Source: Candidatus Eremiobacteria bacterium (GTDB lineage Bacteria > Vulcanimicrobiota > Vulcanimicrobiia > Vulcanimicrobiales > Vulcanimicrobiaceae). From it: a stretch of DNA of 64,000 bases. Both the position numbers and the translations under genes were made by a program. The number at the start of each line of letters is the position of its first letter. Positions within the stretch are counted from its first letter, which is position 1. The stretch is from positions 2,144,001 through 2,208,000 of the forward strand of contig CAVTRC010000001.1 of NCBI GenBank assembly GCA_963737065.1, read 5' to 3'. Below, piece after piece: positions 1-64,000 of the stretch. The notes below the pieces were generated by a model. That model saw only the letters and a program-made list of their open reading frames with translations, did not search any database and had not been told where the DNA came from.

Positions 1-187
1 TCAGCGCTTTACGGCCGGCCAATTTGTTCGAGCCGGTATAGGAGTCTTCGCCGTGATCCGGACGTGGTTGCATTTCCGACGCCAGACCCGGCCATGCTTG
101 TGATTGTTCCGGAAACGGCGGCTTGGGATATTGCGGAATCGAACCGCGTTCGCGGGTCGTGCTCGATGTTTGTTGCGTTTCTGGCAT
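1..187 (-). CDS. SDR family oxidoreductase (YghA/YhdF-like), N-terminal part, runs off the window edge
   Basis: Manual translation from ATG 187 (AGGAG upstream): MPETQ...YPKPPFPEQSQAWPGLASEMQPRPDHGEDSYTGSNKLAGRKAL, the typical N-terminal extension of this SDR subfamily. Not in the ORF track. Confidence 0.8.
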   Translation of the reverse strand, partial: MPETQQTSSTTRERGSIPQYPKPPFPEQSQAWPGLASEMQPRPDHGEDSYTGSNKLAGRKAL

Positions 188-233
188 GCTTGTGTCTCCT
201 CGCGACCGTCTGGCAGTACCCATCGTGACAAGC

Positions 234-292
234 ATTACGAATCTAATTGACAGCGCGCCGACATCGCGGTATGGTGCTACTACAAATCTAAT
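234..292 (+). promoter_or_regulatory. sigma70 promoter flanked by two probable BlaI operators
   Basis: TTGACA(247-252)-N17-TATGGT(270-275). Repeats ATTACGAATCTAAT (234-247) and ACTACAAATCTAAT (279-292). Confidence 0.7.
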
Positions 293-305
293 AGCCGGAG
301 AGACC

Positions 306-692
306 GTGCCGAGGAAGAAATCCGCGACGCTTACCGACCACGAACTACGCCTAATGACCGTCTTGTGGCGAGAAGGCCGCGGCACGGTCGCCGACGTGCT
401 TGCCGGGCTCGAACCGCCCGCCCTCGCGTATAGCACCGTGCTAACGACGTTGCGCACGCTCGAACAAAAAGGCTACATCGTACATGAAGAGTACGGCCGG
501 GCATACGTTTACCGCCCGCTAATCGCGCGGAGTGACGCAGCGAAATCGGCGATCGATCATTTGCTCGGGCGCTTTTTCGGAAATTCTCCCGGCGCACTCG
601 CCGTCGCGCTCCTCGACGACGGACCGCTGCATAGAGACGATCTCGCGAAGATTGAACAATTACTTTCGAAGCGGAAGAAGCGCTCGCAATGA
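306..692 (+). CDS. BlaI/MecI/CopY family transcriptional repressor
   Basis: LTDHELRLMTVLW...AYSTVLTTLRTLEQKGY...GRAYVYRP; GTG start after GGAG. Confidence 0.92.
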   Translation: MPRKKSATLTDHELRLMTVLWREGRGTVADVLAGLEPPALAYSTVLTTLRTLEQKGYIVHEEYGRAYVYRPLIARSDAAKSAIDHLLGRFFGNSPGALAVALLDDGPLHRDDLAKIEQLLSKRKKRSQ

Positions 693-1945
693 TCGTAGCA
701 ATACTCGCGAACGGACTTTGGCAGGGAGCGTTCATCGCCGCAATCGCGTTGCTCGCCGCGCGATTATTCGCGCGAGAGAGTGCGTCGACACGGTATGCGA
801 TTTGGCTCGTCGCACTGCTCGCGCTTCCCATTGTCGCGGCGTGCACGACCCTATATCCGATTCATCTTCCGGCGGCCGGCGGCGCGTCAAGTGCAGCCGC
901 ACACATCCGCATAACGCTGGTACGCGCGAACGCGCTCGCCGATCGTGCCACGCCGCTCGCCGTTCCGGCACTCGCGATCTGGATCGCCGGAGCCGTATTG
1001 TCATTCGCGCGGCTGGCCGTAAGCGCTGCCCGGATCGCGCGCGTCAGGCGGAGCGCAAGGCCGTTACTCGGATACGACGACGTGCTGGCTTCGACTGAGA
1101 TCACGATGCCAATAGCAACCGGTATCCTTTCGCCTATCGTCGTTGTCCCGAACGACGTCGCGCAGCGCCTCTCGCCGCCGGATCTCAAGCGGATCGTTGC
1201 GCACGAGCGCGCGCACATCGAACGACGCGATGTTGCGACAAATTTTCTACAGCGTGTGATCGAAGCGGTGTTGTTCTTCAATCCGTGGGTGTACGTGATG
1301 GGTCATTACCTTGTGAAGGAGCGTGAGGCCGCCTCGGACGACGTCGCGGTCGCACGCACCGGCGAGATCGACGGATACGTTACGTGTCTTGCCGCGCTCG
1401 CACGGAATAGGATGACATCGCCGACATCGCTTGTTTCGCCGAGCGCCTTGGGCTCGAGGCGCGCACTCATGCAACGCATAGAGCGCCTCGTCGACGAGCG
1501 CCGGCGTCGTACCCTGAAATTAAATTACTACACATTGGGAGGAACGATCGTGCTCTTTGCTGTCGCGACGCTTGCGTTGCAATTGATTTCACCGGCGTTG
1601 GCTGCATCGAATGATGGAGCGCCACCTGTATCGGCGGCGGTTGCCGCGGCGACGTGCGAGCATCCGAATACGGATGCGAAAGTACTGGTCGCCGCTCAGC
1701 CCAACATTTCAGACGCCGAACTGAAGGTGCAGCATGCTCGCGGCGCGGCGCTCGTCGACGTCACAATCGCAGGCGACGGAAGCGTGCAAAAAACGCGTCT
1801 CGTGAAGTCCAGCGGGTATTCGCTGATCGATCATGCGGCAATCGATGCGGCACGCGCGAGCACGTACAGTGCGGCCACGCGTAATTGCGCCGCCGTTCCT
1901 GGAAACTACATTTTTAGAGTTGACGTCGAACCGGCGGGTGACTAA
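689..1945 (+). CDS. M56 (BlaR1-like) membrane metallopeptidase with C-terminal TonB-like domain
   Basis: TM helices, HERAH zinc motif, FFNP-W and E-A-DD motifs. C-terminal [11 protein letters not shown]...[16 protein letters not shown] resembles TonB_C. ATGA overlap with the repressor gene. Confidence 0.88.
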
Positions 1946-2235
1946 CCGCCCGCAATTGCACCCACGATCAACAACGGTTCGCTTCCCGACGTGACGGCGT
2001 CGGGAAGCGGTGCGTCGAGTGATTGATGCGAAAGATCGCGCTCGCACGCAAAGAAACGGATGTAGGAACGGCGTCGCTGCGTGTAGTGATCGCGAATCGT
2101 TCCCCGCAGCATCGGATACCGGCTCTCGATCGCGTCGATGACGGTTGCAGCGGTCGCGGGCTCAGCCTCGACCGCGACCTCACCGTCCACGCGTGCGAGC
2201 GCGCGCAAATTTGGCGGCAGTACGACGCGGATCAC
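1942..2235 (-). CDS. MoaD/ThiS family ubiquitin-like protein
   Basis: [11 protein letters not shown]...IESRYPML...AIAGG C-terminal diglycine; GTGA overlap with upstream gene. Confidence 0.85.
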
Positions 2236-3347
2236 TGCAGTGTTTGTACCTCGACCGACAACACCGCGGGCAAATCGTGCACGATCGCGTTCCACGTGTC
2301 TCCACCATTGGCCGAAACGTACACGGCGCCGCCCGTCGTGCCGAAATAGACGCCGCAGCCGTCTAGCTTATCGACCGCCATTGCATCGCGCAGAACGTTG
2401 ACGTAGCAGTTTTCTTGCGGTAATCCGTTCGTCAGCGGCTCCCATTCGTCGCCACCGCTGCGGCTGCGATACACCCTCAACTGTCCGTCCGGCGGGAAAT
2501 GATGCGAGTCGCTTGTGATCGGCACGACGTAGACCGTCTCCGGTTCATGTGCATGTACGTCGATCGGGAAACCGAAGTCGGTCGGCAGATTTCCGCTCAC
2601 TTCACGCCATGAATCACCGGCGTCGTCCGAACGCATCACGTCCCAATGCTTTTGCATGAAGAGCGTTTGCGGCCGTGACGGATGCATCGCAATCCGATGA
2701 ACGCAGTGGCCGACTTCCGCGTCTTCATCCGGGATATATTGCGAGCGCAAACCGCGATTGATCGGCTTCCAAGTTTCGCCGCAGTCATCGGAACGGAACG
2801 CTCCGGCCGCGGAGATGGCCGTATAGATGCGTTGCGGGTCAGACGGGTCTAGAATGACGGTGTGCAAGCACATGCCGCCCGCACCCGGCTGCCAGGACGA
2901 ACCCGTGCTGTGATTGCGCAACCCGGAAAGTTCTCGCCATGTCGCGCCGCCGTCCGTAGATTTGAACAACGCGGCATCTTCGATGCCGGCGTACACCGTG
3001 TCGGGATCGGCGAGCGACGGCTCGAGGTGCCACACGCGTTTGAATTCCCACGGACGGGGCGTGCCGTCGTACCACTGGTGCGTGCCCGGTACGCCGTCAT
3101 AAGCGAATTCGTTGCCGACGGTCTCCCAGGTTTTACCGGCGTCGTCGGAGCGTTGCATGACCTGTCCGAACCAGCTGCTGGTTTGCGAGGCATAAATCCG
3201 GTTCGGATCGACAGGCGACCCTTTGACATGGTAGATTTCCCAGCCGGGAAAGTGCGGCCCGTCGACGCGCCACGCGTCACGCTTCCCGTCGGAACTCAAA
3301 ATGAACGCGCCCTTCCGCGTTCCCACAAGAACTCGCACGCTGCTCAT
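2232..3347 (-). CDS. BNR/Asp-box beta-propeller protein (sialidase/glycosyl hydrolase-like)
   Basis: Repeated S-x-D-x-G-x-T-W Asp boxes; [11 protein letters not shown]-terminus. Confidence 0.85.
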
Positions 3348-3410
3348 GGCGTGCGACTAGCCCGCCGGCTTGCGCCCCTCCTTCATTAAGATGCCGGCGC
3401 GTGGCGGCCG

Positions 3411-3608
3411 ATGGTATCGAGTGTGAGCGTTCTCCCTCTCTCGGTCTCCGTCTCGTGGGCGATTTCGCAGTACCGCCAGGTGTTGTCCGTCATCGCGTCG
3501 CGTACGGAGTCCTTGCGCCAGATCGTCAAGACGCCCAAAGAGTCGCCCGAGCTGCGTCAATATCTGCGCTCGATCGGAATCGGACGGAATATCGACATCT
3601 ACGCGTAA
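3411..3608 (+). CDS. small hypothetical protein
   Basis: 65 aa, fills the gap before the cupin gene; ends GIGRNIDIYA. Confidence 0.5.
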   Translation: MVSSVSVLPLSVSVSWAISQYRQVLSVIASRTESLRQIVKTPKESPELRQYLRSIGIGRNIDIYA

Positions 3609-3618
3609 CGACGCGTAG

Positions 3619-4098
3619 ATGCGCAAAGTCAATGTCAACGAACTCGAAGAGCCGGGCTGGCATTCACCCAAAGGCACGTTTCAAGGATCGAGCAAGAACA
3701 TTTCGTTAGCCCTCGGCCGCGATCCCGACTCGTCCGACTATATCGAGCGCCAGCCCTTCGATCTCGAACTCCTTCGGATTCCGCCTGGGAAGAAACCTTA
3801 TCCGTATCACGCGCACAGCCATCAGTGGGAATTTTATCTCGTCGTCTCGGGAAGCGGGCTCGCGCGTGACGATGACGGTACGACGCGCATCGTCGCTGGT
3901 GACGCGTTCCTGTATAAGCCCGGCGAAGCGCACCAACTCATCAACGACGGTGACGAGGATTTGCTCCTCTACGTCATTGCGGATAACCCGTTTAACGACC
4001 ACGCGTACTATCCCGACAGTCAGAAGTGGTCGGTGAAGATTCCGGTGCGCCGGTTGCTGCGAGGCGACGATCTGGAGTACTTCGACCGAGAAGAGTAG
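3619..4098 (+). CDS. cupin domain protein
   Basis: PYHAHSHQWEFYLVVSG and GDAFLYKPGEAHQLIN cupin motifs. Confidence 0.9.
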   Translation: MRKVNVNELEEPGWHSPKGTFQGSSKNISLALGRDPDSSDYIERQPFDLELLRIPPGKKPYPYHAHSHQWEFYLVVSGSGLARDDDGTTRIVAGDAFLYKPGEAHQLINDGDEDLLLYVIADNPFNDHAYYPDSQKWSVKIPVRRLLRGDDLEYFDREE

Positions 4099-4224
4099 GG
4101 ACAAGACGTTTGGCGTACAGGCTGTCGCCCGGCTTAACCGCAGGGCCAAAGGCCGCCGCTCATTCCCGTGCAAGCGGGGCTGGTAGATCGAAACACTTTC
4201 TATGAGTAGGAGAACGACGAGATT

Positions 4225-5652
4225 ATGCCGGAATTGCGCGAGTTTCTCGAGCTGCCGTACACCGAACTCGAAGAGATGAACTTGGCTGCGAAGCAGCAGC
4301 GCAAGGATCGGATCTCGCCCGGCAAAGTCGCCGACGAGCGTCTGCAGTATCTCGGGAAGGAGCCGCGGATCAAGGCCGTCACCGTGCTGTTCAGCGACCT
4401 CGAAGGACGCCTGCACATGCTGGACTACGATAAGAAGTTTTTGTTAAAGTCCCACGATAATCTGACGTTCGACGGCTCGTCGATTCGCGGATTCACCGCG
4501 CAGCGTGAAAGCGATCTTCGGCTTTCGCTCGACTGGGCATCGTTTTATTGGGCGCCCGCAGATTGCTTCGGTGCCGGCAAGGTGCTCGTTTTCGCCGACG
4601 TGCTCAATCGCGACGGCACGCCGTTTGCAGCCGATGTGCGTGGTGTTTTGAAGGCGTTTTCGCAACAGTGTTTCGATCGTGACGGCTACACGCTCAATGC
4701 CGCGAACGAAATCGAAGGTTTCCTCTTTGAAGGCGTGGATGCCGAGCAGTGCTTTCCGGAAAAGGGCCGCTTCTCATACGTCAACACCGGCGGCTACTAC
4801 CATTCGCTGCCGGGTGATCCGCTTCGCACGTTCATCGATACGGTTGCCGAAGTGCAGCGCGCGATGGGCTTCGAGAACGAGAAAGATCACCCGGAAGTCG
4901 CGCCGTCGCAATTCGAGATCAACTACGGCTATGGCGAAGTCGTTGCCGGTGCCGATCAAATTCAACTGTACAAATTGATCTGCCGTCAAGTTGCGACGCG
5001 CATGGGATTGACTGCGAGCTTCCTCCCCAAACCGGTCGTCGGCGTCAACGGCAGCGGCATGCACACGAACGTCTCGGTGAGCAAAGACGGAAAGAATCTC
5101 TTCTGGGACCCGAGCGGCGAAGAGAAGATGAGCCAGACCGCGTGGCAGTTCATCGATCGCATCCTGACGCACGGCAACGATATTTGCTTGATGCTCAACG
5201 CGAGTGTCAACGCGTACCGGCGGCTCGATCCGCATTTCGAAGCGCCCAATCAAATCAAGGCATCGGCGGTCGATCGCGGATCAATGGTTCGCATTCCGAT
5301 CGGGAACGAACGCAGCGCGCGCGTCGAAGTCCGCTCGGTCGCGCCGGACGCGAATCCCTACATGGTCATGCTTTCAGTGTTCAAGACCGGCCTCGAAGGC
5401 GAGATCAGTTCGCAAACCGGCTTGCGTCAGGCCGAGCGCTACTTGCCCGACAACATCTACGACGCACTCGAGAACTTCCGCAACGCCGAGTGGACATCGC
5501 AGCTGCTCGCTCCGGACGTCAAACAGCGCTACGCCGAACTCAAACAAGCAAGTGCCGATCGTTGCGCGCGCTTACTGGGCAGCTTCGTGAAAGCGCCCGA
5601 GGTGCAATATCATCACGAAGTATACAACCAGTATCTTTGGAACGATTTCTGA
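4225..5652 (+). CDS. glnA: glutamine synthetase family protein
   Basis: FDGSSIRG, HPEVAPSQFEIN, FLPKP..G.NGSGMH, EVRSVAPDANPY motifs. Confidence 0.9.
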   Translation: MPELREFLELPYTELEEMNLAAKQQRKDRISPGKVADERLQYLGKEPRIKAVTVLFSDLEGRLHMLDYDKKFLLKSHDNLTFDGSSIRGFTAQRESDLRLSLDWASFYWAPADCFGAGKVLVFADVLNRDGTPFAADVRGVLKAFSQQCFDRDGYTLNAANEIEGFLFEGVDAEQCFPEKGRFSYVNTGGYYHSLPGDPLRTFIDTVAEVQRAMGFENEKDHPEVAPSQFEINYGYGEVVAGADQIQLYKLICRQVATRMGLTASFLPKPVVGVNGSGMHTNVSVSKDGKNLFWDPSGEEKMSQTAWQFIDRILTHGNDICLMLNASVNAYRRLDPHFEAPNQIKASAVDRGSMVRIPIGNERSARVEVRSVAPDANPYMVMLSVFKTGLEGEISSQTGLRQAERYLPDNIYDALENFRNAEWTSQLLAPDVKQRYAELKQASADRCARLLGSFVKAPEVQYHHEVYNQYLWNDF

Positions 5653-6261
5653 GATGGGATAAATCTGTTTTGAGCTGGCGTGGATTCGGGCGGCCTCTCT
5701 TTTATCTGAATCCTTAGGCGCTTTAGCCGCGATCGCGACGATCGCGATAGACCGCGCGCGCCGATCGCGACGAGCCGCAGTTCGATCCGGAACGTAATCT
5801 GTTCGCGGAAGCGCTCGACACGGCGACTGTACACGAGGCGTACGGTTCCAGCGCTCGCGACGTTGTGACGTCGCTCGATTCCGTTGCAAATGAGCGCGTG
5901 GATCTCGAAACGCGCGCAACGCTACCGAATCTCGAAGAAGATTGGCAGCGTGCCGTCGACGCACATAAGACGCACCCTACCGGCGATGCGCAAGACTCGA
6001 CCGGCGCGCGCGTGATGCACTCGCCGATGCCCAACGCCGATCGCGTATTAGCGACGTCGAGCGCCATCGCCGGCGTCGTGCTTGAGCACTTCGAGTTTCC
6101 GGTGTGGTTCGGGGCCGGGCAGTTCGTCGTTCTGCATTGACATTCGATCACCGCATCCATGTGCGCAGCAGTACGCCCCGAACGTGAGCGTTCATTTACG
6201 CGCTGGCCGCGGCGATCGACCGCGGCGGGTCCGCGACCCACTTCGCCGAATCGTTAGGACC

Positions 6262-6501
6262 ATGGCCGAGCTTGCGTACAGCGTGATACTTGAACCCGAA
6301 CCCGATGGCTCCGCCTGGAACGTCGTCGTTCCCGCACTACCCGAGGCCCACACGTGGGGCGAGACCCCCGAGCACGCGATGGAGATGGCCCGCGAGGTCA
6401 TCGAGCTTTGCCTCGAAGAACGGCGTGATCGCGGCGATGAGATTCCGGTCAGCGATGCGGCCCGGACACGCCTCGTCACCGTAACCGTCCCCGCGGCGTA
6501 A
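6262..6501 (+). CDS. hicB: HicB family antitoxin
   Basis: YSVILEPEPDG..W.VVVPALPEAHTWGET.E.A.EMAREVIEL. Confidence 0.88.
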   Translation: MAELAYSVILEPEPDGSAWNVVVPALPEAHTWGETPEHAMEMAREVIELCLEERRDRGDEIPVSDAARTRLVTVTVPAA

Positions 6502-6699
6502 GCGCGGTCCCATGATGGAACGACCCGTGCGCCGGCTCGCCGGCGGATTTTCTACTGGCCGGCGGACAGGTTCGCGACCCCGGCGTATAAATATATATCA
6601 GGCGATGAACGTCGCCACACCAGCAGCAGCAATCACATTCACGGTCGCCACGCTCGCGGCGCTCTTATTCAGTCCGGGACCTTTTAGGAGCGCCCTGCC

Positions 6700-6930
6700 G
6701 TGAGCAACAAACTACCCGTAGTTCGTCCCGACCGTCTGCTGCGCGTGCTGTTGCGCCTTGGATTCGCGGAAACGCGCGTCAAAGGTTCGCACCATTTCTT
6801 GCGTCATCCAGACGGCCGCGTCACGACCGTTTCGACGCACGGCGGCTCAAAAGAAGTGCCGACCGGAACGCTCGCGGCGATTCTTTCCGATGTTCGCATA
6901 ACGGCCGACGAGCTGCGGAACTTGCTCTAA
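6700..6930 (+). CDS. hicA: HicA family mRNA interferase toxin
   Basis: LLRLGF...RVKGSHHFLRHPDGRVTTV..H..KEVPTGTLAAIL; AGGAG RBS. Confidence 0.9.
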   Translation: MSNKLPVVRPDRLLRVLLRLGFAETRVKGSHHFLRHPDGRVTTVSTHGGSKEVPTGTLAAILSDVRITADELRNLL

Positions 6931-7143
6931 AGTGTGATAACCGTATCGCGACTGCCATGTTCATGGTCATCCTCGAACCAGTACTGACCGCAAACTATAA
7001 GCTTTGCTGCTGCGTTCGTGCCAACCGCAACTGCAGAGCGTCCTTACGAGTGATCGCAGCTCCAATTTGACGTGCAAGAGAGCCTGATCGAAGTTGAATA
7101 CGGCGAGCGAGAAACATTCCGAATGGACGGCGACTTAGTGGAC

Positions 7144-7509
7144 TTAGCATATATTGCCCGGACGAGTGTCGTTTTCGCCGGCAAGAGGCCCCCACTCGGC
7201 GTGGTTTGCTTCGTCACCCGCCTCCTCGCGACGCATCTCAGCATGGGCTTTCGCTTTAAGCTGATTCGGAGGCGGCTCGACGTACCAGCTGACCGACTTT
7301 CCAGAACCTAGTTCGAAGCCCGCATCACGAAGGGCCCGCGCTTCTTTGAACCCATAGAAGCAGCGCGGAAAGAACAAAATGCCCGCAATAGCAGTCGCAG
7401 CCATCCAGATAGGAGACCAATGGGATACACTGCCGCCGACAATCGCGCACACCAGCGCAGATGCGAAACCGAAGAACGTCGAGTGCGCGCGTAACACCGT
7501 CGAGTTCAT
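7144..7509 (-). CDS. hypothetical membrane protein
   Basis: Two hydrophobic segments; no recognised family. Confidence 0.45.
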   Translation of the reverse strand: MNSTVLRAHSTFFGFASALVCAIVGGSVSHWSPIWMAATAIAGILFFPRCFYGFKEARALRDAGFELGSGKSVSWYVEPPPNQLKAKAHAEMRREEAGDEANHAEWGPLAGENDTRPGNIC

Positions 7510-7835
7510 TCTAAGAATACCAATGTAAACCGAGATTCCCCAATATGACGCCGTTTCGAGCCGCTGCCGAATGCTTCCGGCCGCTTTTTGCGGTCCTGGA
7601 CAAGCCGAACGGTCGATTGGCGGTTCGCCGGCGTCTTTGGCGGCCCGTGCGGCGGCGAGAATTCCTATCGCGGGGCCCTGAATGACAAGCTATCCTGCGG
7701 GTACTCGTACGGCGGCCTCTGCAATAAACGATAGTGGAGCGCGCTAGCGTAGGTGGGAATTTCAGCAAGAAGTGATCGCCGTTTAAGAATTCAATTCTAC
7801 GCAATATCTCGCACCGCGATTTTGTCGCGCGAGCA

Positions 7836-8222
7836 CTAGTTTCTTCGGTTCTCATTGACGGCGATGGCGCTCGAAATACCGCTCTGGGCCTTACGCTTGA
7901 GGTACGCGTTCCAACGCGCATAGCCCCACCACAGGGCGCAGCCGATGGCAAACAGGATGCTTCCGACGAGCCACAAATGGGCTGCGGCAAACAAGACTCC
8001 CGCTACGAGAAGCAGCACGATGAACGGTATCAAAACGAAGCCAATGATGCGTTCGTGTAAACGATTGCCCGGTTTATAAATGACGAACATCAGGACGATG
8101 CCGATGTTCGTCAACAGCATCGTACCCCATGAGGCGGCCCCCTGGAGCGCGAAGTGGTTGAGAATTGCCGCCGTGAACGTTAGGGCAAGTGCGATAATGA
8201 GAATGATGTCGTTTCGTTTCAT
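7836..8222 (-). CDS. hypothetical 4-TM membrane protein
   Basis: Four clear hydrophobic helices and a basic C-terminal tail. Confidence 0.65.
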   Translation of the reverse strand: MKRNDIILIIALALTFTAAILNHFALQGAASWGTMLLTNIGIVLMFVIYKPGNRLHERIIGFVLIPFIVLLLVAGVLFAAAHLWLVGSILFAIGCALWWGYARWNAYLKRKAQSGISSAIAVNENRRN

Positions 8223-8416
8223 GAGCGATTTCGTTGACGTCGTCGTTTGTACAGCCCGACGTTGCCCGATGGACTGGCCACGTTTGATCGTGACTTAAAT
8301 CCGTTCAAATTATTCTTGGACTCGACCTCTTCGTGATGCCGGGCCTCGTCTGCTAAAGCGAACGCTCGTACTGCCTGCTTGAATCCGTATAAACGCTGAC
8401 GCGCTAAACTATCCCT

Positions 8417-9181
8417 ATGCATGAACTGCGGAATACCGTTGCGCTCGTTACGGGCGCGAGTTCAGGAATAGGTGAGGCGACCGCACGCGCGCTTGCCGAA
8501 TGCGGCGCGAACATCGCGGTCGCGGCTCGCCGCCGCGACCGCCTTGAGACGTTGCGTGTGGCGGTTGAAGAGCGCGGAGGATCGGTGCACGTCCTTGAAG
8601 CGGACGTTACGGATCCGTCGCAAGCGGAATCGATCGTCAAAGAAACGCTCGAGGCGTTTGGCCGTCTTGATGTGCTCGTGAATAACGCCGGCGTAATGCT
8701 TCTCGGACCGGTCGTCAACGCACCGGTCGAAGAATGGCATCGAATGATCGATCTCAATGTCACTGCGCTCTTGCGATGCACGCACGCTGCATTACCGCAC
8801 CTCATCGACGCGGCGCAGAACGGACCGCGCCGCGTGGCGGACATCGTGAACATCAGCTCGGTCGCCGGCCGTGTTGCGCGAGCGAATTCCGGCGTCTACA
8901 ACGCAACGAAATTCGCCGTGGGTGCATTCAGCGAATCGCTGCGGCAAGAGGTTACAACGCAACACGTGCGGGTCGGCGTAGTCGAGCCTGGCTTTGTCAC
9001 GACCGAACTACAAAGTCACCTGCGTCCGGAAGTGGCGGAATCGTTGAAGGACCGCGTTGCCGCGATCACTGAACCGCTTCGCTCGCACGATATCGCCGAC
9101 GCAATTCTCTACATGGTGACACGTCCGCGGCACATGGCCGTCAACGAAATATTGATCCGGCCGACACAACAGGAAGGCTAG
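8417..9181 (+). CDS. SDR family NAD(P)-dependent oxidoreductase
   Basis: TGASSGIG, NNAG, YNATK motifs. Confidence 0.93.
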   Translation: MHELRNTVALVTGASSGIGEATARALAECGANIAVAARRRDRLETLRVAVEERGGSVHVLEADVTDPSQAESIVKETLEAFGRLDVLVNNAGVMLLGPVVNAPVEEWHRMIDLNVTALLRCTHAALPHLIDAAQNGPRRVADIVNISSVAGRVARANSGVYNATKFAVGAFSESLRQEVTTQHVRVGVVEPGFVTTELQSHLRPEVAESLKDRVAAITEPLRSHDIADAILYMVTRPRHMAVNEILIRPTQQEG

Positions 9182-9221
9182 CGCGAGAAGAAGCATTGAG
9201 GCCGTAAACAAGGAGGCGTCG

Positions 9222-12200
9222 ATGCTTCGTTTTCGTACAACGGCGGTTTTCGCTGCCGTTCTTGCCGCGTTGCCCACGTTTGCGCGCGCCGACGTCGGCA
9301 ACGCGTTTGCTCAGCTCGAATTCCGCAACATTGGTCCGACGACCGGACGCATCGATGCGGTCGCCGGCGTGCCGGGAAACTCTTCAACGCTCTTTGCGGG
9401 CGGTCTCGGCGGGCTCTGGCGCACGATCGACGGCGGAACGAGCTGGCAGCCGGTGTTCGATAAGAAGGCCGTAACGTCAATCGGCGCGATTGCCATTGCG
9501 CGCTCGAACCCGAAGATCATCTACATCGGTACGGGGGAACCGAACATGCGCAACGACGTCGCCTACGGTGACGGCGTGTGGCGCTCGAACGACGGCGGAT
9601 CGACATGGACGCATCTTGGACTCGATGCAACGGCGGCGATCGCCGACATTTCGATCGACGCGCACAATCCAAATGTCGTGTACGTGGCGGCCGTCGGCGA
9701 TCCATTCAAACCGTCACCGGATCGCGGGCTCTACAAGACCGTCGACGGTGGAAAAACGTGGGTGAAATCTCTTCATGTCGATGATACGACCGGTGCATCG
9801 TCGATTGCCGTTTCGCCCTCGAATCCGAAGCTCGTTTATGCGGGCATGTGGACGGTACAACGGCGGCCGTGGATGCTCACCAGCGGCGGGCCCAACGACG
9901 GTGTGTACCGTTCGAACGATGCGGGTGCTCATTGGAGGCGCGTGCAGGGCAACGGATTTCCGAGCGGATTAACCGGACGCATCGGATTGCGTTTTGCGCC
10001 GAGCGCTCCGAATATTCTCTATGCGTTGATGGAATCAAACGCCGGAACATTCTGGACGAGCAAAGACGCAGGAACGCATTGGACGCTCACGAGCACGAAG
10101 CACGAAATCATTCAACGGCCGTACTATTTCGGGCAGTTCACCATCGATCCGAAGAATGCGAAGCACATTTTCTTCATGACGATCGTCGAGATTCCGTCGG
10201 AATCATTTGACGGTGGAAAAACCGTAAAGTCCGTCCCGACCGCTGCGTACGATCACCATCAGATGTGGATCGATCCGGTGTACGGGAAGCGCGCGATCAT
10301 CGGCGCCGACGCCGGCGTGCGTCTCTCGCAAGACGGAGGAAAAACATGGCGAGATCCTCAGCTGATCGTCTCGCAACCGTATCACATCTCGGTTGACGAT
10401 CGCGTGCCGTACACCGTGTGCGGAGAGTTTCAGGATCCGGGCGCGGTCTGCGGACCCGAGTTGAGCTTCACCGGTTCCATTACGCCCGATCAATGGTTCT
10501 CCGCGCAAAGCGGCGAGAGCGGCTGGATCGTATTCTCGCCGGCGAACGATAACGTCATTTACGGCACCGGATATCAGGAAGCGGTGCTGCGTTTCGACCG
10601 TCAAGCGATGCAGGGCCGGTTGATCAGTCCATGGCCCGACACATATTCGGGTGCCGGTGCCCAAGCATACAAATATCGCGGCGCGTGGGTTGCCCCGGTT
10701 GCGGTTTCGCCGCTCGAACCCAACGCGCTCTACTTCGGTGCGCAGTATCTGATGAAGACCGAGGACGGCGGCGTGACGTGGAACGCGATCAGTCCGGATC
10801 TAACGCGCAACGACAAGAGCAAGCAGAAGCCGTCAGGCGAACCGATCACGCGCGACAACGCGGGAACGGAAGTCTACGATACGATCGCTTCGATCGCGGA
10901 GTCGCCAATTACCAAAGGCGAGCTGTGGGCCGGAACGGACGACGGACTCGTGTGGGTAACGCGCGACGGTGGCGCGCATTGGAATAACATTACGGCCGGC
11001 ATTCCAAATCTGCCGTATTGGGCGCGTATAAACAACGTCGATCCGTCGCCATTCGATGATGGCACGGCGTACATCGTCGCTGAAAATCACAAACTCGGCG
11101 ATCGTACGCCATATCTCTATGTGACGCGCGATTTTGGCGCGCACTGGCAATCGATCAGCGGAAATCTGCCGCGCGATAGCTACGCGCGCATGCTGCGGCA
11201 AGATCCGGTTCGCAAGGGCATGCTTTATGCGGGCACGGAAACCGGCCTCTGGTTGTCGTTCGACGATGGGGCGCATTGGCAGACATTCTTCAATAATTTG
11301 CCGCACGCACCGGTGTACGATGTGGTCGTGCAAAAGCGCTTCGACGATCTCGTTGTCGCGCTTCACGGACGCGGCGTGTGGATTCTCGACGACATCGCGC
11401 CGTTGCAGCAATGGAGCGGCACGGTTATGTCGTCACCCGCATACCTGTTTCCCGTGCGCGACGCATACCGGTTCAATGCATCGTGGGGAACGTGGGCGAC
11501 GGGCGAAGGCGGCGGCGACAATCCGCAAGCGTCCGGAGTAATCAATTTCTATCTCGAAAAAACGCCGCCGAAGAAAGCCAAGGTCACACTGCAAGTCTGG
11601 GACGGCACAAAGCTCGTACGCACGATCGCTGTGCCGCACCCGGTGCAAGGGATGAATCGCGCGTGGTGGGACCTTACCTATGATGAAATCAAGCTCATTC
11701 CGGATTACCACGCGTCGGGCTCGGGATTGGGCGGCCCGCAAGTCGTGCCCGGGACGTACACCGTGCGCTTATCCTTCGGCGCGACGACGGTAGAGCGGAC
11801 GATCAAGGTGCTGGCCGACCCGAAAACGCCGGGGACACTCGCCGATATGCAGGCAACGTTCGATCTCGCGATGCAGTTGCGCGACGATTTTCAGCGAGTG
11901 GGCAACGACATCGTCGCATTGCGTTCGCTCGACACGTCGCTGCAAAAAATTGCGCCGCGCATTGCTTCGCGGGCCGATGCGGCGCGCGCCGTCGCTGCGC
12001 TCCATAGCAGCGTGGATGCGACGCTCGATTCACTCTACATTCGGAACGCGCAAAATTCGGAAGACACGCTACGCGTTCCGTCGCGCCTCTACGAACGCCT
12101 CGGGAATGCGGCAGGCGGCCTGCTGGGCAACGATTATGCGCCGACTACCGGGCAACGTGGCGTTGCGACGCAGCTCGACGACAAGGCAAAGACGCAGTTC

Positions 12201-12296
12201 ACGGAGGACGACGTTCTGCTCGGCTCCCGGCTGAACGAAGTCAACGCGCTCTTGAAAGCGGCCGGCGTTCCGGCAATTACGGTAAAGCGAAGTTAG
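9222..12296 (+). CDS. secreted VPS10/sortilin-like BNR-repeat protein (putative glycosyl hydrolase)
   Basis: Signal peptide, FRNIGP..GRI start, many Asp boxes, PGTYTVRL C-terminal domain. Confidence 0.85.
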   Translation: MLRFRTTAVFAAVLAALPTFARADVGNAFAQLEFRNIGPTTGRIDAVAGVPGNSSTLFAGGLGGLWRTIDGGTSWQPVFDKKAVTSIGAIAIARSNPKIIYIGTGEPNMRNDVAYGDGVWRSNDGGSTWTHLGLDATAAIADISIDAHNPNVVYVAAVGDPFKPSPDRGLYKTVDGGKTWVKSLHVDDTTGASSIAVSPSNPKLVYAGMWTVQRRPWMLTSGGPNDGVYRSNDAGAHWRRVQGNGFPSGLTGRIGLRFAPSAPNILYALMESNAGTFWTSKDAGTHWTLTSTKHEIIQRPYYFGQFTIDPKNAKHIFFMTIVEIPSESFDGGKTVKSVPTAAYDHHQMWIDPVYGKRAIIGADAGVRLSQDGGKTWRDPQLIVSQPYHISVDDRVPYTVCGEFQDPGAVCGPELSFTGSITPDQWFSAQSGESGWIVFSPANDNVIYGTGYQEAVLRFDRQAMQGRLISPWPDTYSGAGAQAYKYRGAWVAPVAVSPLEPNALYFGAQYLMKTEDGGVTWNAISPDLTRNDKSKQKPSGEPITRDNAGTEVYDTIASIAESPITKGELWAGTDDGLVWVTRDGGAHWNNITAGIPNLPYWARINNVDPSPFDDGTAYIVAENHKLGDRTPYLYVTRDFGAHWQSISGNLPRDSYARMLRQDPVRKGMLYAGTETGLWLSFDDGAHWQTFFNNLPHAPVYDVVVQKRFDDLVVALHGRGVWILDDIAPLQQWSGTVMSSPAYLFPVRDAYRFNASWGTWATGEGGGDNPQASGVINFYLEKTPPKKAKVTLQVWDGTKLVRTIAVPHPVQGMNRAWWDLTYDEIKLIPDYHASGSGLGGPQVVPGTYTVRLSFGATTVERTIKVLADPKTPGTLADMQATFDLAMQLRDDFQRVGNDIVALRSLDTSLQKIAPRIASRADAARAVAALHSSVDATLDSLYIRNAQNSEDTLRVPSRLYERLGNAAGGLLGNDYAPTTGQRGVATQLDDKAKTQFTEDDVLLGSRLNEVNALLKAAGVPAITVKRS

Positions 12297-13576
12297 GTAT
12301 CTTTCGCGCTGTCAATGTCGGCGAGCGGAACCGCGTAGAGCGAACCGGTTCTGCTTCCGACGATGAGCGTCTTGCCGACGATGATCGGTGACCCGACGTT
12401 GAAGCCGCTGCGCATCTTTTTAACGCCGACGACTTTGCCCGTTTTTCCATCCAGCGACCACAGATAGCCCTTCAAGTCGCCGAAATAGATTCGCCCGTTT
12501 ATCGAGACGATACCGCCCTTCACCGGCGCGTGTACCTTTGTTTCCCACACCGTACGGCCGGTTTTTGCGTCCAGCGCGTGCATGTATGGCGACACGGCGC
12601 TTCCGAAATAGGCGATGCCGTTCATCATCATCGGTATCGCGCCTTCGTTGCGCCATGGAAGCGTGCCGCCTTCGAGCGCGACGTCCCACAGTTTTTTCCC
12701 GGTACGCACGTCGAGCGCATACGCGTGCTGGATCGCCGGTGTGTCAACCGATGTGTACGTTGCCGGCGGTTTCGGCATCACGTAGTTGCAGACCAGGACC
12801 GTTCCGTCCGTGACCGGCGGACAATCGCCGTGACCGGAGCCTTGGGATGGGAATGGCGTGCGCCAAATCGTGGCGCCGTCAGCAACGCGCACCGCTTGGA
12901 CGACATTGTCGAGGACGCCGATTGTGACGATTGCATTCGAACCGATCGGAAGCGCGCCGGTCATCGAGGCGATCGAATGCATGTTGCGCGCGTATAGAAC
13001 CTTGCCCGTGCGTGGATCCACCGCGGTAAGCCATCCGGCGCCGTTGTGTTCGATGAGGACGTTGTTGACGATTGCGCCCGTCGGCATGGCCGAACCCGCA
13101 ACGGCGAGGCGCCATTTCACCGCACCGGATTTTGCGTCGAGCGCAACGAGCGCGCTTGGACCTTGACCGACGTAGACCGTCCCGGGAGCCGAGCCTTGAC
13201 TCTGTTCGTCGCCTTCACCGACGATGACGAGCCCATCGTAAAGCAGCGGCTGACTCATCAAATCGTTCGAAAGATGTTTGGTCCAGATCACTTGACCGGT
13301 TCGGATATCGATTGCGTTCAAGTCACCGTGATTGTTGCCAATGTAGAGGACGGAACCCGAAACGGCGGGGCTCGAAGAGATTGGACCGCCGGTGACGCTG
13401 GTCCACGTCGTATTCAAATCGTCGTCGAGCACCACGTTGTGCGTGCCGTCGATGCGAAATTGCGTCCAATCCGTCGGTATTTGGGTCGCGCGAATCCGTC
13501 CCGCGGCCGCAACAATGCCGATGAGAACACACACGAGCGGAATGAGGCGAGTGAGGGTGCCTCGGACGCTGCTCAT
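12293..13576 (-). CDS. PQQ-binding-like beta-propeller protein
   Basis: Signal peptide, repeated A-L-D-x-x-T-G-K-x-x-W motifs. Confidence 0.85.
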   Translation of the reverse strand: MSSVRGTLTRLIPLVCVLIGIVAAAGRIRATQIPTDWTQFRIDGTHNVVLDDDLNTTWTSVTGGPISSSPAVSGSVLYIGNNHGDLNAIDIRTGQVIWTKHLSNDLMSQPLLYDGLVIVGEGDEQSQGSAPGTVYVGQGPSALVALDAKSGAVKWRLAVAGSAMPTGAIVNNVLIEHNGAGWLTAVDPRTGKVLYARNMHSIASMTGALPIGSNAIVTIGVLDNVVQAVRVADGATIWRTPFPSQGSGHGDCPPVTDGTVLVCNYVMPKPPATYTSVDTPAIQHAYALDVRTGKKLWDVALEGGTLPWRNEGAIPMMMNGIAYFGSAVSPYMHALDAKTGRTVWETKVHAPVKGGIVSINGRIYFGDLKGYLWSLDGKTGKVVGVKKMRSGFNVGSPIIVGKTLIVGSRTGSLYAVPLADIDSAKDT

Positions 13577-13662
13577 AACGTTACTGTTCCCCGCTTTGCT
13601 GAGAACTGATTTAGGCAGTGGTGAGAAATGAGTTGGAAGTGCTTATCGTATAAATACATACC

Positions 13663-15012
13663 ATGCGTCCTGGTTTTCTCGGTGCTTTCGCAGCGCTTGG
13701 CTGCATGCTTGCGTCGCTCCAACCCCTTGCCGCCGCGCCAATCAGTGTAACGAAGACCAAGGAGCTCGATTACCTCAGAACGCTGCACGAGCGTATCAAA
13801 CACGTCGTGATCATCATTCAAGAGAACCGCAGCGTCGACAATCTGTTCAACGGATTTCCGGGGGCCGACACCGTCCAAACCGGCCTAACCAAAAACGGCC
13901 GTGTTTCGTTGCGTGCCGTTGATCTGGATTATCCCGCAGACGTCGACCACCAACATCGAGCGTTCGTGCAGCAATACGACGGCGGTAAGATGGACGGCTG
14001 GGAAGAGACCTTCACAACACCGCGGCAAGATCCGGACTTCCCGTATGCGTTCGTTCCCGAGCGAGAGATCGAGCCCTATTGGAACATGGCGGAGCGCTAC
14101 ACGTTCGCCGATCGATTCTTTCAGTCGAATACGGGTCCAAGCTTTCCGGCGCATCTCTATCTCGTGTCGGGTACGGGCAATTTCGTTGCCGATAATCCCA
14201 ATCATCTGGAGACGACGCACTTCGCGTGGGGATGCGACTCGCCGATCAATGCGCGCGTTTCGATGATCGCGCCGGACGGAGATGAAGTGCCTGGACCGTG
14301 GCCGTGCTTTAACTATCCCACGCTCGCTGACGACGCGCTTGCCAACGGCGTGACGTGGCGGTATTATGCGCCGCCCATCGACAGTCTCGGAAACATTTGG
14401 TCGGCGTTCGATGCATTCCGGCACATTCGGTTTTCGCCGTTGTGGGGAAACGTCGTCTCACCGGAAACGCGCGTGCTGGAAGACGCGCGTATCGGCGATT
14501 TACCGCCCATCACGTGGGTCGTTCCATCGGCGCAAAACTCCGATCACGCCTTTCCGCATAAAGATACCGAACATGATGTCGGCGTCACGGGACAGTTTGG
14601 TCCGGAGTGGGTGGCTTCCGTCGTGAACGCAATCGGAGAGGGCCCGCTGTGGAATTCAACGGCGATCATCGTCGTGTGGGACGACTGGGGCGGCTGGTAC
14701 GATCACGTTGCGCCGCCGCAGCTCGATCGTATGGGACTCGGCATGCGCGTGCCGTTCATCATGATCGGGCCGTACGCGAAACGGCACTACGTTTCGCACG
14801 TCCAGCATGAGTTCGGCAGCATCGTGAAGTTCACCGAACAAGTCTTCCAACTTCCGTCGATGCACACGACCGACGAGCGTGCGGACGCGCTGCGCGACTG
14901 CATCGATTTCGCGCAACCCGCGGAGCCGTTCCGGCCGATTCCGACGTTTCGCAAGATCTCGTTTTTCGAAGATCCGAATGCGCCGGACACCGAGCCCGAC
15001 GACGATTACTAG
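13663..15012 (+). CDS. phosphoesterase / phospholipase C (alkaline phosphatase superfamily)
   Basis: IKHVVIIIQENRSVDNLF, WDDWGGWYDHV, GMRVPF motifs; signal peptide. Confidence 0.9.
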   Translation: MRPGFLGAFAALGCMLASLQPLAAAPISVTKTKELDYLRTLHERIKHVVIIIQENRSVDNLFNGFPGADTVQTGLTKNGRVSLRAVDLDYPADVDHQHRAFVQQYDGGKMDGWEETFTTPRQDPDFPYAFVPEREIEPYWNMAERYTFADRFFQSNTGPSFPAHLYLVSGTGNFVADNPNHLETTHFAWGCDSPINARVSMIAPDGDEVPGPWPCFNYPTLADDALANGVTWRYYAPPIDSLGNIWSAFDAFRHIRFSPLWGNVVSPETRVLEDARIGDLPPITWVVPSAQNSDHAFPHKDTEHDVGVTGQFGPEWVASVVNAIGEGPLWNSTAIIVVWDDWGGWYDHVAPPQLDRMGLGMRVPFIMIGPYAKRHYVSHVQHEFGSIVKFTEQVFQLPSMHTTDERADALRDCIDFAQPAEPFRPIPTFRKISFFEDPNAPDTEPDDDY

Positions 15013-15051
15013 CAGTCTCGTGTGATGTGAAAGGAAGCAGCTGCGCTTTAT

Positions 15052-15065
15052 CGAACATACGTTCG
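15052..15065. promoter_or_regulatory. LexA (SOS/Cheo) box
   Basis: CGAAC-ATAC-GTTCG, a perfect match to CGAAC-N4-GTTCG, intergenic. Confidence 0.65.
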
Positions 15066-15125
15066 TATATGAAGCCTTTCTAAACCACTAGAAGCTCGAG
15101 GCGCAGCCGTGATAAGATCATTGCT

Positions 15126-15232
15126 CGTCTCGGGCAACACCCGAGGCGTTTTCGTGGCGCGGAGTTGCCGCGTCACGTGGCTAGGGTCGTAGGGACACTG
15201 CTCAGCACCTTTACGACCGCCAACCACCTAGC
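15126..15232 (+). ncRNA. structured 5' leader of rpsR (candidate r-protein leader)
   Basis: Three consecutive stem-loops with G-U pairs on the + strand, after an extended -10-like TGaTAAGAT. Confidence 0.45.
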
Positions 15233-15251
15233 TCGACGAGGACACAATTCA

Positions 15252-15497
15252 ATGGCAACCAAAACGAAGCGCGCGGTCAAAGATCGCCGCCCGAAGCGCA
15301 AATCGTGCAATTTCTGCGCGGACAAAGCGATCGACATCAGCTACCGCGACGTCAACCGTTTGAAGAAATACGTTTCCGAGCGTGGCAAAATCGTGCCGCG
15401 CCGGATCTCGGGAAGCTGCGCAAAACATCAACGTTTGCTCACGACGGCGATCAAACGCGCACGCATTATCGCCTTCCTCCCCTACGTCTCGGAATAA
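15252..15497 (+). CDS. rpsR: 30S ribosomal protein S18 (zinc-binding form)
   Basis: RKSCNFC...[39 protein letters not shown]. Confidence 0.97.
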
Positions 15498-15662
15498 CGA
15501 GTCGTACTTTTCGCCCGGGTGTCGTTGCGCCGTTCCTCATGGACCGTAGTCCACTTCGTAACGGCGCGCCTAACCCGGACGAAAAGCCCGACTCGTTTTA
15601 GAATAAAAAGACGGTATAGAGATTGAATTTTTCGCCCGAGCAACGACGCACGGGCGGAAAAG
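15496..15662. ncRNA. long rod-like hairpin plus alternative-pairing inverted repeat between rpsR and rplI
   Basis: Five stacked helices 15496-15597; 15507-15528 is also complementary to 15640-15662. Confidence 0.55.
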
Positions 15663-15698
15663 GCAATCGGACATTGTAACAGCTGGAAAGTTAAATGC

Positions 15699-16145
15699 AT
15701 GAGAGTGATTCTTCTCGGTGATGTAAAGGCGTTGGGGAAGAAGGGTGACGTTGTAGACGTCGCCGAGGGCTACGCTCGCAACTTCTTATTGCCGCAGAGC
15801 CTTGCGTCCGAGGCGAATAAAGGCGCGCTCGCCGCGCACGCCGACCAAAAGCGAGCGAACGAAAAGAAAGAAGCGCAGCAGCTTGCGGACGCTAAAGAGC
15901 TGGCGAACAAGATCGAACAGTCGAAGCTTGCCGTAAAAGCGAGAGCGGGCGGCAATGGAAAGCTGTTCGGCGCGGTGACGAACGCGGACGTTGCGACCGC
16001 CATTCACGACGCGCTCTCCATTTCCGTCGACAAGCACAAGATCGAGATCAAGAGCCAGATCAAAGCGCTCGGTGCGTATCCCGTGGAAGTCAAACTGCAC
16101 AGAAACGTCGTAGCAAAGGCGACGATCAACGTCGTCGCCGCTTAG
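15699..16145 (+). CDS. rplI: 50S ribosomal protein L9
   Basis: MRVILLGDV..LGKKGDVVDVAEGYARNFLLP; GKLFGAVT. Confidence 0.97.
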   Translation: MRVILLGDVKALGKKGDVVDVAEGYARNFLLPQSLASEANKGALAAHADQKRANEKKEAQQLADAKELANKIEQSKLAVKARAGGNGKLFGAVTNADVATAIHDALSISVDKHKIEIKSQIKALGAYPVEVKLHRNVVAKATINVVAA

Positions 16146-16153
16146 CGAATCCC

Positions 16154-18139
16154 ATGGCCGGCACCGAATCAGCGTACGCGTCGCGTTTGCGGCGGAAATA
16201 CGGCGTTGAAGATGAGCTGAACCGCTACGTCTCAGCACTCTACGAGATGCTCGCGAACGTTATCGGTCAAGACAAACTTGTTTTACGTGCCGGTAAGGTG
16301 AGCGCATTGAAGATGATGCGCTCGCAGCACCTTCCGGACCGCCTGTGCGCGCTCGCGCGTCTGGTCTTCGAAGACCCGACGATTGAGCGCGCGACAACGC
16401 GCGCGCAACAGCGCAAGGCGATCACCGATATCGAAGAAACGCTCGCGGACCTGCTCGCGCAGAAAACCGTGGAAGACGCGATCGAGCGCAAGGTGTCCGA
16501 AAAGATGAACGTGCGGCACCACGAGTATCTCAAGGACCTCAAACTCGAGGCGCTCCGCGAAGATGCCGGACCCGAGACGCCGGGCACCGAAGCGAAGTTG
16601 CAGGAGCTCGAGGCGCTTTCGCAGCGAGGACTTGCTGCTTCAGCGCTCCAGCAGTTGCGTCCGCAACGCTTGAGCGAAATCGTCGGCCAAGAAAGCGCGA
16701 TCAAAGCGCTGCTCGCAAAAATCAGCTCGCCGTATCCACAGCACGTGATTCTCTACGGTCCGCCGGGCGTCGGTAAGACGACGGCTGCGCGACTCGTACT
16801 CGAGCTAGCGAAGTCGCGTCAATATACGCCGTTTGCAAAAGACGCGCCGTTTGTCGAGACGAGCGGCACGACGCTGCGTTGGGATCCGCGCGAAACGACG
16901 AATCCATTGCTTGGCTCGGTGCACGATCCGATCTATCAGGGCAGCCGTCGCGAATTCGCCGAGGCGGGTATCCCGGAGCCGAAACTCGGGCTCGTCACGC
17001 GCGCGCACGGCGGCGTCTTGTTCATCGACGAAATTGGCGAACTCGATCCGCTGCTGCAGACGCGCCTTTTGAAAGTCCTCGAGGATAAAAAGGTAACGTT
17101 CGAGTCATCGTACTTCGACGACAATGCGCCCAACGTACCGGCGTACGTACGACGCCTGTTCAAAGAAGGCGCGCCGGCGGACTTCATCTTGATCGGCGCG
17201 ACGACGCGCGATCCGTCGGAGATCGATGCGGCGATCCGCTCGCGTTGCGCGGAGATGTATTTTCAGCCGCTGACGCAGCATCAAATCGTCTCAATCGTTC
17301 AAGGCGCAATGAAACGTCTCAACGCGAAGGTCGCGCGCGGCGTTCCGCAGATGATTGCGTCGTATACGATCGAAGGACGTAAGGCAGTCCAAATCGTTGC
17401 CGACGCATACGGTCAGGCGCTCTACCGATCGGATCCGAAGAGAAGCGGCGGCAACGGCATTACCGTTGGCGTTACCATTAACGAGGATGACGTGCGCGCG
17501 GTCGTGCAGACGAGCCGCCTCGTGCAGCACACGCTCGTAAAGGGACGGGCGACGCGCGAAATCGGCAAAACATTCGGCCTCGGCGTTCACAATTATCTTG
17601 GAAGCATCATCGAGATCGAAGCGATGGCCTTCAGCGCGTCGCAAAGCGGAAAGGGGACGATCCGGTTCAACGATACCGCCGGCTCGATGGCGAAAGATTC
17701 GGTGTTCAATGCGGCTAGCGTGCTTCGTGCGCAGGCCGGGATCGACGTCAGCGATTACGATGTGCACATTAACGTGGTGGGCGGTGGGAACATCGACGGT
17801 CCGTCAGCCGGCCTTGCGATCTTCCTGGCGCTCTACTCGGCAATTACGAAGACGCCGCTGCCGCAAGATGTCGCAATCACCGGCGAACTTTCGATTCAAG
17901 GAAAAATTCGCGCGGTCGGCGGCGTAATTGAAAAATTGTACGCTGCCCGCCAAAGCGGCATGCGCGCGATGATCTTACCAAAGGAAAACGCGCGCGAGGT
18001 AGATGCATCGCTTGCCGGCGTCGATATTGTTCCAGTGACGTCGGTCGAACAAGCGCTCAAGTTTCTGCAGATTCGCAAGAAATCCACAAAGAACTCACAA
18101 GGCCGTTCACAGTCAACGCGTCGTAAGTCGCGATCATAA
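16154..18139 (+). CDS. lonC: Lon-family ATP-dependent protease LonC
   Basis: Walker A GPPGVGKT, Walker B LFIDEIGE, S16 motif DGPSAG...K. The position between rplI and dnaB is as in Firmicutes. Confidence 0.88.
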   Translation: MAGTESAYASRLRRKYGVEDELNRYVSALYEMLANVIGQDKLVLRAGKVSALKMMRSQHLPDRLCALARLVFEDPTIERATTRAQQRKAITDIEETLADLLAQKTVEDAIERKVSEKMNVRHHEYLKDLKLEALREDAGPETPGTEAKLQELEALSQRGLAASALQQLRPQRLSEIVGQESAIKALLAKISSPYPQHVILYGPPGVGKTTAARLVLELAKSRQYTPFAKDAPFVETSGTTLRWDPRETTNPLLGSVHDPIYQGSRREFAEAGIPEPKLGLVTRAHGGVLFIDEIGELDPLLQTRLLKVLEDKKVTFESSYFDDNAPNVPAYVRRLFKEGAPADFILIGATTRDPSEIDAAIRSRCAEMYFQPLTQHQIVSIVQGAMKRLNAKVARGVPQMIASYTIEGRKAVQIVADAYGQALYRSDPKRSGGNGITVGVTINEDDVRAVVQTSRLVQHTLVKGRATREIGKTFGLGVHNYLGSIIEIEAMAFSASQSGKGTIRFNDTAGSMAKDSVFNAASVLRAQAGIDVSDYDVHINVVGGGNIDGPSAGLAIFLALYSAITKTPLPQDVAITGELSIQGKIRAVGGVIEKLYAARQSGMRAMILPKENAREVDASLAGVDIVPVTSVEQALKFLQIRKKSTKNSQGRSQSTRRKSRS

Positions 18140-18323
18140 GGAGCCTCTGACAAATTGACGTGTCGACTGCGACATGACGCCCTTCGGGTTATGGGGAAAC
18201 AACTGCATCTGCCGCTTCAGCGGCGCGGTCGCATCTCACAGAGAGGATGCTCGCGCGCGGCCTCATCGCATCTTCAATTGTGGCACCATAACAGTCGGCA
18301 CGTCGATTGTTCAGAGGCTCCTT
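18138..18323 (+). ncRNA. 186-nt highly structured intergenic RNA (6S-like size, or a dnaB leader)
   Basis: 13-bp perfect plus 17-bp (two G-U) closing stem pairs both ends; internal helices also present. Confidence 0.55.
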
Positions 18324-18327
18324 CACG

Positions 18328-19696
18328 ATGAGCGTTTCCCATCTTCACTCCGGCTCCATCGACCGTATTCCTCCGCATAACTTAGAAGCGGAGATGGCCT
18401 TGATCGGTTCAGTGCTCGTCGATCGCGAAATCATGAGCACGGTGGGCGAGATCGTTCGCCCGAGCGACTTCTACGCGCACGTGCACGAAACGATCTTCGC
18501 GGTGCTATTCGATCTGTTCGATCGAGGCGAGCCGCTCGACAAAATCAGCGTTGCCGAAGCGCTGCGCACTCGCGATGCGCTAGAGCGCGTGGGCGGGCTG
18601 TCCTATTTGAGTTCGCTCATGGATACCGTGCAGACGGCCGCGTCGGCGAAGTACTACGCGACGATCGTGCGCGAGAAGGCCGTGCTGCGTTCGCTGATCC
18701 ACGCCGGCACCCAGATCACCCAACTGGGTTACGAAGCCGAAGAAGACGTCGATGCGGCGCTCGACCAATCCGAGCAAATGATTTACTCGATCGGCGAGCG
18801 TCAACTCTCCGGGCGAGTTTGTCCCGGTCAATCGCTTGATGAAGGAGACGTTCGACTATATGGACCGGCTCTTCCACATGCGTGGAGAGCAGACGGGCCT
18901 GACGTCGGGCTTCCGCGACATCGACGCGATGACGACCGGGTTTCAGCCGGGAAATTTCATTATTGTCGCCGCGCGGCCGGGTATGGGGAAAACGTCGTTT
19001 GCACTCAACATGGCGGTTGCCGCGGCAGAGCGCAACGAACCAATTGCGTTCTTCTCGCTCGAAATGTCGAACAACGAACTCGTGCAGCGCCTCATCTGCG
19101 CGGAGGCGCGGCTCTCGATGCACGACATGCGCCGCGGTAACATTAAAGCGCATCAGTGGGAAGATATAGCTCGCGCAATGGGACGCCTCAACGAACTGCC
19201 GATCTATTTAGATGATGCCGGCGGTTTGAGCGTCACGGAAGTCCGCAGCCGCTGCCGCCGTTTGAAATCCACGAGCGGCCTCGGCGCCGTGTTCATCGAT
19301 TACTTGCAGTTGTTGCGCCCGGGCGTCCTTTCAAAAAATGTAAACCGCAACGAAGAACTTTCGGAAATTTGCCGCACGTTGAAGGTTACGGCGAAAGATC
19401 TCGGCGTGCCGATCATCGCTCTCGCACAATTGAACCGTGGCGTCGAATCGCGCAACGACAAACGCCCAATGCTCGCGGATCTGCGCGACTCCGGCTCGCT
19501 CGAACAAGAATCGGATATGGTATCGTTCCTTTTCCGCGAGGGCTATTACAACAAAGAAGCGTCCGAACCGGACGTGACGGAGTTCATCATCGCGAAGCAT
19601 CGCAACGGGCCGACCGGCACCGTTCGTCTGCGCTTCCAGGAGCAGTTCACCCTTTTCGTGCCGTACGCGGACGAATCGCATTTCCCCCCGGCCTAG
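18328..19696 (+). CDS. dnaB: replicative DNA helicase, with one frameshift (extra G at 18811-18813, probable sequencing error)
   Basis: PPHNLEAE N-terminus, AARPGMGKT, FIDYLQL, LRDSGSLEQ, IAKHRNGPTG. Removing one G restores ...QLSGEFVPVNRLMKE. Confidence 0.93.
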
Positions 19697-19705
19697 ACGC
19701 GACCG

Positions 19706-20110
19706 TTATTCTTCGTCGTCGCGCAACTGTTCGAAGAATTCGGCTGCCGTGTCGCGTAGTACGTCGAGCAGCCGCCCGAAGTGCGGCCGAACTTCATCCG
19801 CTTCGTTCACACACAGCTCGATCGTGAACAGCACATCGCGCTCCTCTTCCCACAGTGCGGTTTTGACAAACTTCTTGCGTACGTTCAAGACGTTCGCCAC
19901 ATCGAGGGCATCGAAAATCTCGATCTCGGACGGTAGCGCCCATCCCGAACCGACCATCATGAAATTCGGGTCGTCGCGATACGACACGACGAAATACCGG
20001 TCGCCTTCACTCTTGAATGCAACGCGATACGCGTCGTCGTCATCATCTCTTGTAAAGTACAGGCCTTCGTCGTCGAGAGCGGCCTCAATCGGCGTTAACG
20101 GATCGCTCAC
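19706..20110 (-). CDS. YbjN / type III chaperone-like domain protein
   Basis: Acidic ~134 aa, ALDVANVLNVRKKFVK pattern; GTGA overlap. Confidence 0.6.
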   Translation of the reverse strand: MSDPLTPIEAALDDEGLYFTRDDDDDAYRVAFKSEGDRYFVVSYRDDPNFMMVGSGWALPSEIEIFDALDVANVLNVRKKFVKTALWEEERDVLFTIELCVNEADEVRPHFGRLLDVLRDTAAEFFEQLRDDEE

Positions 20111-20574
20111 CGCCCACCGAGCATGAACGAATTGATGAATTTGTCTGCAGCCGCTTTGCTTTCCGTGCGGTCGACGATCCGTTCGATCGCGCTCGCTCCC
20201 GCTTCGCGTACGCGTCCGACGGTTTCCCAAAACGATCGCGTAAACGCCTCGGGAGATCCGGCCTCTTCTTGCGCTGTTGCAACGAACAGTCCGCCGTCAT
20301 GCGCCATGATAAAGCTGATGTCCGGATGATCCTCGTTGACGCGCTCCAGCGTGTCCGCATTCTGCGTGCGTTCGCGCGCCCAGTCGGGAACTTCGTATGC
20401 CGTCGAGATCATGTACGATCCGGGATCACTCTCATATGTCGTGACGGAAAAGACTTGGCCGCGCGTGCGAAATAAGATCTCCGTGATTCCCGCGTCGGAA
20501 TCCACCGGCGACACGTCGACTTTGTGACCCTCGCTCTCGATGAATTGCGAAACGAGATCACGTACGAGCGGCAT
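20107..20574 (-). CDS. hypothetical protein, possibly YbjN-like fold
   Basis: Acidic 155 aa with similar layout; coupled to its neighbours. Confidence 0.55.
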   Translation of the reverse strand: MPLVRDLVSQFIESEGHKVDVSPVDSDAGITEILFRTRGQVFSVTTYESDPGSYMISTAYEVPDWARERTQNADTLERVNEDHPDISFIMAHDGGLFVATAQEEAGSPEAFTRSFWETVGRVREAGASAIERIVDRTESKAAADKFINSFMLGGR

Positions 20575-21079
20575 CGATTCTTTCTTCCATGTAGCTGCGC
20601 GAGAGATGGACGTACTCTTCGGCAGCAATCTCGATCCAGGTTTTCGCCTGTCCTTCGATGGGCTTCTTTACCTTCGCCGGTGCGCCGGCCGCTAAGACGT
20701 GATCCGGGATCTCCACGTTCTCGCCCACCACGCTGCCTGCTGCGACGAGCGATCCTTCGCCGACGATACTGCCGTTGAGGAGGACGGCGTTGCTGCCGAT
20801 GAGCGCATGGCGCTTCACGTGGCAGTCTTCCATCACGGCGGCGTGGCCAACCGTAACGTCGTCTTCGAGTCGCGTTAGGTGCGTCACGTGGAGGACCGCA
20901 TTATCTTGAATCGACGTCCGTGCACCGACGCGGATCGGCCCGTTGTCTCCGCGAAGCACCGCCCCGAACCAGATGCTGGATTCTTCGCCGACCTCCACAT
21001 CACCGATGAGCACGGCGTTCGGCGCGATGAACGCCGTTGGGTGGACTTTGGGCGTTTTTCCGCGGTAACTGATGATCAT
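20558..21079 (-). CDS. gamma carbonic anhydrase family protein
   Basis: PKVHPTAFIAP.A.LIGDV, IWFGAVLRGD, IQDNAVLH, VGH hexapeptide repeats. Confidence 0.93.
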   Translation of the reverse strand: MIISYRGKTPKVHPTAFIAPNAVLIGDVEVGEESSIWFGAVLRGDNGPIRVGARTSIQDNAVLHVTHLTRLEDDVTVGHAAVMEDCHVKRHALIGSNAVLLNGSIVGEGSLVAAGSVVGENVEIPDHVLAAGAPAKVKKPIEGQAKTWIEIAAEEYVHLSRSYMEERIDAART

Positions 21080-21097
21080 GTGTGGAAAGCTTACGCC

Positions 21098-21346
21098 ATG
21101 CATCGGCACAACACCCCGCTGCGAGGCGTGAAAGCGACTCCCAAGCCGGCGCCCGGCAACCCCAATTACTCTGAAGTCAATTACCGTTATGCGGGCGTCG
21201 TAGGACACATCCACGAGGTTGTCGAGATCGACGGCAAGCAGCTTGCGAAAGTCGGCTTCAACGACAGAAAAATCGTCTATTACTTTTTAGACGATTTGGA
21301 ACTCGATCGAAACGCGAAACGCGGAACGTTTCACGACGTAGAGTAG
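21098..21346 (+). CDS. small hypothetical protein (start uncertain)
   Basis: Protein-like YAGVVGHIHEVVEIDGKQLAKVGFNDRKIVYYFLDDL; fills the gap. Confidence 0.55.
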   Translation: MHRHNTPLRGVKATPKPAPGNPNYSEVNYRYAGVVGHIHEVVEIDGKQLAKVGFNDRKIVYYFLDDLELDRNAKRGTFHDVE

Positions 21347-21414
21347 ATTCATCTACCCGTCATTCGACGGTGCTACGCTGCGGTGCGTAGCCAATTCCCT
21401 CCTGTGAGGTCCGC

Positions 21415-22326
21415 ATGCCGATCGTTCCCGCTACCATCGCGCAGCCGGTAAATCCCGGTGGCGGATTTGATTACGTCGCCGTCGATTCAGCACGGCGTCG
21501 CGTCTATGCCGCACATCCCGGCGGCGGCGGTTTGCTCGTTGCGGACGGCGACACGGGAAATGTCCTCGGCATCGTGCAGGTCGGGCCGATGGCCGGTGTT
21601 GCGGTCAACGAAGCAACGGGCCACGTGTACACCGGAAATGGCGACGGCAGAAGCGTGAGCGAAGTTGATCCCGATTCACAGCAAATTTTGCGAACCGTCG
21701 TCGTGACCGGACCGGTCGACGCCATTCAATACGATCCGGTCCTCGATCGCATATACGCCGATGAAGACGACGGCACGAAAATGTGGGTAATCGACGCGAA
21801 GTCGTTCAAAATTCTTGCGACCGTTGCGCTGCCGGGACATAAGCCGGAGTATCTCCAAGTCGATCCCCAGACGCACAACGTGTATCAGAATATTGCGAGC
21901 GACGCGGAAGTAGCGATCGTTGACGCGAAGTCGCTAAAGGTCTCGAAAGTGTTCAAGACGCCGCAATTGCAGAACAACCATCCGCTGCAATACGACGCGC
22001 AAGACCACGCGATTCTGGTTGGCGGTGAGAACAACACGCTTGCGGTGTATTCCACGTCGGGAGCATTACTGTACAAAACGACGCTGCCAGGGCGGGTGGA
22101 TCAATGCGACTGGGATCAGTCGCATGGTTGGCTTGCATGCGCGGGCGGCGGCATCAAGCTCTTTTCGTTCGATGGAAAGTCAGCGCCGAAGCTGCTCGAT
22201 AGTCATGATATCGATCCTGCCGTCCACACGACCGCAATCGATCCGAAGACCGGCACGATCTGGGTCGTGTGGGGCAGCCGGACGTCGAACGAGGCGTACA
22301 TCCAAGGCTTCACTTATAAGCCGTGA
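21415..22326 (+). CDS. YncE/YVTN beta-propeller protein
   Basis: GGFDYVAVDS..RRVY; repeated D-P-x-T-H/G blades. Confidence 0.82.
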   Translation: MPIVPATIAQPVNPGGGFDYVAVDSARRRVYAAHPGGGGLLVADGDTGNVLGIVQVGPMAGVAVNEATGHVYTGNGDGRSVSEVDPDSQQILRTVVVTGPVDAIQYDPVLDRIYADEDDGTKMWVIDAKSFKILATVALPGHKPEYLQVDPQTHNVYQNIASDAEVAIVDAKSLKVSKVFKTPQLQNNHPLQYDAQDHAILVGGENNTLAVYSTSGALLYKTTLPGRVDQCDWDQSHGWLACAGGGIKLFSFDGKSAPKLLDSHDIDPAVHTTAIDPKTGTIWVVWGSRTSNEAYIQGFTYKP

Positions 22327-22508
22327 ACGGCGAAGTCGCGGCGAGCATGCGCGACGACCGTGGCGATGACTTTGGGCTGAGCAGCGTGAGCGTAAATGTG
22401 CGCGGGAGGCGGCGACGCAGGGTTGGTCTCGCTGACCGTTGCAAGGAGGGTGGTTCCCATGAACACGATCACCGCCGAAGCGAGCAGACTGGAGCCGAAC
22501 CGGATCAT
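22314..22508 (-). CDS. small secreted or membrane peptide (64 aa)
   Basis: Hydrophobic N-terminus, GAGAAAGG RBS, own sigma70 promoter. Confidence 0.55.
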   Translation of the reverse strand: MIRFGSSLLASAVIVFMGTTLLATVSETNPASPPPAHIYAHAAQPKVIATVVAHARRDFAVHGL

Positions 22509-22515
22509 CTGAGGC

Positions 22516-22597
22516 CTTTCTCTTAATCAATTAGTTGGTGTCTGTATTCACCCTACTCCCGTGTCAGCGCAATGTCAACTATTTAATTAAGAGAAAG
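22516..22597 (-). promoter_or_regulatory. sigma70 promoter bracketed by 22-bp inverted repeats
   Basis: Minus strand TTGACA(22578-22573)-N17-TAGGGT(22555-22550); IR arms 22516-22537 and 22576-22597 match 20/22. Confidence 0.65.
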
Positions 22598-22719
22598 ATT
22601 AAAGGAGCATGAGTCTCCAGACTCTGTAAAGGCGAGAGGGCCGCCGCCGAGACCGGAGAACCACGCTGCGCGACCCGCTTGTGCAACGTCAATGGAATCC
22701 GTTACGATGTGCAAATTAT

Positions 22720-22796
22720 GCCGACGTAGCTCAGTTGGTAGAGCAATTGTTTCGTAAACAATAGGTTCGCCGGTTCGAGTCCGGCCGTCGGCTCCA
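22720..22796 (+). tRNA. tRNA-Thr(CGT)
   Basis: GCCGACG/CGTCGGC acceptor stem, AGCTCAGTTGGTAGAGC D arm, ATTGT-TTCGTAA-ACAAT anticodon arm, GGTTCGAGTCC T arm, encoded CCA. Confidence 0.96.
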
Positions 22797-22799
22797 TTG

Positions 22800-22828
22800 A
22801 AAAACGCCCGCGAGTGCGGGCGTTTTTT
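22800..22828. terminator. bidirectional intrinsic terminator
   Basis: AAAAACGCCCGC-GAGT-GCGGGCGTTTTTT between convergent genes. Confidence 0.85.
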
Positions 22829-22852
22829 CACAAACGACTCGCGTGCGAAGCG

Positions 22853-23275
22853 CTATGCGCTCTGTTGAATTTTGACGCTGTTGTCGATGAGCGCGTACAG
22901 GTCGTTGTCTTCGCGATTCATCCGGTTTGCAAGCGTGGCGAAGACTCGTTTCCAGTCGTCGACAAACGCTTGTGGATCTTTCGAAATCGTGCCGATCGCA
23001 CTCCAGGTTTTAAAGAACTCCTCGATCGCGGCCGAGAGGTTGCCCATCTCTTTTTGAAAATGCTCTGCCTTCTCGCGAACGGCGGCATCCGGGTGCTTCA
23101 TCATTGCCGGATAGAGATACGTATCTTCCATGACCAGATGTGCGCGCAGCGTTCCAATGAACTTGATCAAAAGTCCGCGCACCTGCGTCTCCGCGACGGC
23201 GGCTGCGGAGGTTGGAATGTCTGCGACAAGTGCGCGAAGCGTTTCGTGTTGCCGGCGATACCGTTCGGTTTGCAT
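22853..23275 (-). CDS. hemerythrin domain protein
   Basis: QH..L, LRAHLVMEDTYLYP, RMNREDNDLY motifs. Confidence 0.85.
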   Translation of the reverse strand: MQTERYRRQHETLRALVADIPTSAAAVAETQVRGLLIKFIGTLRAHLVMEDTYLYPAMMKHPDAAVREKAEHFQKEMGNLSAAIEEFFKTWSAIGTISKDPQAFVDDWKRVFATLANRMNREDNDLYALIDNSVKIQQSA

Positions 23276-23393
23276 ATCCGGTCCCCATGGAAAGTCAAGA
23301 AGAAATCGGTGCGCATGCACGTACACCTGCCATACTTATCGTCGTACGGCGTAGGCGATTTGAGCAGCAGGGTACGCCGACCGGCCGCTTGCC

Positions 23394-24023
23394 CTATTGC
23401 GCGGACTCCAGAACGGCTTGCATGACGGGGAGCGCGCCGCGCGCGATCAACGCGTAGCCGCGGTCGGAAGGATGAAACTGATCTTCCGAAAGGTACCGCA
23501 AGACGTGGCCGTCAGCGAAGTTGGTGATGCGAAACAAATCGATGAAGACCGCTTGATGCCTTTCCGCTTGTTCGCGCATCACTTTACTCAACAGCTCGCA
23601 CGTCGACGCGATGAACGACTTTACTTCGTTCGGAACATGCGGCGTCATCGCGATGTTCGGAAGACCCGTCGCGAACAGTCGGGCGAGCGGCGCGGTAGCG
23701 CGAATCCGCCCCAGTAGGCGTCCAAAGTGGTCGGCGAAACTTGCCGGATCGTTGATGGTCACGATGTCGTTCGCGCCAACAACGAGCACAATCGTATCAA
23801 CGTGCGACGGAATGTGAGGGACTTGAAAGGTCGCGACTTCGTTCATCGTCGCTCCCGGCACACTGAGATTCGTGAACGAATGCTCCGCCGCATGACGCGA
23901 GAGCGTCCGGTAGAGCGTTTGTGTGAAGCCTTTCGACGGTGAGGACGCCCCCGTTCCGTAGCCGAGACTATCCCCGAGAACAGCAACGTGGAGGGTTAAA
24001 ACGTTCCCGTGTAGATCGCGCAT
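23394..24023 (-). CDS. SGNH/GDSL hydrolase
   Basis: LGDSLGYG, VGAND, DQFHPS motifs; start uncertain. Confidence 0.88.
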   Translation of the reverse strand: MRDLHGNVLTLHVAVLGDSLGYGTGASSPSKGFTQTLYRTLSRHAAEHSFTNLSVPGATMNEVATFQVPHIPSHVDTIVLVVGANDIVTINDPASFADHFGRLLGRIRATAPLARLFATGLPNIAMTPHVPNEVKSFIASTCELLSKVMREQAERHQAVFIDLFRITNFADGHVLRYLSEDQFHPSDRGYALIARGALPVMQAVLESAQ

Positions 24024-24985
24024 GATTGACAGATTTCCGGCGGTTGGCCAGATGCGAGTTGTGCGCGGAAGCGCTGATAGCGGGGACCATTCCACGTGTG
24101 TGCGAACGGCTCGTCGCGGACATTACCGAAGTTCAGCCGGTCGGGTGTTGATATCATACAGCACGGCATGATGTCGCCGCGATAACTGAAATATGCGCCG
24201 GTGCTCGGCCAGCCGCACCCGCGCGGATCGCGCGGCGGACGTTCGTCGAGCTTCGGCAGGCGCAACTTCATGCCGTGCGATTCTGCCGCGCGGCGCGCTG
24301 CGGAAAACGCCTGCTCTACGCGTTCTGGATCCTCGTGAAGAAGCGTTTGTTGATCGACGAATTCGCGCATCGGCCGGTAGTGCGCGGGCAACGATGCTTC
24401 GCCGAAATCGTGACACAGGTGCTGCACGCTGACGGCGTCGACGCCGAACTCGGCGGCTTGCGCAACCAGCTGGGCAAGTTCTTCGACATTCTCTCGCATC
24501 GCAACCGCAACGATCTCCACATACGGAGTACGTGATTTGCGCGCGATTCGTTCCGCGAGCAAACGGCGCAGGTTGCGGATCGACTTCTCATAGTTTCCGC
24601 GTAGCCGTATGCGCTCGTACGTGTTCTTCGTTGCACCGTCGAGCGACGCGTGCAGCCGCGTAAGACCGCTCAGCACGCATGTCGCCGCAGTCTTCGGCGT
24701 GATAAAGGAGAGATTGGTATTGACGGACACATTGATACGGCGCGCGATCGCGTAGCGCACCATATCGAAGAAACGCGGGTGCATCAACGGTTCGCCGAGT
24801 CCTTGAAGTTGAATCTCGCCCAAGTCCGGGAACTCGTCGACGATGCGGGTGAAGAGATCGAACTCCATGAACGCCGGAGGGCCATTGGGCCGTCCGTCGC
24901 GACGAAACTGGATCGGGCACATTCTACAGCGAAAATTACATTCGCCGACCGGCTCGATTTGGATGAAACGAGGCAAGGCGACCAT
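23996..24985 (-). CDS. radical SAM protein with SPASM/twitch domain
   Basis: CNFRCRMC, GLGEPLMHP; C-terminal C..P...GDIMPCC...FGNV...CQSC. Confidence 0.9.
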   Translation of the reverse strand: MVALPRFIQIEPVGECNFRCRMCPIQFRRDGRPNGPPAFMEFDLFTRIVDEFPDLGEIQLQGLGEPLMHPRFFDMVRYAIARRINVSVNTNLSFITPKTAATCVLSGLTRLHASLDGATKNTYERIRLRGNYEKSIRNLRRLLAERIARKSRTPYVEIVAVAMRENVEELAQLVAQAAEFGVDAVSVQHLCHDFGEASLPAHYRPMREFVDQQTLLHEDPERVEQAFSAARRAAESHGMKLRLPKLDERPPRDPRGCGWPSTGAYFSYRGDIMPCCMISTPDRLNFGNVRDEPFAHTWNGPRYQRFRAQLASGQPPEICQSCAIYTGTF

Positions 24986-25017
24986 GCCACGCTTGTACCC
25001 GCTTTGGGCGAACGTGC

Positions 25018-25488
25018 CTACGTTTGTCGGGGAACGAACCGGAGCGCGAGGCCGTCGATGCAATAACGTAGATGTGTAGGCGCGGGTCCGTCATCGAATA
25101 TATGCCCAAGATGGCCGCCACATCGCTTGCAATGCACTTCGGTTCTTGCCTCGAACGCTAACTCGTGATCCATTCTGGTCGACGTAACGTTCGGCAGGAC
25201 GTTCCAAAATGACGGCCATCCGTCGCCACTATCATATTTGGTTTGTGAACTAAAGACCGCTTGATCGCACCCCGCGCAGTAATACACGCCGGAACGCGTC
25301 TCCTTGATAAGCGCGCTCGAGAACGCGGGTTCCGTACCGTTTTCGCGCAAAATGTAGTAGCGGTCCGCACCAAGCTGCTTTCGCCATTCCGCATCGCTGT
25401 GCCGGACCGCATACGACGTATCCGCTCGCGCCGTCGCTGCGGCCGCTAAAACCGCGGCGACTGCGGCAACGAATTGCGCCCGGCGCAT
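25018..25488 (-). CDS. msrB: peptide-methionine (R)-S-oxide reductase with Tat-like signal peptide
   Basis: KYDSGDGWPSF, HLGHIFDDGP, RYCID; N-terminal [22 protein letters not shown]. Confidence 0.93.
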   Translation of the reverse strand: MRRAQFVAAVAAVLAAAATARADTSYAVRHSDAEWRKQLGADRYYILRENGTEPAFSSALIKETRSGVYYCAGCDQAVFSSQTKYDSGDGWPSFWNVLPNVTSTRMDHELAFEARTEVHCKRCGGHLGHIFDDGPAPTHLRYCIDGLALRFVPRQT

Positions 25489-25982
25489 TAGTCGGAAACC
25501 CCGCACGAAACGCCGTGCCGCGCGAAGTACCGCTGATGATACTCTTCCGCGCGATAAAACGGTGGTGCCGGCTCAATCTGCGTTGCAATGGGACGATCGA
25601 GTCGTTTTTGCTGCGCATCGCGCGATGCCGTCGCAAGCGTCTCTTGCGCGTGCGAATGCGTAAAAATTACCGAACGATACTGCGATCCGATATCCGGCCC
25701 TTGGCGATCCACGAGAGTCGGATCGTGAATCCTCCAGAACACGTCGAGCAGAACTTGATAAGTGACGTTCGATGGGTCGAACGTCAGCTGAACCGCTTCG
25801 GCATGACCCGTCGAGCCCGTGCATACGTCATGGTACGTCGGATTCTCGGTCGTTCCGCCGGTGTATCCGCACACGGCGGTAACGACCCCGGGAACCTGCG
25901 CGAACGCGGCTTCGACGCCCCAGAAGCAACCGGCGGCGAACGTCGCCTTTTCAGTAATCGTGCGCGTTTTCGCAGTACTCAT
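25488..25982 (-). CDS. msrA: peptide-methionine (S)-S-oxide reductase
   Basis: [25 protein letters not shown]. Confidence 0.96.
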
Positions 25983-26049
25983 ACACCTACTGTAACGCCG
26001 CTGGCGTCGTCTCGGATGCCGGTCTCAGCGACTGCCGTCACCCGGTCTG

Positions 26050-28032
26050 CTATGGACTCTCAACGTACGTATACTCGTGTTGTCCGTCGCGCGTGATGAG
26101 CGTGCGTTTGCCGTCCTTCATCGACGGTGTGAAGTCGAGCCCGATAATCCCCGGGCCGACGGTCATAAACGAGATGCTGCCGTCGGGATTTTTGCGCGTT
26201 GCGACGGGAGTGCCCCACATGCCGAATTGGAAGACGACGTTCGAGCCGTTCTTCTCGATCGTGAGATGCCCGAGCGAGGGATTGCTATAAGACGATGCCA
26301 GTTTATCAACGACCGTCTGCGATGGCGGCACGGTGAGGAGCTTGCGCAACGCCTGCGCGTCGGTTTCGTGATTTTTTGCGGCCGTTGCGAGATCCGTCGC
26401 GGCTTCCGGTTTTCCGTCGTAGAGCACTTCGAGCAATCGGCGCATAAACGGTCCGCGAAGGTAAACACCGCTGTCGGAGTTCGTCAAGATGACCGCGCCG
26501 ACGTCCGCGGCGGGAATCGCCATCCAATCGCTGTGATAACCGAACAAATCACCGCCATGGTGAATGACGCTGATGCCGTAACGGCGATCGTCCATCAATC
26601 CCATGCCGTACCATTGATCCTGCCCGACGGCGACGGTGTGCACGCGGCGTTGCAGCAAGTTCGTTTTCGACACCAGCCGTTTTCCGTCGGGTAAGACGCC
26701 TTCGGTCAGCTCGTCTTCGGCGTATTGAATCATATCGTGAGGAGTCGACCACGCCTCCCCCGCCGGTCGAAATGGAATCGAGATATCGTTCATCTTCTGG
26801 TCCAGCACGTGCGTGTCGCCGTCGATGTCTTGCCCGTGCGGACTCGCGTGGTCGGATGCCATCGCTTTCTTCATGTCAAACGTCGTTCGCGTCATTCCGA
26901 GCGGATCGAACACGAGCTGCTGCATCGCCTTGTCATACGCCGCGCCCATCGGCAGATTCGGGTACTCGATGTGCCCCGCAATGTAGCCGGCGGCGGACGC
27001 CATCGTATTGCTGTACTGGAAGAGTTCGCCGTACTTGCTCGTCGGCTCCGTATCTGCAAGCAACGTGAACGTATCTTCGGGGCCGGTACTTGCCGTCGTG
27101 CCGAGAATCCAGTCGTAATCTTTTCGCGGAACGCCCGTACACGCGCAGACCAAATCTTCGATGCGTACTTTTGCCGTCGTCGCGGGACTGCCGAGACGGA
27201 ACGAGGGATAGGCTTGTGTGACCGGTTCGTTCCACTGCAGTTTTCCTTGGTCTACAACGCGCGCCAGCATCAGCGTCGTGATGCCCTTGGTGTTCGATGC
27301 GATCATAAAGAGTGTGTTTTTGTCGACCGGTTCCGGACTGCCTAACGTGCGCACGCCAAGACCGCCTTCGAACACGATCTTGCCGTGATCGATCAGCGCG
27401 AGACCGACGCCGGGAACATGCAATTCCGCCATGCCGGTTTTCACGAACGTCAGCAGTTCGTTCACACGCTGGGGCGTCAGACGATGTGCGGTGCGTCCCG
27501 CAAACGTTTCTCGAACGTATCCCTCCGGTTGCATGCTCGCAACGAGCGTGCCAATAGCAGCATCGCGCTTCTCAAATGTCGACTCTGAGCCGTCGAGCAG
27601 AATGACCGTCCACTTCGCATCCTTGCGGTACGCATCAGCGACCAGTACGCGGTGTTCATCCGGGCCAGTAACATATGCGATTTCGGCGCGTTCATCCCAT
27701 CCGTTGATTGCCGGTTGCGGCTCGGAGACTTGAATCTTTCTATCGAATGATGGATCGAGTTGCTTCCATGCTCGCTCGATCGCATCTTTCGCGTCGCTCG
27801 CGGCGCCGACGTCGACGATGACCAAACGCACGTTGTTCTCGGGCGGCGTCAAAGTCGTCATCTTACCGGCCCGTTGTTCGCCCCAATCTTTTGGAGCGGT
27901 AAACGTCGCGCCAGAGATCGTTTGCTTCGTGTCGGCTGTCAAGACCGACGCCGCGGGTGACGCGCTTTGCGCAATCACGTGAAGCGGCGCGATCAGCGAA
28001 ACGATGGCGAGCATTAAAAGAACGCGCTTCAT
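26050..28032 (-). CDS. secreted serine hydrolase (beta-lactamase class C-like)
   Basis: SNTK, YSN, HHGG motifs; signal peptide. Confidence 0.88.
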   Translation of the reverse strand: MKRVLLMLAIVSLIAPLHVIAQSASPAASVLTADTKQTISGATFTAPKDWGEQRAGKMTTLTPPENNVRLVIVDVGAASDAKDAIERAWKQLDPSFDRKIQVSEPQPAINGWDERAEIAYVTGPDEHRVLVADAYRKDAKWTVILLDGSESTFEKRDAAIGTLVASMQPEGYVRETFAGRTAHRLTPQRVNELLTFVKTGMAELHVPGVGLALIDHGKIVFEGGLGVRTLGSPEPVDKNTLFMIASNTKGITTLMLARVVDQGKLQWNEPVTQAYPSFRLGSPATTAKVRIEDLVCACTGVPRKDYDWILGTTASTGPEDTFTLLADTEPTSKYGELFQYSNTMASAAGYIAGHIEYPNLPMGAAYDKAMQQLVFDPLGMTRTTFDMKKAMASDHASPHGQDIDGDTHVLDQKMNDISIPFRPAGEAWSTPHDMIQYAEDELTEGVLPDGKRLVSKTNLLQRRVHTVAVGQDQWYGMGLMDDRRYGISVIHHGGDLFGYHSDWMAIPAADVGAVILTNSDSGVYLRGPFMRRLLEVLYDGKPEAATDLATAAKNHETDAQALRKLLTVPPSQTVVDKLASSYSNPSLGHLTIEKNGSNVVFQFGMWGTPVATRKNPDGSISFMTVGPGIIGLDFTPSMKDGKRTLITRDGQHEYTYVESP

Positions 28033-28081
28033 ACTGGCCCTCCTCTTTGACTACGATAATACATCGGCTGCATCCCGGTTG

Positions 28082-29335
28082 TCATCGGGCGTTGACGTCG
28101 TTTCGTAAGACATCGTCGATAGACTCCCGCTCCGCCCACAACGTTGCTTCGCGGTTTTCGATCGCAACCACCGGCGGCCGCGGGAATCGATTGTAGTTGC
28201 TTGCCATCGAATACGTGTATGCGCCGGTCGTGCAAAAGCAGACAAGGTCGCCGGCGCGAAGATCGGTCGGAAGCGGCGCATCCGCAAGTTCGTCGTTTTC
28301 GCACGATCGACCGCACACGGTGACCGGATGATACGGCGCGCCGCTCTCGCGCGCGGCGACGACATGGTAATTGGCGCCATACAACGCAGGGCGCGGATTG
28401 TCCGCCATGCTGCCGTCGACGATCGCGAATGTGCGTTTCCCATAGCGTTTGATCGCCATGACGCGGTAGAGCGACGTTCCGGCCGCGGCAACAACCGCGC
28501 GGCCGGGCTCAATTTCCGCTGTGATATCGCGCGGGACAACCGCTGCAACAGCGGAAAGCAGCGCCGGAATATCGATCGCCTCGTCCCGCAATTCGGGATG
28601 CATTTGTACGCCGAATCCGCCGCCGATCACCATCGTATCGATCGGGGCGGATCCTCGGTTACGACACCGCTTCAGCGTCTCGAGGAGTACGCCGGCATTC
28701 GCGACGTACGGTGCCGCATCGAAAATCTGCGAACCGATGTGCGCGTGTACGCCACGCAGACGCAGCTGTGCATTCGCATGAAGAATCGCGAGCGCTGCGT
28801 CTACATCACGCGGCGCAAGGCCGAACTTCGAATCGTCGCCGGCCGTTCGTACGAAAAGATGCGTGTGTGCTTCGATGCCGGTGTTAATGCGCAATAGCAC
28901 ATCGAGCAAACGCCCCTCCGAGAGTGCTGCGACGCGATGCAACTCGTCAACGGAATCCACCACGAGCCGCCCCACCCGCCCGGCGAACGCGGCGTTGATT
29001 TCGTCAACCGTTTTTCCGGCGCCGTGCAGCGTGATACGCGACGCTTCGATTCCCCCGCGCTCCGCCGTAACGAGTTCACCGAGCGATGCAACGTCGACTC
29101 CCACATCGTGGGATTGCAGACGCACTGCAAGCGCCGTCAATAGCAGCGCTTTGGCCGCGTAGGAGACGCGGATTCCATGCATTGATGCCGCGTCCAGTAG
29201 TGCCGAGAGCGACGCGTCGAAAACGGCGAGATCGAGCAGCAAAACCGGTGTGCCGTAGCGTTGCGCAAGAATATCGACGCGTACGCCGCCGACGGTCAGC
29301 ATACCGTCGGTGTCGCGCGCGTGCCCGGGAATCAC
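28082..29335 (-). CDS. lysA: diaminopimelate decarboxylase
   Basis: YGTP, YAAKA, SKFG, HAHIGSQI, EPGR, CENDEL, GAY.YSMASNYN. Confidence 0.93.
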   Translation of the reverse strand: MIPGHARDTDGMLTVGGVRVDILAQRYGTPVLLLDLAVFDASLSALLDAASMHGIRVSYAAKALLLTALAVRLQSHDVGVDVASLGELVTAERGGIEASRITLHGAGKTVDEINAAFAGRVGRLVVDSVDELHRVAALSEGRLLDVLLRINTGIEAHTHLFVRTAGDDSKFGLAPRDVDAALAILHANAQLRLRGVHAHIGSQIFDAAPYVANAGVLLETLKRCRNRGSAPIDTMVIGGGFGVQMHPELRDEAIDIPALLSAVAAVVPRDITAEIEPGRAVVAAAGTSLYRVMAIKRYGKRTFAIVDGSMADNPRPALYGANYHVVAARESGAPYHPVTVCGRSCENDELADAPLPTDLRAGDLVCFCTTGAYTYSMASNYNRFPRPPVVAIENREATLWAERESIDDVLRNDVNAR

Positions 29336-30393
29336 GGGAACTGCGCCATGAACCGATCGATCTGCTCCTGATCGACGCCCGCAGCAATGAGCCGCACGGC
29401 GACGTTTTCGGGATGCGTGGGCGGCGTGACGAACATGAATGGCGCATCATCGGCCGGCGCAGAAACCGTGCACCAGTCTGCCGCCGCAGGAACCAGCGCG
29501 GTCTGATAGCGGTCCAGCTTCACGGTATTGCCGCCGACCGACACTTCGAGCGGGTGTTCCAGCGTCATCACGATGACGGGCCGTCCGTCCGTCGGAATGG
29601 ATGCGGGACCGTTGCGGGCGACGATGCGCTCGACGGTAAAGCGCCGGTCGGCGATCAGCACCGTTCGTTCCATATCGTCGAGGCGATAGGTAATCGGTTC
29701 GATCGCACCGGTCGTGCCGCGGTGGTAATCGAGCACGTCCGCCGCTTTGTCGACGTGCAACGGCCGCGGTTTTCCGTCCGGACCTGTACGGTTCCAATCG
29801 AAGATGCGATAGGTCAGATCGCTCGCTTGTTGCGTCTCGAAGATGACGATGCCGCCGCCGATCGCATGTAGACTTCCGGCCGGAAGATAGAACGTTTCGC
29901 CCGCTTTCACCGGAACGTGCCGTAAGATGTCGCCGAGCGAACCGTCTTGCACGCGGCGAAGATATTCTTCGCGTGAGGTATCTTCGGTCCACCCGAGGAC
30001 GAGTTGCGCGTCGGATTCCGCGCGCAGCACGTACCAGCACTCGGTCTTTCCATTCTGTTGGTGCTCGACGCGTTCTGCATATGCATCATCGGGATGGACT
30101 TGCACGGAAAGCCAATCGCGCGCGTCGATGATCTTTGTGAGGATCGGAAACAGCCGATGCGTATCGAGGTTTCCCATCAGCTGCGAGCCGAGAATCTGAC
30201 GCAGGTCCGCAATTGTCTTTCCGGCGTACTCGCCGTTTGCGATGCGGTTCTCATCCCAGCACTCCCACGATTCACCGAGCTTTTCGCTCGGGTCGCCTGT
30301 TTTTCCGAACTGTTTGACGAGTGCATCGCCGCCCCAAATTGCGGGTGTCTCTTTCGGCTCGATAACGAGCGGATAGATCGATTGACCGTTCAC
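29332..30393 (-). CDS. manA: mannose-6-phosphate isomerase, class I
   Basis: IWGG, GESWE, LSVQVHP, GKTECWY, HAIG, ETQQASDLTYR. Confidence 0.92.
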   Translation of the reverse strand: MNGQSIYPLVIEPKETPAIWGGDALVKQFGKTGDPSEKLGESWECWDENRIANGEYAGKTIADLRQILGSQLMGNLDTHRLFPILTKIIDARDWLSVQVHPDDAYAERVEHQQNGKTECWYVLRAESDAQLVLGWTEDTSREEYLRRVQDGSLGDILRHVPVKAGETFYLPAGSLHAIGGGIVIFETQQASDLTYRIFDWNRTGPDGKPRPLHVDKAADVLDYHRGTTGAIEPITYRLDDMERTVLIADRRFTVERIVARNGPASIPTDGRPVIVMTLEHPLEVSVGGNTVKLDRYQTALVPAAADWCTVSAPADDAPFMFVTPPTHPENVAVRLIAAGVDQEQIDRFMAQFP

Positions 30394-30567
30394 AGTACGG
30401 TACTGTTGCAGTCGCGCTCGAGGCAGTCCTCGCGCCCAAATCGGCCGCGAGGCACCGCGTGCTCCATTGTAAAGTTAGAGTAATCCCAAGAGCGTGCCGT
30501 AAGGCGACGTACTGCGCGAAACGATTGAAAGCGTACGGGCCTCTTCAGCGCTCGGGTAGGATGAATT

Positions 30568-31695
30568 TTGAGTCGACGACGGCCGGAATCGGCAGCTGGC
30601 ATTATCACCCTGGTAACCGGCGTGATGTGCTTCCTGTGTGTCTGTGCCGGGACCTGGCAGTTTGAGCTCTTGCGTTCCGCGCTGACGCACCAAGCGGCGT
30701 TGGCTGACGCGGCGTACGCCGAGCGGGATCGCCTGCTGCAACTCGTTAACGAAGAAACCGGCGTTCGGGGATACGTCGCAACGCGCGAGCCGGTTTTTCT
30801 TGACATCTACGAGCGGTCATTGCCCATTGCGTCGCGTGACAGCACACTAATGGAACGCAGCGCCGCAACGCTACCGTTTCTGCGTCCTTTGATTTCCCGC
30901 TCGGTTCGTCATCAGCAGCGCGTTCAAGGTTATCTGCGCAGTGAGGTTGCTCTCGTAACGATCGACAAAGTCGCCGCGGCACGCGCGAACTTGCGACAAG
31001 GGAAAACCTTATTCGACCGCCTGCGCGCAACCGATACCGTCGTGCAGCGTACGGCCTATGCCGCGGTCCTCGCCCAGCGGCAACAGACGCGCCTCGCAGC
31101 AGACGTCGGCTTTTGGGGTGGCATAGCGCTTCTCTTTGCGCTGATCCTCTTGCTTGTCGGGTTTGGCTTCGTTCTGCGTCGTTCGCGAACGTATCGAATG
31201 TCATCGCTACGTGACGGCCTTACCGGCGCGCTCAATCGGTCGGGAGCGTTTGCGCGAATCGACGAAGAGATTGCGCGCATGCAGCCCTTCGCCCTCGTCT
31301 TCATCGATCTCGATGATTTCAAGCCGGTCAATGACAGCTACGGACACGCTGCCGGCGATGCCGTCTTGCAGAACGTCGTGAGCCGCTTGGAGCATTCGAT
31401 TCGGGAGGAAGACGCAATCTGCCGCCTCGGAGGCGACGAGTTTTTGTGTATTCTTACTGGACCGATTCACGCCGCCGAAGTTGGACAGATCGTACAACGG
31501 TTAGAGCAGGTCATCCATTCGCCGCACGAGGTTGCCGGCAACGCGATCCGTGTTCGCTGCAGCGGCGGAGTCAGTTTGTATCCTCACGATGGCGCCACGG
31601 CTGAACAGCTCATGTCTCGCGCGGACCAGGCAATGTATCAAGCGAAAGTCGCGGGTGGTGGTATTAGCGAATTCACGGAAGCATGCGCGCGATGA
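30568..31695 (+). CDS. diguanylate cyclase with CHASE3 sensor
   Basis: TM, then EETGVRGYV (CHASE3), TM, D.LTG..NR, RLGGDEF. Confidence 0.9.
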   Translation: MSRRRPESAAGIITLVTGVMCFLCVCAGTWQFELLRSALTHQAALADAAYAERDRLLQLVNEETGVRGYVATREPVFLDIYERSLPIASRDSTLMERSAATLPFLRPLISRSVRHQQRVQGYLRSEVALVTIDKVAAARANLRQGKTLFDRLRATDTVVQRTAYAAVLAQRQQTRLAADVGFWGGIALLFALILLLVGFGFVLRRSRTYRMSSLRDGLTGALNRSGAFARIDEEIARMQPFALVFIDLDDFKPVNDSYGHAAGDAVLQNVVSRLEHSIREEDAICRLGGDEFLCILTGPIHAAEVGQIVQRLEQVIHSPHEVAGNAIRVRCSGGVSLYPHDGATAEQLMSRADQAMYQAKVAGGGISEFTEACAR

Positions 31696-31828
31696 GGCGT
31701 GCGCGCGGCGAACGTTGCGCCTCAACGCTCGCCCGGTGCTCGACTGCTTTAGATGCCGCAGATGCAATGCGGTGCGACGGGGCGAACCATCATCCTAAGC
31801 TATCGGCTTGCTTCAAGACACCCCAGGA

Positions 31829-33259
31829 ATGCATCGAGCGTACATCGGAATCGGATCGAACCTCGGCGACCGCCAAGCGAACATCTTGGCGGCATTGCAG
31901 CGTATTCGCACCCGCGCGCAGATCGATCGCGTGTCGTCGTTTTATGAATCGTGCGCCGCGCACGGCGCAGCGGGCCCCGCATTTCTGAATCTCGCCGCGG
32001 AGATCCGGACGGACCTCGACCGCTCGGCCTTTGAGCGTCTCTTACGCGATGTCCAAGTCGCACTCGGACGAATAACGACGACGCGGCTGGAAGCGCGCCC
32101 GATCGACATCGATCTCCTGGCGTTCGATGATACGGTCCATCCGAATCTTGCCATGCGACACTACAACGCCGTGCCGCTCGCCGAGATCGCGCCTGCATAC
32201 AAGCATCTCGCGCAACAGAACGGTCACGGCAGCCTGCGCAAGCGCGAACGCAGCCTGCACTTTGATGCAAACCGTCAAGAAGAAGCGCCCGAAGTACGGT
32301 TGTCGCTCAATCGTGTCGGCGTCTCGCGGGTTCGCCGCATCGTGCATCTCGATATCGACGGTCACCCGCGCGTGTTCAACGGCGAATTTACGATGGTCGC
32401 GGATCTCGCCCCCGACAAAGCGGGCGTGCACATGTCGCGCTTCTCCGAAATTCTCGAAGAAGCAACGCTGGACGTGCTCTCCGCAACGTCGGAGCCGGCG
32501 CGTATCGAGCGCCTCGTCGAATCCGTCGCGCGACAGATCGTCCGCAGCCAGCGCGCAATCCGCGCCGACGTTCGCTTGCGCGCGGATTTCGGTCTCGAAC
32601 GCTGGACGCCGGTGAGCGGTAAACGCGGCGAAGAAACGTACACGCTGACCGGTATCGCGCACGCGGATGAATCAGGAACGCGCCGCGTCGTCGGCGTCGA
32701 AGCCGAGGGCATGACGGCGTGTCCATGCGCGCAACTGATGGTGCGTGAGCACTCGATGCACCAGCTGATCGACGCGGGATTCACGGAAGAGCAAGCGGCG
32801 CGCGCGCTCGACGCGCTGCCCGTCGCAACGCACAATCAACGCGGGCGCGGTGCGATGCTTTTGGGTGTCGACGACGCCAACGCCGGCGCGATCCGCGCCG
32901 AAGATCTGGTGGAGATCGTCGAGAGCTCGATGTCGAGCGAAACGTACGATCTTTTGAAGCGTCCCGACGAGTTTTTCATCGTCAACAAAGCACACCACAA
33001 TCCGAAGTTCGTCGAGGACGTCGTCCGCGGCATTCTCGCACGTGCGCTCGATATGTACGCGGACTTGAGCGACGAGACGTTCGTCTTCGCGAGCCAAGTG
33101 AACTACGAATCAATCCACAAACACGACGCCTTCGCGGAAGCGTTCGGTCTCTTCGGCGAATTCCGTGAAGAGCTAAAGACGGGGACTTACGTCACCACGA
33201 AAACCGACGTCGCAGCGTGGCTCGGCACGCGCCATTCGACGGTCCTATTGTCATCCTGA
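31829..33259 (+). CDS. FolK (HPPK)-GTP cyclohydrolase MptA/FolE2 fusion
   Basis: N-terminal AYIGIGSNLGDR...RPIDIDLL...PLAEIAP. C-terminal GVHMSRF, MTACPCA, THNQR, PKFVEDVVR, ESIHKHDA. Single ORF. Confidence 0.88.
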   Translation: MHRAYIGIGSNLGDRQANILAALQRIRTRAQIDRVSSFYESCAAHGAAGPAFLNLAAEIRTDLDRSAFERLLRDVQVALGRITTTRLEARPIDIDLLAFDDTVHPNLAMRHYNAVPLAEIAPAYKHLAQQNGHGSLRKRERSLHFDANRQEEAPEVRLSLNRVGVSRVRRIVHLDIDGHPRVFNGEFTMVADLAPDKAGVHMSRFSEILEEATLDVLSATSEPARIERLVESVARQIVRSQRAIRADVRLRADFGLERWTPVSGKRGEETYTLTGIAHADESGTRRVVGVEAEGMTACPCAQLMVREHSMHQLIDAGFTEEQAARALDALPVATHNQRGRGAMLLGVDDANAGAIRAEDLVEIVESSMSSETYDLLKRPDEFFIVNKAHHNPKFVEDVVRGILARALDMYADLSDETFVFASQVNYESIHKHDAFAEAFGLFGEFREELKTGTYVTTKTDVAAWLGTRHSTVLLSS

Positions 33260-33415
33260 GCTGCACCGCCGCTTGTACACCGGCGTTATGGCGGCCTGAC
33301 GACGACCCGGTCGGCTACGTCAATCGAACCCCGCAGGCATGCGCCACCGGGACTTTGAGAACCGCCGGGAAAGTATGCTATAAGGGAACGTTGCAACTGC
33401 CTTAGAGGTGCTTTA

Positions 33416-34573
33416 ATGAAGCTATCGTCGCGCATTTCAAACGCGGGTATTGCCGCTTGTGTGATAATTTTGAGTTTGCTCGCCGGATGTTCCGGTTCTT
33501 CATCGTTGCCGCGGGCCGCAACACAATGGCAGCTATCACCGCAGAGCGCGACACAGCTGCCCGGTGCCGGCCAAGTCGACGCGTATTCCACATGGGGCAG
33601 CTCCGTGACGCAAACCGCGCTGCCCGGTGCGGGTTGTTACGAAGCGTCGTATCCGTCGCATACGTGGACTCGCATCGCGTGCGCGCGTCCGCCGCACTTG
33701 CTCTATCCGCTTCCCGCGTCGTCTTCCGCGCGCGCTGCTGCGCTCGCGAGACAAAGCGTCGGCAATGGTAACGATTTCACTGCAGACGTCAAACCGCACA
33801 GCATGTCGGAGGCCGTCGGGACGTTTCCGCTCGTGAGCGGCGTAACAAGCGTGAAGAGCGTGCGAAACCCGATATTCCCCTGCTGCGGTGAAGACGGCAC
33901 GAACAGCTACACACTACAACTCAATTCGTATTTCTTTTCGACCGCCGCATGCGGAACGATCAAGAATTGCTTGGGCTGGGAGCAGTTCGTGTACGAGAAT
34001 CCGCCCGGTACGAGCGCCGGTTATCTTTTCATTCAAGATTGGCTCATTCCGACGACGTCCAGTGGCCTGAGTGGATGTCCTGCGAATAAGGGCTGGGAGT
34101 TCGCCGACGGCGGCTGCGTGCAAAATAGTCCGTATGCCGTCGAGATCAATAACATCTCGATCAAGAAATTGGCAACCCTCGAGGAAGAGGGCGTCGCGTC
34201 GTCCACCGGCGACAGCATTTATCTTCGCGAGGGCAGCACGCTTTTCGGTCTCAAGAACATCCAGAGTGACGGCATTACCGACCTCCGCGGACATTGGGGC
34301 GGCGCCGAATTCAACATCATCGGCAATGCCGGTGGAGATATCGCCGACTTCAATAGCGGATCGACGATTGAAGTGCGTCTCGAAGCCGTGGACGGCGCCC
34401 TCACGGCACCGACGTGTCCTGCGAACACCGGAACGACCGGCGAATCAAATAATCTGAATTTCGTGCACGCTCCGTCAAGTCCGACGAAGCTGCGCTACCC
34501 GTCGATCCTCTTCACCATGAGCAATCTATCGGGCAAAGGAACCGCATCGTGCGACGCGGTCGCCGCCACGTAG
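33416..34573 (+). CDS. Cys-rich hypothetical lipoprotein
   Basis: LLAGC lipobox; GAGG RBS. Confidence 0.75.
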   Translation: MKLSSRISNAGIAACVIILSLLAGCSGSSSLPRAATQWQLSPQSATQLPGAGQVDAYSTWGSSVTQTALPGAGCYEASYPSHTWTRIACARPPHLLYPLPASSSARAAALARQSVGNGNDFTADVKPHSMSEAVGTFPLVSGVTSVKSVRNPIFPCCGEDGTNSYTLQLNSYFFSTAACGTIKNCLGWEQFVYENPPGTSAGYLFIQDWLIPTTSSGLSGCPANKGWEFADGGCVQNSPYAVEINNISIKKLATLEEEGVASSTGDSIYLREGSTLFGLKNIQSDGITDLRGHWGGAEFNIIGNAGGDIADFNSGSTIEVRLEAVDGALTAPTCPANTGTTGESNNLNFVHAPSSPTKLRYPSILFTMSNLSGKGTASCDAVAAT

Positions 34574-34859
34574 TGACCGTCAGTCACAGCCTATCGGTTG
34601 GCTTTACAAAGAACCATGTGGCACAGTTATATGTCGTTTGGAATCCGCAGCGTAGTTCAGCGATCGAAGCAATGCTGAAAGGATCATCGTCGGAGATTCC
34701 TTTACGCGGCGCGATGGCGTGTACAGGCAACGTAGCGTCAGCCCTGCCGGCGTATTTGAACTCGAGAATGTGCTTGGAGCGCGCGACGTCGTTCGTGCTT
34801 CATCTTTCAGTAGAGACTTGAAGTAAGGGCCGCTTCCGCGTCCGCCGAATTCGATCGGC

Positions 34860-35000
34860 ATGGACGATTTCGCATACAGCGTCGTTCTCGCGCCTGACGT
34901 CGACGGAGGCTTTGTCGTATCGGTTCCCGCCTTGCCGGAAGCGCACTCGCAAGGCGAGACGGTCGAACAGTGCCTGGAACGTGCTCGCGAGGTTATCGAG
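34860..35000 (+). pseudogene. hicB: truncated HicB antitoxin
   Basis: YSVVLAPDVDGGFVVSVPALPEAHSQGETVEQCLERAREVIE, after which similarity breaks off. Confidence 0.7.
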
Positions 35001-35048
35001 CCGGACCATTTGGTATGCCTGCGATTTTTAACTACTCTCGTCGCGACA

Positions 35049-35752
35049 TCATCTGCGTTCCGCCGGATCGGACGAAGTGCGTAGTTGATCGATGTGAGTC
35101 TGCAACTCGCGGGTCAGTGTGTCGAGCTGCTCTCGCATCATCGTCGCGCTAGGTTGTTGAGGAATCTTTTGCAGCGCGTGCACGCGGATGAAGCTTAAGT
35201 TGTCTAGCCGCTTTGAAAGAAGGTCGTGAACGACGGCGCCCTGGATAAGCACGAGCTGAGGCTTTAAAACGATCAATTGATCCCAAAGCAAATTCATGTC
35301 GCGAGCGATGTCAATGCTCGCGCTGCTGATCTTTGTACGCGCCGGGAGCGGGCACTTCACAAGTGGCAGCCACGCGGTTTCATACGATTGCAACCCAAGT
35401 TGCTTAAAAAGCGGCGCCTTCCACCGGCGATAGAACGGATTTGTTCGCGAAACGATTGCCATAGGCGGTAGGCATCGCAGTAGTCAGCGTAGCCGCCAGT
35501 ACGCCCCCATCGCCGGAAAGCGTCTCGCGCCTCGGAATACTCCAATGATGGAAGTTCAGACTCGTTGGGATAATATGATATTGCTGTCAGCAGCGGCGGA
35601 CGGTCAACGGGAATAAATCCTGGCTCGAGCGCACGGTGTGCATTGCGGCCGAGGGATTCGTAATGGACGTTCGGATCGAGGCGTATTATCTCGCTTCCTA
35701 TGCGAGCGAATTCCTCAACAACGCTTCGATAAGCATCGCTCGTGGACGTCAT
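35049..35752 (-). pseudogene. frameshifted uracil-DNA glycosylase-superfamily-like gene
   Basis: Two overlapping ORFs (shift near 35430-35460); LVKC and LIVLKPQLVLIQG resemble UDG-family motifs. Confidence 0.45.
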
Positions 35753-35967
35753 CGTAACGAAGTTCGCGCTTCTATTGAAGCTTCTTGCTGTGATACGTAA
35801 CTTCGGTCATTAAGCGGTCGCAACGAAGCGCTCCACAGCGCTCCTGCGCGCGCCGGCCGCGCAAATACGCCGCTGCGAGGATGCGCTAATGCTGCTACGA
35901 ATCCCATGGTGTTCACCGTGCGGCTTGCTCTGCCGCGCGGTGGTGCTCCATGCGGAGGACATCGGAA

Positions 35968-37310
35968 ATGGCTCGATGGCCGAAGCTCAAGAATCGTTCA
36001 AACTCGGTGAGGGCATCGAGCGCCAACGGAAACGGCGGCGATCTTGGTTTTGAAGCAACGCTCTGGTCGGCGGCCGATACGTTGCGCGGCGCAATGGACG
36101 CCTCGGAATACAAGCACCCGGTGCTCGGGCTAATTTTCCTCAAATATATTTCCGACGCGCTCGAGGAGCTACATGCGCGGCTCGCTGCGGATCCCGAGTC
36201 CGATCCTGAGGATCGCGACGAATACACCGCTCGAAATGTCTACTGGGTACCGGTCGAGGCGCGTTGGTCAGGCATAGCAGCGAAGGCGAAGTCGCCGCAG
36301 ATCGGCGAGATTGTCAACAATGCGATGACTGCAATCGAGCATGATAACGCGCGTCTCCGCGGCGTCCTTTCGAAAGAGTATGCGAAGCCGTCTCTCGGCT
36401 CAACGCGCCTTGGGCAGATCATCGACCTTATCAACGGCATCGGCTTGGGTGACGCAGAGGCGCGTAAGCATGACGTCATCGGGCGGGTCTATGAGTATTT
36501 TCTCGGGCGCTTTGCGAATGCCGAAGGAAAAGCGGGCGGCGAATTCTACACGCCGCGATCGGTTGTGCGGCTTATGATCGAAATGATTGAGCCGTTCAAA
36601 GGGCGCGTCTTCGACCCATGTTGCGGTTCTGGCGGCATGTTCGTGCAGTCCGAACAGTTCGTTCTCGCGCACGGTGGAAAGATCGGCGACGTCTCGATTT
36701 ACGGCGAAGAATCGAACCACACGACGTGGCGCCTGGCCATGATGAATCTCGCGATCCGCGGCATCGACGCAGAGATCTCGTGGAAGGAGGCCGGTTCGTT
36801 TCTTCAGGACGCGTATCCCGATGTAAAGGCCGATTTTATCCTTGCAAATGCGCCGTTTAACGACAGCGAATGGGGCGCCCAAGGCCTTCGCGACGACAAG
36901 CGTTGACGTTACGGCATTCCGCCTGCGGGAAACTCGAACTACGCCTGGATTCAGCATTTCGTGTATCATCTCGCGCCGAGCGGTGTTGCAGCGTTCGTTA
37001 TGGCGAACGGCTCCATGTCATCGAACCAAAGCGGCGAGGGGCGAAATTCGCAAGAACCTGATCGAAGCGGAGCACAGCGGGCTCGTCGACTGCATGATCG
37101 CACTGCCCGGGCAGCTTTTTTACACAACGCAAATTCCAGTGTGTGTATGGATTCTTGCGCGCGATCGCCGAAAACCACAAATTCCGCGATCGCAGCGGCG
37201 AGATTCTTTTCATTGATGCCCGCAAGATGGGTCAGATGACGGACCGCACGCATAGAACCTTGCGTGACGAAGACGTTGCAAAGATCGCCGGCGCGTATCA
37301 CGCGTGGCGC
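35968..37310 (+). pseudogene. hsdM: type I R-M methyltransferase HsdM pseudogene
   Basis: [31 protein letters not shown] is changed to NAPF. TGA at 36904 where Trp is expected, shifts near 37040 and 37172, truncated after AYHAWR. No hsdS or hsdR. Confidence 0.88.
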
Positions 37311-37436
37311 ATGTTGTTTTGCTTCGGATGAACGACACCGATAGACCGATGAACCTGAGCGTCACGCCGTCCTCGGGACCATGCTATGCCGGCGCGCGGA
37401 TAGACTGTTGGAACGTGATCCACGCGCGCAACGCGC

Positions 37437-37457
37437 ATAAAACGGAATTCGTTTTAT
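37437..37457. promoter_or_regulatory. palindromic operator-like site
   Basis: ATAAAACG-GAATT-CGTTTTAT, AT-rich and intergenic. Confidence 0.4.
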
Positions 37458-37553
37458 TGCAATTCGCGAAAACGAGCGGGCGCCTCGTAAACGCTAGTAT
37501 TCGCGCTGCTAAGATGTAAGCTGAACGTGTAGCAATACGAAAGGCGGCGAATT

Positions 37554-38552
37554 ATGCGAATCGCTTTTCATGCCTTTTTCCGCCTCGCAGCGGCCGTTGT
37601 CACCGCGTTGATGCTTGCGTCGTGCGCCGCTCAAAGCACATCGCCCGTTGTTCCGAACGGCCAAACACCGACGGCGTCCGCGCCGTCCGATGCCGCGATT
37701 CCTGCGGCAGCGCAGCCGGCACCGTACGACGAACGCGCTGCCCCGTCCATCGACCATATTCCGCTCAGAACAGATGCCGTTCTTCCGTTCCGCGCCGATT
37801 TTACGGCACGCCGTCTACGAGGCGCGCCGATGTCGATCGCGGGGCCAAACGATCACGAGGACGCGGGTGTCGGCTTCAACGTGTCCGGACGTTATACGTC
37901 GCTCTTTGCGATCCATCAAGTGCATCCCGGATTGCAAATCGTCAATCCGCGCGGGCAAGATGGAACGTCGTTCCTCTATGCGCCGACGACGAAGGACGGC
38001 TGTTTCGAGAACACGACTGCATACGCTACGAATTCGGCTGGAACTACGGCCGATCTCGGCGTCTTCGACTGGTGTAACAACGGTGGATTCATCGCGGGCG
38101 TGAGCATCGATACGTCGTTCGTGCGCCTGTACGTGCGCCGCATCGCCGGACTCGCGGTGTACGCAACGGAAATTTATACGCCGGATCTCCATCCGCACAC
38201 CGGCAGCAGGTGGTACTCGCTCATCTATAACTTCGTCACGCATCGCTGGAACGCAATCGCCGAGATCGCACAACAGCCGGCATCTCCGTCATATGGTGGC
38301 TGGAGCATTTTCGAGTTTTATTTCTTGCCCGGTCCGTGCCCCGTGCTGGCTTCCATTTCTGCCGGTGCGCTATCGCTCTTCGACACGCGAACCCGTCAGT
38401 GGCGTCTCATTACACCATGGCTTCCCGACGTACAAGGCGCCGTCTTTACCGGACCGCCGGGCAGCTGTTTCGTCTACAATGCGCCGGTCGGAGCGATGTA
38501 CAAGCTAGAACGCGTCTTCCCGTACTTCTACTGGATGGTTTCGACGATTTAA
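37554..38552 (+). CDS. hypothetical lipoprotein
   Basis: MLASC lipobox, Pro/Ala linker, aromatic-rich beta domain. Confidence 0.75.
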   Translation: MRIAFHAFFRLAAAVVTALMLASCAAQSTSPVVPNGQTPTASAPSDAAIPAAAQPAPYDERAAPSIDHIPLRTDAVLPFRADFTARRLRGAPMSIAGPNDHEDAGVGFNVSGRYTSLFAIHQVHPGLQIVNPRGQDGTSFLYAPTTKDGCFENTTAYATNSAGTTADLGVFDWCNNGGFIAGVSIDTSFVRLYVRRIAGLAVYATEIYTPDLHPHTGSRWYSLIYNFVTHRWNAIAEIAQQPASPSYGGWSIFEFYFLPGPCPVLASISAGALSLFDTRTRQWRLITPWLPDVQGAVFTGPPGSCFVYNAPVGAMYKLERVFPYFYWMVSTI

Positions 38553-38959
38553 TCTTTCAGCTTTTTCGGTTTAGCGCGCGCATTCAATGCGACTGCCTCA
38601 CGAACAAGCGCCTTCAGCGCTTTTTCGTCGATCGTTTCGCCTTCATGAAAATCGATGGCGCGTCGCACGTTGCCTTCGAGACTTGAATTGAAGAGGTTCG
38701 AGCGATCTTCAAGGGCGGCTCCCTTGGCAAACGTCATCTTCACCAGATTCTTGTACGTTTCACCGGTGCAGACCATGCCGTCGTGATACCACACCGGAAC
38801 TCCGCGCCATTTCCATTCTTCGACGACGTCGGGATCAGCTTGCTTGATCAACGTGCGGATCTGCGCGAGCATTCTGCCGCGCCAATCGCCGAGTTCTTTG
38901 ATTCGTTCGTCGATCATGCGCGATGGAGATTTGCCGTCTTGCGAACCGGTCTTCGTCAT
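38549..38959 (-). CDS. DUF1801 (YdhG-like) protein
   Basis: IKELGDWRG...ADPDVVEEWKWRGVPVW...FNSSLEGNVRRAID. Confidence 0.88.
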   Translation of the reverse strand: MTKTGSQDGKSPSRMIDERIKELGDWRGRMLAQIRTLIKQADPDVVEEWKWRGVPVWYHDGMVCTGETYKNLVKMTFAKGAALEDRSNLFNSSLEGNVRRAIDFHEGETIDEKALKALVREAVALNARAKPKKLKD

Positions 38960-38973
38960 ACTGTTACTCCGTG

Positions 38974-39330
38974 TTAACCCTGCGGTGGTTGACGTAGCCC
39001 GACGATCGAACCGTTCGGCTCTTTGACGCTCGCGACGAGCAGGCCGTAGCCGACGTTTTTGACGGGTTGCACGACCCTGCCGCCTGCGTCTTCCAAAGCC
39101 TTGATGCTCGCTTCAATGTCACTCACCGTCCAGTACGCGAGCGCGCCTTGCGCGTTATCGTCTTCGCTCGGCACGAGACCGATTTCCATATCGCTGTCGC
39201 TGCTTTTGTATCCGACGTACCGGGGACTATCGACGTAGGGGTCGCCTCCCATCAGCTCACGAAAGAATTGCTTCGCTTTGTCCACGTCTGCGACCGTATA
39301 GATGATTAGCGAGATGTCCTTCACTGTCAT
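38974..39330 (-). CDS. VOC/glyoxalase family protein
   Basis: IIYTVADVDKAKQFF...YWTVSDIEASIKAL..AGG...EPNGSIVGL; GAGGAG RBS. Confidence 0.88.
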   Translation of the reverse strand: MTVKDISLIIYTVADVDKAKQFFRELMGGDPYVDSPRYVGYKSSDSDMEIGLVPSEDDNAQGALAYWTVSDIEASIKALEDAGGRVVQPVKNVGYGLLVASVKEPNGSIVGLRQPPQG

Positions 39331-39363
39331 TACTCCTCTCATTTCCATGACAGATCGTACGCG

Positions 39364-40242
39364 GTGAAACGTGACAGCCTCGCCGAGCGCTTCGACGCGG
39401 CTCGCCCGCGCTTGCAGCGCATTGCGCAACGCATTTTGGGATCGGCTGCCGAATCCGACGATGCGCTGCAAGAGACCTGGCTTCGCATCAGCCGCGCCGA
39501 CACCGCCGCCGTCGCAAATGTTGACGGGTGGTTGACGACCGTTGTCGCGCGCGTCTGTTACAATGCGCTGAAATGGCGCGAGAGCCGCCGTGAAGACCTG
39601 CAGCCCGATGATCCTCGGCACGACGTTGAGGCGATCGCTTCCGGCGAACGGCCGGAAGAAGAAGCCGTACTCGCCGAGTCGGTCGGCGCAGCGTTATTGA
39701 TCCTGCTCGACACATTGACGCCGGCAGAGCGTGTGGCATTCGTATTGCACGATATGTTCGATGTACCGTTCGATGACATCGCAACAATCGTAGAGAAGAC
39801 GCCGGACGCGGCGCGGCAACTCGCGAGCCGCGCGCGGCGGCGCGTGCGCGGTGCGTCGGCCGATCGGGATGTCGGGACACAGCGCCACGACGAACTGGTG
39901 CGCGCATTCTTCGAAGCCTCACGCGCGGGCAATTTTATGGCACTGCTTTCGTTGCTCGACCCGGCCGTCACGCTTCGCGCAGATGCAGTCGTGGCTGCCA
40001 TTGGCGCGGCACCCGTCGTCTCGGGTGCGAACGCGGTGGCGGAGACGTTTATCGTTCGCTGGCGTGGCTCCGTCGCCGCGCAGCCCGCGCTTTTCGGCGA
40101 TGAACCGGCCGCCGTGTGGATGCACCACGGAAGTCCGCGCGTGCTCTTCCGTTTTACCGCTGATCGCAATCGCATCGTCAATATCGATTTGATCGGTGAT
40201 CCCGACGCGCTGCAGCGCGCGGTCGTCCGCACGCCGCTTTGA
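39364..40242 (+). CDS. ECF41/SigJ-type sigma factor with SnoaL-like C-terminal domain
   Basis: DDALQETWLR, WLTTVVARVC, LTPAERVAFVLHDMF, ARQLASRARRRV, LLDPAVTLRAD. Confidence 0.88.
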   Translation: MKRDSLAERFDAARPRLQRIAQRILGSAAESDDALQETWLRISRADTAAVANVDGWLTTVVARVCYNALKWRESRREDLQPDDPRHDVEAIASGERPEEEAVLAESVGAALLILLDTLTPAERVAFVLHDMFDVPFDDIATIVEKTPDAARQLASRARRRVRGASADRDVGTQRHDELVRAFFEASRAGNFMALLSLLDPAVTLRADAVVAAIGAAPVVSGANAVAETFIVRWRGSVAAQPALFGDEPAAVWMHHGSPRVLFRFTADRNRIVNIDLIGDPDALQRAVVRTPL

Positions 40243-40318
40243 TGGCGTTGCCTCTCCCGTGTGCGCGAGTGCGACCGTCGCTTGTTTCAAGACGCCAAAG
40301 TGCGCTACGGTGTAGCTG

Positions 40319-41200
40319 ATGAAGCAGTGTGTTCTCTTCGTTGCTTTTCTTGTGGCTGCCGTGTCGGCTTCGGCCGCGCCTGCGCCGGTTCAGTTTAACG
40401 TTCCATCCGTAGACACCATGATGGACTTTCATGGTAACCCGGCCGGGGCAGATCTTGTCGTATTTGCCGGTGGAAACGAATGGTTCGCATTGCCAAGCGT
40501 TTTTGCCGCGTTCCAGCGCGCGCATCCGGAAGTCCGCAGCATTTATTACGAGACGCTTCCACCCGGCGTCCTTGCGGAACAAATGCACGCGGGCGCCATT
40601 CGCGTGGGTGGATTGACGTTGACCGTAAAACCCGACGTGTATATCTCGGGCAAGAAGCGCATGCAAAAGGAGCAACGTGCAGGCGCAGTCGAGCGTGCGG
40701 TGCTCTTCGCGAGCAACGATCTCGCGATCATCGTAAGGAAGGGAAATCCCAAATCGATCCACAGCCTCTTAGATCTGGGCCGGGCCGACGTGCGCGTCGC
40801 AATGCCGAATCCGAAGACCGAAGGCATCGCGCGACAGATCGAGCTCGCATATAAAAAAGCCGGCGGTGATAGGCTCGTGCGTACGATCATGGTGGCGAAA
40901 GTGCGCAACGGCACGACAATCCTCACGTCAATTCATCATCGCGAAACGCCCGCGTGGGTCGCTCAAGGTAAGGTGGATGCGGGCCCGGTCTGGATCTCGG
41001 AAGCCCTCTATCAACAGCGTGTCCGAAGCGCAATCACGGTAATCCGCATTGCGCAACGCGTCAATGTCACCGGCCTGTATCTCGCCGCGATCGTGAAACA
41101 CGCGCCTCATCGACAAGCCGCGCACGCATTTACATCGTTTCTTACGAGTCCGCAAGCGCAGGCGATCTATCGTTCGTACGGGTTCAGTCGTCCTCTGTAA
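40319..41200 (+). CDS. molybdate ABC transporter substrate-binding-like protein
   Basis: Signal peptide, NDLAIIVRKGNPKSI.SL.DL, FLTSPQAQAIYRSYGF. Confidence 0.8.
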   Translation: MKQCVLFVAFLVAAVSASAAPAPVQFNVPSVDTMMDFHGNPAGADLVVFAGGNEWFALPSVFAAFQRAHPEVRSIYYETLPPGVLAEQMHAGAIRVGGLTLTVKPDVYISGKKRMQKEQRAGAVERAVLFASNDLAIIVRKGNPKSIHSLLDLGRADVRVAMPNPKTEGIARQIELAYKKAGGDRLVRTIMVAKVRNGTTILTSIHHRETPAWVAQGKVDAGPVWISEALYQQRVRSAITVIRIAQRVNVTGLYLAAIVKHAPHRQAAHAFTSFLTSPQAQAIYRSYGFSRPL

Positions 41201-41310
41201 CGTTGGTTACATTTGGTAGCGGAAGTTGATTCCAGTCAATCGACCAAAAAACCGGCGGATGTTACGATGAACAATATTGTGCGTATCCGCGAACGAAAAG
41301 GATTGAATGA

Positions 41311-41592
41311 ATGCCCGAATATAGCGACTTCCTGAACCAACTCGCCGACCGTATCCACCATCGAGCAAAGGAACGCGACGTTCGCGGCATGTATCGCCTG
41401 GCAAATGTATGGCGTCTCAACGGCGCGGAAGCCAGCATCACGCGCGATCCCTCATCAAGCGATCTTGTCATACAGTTCCGTTGCGGTCCGGACGCATCGC
41501 GCTTTTCGTATCTGAAAGCTGATGGTCTCGACTCGACCGCCGATGCAATGATCGAGAGGCTCGACTGGCTGCGGCATACAGCACTGCAGTAA
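41311..41592 (+). CDS. hypothetical protein
   Basis: 93 aa ORF with an upstream AAGGA. Confidence 0.5.
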   Translation: MPEYSDFLNQLADRIHHRAKERDVRGMYRLANVWRLNGAEASITRDPSSSDLVIQFRCGPDASRFSYLKADGLDSTADAMIERLDWLRHTALQ

Positions 41593-41648
41593 AAGCGCGG
41601 CGGGAAATCGCAGCCACGTCACGACGCGAGCGATCGGGAGGGTAGATC

Positions 41649-42341
41649 GTGCACCGCGTATTCTTTCTCGTGGCCGTTTTTACGTTATTTATGCCGGTCG
41701 GCGGCGGTGCGGCAACTGCGCCGATCACAATCAATTCGTGTCAGCCGATCCTCCACAACAACCGGTTTGACACACCGGCGCCCAACACGCTGAGCGGCAT
41801 ACTGCAGCCCTCCACGAGCAACGGGATGCAGATCCAGTTCACGAACGAAACGAATAAGGTCGCGAACCTGATCAATTTCGACGTTCGCTCGAACGGCGTG
41901 CAGTTCGTCATTCGCGACGTCGGCACGTTCTCGCCGGGCGTTACGATCAACCACAACTATCGCAACGGCGCCGGACAAGCGTTCGTACTTCCGGCATTCA
42001 TTCCGCCGCACGTCAAATGCCACATTTCATTGGTGCGTTTTACCGATGGAACGACATGGCCGGCGAAGGATGACGTGGCTCCAACAACGGCATTGCGTGC
42101 GAATCCGTCATCCGTGACGATGACGATGGATACCGACTCGACGCTCGTCATGGTGTCGACGACCGGTTCGGTCGGCGGATTCAGCGAGAAGAACGATTGC
42201 AGTCGCATCGCGGCAATCAGCGTAGCGACCACATCACAAGCCTCGGCGGTTTACGTCATCCGTCCGATCGCGAAGGGCACGTGTACGTTCCATGTTAGCG
42301 ACGCGAGCCGAACGATCGACGTGCCGGTGACGATTCAGTAG
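41649..42341 (+). CDS. secreted hypothetical protein
   Basis: Signal peptide, IRDVGTFSPG.TI.H and V.F.DGT.W motifs, Ig-like tail. Confidence 0.7.
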   Translation: MHRVFFLVAVFTLFMPVGGGAATAPITINSCQPILHNNRFDTPAPNTLSGILQPSTSNGMQIQFTNETNKVANLINFDVRSNGVQFVIRDVGTFSPGVTINHNYRNGAGQAFVLPAFIPPHVKCHISLVRFTDGTTWPAKDDVAPTTALRANPSSVTMTMDTDSTLVMVSTTGSVGGFSEKNDCSRIAAISVATTSQASAVYVIRPIAKGTCTFHVSDASRTIDVPVTIQ

Positions 42342-42357
42342 TCCGCGTCGCTTTTGC

Positions 42358-43932
42358 TTGGCGTCACGCCGGCTGCAAACGTCGATCTCGCGCCGTATTC
42401 GCATCCACACTGCCCTCAACGCCGAACTGGTGTACCGTCCGCGCTTTGGTCGATCGTTCAATCTGTATGCTCGCGGGCGGTTCGTCAACGAGGAAATGCA
42501 GATTGGATTTGTCGATGAGTCTGTGCCAAGAATCAGCCCTTCTGATGTTCTTGTCGGAATTAGCGGCGGGCGCTTCACCCTATGGCACTCGAGAGACGGC
42601 CGCCAGATTCGCTTGCGCGAATCGCACTTACTCTACGCCCTCCGATGGGCGCCGAACCTTATCCAATTCCTGACACTGCTGACGAACGATAGAATAATTT
42701 CGCCGAACCATATGCGATGGGGTCCCCTCAACGCTTTGCCCTTCTTGCCGCGGTTGACAAAAGGTCGCCTCGTCCTATCTCCAGCATTTTGGCTACTTGA
42801 CCTTGCAGCGTTCCGTTCGTCCGCGGACAGATTCGCATGGCTTCAGGAATTCGCTCAGCGCTGGAAGATGCCGCAGTATTGCCTCTTCACTCAAGGCGAC
42901 AAGACGCTTCCCATAAAAATTGATTCTCCGTTCGCCGTGGAAACAATTGATCGTGCATCGGTGGGAAACGAGGTGGCGGTAATTCAAGAGTGGTTTCCAA
43001 ATCCCGAAAGCGGATGGCTTAAGGGTGGTGACAGCCATTACAATGCAGAGCTTGTTGCAAGTTTTGTACGCGCGCGTAACATTGAACCATCGCCACGACG
43101 CCCCGCTATTCGTTTCAATCGCGTAGATCGTCAGAAGTTACCCTCGTCTGATTGGACAGCTGTTCGGATCTTTTGCGGCCAGTCGCAGACCGACAGAGTG
43201 CTCGAAGTACTGCACAATCACATCTCGGAGGTGCGAAAAGGGCCGCACTTTCGCAAATGGTTCTTCGTACGATACAACGCTCCAAGGTACCATCTGCGTG
43301 TACGCATACAAGCTCGCGATTGTGATGCCCGCGGCATCATCATGGCCGGAATCATGCAGGTATGCGACGAGGTAATCGCATCCGGTTTGGCAGACGAATA
43401 TGAGTTCTTCACCTACAATCGTGAACTCGAGAGGTACGGGGGGACGGCCTCGATTCCGGTTGTTGAATCGATATTCCACAAGAACAGCGAACTAGTAATT
43501 GCTGCGATGGCTTCTTGCAAATCGGACGGCGAACGGTTGAAGTGGTCCGCTTATCACGCTGCTCTCGTCATCCAGGGCCTTTTGACTCCTACTGAACTTG
43601 GCGAATGGGTGCGTAACCAACGGCGGCACTATAGGCTCGACACGTCGGAACGACAATTTGTAAGAGCGCTAGCACCGCTTAAGCAGGACAGGGCAACGCG
43701 AAGGTTCACTCGGGAAGCAAATCTGCTCGCACGTCTGGAACGCGAGGGCCATCTCTTAGTGTCGCGCGCGGAAATCATTTCATCCGTGCTTCACATCCAC
43801 TTCAACCGCTTCGGGATTATTGATGAAGAGGGTCGCGCGAGAGCCATCGCTTTCGCCCTCCTTGCTTCTTCCACGGAACGACGTCCAGCTTCGGAGGAAG
43901 TCACTGACCGTGAAGCTGTGACTGTATCGTAA
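42358..43932 (+). pseudogene. 5'-truncated class I lanthipeptide dehydratase (LanB): end of the glutamylation domain plus the elimination domain
   Basis: FLPRL..GRLVLSPA.W, GDK.LP; WFFVRY..P.YHLRVR, YNRELERYGG, LHIHFNR. About half the usual length, with a weak TTG start. Confidence 0.8.
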
Positions 43933-43940
43933 GGACATCA

Positions 43941-45524
43941 ATGAACATTGTATCCTGGCTTGCAGCTTTTATTTTCGCCGTCGCGGCTGTAATGGACAAT
44001 CCCTCCATCCCTCAAGTATCGTCGGTGGCAGTTCCATCAGCCGAAATCAAAGCAGATAATGCGCGTTGGACGGCGCTTGGTGTAAAGCTCCCACCGCCAG
44101 GAATTGTTGAGCCGCGCCCATATGGAACGCCTTATTCTGCGCGGTCTTTCGTGGTACCGTGGGCATGGTATCAGTCGTTTTATCAACAGCTGCATGATGA
44201 GGATGACGCGCAAGTACGCGCGTCGGATCTGCGAGCCGACCTTCCGCTCCTGCAATTCTTGATGCAGAGAACCTATGCCGGCTACGAGACTGCCGCATCT
44301 AAGGGCTGGAACTGGAACGACTGGTTTGAATCGTGGGACAGACATCTTGGTGAATACGGCGACCGATCCCTAACCCTGCACGAAGCGTTTGATCCTTGGG
44401 GGAACCTCGAGACCTTCCAGTTGGACAACCACTCCGGTGTGGCGTCCCTTCAGGATTTCATCAGCGGTTCTGTCAGCGCTCTACTGTCTGGCAAACCCGC
44501 TGGCGCTTGCACCGACCTCAGGATGGACTCCGGCTCGCAACGCCAGCTTCACGTTCACGACCTTGGACAACAGCCGCATGAAGTCCACGGATGGTCCGGT
44601 TCCACTTGGTACAACGCAACATACATCAGCTATCCGGCGCGTGATGGAGTCGCAGCGTCAATTACGTGTGCTGGACGTGCTATAGCGGTCCACGATGTGA
44701 GTACCCGCGCTACAGCATCCAATCGCGAAAACGTCCTTTATCTCAGTGGGACACCGTCATACAAGCTCCTCGGATCGCGCATCGCTCTTGTTCGGCTGCC
44801 GACGTTTACAGTAGCTAACGACAATGCAATTACACGGTTATTGAACAATCAGGCCGGCGTCGGAACCGAGAAGGCCGTGATCTTCGATCTCCGGGGAAAC
44901 GAAGGCGGCAACGCCCCAACGAGCATTCTAAAGCATTGGATTAGCGCTGACGCTCTTCGTAGCGCCTCAGGCAGTCACGAGCAGGTTTCTTCAGATTCGT
45001 GCTTTGCGAACGCCCTCTATTTTAATCTGCAGGAGCAACTGTCGGCGAACCTGTCGCCTCCGGTGAACGCGCAGACGCGAGCGTTTCTACAATCGATGGT
45101 TGATTCACTCGACTATCCTAACAACAACGATTGCCAAGTGAAGCCCTCGATAACGACTAAGGGTCCGGCATTAAAGGACCATGTGTTTGAAACGTCCACG
45201 CCCGTAAGCCGTACCCGGCTTATTGCTTTAGTCGATAACGGTTGCGGAAGCGACTGCGAGTATTTTACTAAGGTCGTAGCGGCCCTTCCGGGAAGTGTGA
45301 TTGCCGGTACAAGCACCTACGGCGTGATGGGATTTACGCAACCTGGCTATTTCGTTCTTCCGCATTCGCGCGTCGTATTTAGGCTCGCGCTAAGCCGCAC
45401 CGACAACTACGGCGACAGTCGTTCTGTCGACGGTTACGGCATTGCTGTGGACGTGCTACTGGCAACCACTGACGCTGAGTCCGACGCGTCGTTATACAAG
45501 CTAGCACAAGCGCTATTGCGCTAA
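43941..45524 (+). CDS. secreted S41 family peptidase
   Basis: Signal peptide, IFDLRGNEGG, LVDNGCGSDCE, IAGTSTYG, GYGIAVDV. Confidence 0.82.
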   Translation: MNIVSWLAAFIFAVAAVMDNPSIPQVSSVAVPSAEIKADNARWTALGVKLPPPGIVEPRPYGTPYSARSFVVPWAWYQSFYQQLHDEDDAQVRASDLRADLPLLQFLMQRTYAGYETAASKGWNWNDWFESWDRHLGEYGDRSLTLHEAFDPWGNLETFQLDNHSGVASLQDFISGSVSALLSGKPAGACTDLRMDSGSQRQLHVHDLGQQPHEVHGWSGSTWYNATYISYPARDGVAASITCAGRAIAVHDVSTRATASNRENVLYLSGTPSYKLLGSRIALVRLPTFTVANDNAITRLLNNQAGVGTEKAVIFDLRGNEGGNAPTSILKHWISADALRSASGSHEQVSSDSCFANALYFNLQEQLSANLSPPVNAQTRAFLQSMVDSLDYPNNNDCQVKPSITTKGPALKDHVFETSTPVSRTRLIALVDNGCGSDCEYFTKVVAALPGSVIAGTSTYGVMGFTQPGYFVLPHSRVVFRLALSRTDNYGDSRSVDGYGIAVDVLLATTDAESDASLYKLAQALLR

Positions 45525-47027
45525 CTTTACGTCGCGCGATCCGCACCGCACATATTGCCATAAGAGCGCGAGTGAGTCTCATATGCAGAGGCGAGGACGA
45601 GCACACCGTAAGGATCAGCATAGCAATCGTCCACTTGTTTCGTCGATTCACAGGCGCGCAAGTTACGACGGCTTCTTTGGCTGTCTAACGCCGAGGTCGC
45701 ACACCTAGAAGGTTTGACGATGTAAATGCGATTTTGCGTGTATGGGCGATGAGCACTAGATTGCGCACCGGCGAGAAAACAGCATTGGTGCGTCGACTCG
45801 TCGTTTAAAGCATTTCAAGATAACGGGTACCGGCTTTACGGTCGGTAAACGAGCGAAATGCCTTCGAAGCCTTTAAGATCACTCTAGATAAGCGATCCGA
45901 GTTTCCATTACTGCGATGAATGTAATGAAATAGCGCTCTGCCGAGCTCGTTCCTCACCACAACAGAACGCACGGTCGCATGGCCTCCGTCCCCTCGTTCG
46001 GGCTCATTGGTGCTATCGCGGGTCGCGGCGGTGCCGAACTAGCGCTGTGAAAGTTTCGCCGGCAGTCGTGAGTGGCGCGGAGCCGCACGCTACTTCCGGC
46101 GATCGCGGATGCACGTGTGGGTGAACTTCCGTACCTATTACGTAACGCGCGCGTGGATGCATGACCCGCGCCGCCCAGCTTGGCTCGAAAATCCTCGCGG
46201 GGAAAGACGTCGGCGGACATCCCGTCTTCACCCGAGTGAGGGGAAGCAGTCACGATGCGTTCTGTTGGCGTGAATTAAGGCATCTGGCGATTGGTAGTGA
46301 GGTTCGTCGAAGTCGATGATGCAGGCGCTTGCTGCTGCGCGTCGCGCACCGCTGACTTCGTCGCTTCATTCGTATGGGAGTTCGAATCGTGGTTTACCTG
46401 ACGCTGGGAGCTTTTATCGTCGCTGGCGTGCTGCTCGGTCACTTTTGGGCGCGCCTCGGCCGCGACGAGTTGTGGATGCGCGGCGGCATCGGCACGCCGC
46501 TGGTCATGATGATCGCCGCTGCGCCGATCGCGGTGAAGTGCTGGTTCATCCTCCATGCCAATGACAGCAACGTCGTGCTTGAAGCCCACGCTGCACATCG
46601 AAGCGCGTCAAGTGCGTTACACTGTCAGCCAGGGCGATTACGCGCTGGTCTGTACGCGGCGCCGTCGCAGCGTCGTCGTTCATTGTCCCTCTTTCATTCA
46701 CGTTGGGCACTGTCCACGACATGGAACTATTCGATATCGCGTGGCAAGCGCAACTTATCTACAGTCCCGAACAGTCCCCAATAGCGATTCGTTTGGAGAA
46801 TTTGAAGTGCGGGGCGAGTTGAATTGGCTCGCGCGCTCAAACTAGCGACTCTCGCTGTTACAACCTGTGGGCATGAGGTACATTGGCGTGACATCAAGCC
46901 CTTGTCGCCAGAGGCCGTCGCCGAACCACTCGGCCTAGACTAAGGCAGTTAGGGAGCAAAGCAGTCGAATTGCCATGGTCTAGACGGGCCCCAAGGGCCA
47001 GGTGCCTTGCACCGCGAGGAAGGGATA

Positions 47028-47070
47028 TTGCGTCCTCCCAATTTGGAGGATATAATCTCCACATTAGGAG
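47028..47070 (+). promoter_or_regulatory. sigma70 promoter with two CTCC-N6-GGAG operators
   Basis: TTGCGT-N17-TATAAT(47051-47056); TCCTCC-CAATTT-GGAGGA and CTCC-ACATTA-GGAG. Confidence 0.7.
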
Positions 47071-47082
47071 AGAAGTGGTCAA

Positions 47083-47511
47083 ATGGCTCTGATATACCCA
47101 GAGACCCGGTATGCGCCGCCGGACCTGGCCGACATCGCCGACGATGCCAATCGCGAGCGCCTAAGCCCAGCTGCCCTCGCGGCATTCTTCAATATAGTTG
47201 ACGCTTGGAAAATTGCCGCCGAGGACGCGATGCGTCTTCTCGGCGGAATGTCGAGCAGCACGTATTATAATCTGAAGAAGACGCCTAGGACTCTTGACGT
47301 TGATACGCTTCTTCGAACGTCGTACCTCGTCGGAATATACAAGGCGTTACACTTACTCCATTCGGATGCACTTGCAGATCGTTGGGTGCAGCTTCAGAAC
47401 CGAAACCCTATTTTCAAAGGGTCTACGCCGCTCGAATATATGATCCACGGCGGCATCCCAGCATTTCAGATAGTACGCCGACTTCTTGACGCGCGTCGCG
47501 GTGGCGTCTAA
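47083..47511 (+). CDS. Xre/MbcA/ParS family antitoxin
   Basis: HTH LLGGMSSSTYY; WV...N.NPIF.G.TPLEYM..GG; LLDARRGG. Confidence 0.9.
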   Translation: MALIYPETRYAPPDLADIADDANRERLSPAALAAFFNIVDAWKIAAEDAMRLLGGMSSSTYYNLKKTPRTLDVDTLLRTSYLVGIYKALHLLHSDALADRWVQLQNRNPIFKGSTPLEYMIHGGIPAFQIVRRLLDARRGGV

Positions 47512-48184
47512 ACTTCCACCGACGACGCTCGTTAGGGCAAACGATACGCATCCGCTCATACCGACGCGGTTCGAAAACAGTGTGCTCGCAAAAATTGCCA
47601 ATTCAGACGAACATCTCGCCGCTATATTTGAACTCGATAATGCTACGAACGACCGGCTTTTAGCTGAAAATGGCTTCCTTCCAGGAATAGGGATCCACGA
47701 GCTCCTCTTCGGAGTGCCATATTACCGCATCGTTAACGCGGCGTTCACTCATGCCCATCCGCTTGGAAGCCGTTTCAATGGCCCGGATCGTGGAGCATGG
47801 TATGCCTCGTTCGCGATCGAGACGGCGCATGCAGAAGTTGCATATCACAAGACGCTGGAATTGGCTGAGATCGGCGTGTATGACGACGAGGTAACGTATC
47901 GCGATTATTTGGCCGATTTTAGCGCCGATTTGCACGATTTGCGTCTAGGCGATCCTGCGTTCACACCGTGCTTGCACCCTGACAAATATACCGATAGCCA
48001 AGACCTCGCGCGCGATTTGCTGTCGGTCGGCGCAATTGGCGTTGTCTATCCGAGCGTTCGGCATAAGGGCGGTACATGCATCGCGTGCTTTCGCCCCGCC
48101 GTCGTATCAAACGTTCGGGAATCAAAGGTTTACCGCTTCTCTTGGACTGGAACGACGACGCCCGCAATTGAAGAAGTTACCTAA
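47501..48184 (+). CDS. RES family NAD+ phosphorylase toxin
   Basis: GSRFN...GAWYA...TA.AEVAYH, Y..SQ, YPSVRH..G.CIA.FRP. Confidence 0.9.
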   Translation: MASKLPPTTLVRANDTHPLIPTRFENSVLAKIANSDEHLAAIFELDNATNDRLLAENGFLPGIGIHELLFGVPYYRIVNAAFTHAHPLGSRFNGPDRGAWYASFAIETAHAEVAYHKTLELAEIGVYDDEVTYRDYLADFSADLHDLRLGDPAFTPCLHPDKYTDSQDLARDLLSVGAIGVVYPSVRHKGGTCIACFRPAVVSNVRESKVYRFSWTGTTTPAIEEVT

Positions 48185-48317
48185 CTGAACCCGCCACTAA
48201 AACGCGGCATCGACTACTCCCAACTTGCGCTTTTCCTTTATACGTGATACGCGCCCGTACGCCATGGACGCATACTCGCAATGCTCCACCGACAGTCGAG
48301 CAATTTCTTCTTGATTC

Positions 48318-48512
48318 TTACGTGTATCCGCCTGCCTTGATCGCATCGAGCGCATCGATTAGCGGTCCAGCGCCGTCAAGTGCCAACACATCGATCGGTC
48401 GAGCTCCGTTTAAATGCGGTTCTCGCCCCACGAACCAACGTAGTGCTATTTCGGGGGTGAAAATGCGGAGCGCCCTTGCGCACGCTGCATCGATGTCCGA
48501 CTCAGAAGAAAA
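48318..48512 (-). pseudogene. C-terminal remnant of an MbcA/ParS (DUF2384-type) antitoxin
   Basis: Manual translation ARALRIFTPEIALRWFVGREPHLNGARPIDVLALDGAGPLIDALDAIKAGGYT*; no start codon. Confidence 0.65.
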
Positions 48513-48750
48513 TTATCAACGGTAAGGTTGGCCTTCTGAACCTCGCCAAGCAATTGGGTAACGTTAGCGAGGCATGCAAGGTCATGCGGTACAGCCGCGA
48601 TACGTTCTATCGTATTCGTTGATATGTACGAGATTGGAGACGAAATGGCGCTGCTCGAGATCACCCAACGAACGCCGAACCGAAAGAACCGTTTGGCACC
48701 GGATGGTTGAGGGAATTGTTACGCTTGCGATCGAAGCAGCCGTCGTACGA
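48499..48750 (+). mobile_element. IS481-family transposase remnant (N-terminal HTH)
   Basis: QKKIINGKVGLLNLAKQLGNVSEACKVMRYSRDTFYR...PNRKNRL; frameshifted and truncated. Confidence 0.75.
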
Positions 48751-48754
48751 GGCA

Positions 48755-49571
48755 GGTCCCGCAAACACGCAAGCCGAAGAGGAAAATCCGATCCACCGAC
48801 GCTCGAGCGAATGCCGAAGAGTTCTGCGCGAATCCGATCGCTTGCGGCGTTGCGAACGTCTGGATGAACAGGAAGCAGTCCGGTTACGTTATGATCGCCG
48901 CGATCGACTTGTGCGACAGCGGACGGAGGCTGTAAATCGGCTGCGGGATGCCGCATTGCGGCTGGCGATTGGACCGCTGCCCTCGAACATGACGACCGAA
49001 ATTGCATTGCAGAATGCAGCAGATCTTCTAAGCGGTCATCGCGGTAAGAGGTATACCGGCGATGCGCTTGCTGATGAGATCGACGAGGCGATCTCGGAAA
49101 TCCGCCGGCTCAATGCTGCAGTGAATGCAGCTGGAACGCCAACTGCGCCCTTTCGTTAAGCGCCTTGCGCCCGAATTGCTGGAGCTTCGAGGCGTTTCTA
49201 TTGTCGTTGCTGCCGGGATCGTTGGGCATGCCGGCAATATTCGCATGTATCGCAATGCCGCGAGCTTCGCGATGCGCGCCGGGGCGGCGCCCGTTCCGTG
49301 TTCGAGCGGTCGCAACGCGAGCGTCCGTGTCAACACCGGTGGTGATCGTCAGCTCAATCGATTACTCCATGTTATTGCGTTGGTCCAAAACCGCACGCGC
49401 AATCATCCGGGCCAACTCTATTATGCGCGTAAGCGAGCTGAGGGCAAGACGCATCGAGCTGCGATGCGTTCTCACAAACGGCAGCTGGCAACGGTTGTGT
49501 TTTATCGGTTGCAACCGATGCAAGACCGACTTGCGCGCAATAGTCAGAATAGTATTGAAGTCGCCGCCTAA
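48755..49571 (+). mobile_element. IS110-family transposase remnant
   Basis: RGKSDP, RRDRLVRQRTEAVNRL, GAAPVPCSSG, GGDRQLNRLLH, RKRAEGKTHRAAMR; N-terminus lost, frameshifted. Confidence 0.8.
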
Positions 49572-49605
49572 CAGAGTTGACTAAGCCGTTCCGCCTGATC
49601 TGACG

Positions 49606-49619
49606 CGAACGTAAGTTCG
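49606..49619. promoter_or_regulatory. LexA box at the istA start
   Basis: CGAAC-GTAA-GTTCG, ending 2 nt before ATG 49622. Confidence 0.6.
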
Positions 49620-49621
49620 TG

Positions 49622-51734
<2,113 letters not shown>

Positions 51735-51736
51735 CG

Positions 51737-52729
51737 CTACACCTTCCCTTCGCAGCTTCCGAGATGTTCGCTCTGCAGCGAAGTAGCGTATTCCGCCGCA
51801 GTGAGCTTGAGGTTGGCGACTAACCGCTTTTCCCCGGACTGTGGCGACCAGGGATGGCGCCGCTGTGGTCCTTTATACCTTCGATTTCTGATCCGGTGGG
51901 GTCGAAGCGGTGGAAAGTTCGATCCTATGATTCCGTGAATATGACGCTTGATTTGAAACACCGAACGCAGCGGACGTACGGAATTGAGCGCGTCGTGAAG
52001 CTCGAGCGATACCTCTGGCGCGCGAAATCTGCGCTGGTAGCGTAAAACCAGCAGAGCGTGTGCGGTTTGGCAAATGTCGTGCCGACTCCGCAATACCTTG
52101 CGCAAGAAGACATAAAGCTTCTGAGCACCCGGATAGGCAGGATTCAGCGCATATAAGGTATGGCGCCCAAAGACGCGGCCTTCCAATATTTCCTGACGTT
52201 GGAGATCTCTGAGCCGCCGGGATAGATCCGACCTGTCTGCGCCGAGCACCAGATCCATCTCCCGTGCGAACACCTGACTCACAGCGGCAACCATGAGAAG
52301 CACCGAGGTCCGCCCGTCAGTGCAAAAGAGGTTGCGCGGGATGTCTGCCGGCTGCGAAACGGACGCGCGCTTCGTATTGAGCCGCGCGTATCCGTCTGTG
52401 CTCGTTTCGATGCCGTAATGCTGTGCGAGGATCCGCAGGAACGTGCAGAGCTCGGCGAAGTGCGCCAGCCCTTTGTTGAGGGAGTAGCGGTACTTTCCGC
52501 GGATCAAGTGCTCTTTCCGGAGCTCCCGTATGTTGGTGACCAACTTACCTCGTTGCAAGCCAAAGTAGTCCGTGATGTCGCTACTCCGGCAGCCGGGTCT
52601 GGCTGCAATAAACATAAGAACTGCAGTCCTCGGTCCCCACCCGAAGATGCTGGGGTAACTGGCTGCCCGTCCGTCGACGTATGGAGCAACGCGATCCCGT
52701 GGCTGTATCTGTGGCATGGCTTTCCTCAC
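51737..52729 (-). CDS. tandem winged-helix DNA-binding protein
   Basis: Two internal repeats: F....RT.VL....L.....Y.LN......L..FLR.L. Confidence 0.6.
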   Translation of the reverse strand: MRKAMPQIQPRDRVAPYVDGRAASYPSIFGWGPRTAVLMFIAARPGCRSSDITDYFGLQRGKLVTNIRELRKEHLIRGKYRYSLNKGLAHFAELCTFLRILAQHYGIETSTDGYARLNTKRASVSQPADIPRNLFCTDGRTSVLLMVAAVSQVFAREMDLVLGADRSDLSRRLRDLQRQEILEGRVFGRHTLYALNPAYPGAQKLYVFLRKVLRSRHDICQTAHALLVLRYQRRFRAPEVSLELHDALNSVRPLRSVFQIKRHIHGIIGSNFPPLRPHRIRNRRYKGPQRRHPWSPQSGEKRLVANLKLTAAEYATSLQSEHLGSCEGKV

Positions 52730-53091
52730 ATGGTGGTTGTGAGGTCATATCGGCCCAGCACCTGCCTCTGCACAACGGCGAAACGGCTGAGTACAGCTAC
52801 GGAAAAGGCCGTTCTAATTCAAGTAGTACGCAGTTCCACGCAGAAGATCGCGCTTCAACACTCGCTATTCAAATTTCAGGCCGCCAAATAAAACGGCAAA
52901 GCCAGCCGCGATAGACTTCGTCCGAGCCGATGTTCGAGCCCTCGGAACGTGACGGTTCGGGCGCGTCGTTTATCGTAACGTCGACGGAACGTGGCGCAGT
53001 GATCGCCGCGCGGATTTTCACCGTCATAGTTACAGTGTTCGTATTTCCGCAGCTGCGGATTGTGTGCGCCCGAACCCTCGCAAACGCGCCC

Positions 53092-53745
53092 TTAGAACAA
53101 CGCCACTACGGCGATGACGGCGGTGATTACAGTGCCGGCCACCTTTAGCGCGTTGATTAAGTCGTCGATCGCGGCCTGTACGTCCCAGTTGCAATACACG
53201 GTCCAGCGCCAGGTATAGGATGCGCATAAATCGGCCCACGCATTCTTGATGTCGTCGTTCGTGCCGATATCTGAGAAGCTAAAGTCGCGCGAGCCGCTGT
53301 CGATCGTGCCGTACGTTTCTCCCGCGTGGCTGAATGTGAACGCCTTGCCGCTCTGTGAAACGATAGCCCAGTTCGGCTCGATTTTGTAGCTCGGGAAGCC
53401 CGAATCGTGAAATGATCCGGAGAAGGCGTAGCCGCCGTCTTGATAGAGCGTCAGGGACATCGAGCCGCCTACGGGTACGCCACCGTCGAACGCGATATAG
53501 CCGGTGTTGAACGGCCCAAGTTGTGACGGTAGAGACGGTGCGCGCTTAGGCATCACGATGATGTTTTGCAAGAGCGCCGCCAGTCGCGGATCGACGATAC
53601 GTTCTTCCCTCTGTCCGGGAGAAACAGGCTGGGTAATGCGCACGGCGCTCTCGCCGCTGACCCTCGCCTGCATCGTACTCTGTGAGAGCGCATGGGTTGC
53701 CAACGCGTCGCTGACGTTAGCGCGATCGACGGTCCGATTATTCAT
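53092..53745 (-). CDS. hypothetical protein with C-terminal hydrophobic anchor
   Basis: GAGGAG RBS; Gly/aromatic beta-rich core; ends AGTVITAVIAVVALF. Confidence 0.75.
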   Translation of the reverse strand: MNNRTVDRANVSDALATHALSQSTMQARVSGESAVRITQPVSPGQREERIVDPRLAALLQNIIVMPKRAPSLPSQLGPFNTGYIAFDGGVPVGGSMSLTLYQDGGYAFSGSFHDSGFPSYKIEPNWAIVSQSGKAFTFSHAGETYGTIDSGSRDFSFSDIGTNDDIKNAWADLCASYTWRWTVYCNWDVQAAIDDLINALKVAGTVITAVIAVVALF

Positions 53746-53908
53746 AACCAGTACTCCTCAGAAAACTGCATGCTCCGATCGTAGTACCGGGCCGTGCGCC
53801 CAGCGTGCGCGCCAATTCCGGCCGAGCAGCCGCCGCAAAATAGCATGCAACCGAGCAGTCGCCGGCGAATAGCCGGCCTTAATACCGTTTGCCTTTTGGA
53901 GTGACGTG

Positions 53909-55771
53909 ATGCTACAGGATGTAGAACGCGCTGCGTTAAGCGCCGCAATGGATGCCCTTTTCCACCGTATGCCGCTCGTCTGGAACACCTTTCCGGGCGG
54001 CAAAAACGCTCCGCAATGGCATGGGCCCTTAGGATCATCCGCGCACCGCGTGCCGGCCGTCGCCGTTCGCAATGCGAAGGGCGACGCATCCCTACTTCGC
54101 GATCGAGCGATTCACGCTGGACTGGCTCGCCAACGATTGGGCCGCCGTCGAGTTTCATTCATGGACGCCGACGCCTGAAGATCCGCTCAAGCTTCGCTTC
54201 GCGCGCATCCTTCTCGAAGCCGGCCCAGGTGAACTCCGCCCGGATGCGATGCGACAATCCGTGCTCATCATGCGAGAATTTCTCGCGACGCTGCGTCTGT
54301 GCGCGATTCCCGTCCTCGACGGCGTCGGTGGGGTCGCACTCTTTGTGCCGTTCGACGACGCGCCCGAGTACGCACCCGTTCGCACGTGGCTGCACGCGCT
54401 CGCAAACGACGCGGCTGCGAAGTATCCGCAATACTTTACGACCGAGCCGAACAGCGCAGGCGGAGCGCGCGTGCACGTGCACGTTAAGTCAAATGCACCG
54501 GGCTTGTTCAGCGCGTTGCCGTACAGCTTGCGTGGTCCGATCGCCGCTACGCCGTCGCTGCGGTCACATGGGATGAACTCGCGTCATTGCAGCCCGGCGA
54601 ATTATGCATCGAGGCCGATCGTGTGCAAGAACGGCTGCAAACGATCGGCGACGTTTTCCAATCGCAACTCGACGTGATTGGCTCTCAATGTTTTGCAACG
54701 GTCGCTTTCAAGCAGCCGCCGGTGCTCGTTCCCGCGACGCAGCCGAGAGGCCATGTCATCCGCGCGGCAATGAAGATCTTGAGCGACGGACACTCGCGCG
54801 ACGCGCAAGCGATTCTCGATGCTGCGCTCGCCCGCGGACTGCTCACAAAGAACACGAGCGAAAAATACGTCTACATCGCATTGACGGAGTTTATTGCACG
54901 GAGTATCGGCCACAACCGCAAGCCGCCGATCGTCCAGAATCCCGATCGCTCGTTCCGGATGAACGAACCGCTCGATGATTGGCCCGACGTCATGCTCCCC
55001 GCGATCCAAGGCGACGATGAGGCCGCGCCCGCATTGATCGCGCGTTTGCGAAACACCGTTAGCGGAGACGATCCTGCCGCGTGGGAAGCGGCCGTTTGCG
55101 ATGCATTCGCACATGTTGGCTTTCGCGCGCAGCACATCGGCGGCCATAAAGCGCCCGACGGGATCATCGATGCGCAACTCGGACCGATTGGTTATCGCGC
55201 AATGGTTGAATGTAAGACGGGCGCCGGCGTTGTGACGCAGCCCGACGCGGTCGAAGCGTCGAAGTGGGCGGGACAATACAACGCGCAATACTGTACGCTG
55301 ATCGGGCCCGGTTTCTCCGAAGAAGTCGAACTCCATGACGAACTGCTTACGCACAAAGTGAGTGCATGGACGATCGACGATCTCGTTACCGTCTTGCAAG
55401 AACGGCTGAACCCGCAGGAGTTGCGTACGTGCTTCGCGCTCGGATTTGCCGAGGACGCCATAACCGACGTGCTGTGGGAACGCCGGCACGGCCGACGCAA
55501 GCGCGTTACCTATGTGGCCAACGTACTGCTACAAGACGGCTGGAATATGCAGGTCGCTGCGGCAACGCAAGCCGACCCCGCAAACGCCGCGCATTTAACG
55601 ATCGATGCGGCGATGATGCTCGTGCAGCAACGGCTCACTGCCGCAAACGCGACGCGCGCGTGCACGCGCGACGAAATCGAAGCGGCAGTCGTGTATCTAT
55701 CGAATGTGCTTACCGCTCGAGCGATGCGCCTCGACGATGGCAGCGTAGTCATCCTAACGCCACCGACCTAA
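53909..55771 (+). CDS. degenerate LigD-polymerase (AEP) + HARE-type HTH + PD-(D/E)xK nuclease fusion, with two compensating frameshifts (near 54080 and 54540)
   Basis: EFHSW, PYSLR, VTWDEL (LigD Pol-like); AAMKILSDG......ILDAALARGLL (HTH); WEAAVCDAF..GF...APDGII...MVECKT (nuclease). Confidence 0.65.
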
Positions 55772-55855
55772 AACATCACCGCGGACGTCGCCTTCAGGGC
55801 GCACAAAGCCCAGGTTGGCGATCGACGTCACACGAGACGGTTTTACCTAGGAACC

Positions 55856-57226
55856 TTACTTATCTCGAAGCTCAATCAATTCTCCACCATCGCTAGACGC
55901 CGACTCTCGGCAAAACGCAGCATGGTCGCGTTCCACTTGTTCGGCGTAAGTCAGCGTGAACGCGAGAATTGCAAGATCAAATGTTCGCCTCTTGCCCATG
56001 TATCCAGCGATTGCGGCTGCATCGCCTGAGCGAGCGTGACTCGTTGCGAGCGCCCAGCCGCACCAGTGAGCGTATTCCCGAAGCTGATATTGATCAGCCT
56101 CGTCGAGATCCGCTGAGGCCTTCATGTCTTTGAATTGACGGACATAAAAATCGCGGTCACCCGATTTTGCCCAGCCTAAAAACACGTCGCTTGCCGCTTG
56201 CATAAGGCGCTGACCGCGCACGACGCGTTCACCCTGGTTTGCATATTGTTCGCTCGAAAGGTATGGCTCGAGCACCGACTTCCTCGCTTCCTTGACCTGA
56301 AGGATGAGCATGTCGTCCTCGGCCGCCGCGAAAAGACCGACGCCGCAGCGCGTGCCTACGCTTCCCACTCCGACGACCTTAATTGCGTGATCGACGAGAT
56401 GATACCGGTTGAACAGCGCCCGAACGTCCGGCGCTAGCGTTGCGGCGTAGTCTGAAAAAATTTCCGGTAGGTCGAAACCTGTACGATCGGTCGCCGTCGA
56501 GTGAAACAGAACGGGGGCTCTTCCTTAAAACGGCGTTCACCGTTTGCAATTTCCGTGAATCGGTCAACGGCAGCACGGATCGAGTCCGTCGCTGCCTCGT
56601 CCGCTATACGGTTGCGACGAGCCCGCACCGCGGCGTCGCGTGCTTCGTTTAGGATGCCTCTCGCGTCCAGACGCATATAAAAAACTGTCGAGTGCGGGAG
56701 TCGCTGCTAAGTCATTCATTCGCGTCCGGTACGATTCCACGGCAGCAAGCGCCGCAATCGCGTTCGAACGTTCCTTAAAGCCATTCTGACGGCCGGCAAG
56801 GAGAACGCTCGTAACAAGTCGTTTTACATCCCACTCCCACGGCCCGCGAAGCGTCTCATCAAAATCATTCAGATCGAAAATTAGATTGCGTTCAGGGGTT
56901 GCGAATCCGCCAAAATTCAGGCAGTGAGCATCGCCACACGCCTGGACCATCAGACCGGATACGGGGCAGTCTGCAAGGTCGTCAGCCATGATGACCGCAG
57001 AACCTCGAAAAAATGTAAACGGCGTTTCCTGGATTCGGTCGTCTCGGAGTGGTAGCAATTCCTGAAGCCGACCTTCGCTGACGCGTTTGAGCAGGCCGAG
57101 GGGATCGCGAGACGGCGATGGCGACCAATTGCCTTGAGCAGCACGCGGAACGTTGGAGCGGAGCTTTTTGCCGGCGGCTAGCCGCATCATGCGGCTGAAC
57201 TCCGCGGCTTCATTTTCGGGCGACAT
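55856..57226 (-). pseudogene. DUF2252 family protein, multiply frameshifted
   Basis: PFTFFRGSA, CGDAHCLNFG, FDLNDFDE...PWEWDVKRL, KVVGVGSVGTR, LQVKEA..SVL, MQAASDVFLGW. Confidence 0.85.
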
Positions 57227-57371
57227 CGGACGCTCCCCGGTGAGTTAGGCAATCTCTCACTCGTTTACCCGGATTGCGGCGCTTTGCATGATTGTGCGAT
57301 GTTGGCGACACGTCATTTCCGGCCACCCGCCCAAGGACAGCTCCGCGCGCTATCGTAGTGAGGCAAGCTCC

Positions 57372-57635
57372 ATGCTCGATGCCCATCCAAGCGCAGGGAG
57401 CTTCTCCGACTTTCTCGCAGCCGCTCCGGATTGCATTAAGATCCTCGACCTCGAAGGTCGCCTGAAGGCAGTGAGTGCGAACGGAAGGCGCCTACTTGGA
57501 ATCGATGACTTTGCCCCCTTCGCTAATGCAGATTGGCTTGGGTTCTGGCAAGCTCGAGATCGTACTGCCGCTGCTCAGGCGATGCAAGAGGCACGTTCCG
57601 GGCGAGAAGGACGATTTATTGACTTTTTCCGCACC
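57372..57635 (+). pseudogene. truncated PAS-domain sensor gene
   Basis: APDCIKILDLEGRL...NG..LLGIDDF......W..FW....AAAQA..EAR.G..GRF, then breaks. Confidence 0.7.
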
Positions 57636-58056
57636 CTGCGTCGAATTGCCAGCGTGGGAATCGCAACGCGAGACCGTCAGGAACAGCGAGTAGTTGTCCC
57701 TGCCTCACCATCTGATTGACTACGGGCCGCGATCGCCGAACGAACGTTCCCGCTTCGTCAGAACTGAGCGCATCTGCAAATGTTAGAGCGCTAAGCGTGT
57801 CGACACGATCTTGATTGCGTGCTCGCAGCGCAGCGGCGTCATCCTTTGTTGAAAATATGTAGCTTCTTACTGTTTCGAGTACTGTGCGAAGTCGCCGTTC
57901 ATCGACGTCAGTGAGAAGGCTCTGGTAAATGGAAAACGACGCGTCATGACCTGACGCTCCAAGGGCCACCGTCCTCTTAGCACGGCGCGATACGAAAGTG
58001 GCAGTTTTCCTTCTCTGCGTAGCGGTTCTTTTGACAGTAGAAGATTTCCGAGGCAT
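57616..58056 (-). pseudogene. truncated HTH DNA-binding or antitoxin-like protein
   Basis: LSSDEAG.FV..SR..VNQ..RQGQLLAV......RFPRWQF, ending abruptly at the PAS remnant. Confidence 0.6.
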
Positions 58057-58075
58057 CGCTAGGGTAATACCAAGC

Positions 58076-58111
58076 CTCGTAAAGTTCGTAAAGCTTGTAA
58101 AGCCCGTAAAA
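58076..58111. repeat. four tandem 9-bp direct repeats (YYYGTAAAR)
   Basis: CTCGTAAAG TTCGTAAAG CTTGTAAAG CCCGTAAAA. Confidence 0.8.
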
Positions 58112-58361
58112 TGGTCCCTGCCTTGGTGACGACCGGCGGTCCCGGCGTTTCCTGTCGGACGTCGTTGCCGCAACGCCAGCCGATCGCGCAAACGCCGCGC
58201 ATGTAACGCTCGAGCGATTCGGCTCGACGACCGCAGCTTAGTCATGCTGTCGCCATTGCAAAGAAGCAATGCCCCCGGTAGTTGGATGGCACAAGCGATC
58301 CGAAAGGTCCGGTCTAACCTAATATCTCGACACCTACGATGCGGGCGTCTCACGCCGACCA

Positions 58362-59033
58362 CTAAAGCCTATAGGTTCTCACCTCTCGGTACTCATCGAT
58401 CGCCGCGCCATCCCAAAAAAGTTCAATCTCCCGAACGGTGTCGGCAACGTCTTTGACTGCCAGTGGCTTAAATGTCGCATAGCAGGTTCCACCGGGTGAT
58501 CGAACGCTGTCGTACCACACGCCTTGGTGGCCATTGGCGCGCAGCCGCGCTCCCGCCGCCTGCGCTGACGCATAAGCGTCAGGGTCGTAGATCGCGGGCT
58601 CTTTAAGATCATCAGCACCGCCGCGCCGGATGTCCAAATGAGCCGACTCATCCAACGAGAGTTCAAGTCCGTATCTAGGCACGAGTGTCGGCTCGGTCAT
58701 GTACGTCGCTCTAAGCTTTTTGGCGGCATGGTAACTAGACTCTCGGACCGCAACGAGAAATGCGTCCGCAGTGTAAAGCACGCCGTACGTTCCTGGAGAG
58801 AAGCGGCTTCCGCCGATCGTAAGAAATGGACCCATAACGATCGAAGCCTGAGGGCCAACGTAGCGGTCTTCAGGCGCCACAAGCGAGATGTTTAGCAATG
58901 CATCCGCGGCCATTGGATCCGTTAGCGCGCGTAGCGCTAGCAGCTCTTCTAAGTCCTCTGGCCGCTCAACGAGATCTACTAGAGCCGCTAGCGGGTGCCG
59001 CGGGTCCGGGACAACTCGATGGACCCCTACCAC
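58362..59033 (-). CDS. RES family NAD+ phosphorylase toxin
   Basis: HRVV, GSRFS.G.YGVLY.A, AVRESSYH, IYDPDAY, YDSVR.PGG.C. Confidence 0.9.
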   Translation of the reverse strand: MVGVHRVVPDPRHPLAALVDLVERPEDLEELLALRALTDPMAADALLNISLVAPEDRYVGPQASIVMGPFLTIGGSRFSPGTYGVLYTADAFLVAVRESSYHAAKKLRATYMTEPTLVPRYGLELSLDESAHLDIRRGGADDLKEPAIYDPDAYASAQAAGARLRANGHQGVWYDSVRSPGGTCYATFKPLAVKDVADTVREIELFWDGAAIDEYREVRTYRL

Positions 59034-59401
59034 CCTTGGCGGGCGCGATCCAGATAATTTCGGACGAAAACGAGATCCTGGACGTTGCCGTGCAGCATTC
59101 GTTGCAGGGGCGGTTGGTCGCCGAAGTCAGCGTTCTGACGCTTCACCCAAGTCCGCGCCAGCTCACCACGGCCAAAGAACGCCGCGAGATCCTCCCAAAT
59201 CGTTATCAAATGCGAAATGCGCTCGAGCGTGTCGCGACGTACGTGATCGCGCCCACCTTCGCTGAACCAACGGTAAACTGTCCGTCGGCTGACTCCGAGC
59301 AAAGCAGCGCTCTGCTCTTGGTCCAATCCCCAAGCTTCGGCTATTCGCTCGTACGCGTTGAGCGCCACCCTGGCGGAGGGCGCCGCAAGTAGCATTGTCA
59401 T
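59027..59401 (-). CDS. Xre/MbcA/ParS family antitoxin
   Basis: IAEAWGL....AALLGVSRRTVYRW, LERIS, WVKRQN..FG...PL..ML, VRNYLD. Confidence 0.9.
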   Translation of the reverse strand: MTMLLAAPSARVALNAYERIAEAWGLDQEQSAALLGVSRRTVYRWFSEGGRDHVRRDTLERISHLITIWEDLAAFFGRGELARTWVKRQNADFGDQPPLQRMLHGNVQDLVFVRNYLDRARQGW

Positions 59402-59408
59402 CTGTCTA

Positions 59409-59437
59409 AATATAGCCTAAATCGCGACATGTGGCAA
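59409..59437 (-). promoter_or_regulatory. sigma70 promoter of the TA operon, probably leaderless
   Basis: TTGCCA-N17-TATATT, 7 nt before the ATG. Confidence 0.65.
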
Positions 59438-59487
59438 CGCGCTTGAAATCGTCGACGGACGACGGATCGAAGCGCTCCTTTATCACC

Positions 59488-60279
59488 TCAACGATCATTT
59501 CGTTTAGCATTGGCCAGCTCGATCCACGTGGGTGCATGATCGCTGGTTTTTTCTCTCGCGCGAACGTCGCGGTCAACGCCGGCTGCCGTCAGTCGTTTTG
59601 CAACCGAAGGACTCAAGAGGAGGTGGTCGATACGCAGACCCGCGTCACGGCGAAACGCATTGCGGAAGTAATCCCAAAACGTGTAGATGCGCTCGTTCGG
59701 ATGAAGCGTCCGCAGTGCATCCGTCCAGCCCTGCGACGTAAGCCGGTGAAATGCCGCGCGAACTTCCGGGCGAAAGAGCGCGTCATCGTGCCAACGATCC
59801 GGATTATAGACGTCCAGATCCGTCGGCATGACGTTAAAATCGCCGGCGAGAATCACGGGCACGTTTCGCGCTAAAAGTTCGGCGGCGTAGTTTGTGAGCG
59901 CATCGAACCAGGCGAGTTTGTAATCGAACTTCACGCCGGGAGCGGGGTTGCCGTTCGGCAAGTAAAGGCAACCGATCAATATGCCGTCGATCGACGCCTC
60001 GATGTAGCGCGACTGCGCCGCGTCGGGTTCGCCGGGCAAGCCGCGCCGTGTCGCGCGCGGCGTTTCACCGCGCGCCAGAATCGCGACCCCATTCCAACTT
60101 TTCTGTCCCAGCCAGATTGCCCCGTAGCCGGCCTCGCGCAGAGCGCCCTCGGGGAATTTTTCGTGCGGTGCCTTCAATTCCTGAAGGCACACAACGTCCG
60201 GTTTCGCGTCAGCGAGCCAGTCGAGCAGTATCGGCGATCGCCCATTCACGCCATTCACGTTGTATGTAGCGATCTTCAT
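59488..60279 (-). CDS. xth: exodeoxyribonuclease III
   Basis: MKIATYNVNG, CLQELK, YLPNGNP, GDFN, GLRIDH, SDHAP. Confidence 0.95.
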   Translation of the reverse strand: MKIATYNVNGVNGRSPILLDWLADAKPDVVCLQELKAPHEKFPEGALREAGYGAIWLGQKSWNGVAILARGETPRATRRGLPGEPDAAQSRYIEASIDGILIGCLYLPNGNPAPGVKFDYKLAWFDALTNYAAELLARNVPVILAGDFNVMPTDLDVYNPDRWHDDALFRPEVRAAFHRLTSQGWTDALRTLHPNERIYTFWDYFRNAFRRDAGLRIDHLLLSPSVAKRLTAAGVDRDVRAREKTSDHAPTWIELANAKRNDR

Positions 60280-60354
60280 GCACCTCGTATATCCGTACAC
60301 GAAGGAGTCGTAACCGCGCCATGCGTCGCGACGACCCGGGCCGCAAGGCGTTAG

Positions 60355-60945
60355 CTACCGTATCTCTGCCGTTTCGATCACGGTAGATCCGTCGCGAAGC
60401 TCGATGCGATCCAAACGCGGCATCCGTCTGACAAAGAGTTCGCTTGTCCCGGTACGCGGAGCCAGAGCACCGAGCGGAATCCTCGCGCCCGCACCGACGC
60501 CCTCGACATCGTAGGTGTGCGAGCCTTCGACGACGACGTAGTACCACGAGCGATCGCGCGCGTAGATCACTTTCGCGAGCGGTCCATGTCCCACGAACTG
60601 CGCATGATTGAAGTGGCTGTGCAGCATCGCAACTTGCGCTACATCGTATGGCGGTGCGCGATGCGGAAGAAAATACCCGATGACGAGTGCCGCGGCCGCT
60701 CCCACGACGCCCATCCACCATCCGGACAGCCGCCACGTTCGGAACTGCGGCGCGCGCGTGCCGGCCGCGACCGGTGCGGCTTGCGTTTCACGTTCCAGTC
60801 CGAGCACCGTTTCTTCGGCCTGCCCTAAGCGGCGCAAACAGTCGGCACAATTGGCGACGTGCGCGTCGACACGCTGCCGCTCCAACTCGTCCAGCGAGCC
60901 GATCGCATAGAGCTCCGCGTTTTCGCCGATGTGCGCATCATTCAT
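60355..60945 (-). CDS. anti-sigma factor (zf-HC2, RskA-like)
   Basis: HVANCADC motif followed by a TM helix. Confidence 0.85.
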   Translation of the reverse strand: MNDAHIGENAELYAIGSLDELERQRVDAHVANCADCLRRLGQAEETVLGLERETQAAPVAAGTRAPQFRTWRLSGWWMGVVGAAAALVIGYFLPHRAPPYDVAQVAMLHSHFNHAQFVGHGPLAKVIYARDRSWYYVVVEGSHTYDVEGVGAGARIPLGALAPRTGTSELFVRRMPRLDRIELRDGSTVIETAEIR

Positions 60946-61520
60946 CGCAGAGACTCCTTTCCCAGCGCTTCCCTCAGCGTTCGCAGCGCGTTCGAGATGC
61001 GGCTCTTGATCGTGCCAACCGGTTCATCGAGTTTTGCCGCGATCTCGGTATGCGTCATTCCACGATAGTACGCAAGCTCAATCGTTTGCATTTGCGCTTC
61101 GCTCAATGTTGAGAGTGCCGCTTTCACGTGCGCGTGCTCGAACGGATCTGCATCGAGTGTACTTATCGCCGGCTGCGGTTGCTCTGCGAGCAGCGCGCGC
61201 CGGCGCGCATCGTCACGAACGCGCGCGAGCGCTGCATTGCGCACGCATACAACGAGAAACGCTTCGAGGCTGCCGCGTGCGGGCGAGTACGACGTCCCTT
61301 TCTTCCAGAGGCGCAGAAGCACGTCGTGCACGCATTCGTGCGCAAGTTCTTTATCGTGTAGAACCCGAAGCGCGCTCGTATACATGCGCGCACTGTATTG
61401 GCCGTACGCGCGCTCGTATGCCGCAGCTTCACGCCGTGCAAAGGCTGCTTCCAACGTCTCGTCCCGCACCCCAAGATCCTTAGGCGAGTGGACGATCCTC
61501 GATACGTGCGTCGCCGCCAT
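60942..61520 (-). CDS. ECF RNA polymerase sigma factor (SigK-like); true start may be GTG near 61469
   Basis: AHECVHDV...LW, IELAYYRGMTHTEIA..L..PVGTIKSRI. Confidence 0.9.
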   Translation of the reverse strand: MAATHVSRIVHSPKDLGVRDETLEAAFARREAAAYERAYGQYSARMYTSALRVLHDKELAHECVHDVLLRLWKKGTSYSPARGSLEAFLVVCVRNAALARVRDDARRRALLAEQPQPAISTLDADPFEHAHVKAALSTLSEAQMQTIELAYYRGMTHTEIAAKLDEPVGTIKSRISNALRTLREALGKESLR

Positions 61521-62364
61521 GGAGTTCTACCGTCCGATAGCCGATCGCGTGCAGCAGGTCGTCGTGCGCAAGTGTCACGGGACCAGGCTTCGGCGCCGTT
61601 CCCGGTTTTGGCTGCGGATACGCCGTTGCTGCGGCGCTCGCGAAACGGATGTTCCCTTCGCTGTGCGTGACGATTTGATGGATGTGCCCGTTGAGAACGG
61701 TGACATTGTCGAATTTCTGCAACAGGGCGAGCGCCTTCGTGCCGTCCTCCGTCGTCCAGCCCCACGGCTCGAAGAGCGCGTAGAGCGGCACATGCGTGAA
61801 CACGACGACCGGTGTCGTCTGCTTGACGCCCTTCACGTCCTTCGCAAGCCACGCGAGCTGGTCGGTCCCGAGCAATCCCATCTTCTCGAAATTGAACACG
61901 TTGAGCAAAACGAGGTAATGAACGCCGTCGCGATCCCACGACGCCCATCCGCCTGCCGTCGACTGCGGAATTTTGAAGTTTGTGAGGTACGTCTTGAAGT
62001 CGTTGCCGACGACGTCGTGCTCGCCGGGCAGCGCGATCAACGGTGCCTTCAATTGCGAGAGAATCGCTTTCGCGTCTGCGAACTGCTGCGCGCTGGAAAG
62101 GTGCGTGATGTCGCCGGTATGCACGACGAACGCCGGCTGCACCGGCATCGCGTTGATTTTCTCAACGACCGACGCGAGCGTTCCGGCAACATCGGGATTG
62201 GCCGCTTGATGGAAGCCGATGTGACTGTCGCTGATTTGCACGAAGTCAACGGTATCGTTCGCCTGCGCCACGGCGCGTCCCACGAAGAGACCTCCCGCGC
62301 TTAACGTGTAGGCGATACCGGCGCCGGTCCAGCCGACATGTTCCAAGAACGACGAGCGTTTCAT
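61480..62364 (-). CDS. metallophosphoesterase with Tat-like leader
   Basis: QISDSHIG, HTGDITH, PGEHD, NGHIH. Confidence 0.9.
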   Translation of the reverse strand: MKRSSFLEHVGWTGAGIAYTLSAGGLFVGRAVAQANDTVDFVQISDSHIGFHQAANPDVAGTLASVVEKINAMPVQPAFVVHTGDITHLSSAQQFADAKAILSQLKAPLIALPGEHDVVGNDFKTYLTNFKIPQSTAGGWASWDRDGVHYLVLLNVFNFEKMGLLGTDQLAWLAKDVKGVKQTTPVVVFTHVPLYALFEPWGWTTEDGTKALALLQKFDNVTVLNGHIHQIVTHSEGNIRFASAAATAYPQPKPGTAPKPGPVTLAHDDLLHAIGYRTVELHGGDARIEDRPLA

Positions 62365-62681
62365 GGTGTCACCGCTTTCACGACGATGGTGCCCTTCATG
62401 AAGGGATGAAGTTCACAAAAGTACGCGTACGTGCCGGGCTTGGTAAACGTGTGCCGCCAAACGCCGTTGCTGTCCAGCCCTTTGGAATCGAACGCACCGT
62501 CAGTTGCCGTAACGGTGTGCGCGTCGTCGTCTTGATTCACGAACGTCACCGTTTGACCGGCGGAAATCGTAAGCCGCGTCGGTGCGAACGCATCATCCTT
62601 CAAGACGACCGTCGGCGTCGAGGCGGGCGCCGCCGTCGCGCCCATCAGCGCGACGAGCAAAAGAAGCATCAACTGTCTCAT
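62361..62681 (-). CDS. cupredoxin (plastocyanin/amicyanin-like)
   Basis: Signal peptide, AHTV, YFCELHPFMKG copper site. Confidence 0.9.
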   Translation of the reverse strand: MRQLMLLLLVALMGATAAPASTPTVVLKDDAFAPTRLTISAGQTVTFVNQDDDAHTVTATDGAFDSKGLDSNGVWRHTFTKPGTYAYFCELHPFMKGTIVVKAVTP

Positions 62682-62775
62682 GCAGCTCATATGCGTGGGC
62701 TCAGCAAACGGTTCGTCTCGCGTCGTGTCATACTGAGCCTGTCGAAGGATCGTCGTCTCAGGCCAATCGCAAGGC

Positions 62776-62794
62776 TACTTGTAAAAAACAAGTA
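62776..62794. promoter_or_regulatory. palindromic operator upstream of the HxlR-type regulator
   Basis: TACTTGT-AAAAA-ACAAGTA. Confidence 0.6.
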
Positions 62795-62813
62795 AACATG
62801 CTACGCTCGAGTC

Positions 62814-63461
62814 GTGGCGACAAAACGCGGCGGTTACGGTCAGTACTGCGGTTTCTCCCGCGCGCTCGAACTGATCGGCGAGCGCTGGGCCATGCTCGTT
62901 ATTCGCGATTTGCTGGTTGGCCCAAAGCGGTTCAGCGATCTGCATCGGGGTCTGTCGAAAATTCCGACTAACATTCTTACGGTTCGCTTGAAAGAACTCG
63001 AAGAAAACGGCATCGTCCAGCGCCGCGCCGCACCGCGCCCCGGAAGCGGCGTTGTCTACGAACTTACCGATGCGGGACGCGAGTTGGAAGAGGCGGTTGT
63101 CACACTCGGGAAATGGGGCGCAAAACGTCTCGGCGACCCGCGTGAAGGCGAAATCGTTACGGAAGATTCGCTTGCGATGGCGATGCGCACGACATTCCGT
63201 CCGGACGCAGCCAAGGACGATACGATCGCGTACGAGTTTCACGTGGGCGATATTGTATTTCACGCAAACGTCGATCGCGGTGCGCTCGACGTCGGGCGCG
63301 GTGCGCTCAAGGATCCCGATATCGTGATCGAAGCCGGCCCCGCGCTACGGCTGCTCATGGCGCGCGAGGTCACGCCACACGAAGCGCTCAAACGCGGTAT
63401 CGTCTCGATCAAAGGGCCACGAAAGCTCCTCGACCGGTTCGCCGCAACATTTCAAATCTAG
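62814..63461 (+). CDS. HxlR-family winged-helix regulator with SCP2-like domain
   Basis: YGQYC...RALELIGERW.MLVIRDL..GPKRFSDL; VYELT..G. Confidence 0.88.
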   Translation: MATKRGGYGQYCGFSRALELIGERWAMLVIRDLLVGPKRFSDLHRGLSKIPTNILTVRLKELEENGIVQRRAAPRPGSGVVYELTDAGRELEEAVVTLGKWGAKRLGDPREGEIVTEDSLAMAMRTTFRPDAAKDDTIAYEFHVGDIVFHANVDRGALDVGRGALKDPDIVIEAGPALRLLMAREVTPHEALKRGIVSIKGPRKLLDRFAATFQI

Positions 63462-63472
63462 GAGGACCGACA

Positions 63473-63838
63473 GTGGGAAATCCAGTCGTTCATTTCGAGG
63501 TCATGGGAAAAAGTACGAAGATGCTAGCGTCGTTCTATCGCGACGCGTTCGGTTGGGATATTGGCGAACCGATGGGTCCTCAATCGTACTCGCTGATCAA
63601 CGCGGATCCGGAACGCGAACGCGGAATTCGCGGCGGCATCGGCACGAGCCCCGGCGGATACGAAGGCGGCGCAACCTTCTACATCGGCGTGCCGGATCTC
63701 ACCGAAGCGCTGCGAACCGTTGAAAAGCTTGGCGGCAACACGATGATGGAACCGCGCGAAGCTCCGGGCGGAATTCTTATTAGTTACTTCCGCGATCCCG
63801 AAGGTCATCCGATCGGGCTCGTGCAGATCCCTGAGTAA
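63473..63838 (+). CDS. VOC family protein
   Basis: NPVVHFEV...FYRDAFGW...FRDPEGHPIGL. Confidence 0.9.
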   Translation: MGNPVVHFEVMGKSTKMLASFYRDAFGWDIGEPMGPQSYSLINADPERERGIRGGIGTSPGGYEGGATFYIGVPDLTEALRTVEKLGGNTMMEPREAPGGILISYFRDPEGHPIGLVQIPE

Positions 63839-63850
63839 AGGAGACGCATC

Positions 63851-64000
63851 ATGACTGCGACAGTCACGCAGAAGATCACCCCGTTTCTTTGGTTCAATGA
63901 CAATGCAGAAGAAGCCGTAAATTTCTACGTTTCCATCTTCCCCGGTGCGAATATCACCGAGATCAGCCGCTATGACGAAGCGGGGCCCCGCGAAACGGGC
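63851..64000 (+). CDS. VOC / PhnB-like protein, partial
   Basis: MTATVTQKITPFLWFNDNAEEAVNFYVSIF; runs off the window. Confidence 0.85.
   Translation, partial: MTATVTQKITPFLWFNDNAEEAVNFYVSIFPGANITEISRYDEAGPRETG

Follow-up and report, generated by a model that had tools for sequence, protein, structure and literature searches.

The locus at positions 53909-55771 (+ strand) of the window, i.e., the whole stretch of 64,000 nucleotides that was analysed, belongs to a protein family, so far uncharacterised, that is almost confined to the phylum Vulcanimicrobiota (Eremiobacterota). The AlphaFold2 model of the intact homologue P0002 (630 aa; pLDDT 92.5, pTM 0.86) consists of four parts: a LigD polymerase-domain (PolDom) fold, a winged helix, a FokI/HindIII-like PD-(D/E)xK nuclease and a second winged helix. 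The reading that we favour, with a confidence a little short of even, is that the family is a putative restriction-like nuclease in which a dead PolDom recognises DNA, that it acts against foreign DNA and not in nonhomologous end joining (NHEJ), and that the frame breaks in the window copy may be assembly errors.

The locus was found as three ORF pieces in frames 2, 0 and 2 with single-base shifts at the junctions. A tblastn search of the window with P0002 gave three collinear segments in frames +1, +2 and +1, in agreement with the two-shift join proposed in the preliminary description. An in-frame TAG at 53870-53872 lies upstream of the ATG at 53909 and excludes a longer N-terminus. The first frame break sits between ...VRNAKG and (A)THPYFAIE (about 54079-54090), and the second between ...PYSLRGP and DRRYAVAAVTWDEL (about 54537-54541). 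The motifs named previously (ILLEA, DGVGGVA, VHVKSN, EFHSW, PYSLRG and TWDEL, and the nuclease E, PD and ECK) were all located in the translations or the sequence. The features, all on the + strand, are as follows.

53906-54178, +: ORF piece 1, frame 2
54072-54677, +: ORF piece 2, frame 0
54587-55771, +: ORF piece 3, frame 2
53897..53900, +: putative ribosome-binding site GGAG, 8 nt upstream of the ATG at 53909, read from the sequence
53909..54082, +: piece 1, helix at the N-terminus and initial strands of the PolDom-like domain, without the strand that holds the 5'-phosphate pocket in canonical LigD Pol (aligned with P0002 residues 24-64, 51% identity)
54079..54090, +: frame break 1, from frame 2 to frame 0, one surplus base in or beside a GGG run
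54087..54539, +: piece 2, core of the LigD PolDom-like AEP fold with motifs replaced and PYSLRG kept (PF21686; 60% identity to P0002 residues 39-220; aligned to PDB 2iru and 5dmu)
54207-54221, +: motif I replacement ILLEA, in piece 2
54318-54338, +: motif II replacement DGVGGVA, in piece 2
54477-54494, +: motif III replacement VHVKSN, in piece 2
54537..54541, +: frame break 2, from frame 0 to frame 2, one base short, between ccg and at
54539..54739, +: last part of the PolDom-like domain (TWDEL, GDVF), followed by a linker modelled with low confidence (P0002 tblastn; linker pLDDT <50)
54740..54967, +: winged helix 1 (P0001 residues 40-115), from structural alignment
55010..55477, +: PD-(D/E)xK nuclease domain (P0001 residues 130-285), from structural alignments, Foldseek and invariant residues
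55085-55087 (E), 55154-55159 (PD) and 55208-55216 (ECK), +: nuclease catalytic residues, from the translation
55484..55771, +: C-terminal winged helix 2 (P0001 residues 288-382) and stop codon, from structural alignment (pLDDT >90)

The fold of the N-terminal half was established by both sequence and structure, as had been proposed. The Pfam family PF21686 (LigD_Prim-Pol) matched piece 2 in the window (E 3.5e-13, 50.2 bits, cut-off 27.4) and all six homologues tested (E 2e-21 to 5e-27, 77-96 bits); the score for the TIGR02778 equivalog, 45.3 bits, was below its cut-off of 214.7. A search of PDB sequences with the family profile revealed the NHEJ polymerases 5dmu (E 3e-29) and 2iru (E 7e-27). 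In Foldseek searches the P0002 model shared its fold with the LigD PolDom and Prim-PolC structures, NHEJ and BER primase-polymerases within the AEP superfamily (2iru, 4mky, 2fao, 5dmu and 5op0; TM 0.70-0.78), with the best match to the Mycobacterium tuberculosis PolDom (4mky_A, E 8e-14, TM 0.78). The order of the motifs is the same as in LigD, and the family retains the Arg preceding motif I, the motif III Asn, PYSLR and TWDEL. An aromatic residue occupies the position of the template-stacking Phe64 in 84 of the 87 full-length relatives on which all residue counts are based.

The catalytic residues, however, have been replaced throughout the family, with Leu, Glu and His in place of the Asp triad. 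The first motif I Asp position is Leu in 64 relatives, Phe in 16, Ile in 3, Ser in 2 and Val in 2, and is never Asp (0/87). At the second, Glu predominates (68/87); the six commonest residues, which account for 84/87, do not include Asp, and 16/87 carry T, S, Q, A or H. The Ser, Lys and His of motif II are replaced as well: the motif reads D-G-x-x-G-I-A, with Asp for Ser in 77/87, an invariant Gly (87/87) and Ala for His in 78/87. The motif III Asp position is His in 79/87, and the DxD of motif I was absent from 20/20 N-terminal halves of the split form described below. Three canonical LigD-Pol paralogues in the same genome keep FDLDP and SGxxGxH, and the two of them long enough to include motif III have retained its Asp.

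The preliminary description, which pointed to the binding of 5'-phosphate DNA ends by LigD Pol, proposed a sensor of DNA ends or nucleotides. In the M. tuberculosis enzyme the catalytic motif III Asp is Asp227, and the 5'-phosphate pocket consists of Asn13, Lys16 and Lys26 (PMC8656161). The N-terminal strand that carries the Asn13 and Lys16 equivalents is absent from the family, where a median of 17 residues precedes a conserved Tyr and no conserved N..K motif is found; Lys is not among the seven commonest residues in the column equivalent to Lys26. All three canonical paralogues in the same genome keep an N-terminal L-T/S-N-x-x-K...K segment. Since the canonical pocket is missing, a reading as a 5'-phosphate end sensor lacks support, and with the nucleotide-binding residues of motif II also replaced, the broader version ("ends or nucleotides") finds none at the residue level either. 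The DNA feature recognised is probably not a canonical 5'-phosphate end.

The C-terminal half was modelled with a pLDDT of 93.1. In the nuclease site, E401, D425 and E442 (P0002 numbering) are each present in 87/87 relatives and K444 in 86/87, and the window copy carries all four catalytic residues. The preliminary description had noted an intact E...PD...ECK nuclease and had suggested checking for conserved loss of the AEP aspartates together with a conserved nuclease site; the polymerase motifs are indeed lost family-wide, and the nuclease site (E...PD...ExK) is near-invariant. For the nuclease core, the best compact superpositions were obtained with HindIII (3a4k_A; Z 14.2, rmsd 2.5 Å, 145 aligned residues) and the small subunit of R.BspD6I (Z 12.0), although the identity is only 12-16%, the flanking domains are unlike and the family lacks a restriction-modification operon. 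AspBHI and MspJI were also found as structural matches (Z 7.8-8.6). Among sequence profiles, Mrr_cat matched piece 3 below its cut-off (E 0.013, 16.1 bits versus 21) and was above it in only one of six homologues (P0056, 26 versus 21 bits). Among precomputed annotations, PF04471 occurs on a minority of the homologues and PF09254 (FokI C-terminal) on one.

Winged helix 1 resembles Zalpha- and ScpB-type winged helices (Z 7.2-8.2) and also falls within the FokI match, from chain residue 304; winged helix 2 resembles the cullin WHB, ORC and MarR-type winged helices (Z 7.2-8.9). A HARE-like HTH had been proposed in front of the nuclease. The structure confirmed a winged helix at that position, but the assignment to HARE-HTH did not hold: the Pfam family (PF05066) matched neither the window pieces nor six homologues at E<=1, and a six-frame search of the complete genome gave nothing at E<=10, whereas control genomes did match.

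A comparison with known restriction enzymes shows what is shared and what is peculiar to the family. Winged helix 1 and the nuclease align as a unit with domain D3 and the cleavage domain of the type IIS enzyme FokI (model residues 40-277 versus FokI 304-578; Z 15.7, rmsd 13 Å; Foldseek E 3e-8), and the high rmsd indicates that the domains are oriented differently. Unlike FokI, the family lacks D1 and D2 recognition domains and has a dead polymerase at the N-terminus and a further winged helix at the C-terminus. The cognate methyltransferase expected beside a type II restriction enzyme is not a regular neighbour either: a DNA methyltransferase was found within three ORFs of the gene in only 2 of 21 loci, namely a Dam-type enzyme that belongs with its own PDDEXK_11 partner (L040) and a Dcm-type enzyme (L054), and none was found near the window gene. 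Type IV Mrr consists of an N-terminal winged helix and a PD-(D/E)xK domain and has no methyltransferase. The family resembles it in this layout, and Mrr_cat is its sole Pfam nuclease match; however, the Mrr_cat cut-off is not reached by the window copy or by most other members, and a dead PolDom partner is not known in Mrr. Shedu is a defence nuclease composed of a sensor and a PD-(D/E)xK domain. By analogy, the family would share with Shedu, MspJI and AspBHI a variable N-terminal sensor that governs a C-terminal PD-(D/E)xK nuclease in one polypeptide, but its putative sensor is an AEP polymerase fold and not an SRA or DUF4263-associated domain, and PADLOC models did not match.

The protein may be a self-contained, restriction-like DNA endonuclease that works without a methyltransferase, following a type IV or Mrr-like logic. 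The dead polymerase domain, possibly exapted as the DNA-recognition module, and the two winged helices would recognise a DNA feature and position or license the nuclease, and the biological role would be conflict with foreign DNA and not NHEJ. That it might be a type IV-like, modification-dependent enzyme is suggested only by the missing methyltransferase partner and by nuclease matches of the Mrr/MspJI kind. A more specific version, which we regard as rather unlikely, is a phylum-restricted immune nuclease, made as one protein or by two genes, in which a stripped NHEJ polymerase senses a structure in foreign DNA and licenses FokI/Mrr-like cleavage, possibly via a rebuilt His/His/Glu/Asp pocket.

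Dead enzymes reused as sensors are a recurrent theme in immunity. We know of no AEP or LigD polymerase described in a dead-sensor role, and full-text literature searches found no description of an architecture that joins a dead PolDom to a nuclease, in line with the novelty supposed at the outset. If the more specific version is correct, this would be the first AEP "pseudo-polymerase" to act as the specificity module of a restriction-like enzyme. A dead PolDom that directs FokI-like cleavage to a particular DNA structure would represent a new recognition principle for restriction-like nucleases and, like FokI cleavage domains before it, might serve as a programmable scaffold; it would also show the recycling of bacterial NHEJ parts in a poorly known soil phylum.

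Intact full-length homologues, sought on the suggestion of the preliminary description, were found as single ORFs of about 600-680 aa, almost all in Vulcanimicrobiota. Family matches occur in 63 of 201 genomes of the phylum, some of which contain more than one; in the own taxonomic family they occur in 54 of 113 genomes and in the own genus in 0 of 2. The two halves are either fused or encoded by adjacent separate genes, often head-to-head. A complex prediction for one natural split pair (L136) gave a score of 0.00, which says nothing about pairing. Because dS approaches saturation (about 1) in the majority of the 244 pairs, dN/dS is quoted for the three closest pairs only, in which omega was 0.25-0.32 for the N-terminal half and 0.15-0.16 for the C-terminal half, with dS near saturation there as well. 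In these pairs purifying selection appears to act on both halves.

The neighbourhood of the gene is mixed. As noted previously, toxin-antitoxin genes are present in the window, as follows.

47083-48181: Xre-RES toxin-antitoxin module
57616-59033: Xre-RES toxin-antitoxin module
6700-6927: HicA

Some family loci adjoin Cas9-Cas1, LmuB, PDC-M36A or DNA methyltransferases, which together with the patchy distribution is in keeping with an accessory gene; many other neighbours are ordinary secreted or metabolic genes, which counts against the favoured reading, as do the syntenic positions of the gene in related genomes and the failure to find relatives in viral contigs or plasmids (both described below). 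Enrichment in defence islands, a check that had been suggested, was not borne out by raw counts: at a threshold of E<=1e-20, PADLOC-positive neighbourhoods made up 6/20 family loci and 6/20 random loci from a genome of the same genus, and this matched control removes the enrichment as a quantitative argument. In our judgement, the control matches resemble housekeeping look-alikes (Ser/Thr kinase, RecQ-like helicase, PolA and ABC ATPase), and only the kind of match differs between the two sets. PADLOC-DB 2.0 gave one weak match among four homologues (REase_II, E 0.003, 14 bits) and none for the other three. A conserved partner gene was rejected, as none emerged when 431 ORFs of 21 loci were clustered all against all. 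An SOS or other shared upstream operator was likewise rejected, as a LexA-box-like pattern occurred in 1 of 39 upstream regions and no common 8-mer was found. Defence stays a plausible candidate role for the family.

Considering that the N-terminal half derives from NHEJ polymerases and keeps ancestral DNA-facing residues, among them the Phe64-equivalent aromatic, the dead domain might still bind Ku or broken ends and bring in an end-processing nuclease as an accessory of repair. The family is found only in three taxonomic families of the phylum, in which Ku is present in 107/113, 3/3 and 15/15 genomes. However, four genomes (G029, G033, G077 and G111; 95-98% complete) contain the protein and have no Ku match, which weakens a dependence on Ku. 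Scans of 77 window ORFs, in accord with the preliminary description, and of 117 neighbouring ORFs at 20 homologous loci revealed neither a Ku nor a DNA ligase family; the dead PolDom is fused or paired with a nuclease and was never seen beside Ku or ligase. With the 5'-phosphate pocket lost, the distribution patchy and sometimes multiple per genome, and no common motif in the 39 promoter regions, we consider a repair accessory improbable. A second alternative assigns new chemistry to the old active site, where the conserved, family-specific His197 (81/87), His199 (79/87), Glu110 (68/87) and Asp145 (77/87) could bind a metal for a new reaction, or a small ligand, giving a protein with two active centres or a ligand-gated nuclease. 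Alignment with 2iru places His199 on the motif III Asp and Glu110 on the second motif I Asp, and the apparent purifying selection on the N-terminal half would agree with a rebuilt rather than dead site. Nevertheless, Glu110 is the residue that varies at the second motif I position, in the stand-alone clade described below the two His are replaced by Arg and Asp, and no search found a similar metal site, which leaves this possibility very doubtful.

The protein could also be a selfish or mobile-element nuclease, homing-endonuclease-like or part of an addiction module, and not a host factor for defence or repair. Its patchy spread and multiple matches, and the in-frame stops in eight matches from other genomes, would suit such an element, as would the neighbouring IS and toxin-antitoxin genes (ISL3 and ParE in L049, HicB in L050, and IS21/IS110 and RES-Xre near the gene in the window). 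Against it, there are no conserved flanking or common neighbour genes, and the gene is held in syntenic positions among related genomes (L043/L048, L044/L045 and L052-L054). Carriage by phages or plasmids was rejected as well: none of 89 pattern matches in IMG/VR viral contigs was confirmed as a relative, and PLSDB plasmids matched only through canonical LigD polymerase domains, with 0 of 70 records covering at least 80% of the query. We regard a selfish nuclease as very unlikely. The restriction-like nuclease directed against foreign DNA is retained as the preferred role.

Both frame breaks are present in the sequence, as claimed; their status as features of the gene is doubtful, because the single-copy dnaB gene in the same window carries a frameshift too, and in this assembly 17 of 161 conserved genes are distributed over more than one frame, three of them by two shifts. 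Programmed frameshifting was rejected, given that the homologues are single ORFs and that the same assembly breaks dnaB likewise. It could be argued that both breaks are real and that the gene, part of a variable island undergoing decay, has only recently become a pseudogene. The 36-59 kb part of the window holds other broken or truncated genes (a split HsdM, an N-truncated lantibiotic dehydratase, IS110 fragments, a split DUF2252 and an IstB that matches only profile positions 3-197 of 238), and it ranks third lowest of 108 genome windows in mean ORF length. Two shifts within 1.9 kb exceed the genome average, which is about one frame-breaking indel in every 11 kb of conserved coding sequence; the window copy has lost the nearly invariant Tyr13, its N-terminus is about three residues shorter, and relatives elsewhere also carry in-frame stops. 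On the other hand, the window copy has preserved every residue that is invariant in the family (7 in the N-half and 19 in the C-half), its GC3 is gene-like (0.68-0.73), and each break involves a single base within a short run of G. Furthermore, five of the 17 split conserved genes fall in one 20-kb sample, which indicates that assembly errors cluster. After this genome-wide test the local-decay argument for a true pseudogene is kept as a rival only, one that we place clearly below even. The two breaks are somewhat more likely to be assembly errors than not, and the organism may well possess an intact gene. At the observed rate of indels, "split genes" in this assembly should not be taken as biology without reads.

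Stand-alone dead PolDom genes form a clade of their own with a conserved GNAT/CDO_I/DUF3465 context. No family nuclease half was found within the fetched flanks of these stand-alone, N-half-only loci. The pairing of the dead PolDom with another effector was considered and rejected, as the adjoining ORFs, scanned at four of the five loci (L150-L153), are GNAT, CDO_I, DUF3465 and HTH genes. The existence of a clade without the nuclease half implies that the dead PolDom may have a role of its own.

The window gene is carried by three overlapping open reading frames (ORFs) between 53906 and 55771 on the forward strand. A tblastn comparison of this stretch with P0002, an intact 630-residue homologue that supplies our residue numbers, revealed three collinear segments: the first frame covers residues 24-64, a switch to the second follows for residues 39-220 (60% identity), and residues 206-628 return to the first (69% identity). 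The two frame breaks, read directly from the DNA, are each a single-base change within a short G run, so that the preliminary description of three pieces joined by two single-base shifts was borne out. A longer N-terminus is impossible, as the DNA has an in-frame stop at 53870-53872. All motifs quoted in that description were found in the window copy, EFHSW, PYSLRG and TWDEL among them.

53906-54178, forward strand: ORF piece 1, frame 2
54072-54677, forward strand: ORF piece 2, frame 0
~54079-54090, forward strand: frame joint 1, ...VRNAKG to (A)THPYFAIE, one base later
54207-54221, forward strand: ILLEA
54318-54338, forward strand: DGVGGVA
54477-54494, forward strand: VHVKSN
54537-54541, forward strand: frame joint 2, ...PYSLRGP to DRRYAVAAVTWDEL, one base earlier
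54587-55771, forward strand: ORF piece 3, frame 2
55085-55087, forward strand: nuclease E
55154-55159, forward strand: nuclease PD
55208-55216, forward strand: nuclease ECK

In Pfam, piece 2 matched LigD_Prim-Pol PF21686 (E 3.5e-13; 50.2 bits, cut-off 27.4) and piece 3 gave a sub-threshold match to Mrr_cat (E 0.013); the NCBIfam ligD_pol equivalog scored 45 bits (cut-off 215). The AlphaFold2 model of P0002, based on an 87-sequence alignment, reached a pLDDT of 92.5 and a pTM of 0.86. A Foldseek search using the N-half revealed similarity with the LigD PolDom of M. tuberculosis (4mky_A; E 8e-14, TM 0.78), followed by Pseudomonas LigD Pol, a Methanocella NHEJ polymerase and Prim-PolC, and the family profile matched the PDB sequences 5dmu (E 3e-29) and 2iru (E 7e-27). 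These matches confirm the proposed LigD PolDom/AEP fold.

Residues were counted in 87 full-length proteins, with positions mapped through the alignment to 2iru. At the motif I aspartates, which we take to be Asp137 and Asp139 in canonical numbering, the first position holds Leu, Phe, Ile, Ser or Val (64, 16, 3, 2 and 2 proteins) and never Asp, and the second holds Glu in 68/87, Asp being absent from its six commonest residues (84/87). The Ser and His positions of motif II are occupied by Asp (77/87) and Ala (78/87), and the motif III Asp position by His (79/87), with another His two residues before it (81/87). The motif loss noticed in the window copy is thus family-wide. In contrast, the three canonical LigD-Pol paralogues of the same genome all keep L-T/S-N-x-x-K...K, FDLDP and SGxxGxH, and the two that reach through motif III keep its Asp. 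What the family retains of the ancestral domain is the Arg before motif I, the motif III Asn and the PYSLR Tyr (each 87/87), and the Phe64-equivalent position is aromatic in 84/87. Passages of PMC8656161 name Asp227 as the motif III Asp and Asn13, Lys16 and Lys26 as the LigD 5'-phosphate pocket. No counterpart of this pocket was found in the family; a median of 17 residues lies ahead of the conserved Tyr, the N..K motif is not conserved at this N-terminus, and Lys is not among the commonest residues of the Lys26-equivalent column. The idea that the N-half senses 5'-phosphate ends or nucleotides therefore found no residue-level support, the pocket and motif II residues being gone.

The model of the window's C-half ORF (pLDDT 93.1) contains three domains.

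Residues 40-115: winged helix 1
Residues 130-285: PD-(D/E)xK core
Residues 288-382: winged helix 2

The nuclease core resembles HindIII (Z 14.2, rmsd 2.5 Å, 145 residues) and the small subunit of R.BspD6I (Z 12.0), and FokI D3 and cleavage domain align jointly with winged helix 1 and the nuclease (Z 15.7). Of the "HARE-like HTH" proposed earlier, a winged helix stands at the expected place, but the Pfam HARE-HTH profile had no match at E<=1 in the window pieces or six homologues, nor at E<=10 genome-wide. The nuclease motif, by comparison, is intact as first read: E401, D425 and E442 are each found in 87/87 proteins and K444 in 86/87, and all are present in the window copy. In the three closest gene pairs, omega (dN/dS) was 0.25-0.32 for the N-half and 0.15-0.16 for the C-half, rough values with dS near saturation. 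Alignments and models together show an AEP/PolDom fold, devoid of its catalytic, nucleotide-binding and 5'-phosphate-binding residues, joined to a conserved and apparently active FokI/HindIII/Mrr-like nuclease that lies between two winged helices.

The two halves also occur as separate genes. Among 20 loci fetched around partial matches, eight (L136-L142 and L148) have an N-half gene beside a C-half gene in head-to-head orientation on opposite strands; seven of the eight have 71-138 nt between the first aligned residues, and in L142 the alignments overlap. These eight represent a natural split of the fusion and look like loci with a shared divergent promoter region. The genes lie in tandem in 4-5 of the 20 loci and 3 kb apart in one, and in five the stretch contains the N-half alone; DxD is absent from all 20 N-halves. 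Stand-alone C-halves also exist. That the halves are either fused or adjacent is an argument for their being functionally linked. Four N-half-only genes in genomes of genus g24 (L150-L153, ~2800-3800 of each locus) form one clade in which Arg and Asp replace the two His residues; the clade keeps the motif III-position Asp ("RVRLD") and lacks motif I. Their context of GNAT acetyltransferase, cysteine dioxygenase (CDO_I) and DUF3465 is conserved, and no family nuclease half was found in the fetched flanks or among the adjacent ORFs scanned. The reading that the N-half has a metal or ligand site built anew seems to us quite improbable.

A word-indexed protein search returned 124 relatives, and most of the 120 listed are ~600-680 residues long with PF21686, so intact full-length homologues exist; their source names are "hypothetical protein", "DNA primase" or "LigD". 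Against 1.84 billion representatives, the C-half profile gave 998 matches at E<=1e-3, of which 143 reached E<=1e-30; among the best 150 of the 998, many are ~600-700 residues with the match C-terminal and others are shorter pieces. The ESM Atlas places 123 proteins ("hypothetical protein") in a single cluster, its commonest taxon being Vulcanimicrobiota. When each GTDB species was represented by one genome, 130 stretches were found to encode a relative; the best 80 of these comprise 65 with Vulcanimicrobiota/Eremiobacterota-type labels (taxonomy checked), 10 unlabelled "bacterium" and five others (Acidiferrales, two; Limnocylindrales, Rhodospirillales and Dormiibacterota, one each). At E<=1e-30, a match was found in 63/201 genomes of the phylum, in 54/113 of the window genome's own family and in 3/3 and 5/15 of two sister families, and in none of the 69 genomes of the remaining 18 phylum families or the two of its own genus; the phylum tallies, for Ku as well, take in the unpublished genomes G127 and G177, which enter into no other result. 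The window's genome has a single copy, with the canonical paralogues elsewhere. The family is shown to be accessory, and its distribution to be restricted largely to a single phylum.

The origin of the frame breaks was tested on the assembly itself, using dnaB and orthologues of a same-genus genome. The presumably essential dnaB, the genome's sole DnaB helicase gene (one match above cut-off), lies in the window (18292-19696, forward strand) and is frameshifted at ~18800-18815, so that the N-terminal part and DnaB_C are open in different frames. From 20 evenly spaced 20-kb samples of the same-genus genome (L156-L175), 206 ORFs of at least 250 residues were called, of which 161 have an orthologue in the window's genome at >=60% identity and >=80% coverage. 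Seventeen of the 161 are split across frames there (on inspection one is a double match, not a shift, and two are ambiguous), and three of the 161 have two shifts each. The breaks are clustered, five of the 17 falling in one sample (contig C1, ~1.548-1.566 Mb), and conserved coding sequence has ~1 break every 11 kb. Because one-tenth of conserved genes and a single-copy dnaB are not credible as true pseudogenes, the assembly contains indel errors. An artefact of this kind is the probable origin of the breaks in the window gene, which keeps all family-invariant residues (7 in the N-half, 19 in the C-half). However, two shifts within 1.9 kb exceed the average rate, the nearly invariant Tyr13 is missing, and damaged genes lie elsewhere in the surrounding 36-59 kb, the third lowest of 108 stretches of the genome by mean ORF length; a real, recent pseudogene is a possibility to be taken seriously, if the lesser one. 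Programmed frameshifting was rejected.

Positions 35950-59033 form a variable island with damaged genes, some of which assembly error may account for.

35950-37213: HsdM, split or truncated
42358-43929: lantibiotic dehydratase without most of its N-terminal domain
48707-49568: IS110 transposase fragments
49619-51416: IS21 IstA/IstB, the IstB match confined to profile positions 3-197 of 238
55856-57226, reverse strand: DUF2252, two or more pieces

Clustering of 431 ORFs from 20 homologous loci and the window revealed no conserved neighbour, and no shared motif was found in the upstream regions. Just upstream of the window gene, on the reverse strand, lie a 330-residue ORF (51737-52729) with two weak MarR/Crp-like HTH matches and a 217-residue ORF (53092-53745) that belongs to no family and has a hydrophobic C-terminal tail; beside homologues, neither was seen again.

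We tentatively propose that the protein may be a restriction-like endonuclease working independently of a methyltransferase, in which the dead polymerase domain would be a DNA-recognition or licensing module, and that it would most likely serve in conflict with foreign DNA. Nearly all genomes in the lineages that carry the protein family have Ku (107/113 in the window genome's own family), Pfam found no Ku and no ligase among 117 flanking ORFs, and four genomes (G029, G033, G077 and G111; 95-98% complete) have the family with no Ku match; an NHEJ-linked processing nuclease is unlikely in our judgement. No relative was found on viral contigs and no full-length relative on plasmids, and we give a selfish nuclease very little weight. 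Full-text literature searches did not find the architecture described; passages of PMC5862659 and PMC8656161 treat other AEP families and canonical LigD, respectively, and those of PMC6222260 an unrelated subject. The protein is not represented among the PADLOC models. We rate it as a restriction-type nuclease with a putative, previously unreported exapted sensor domain.

For a matched control of defence-island enrichment, 20 random loci were drawn from one same-genus genome and the six ORFs nearest the middle of each were used. PADLOC matches at E<=1e-20 occurred in 6/20 family loci and 6/20 control loci. The control matches look to us like housekeeping homologues; as the counts are equal and this call is our own judgement, no enrichment is claimed. 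Such apparent housekeeping matches occurred in control loci L156, L163, L168, L174 and L175, for example a Ser/Thr kinase as PD-T4-6, a RecQ-like helicase as DpdF, PolA as RTasPolA and an ABC ATPase as mad3; raw single-HMM PADLOC counts are unfit as defence-island evidence. The window has these toxin genes.

6700-6927, forward strand: HicA toxin ORF
47083-48181, forward strand: RES toxin gene with Pfam-confirmed Xre-like antitoxin (47083-47508)
57616-59033, reverse strand: second RES toxin gene and adjacent ORF 57616-58359, which has no Pfam match and is Xre-like only by our own reading

Genuine defence or mobile genes lie at most three ORFs away in some loci.

L055: Cas9-Cas1
L052: LmuB (Lamassu), E 1e-96
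L053: PDC-M36A
L054: Dcm methylase and Response_reg_2 protein
L040: Dam and PDDEXK_11
L049: ParE and ISL3
L050: HicB
Window: RES-Xre and IS21/IS110

L052, L053 and L054, from three related genomes, are syntenic yet differ in their adjoining defence genes, and their position looks like a small defence hotspot.
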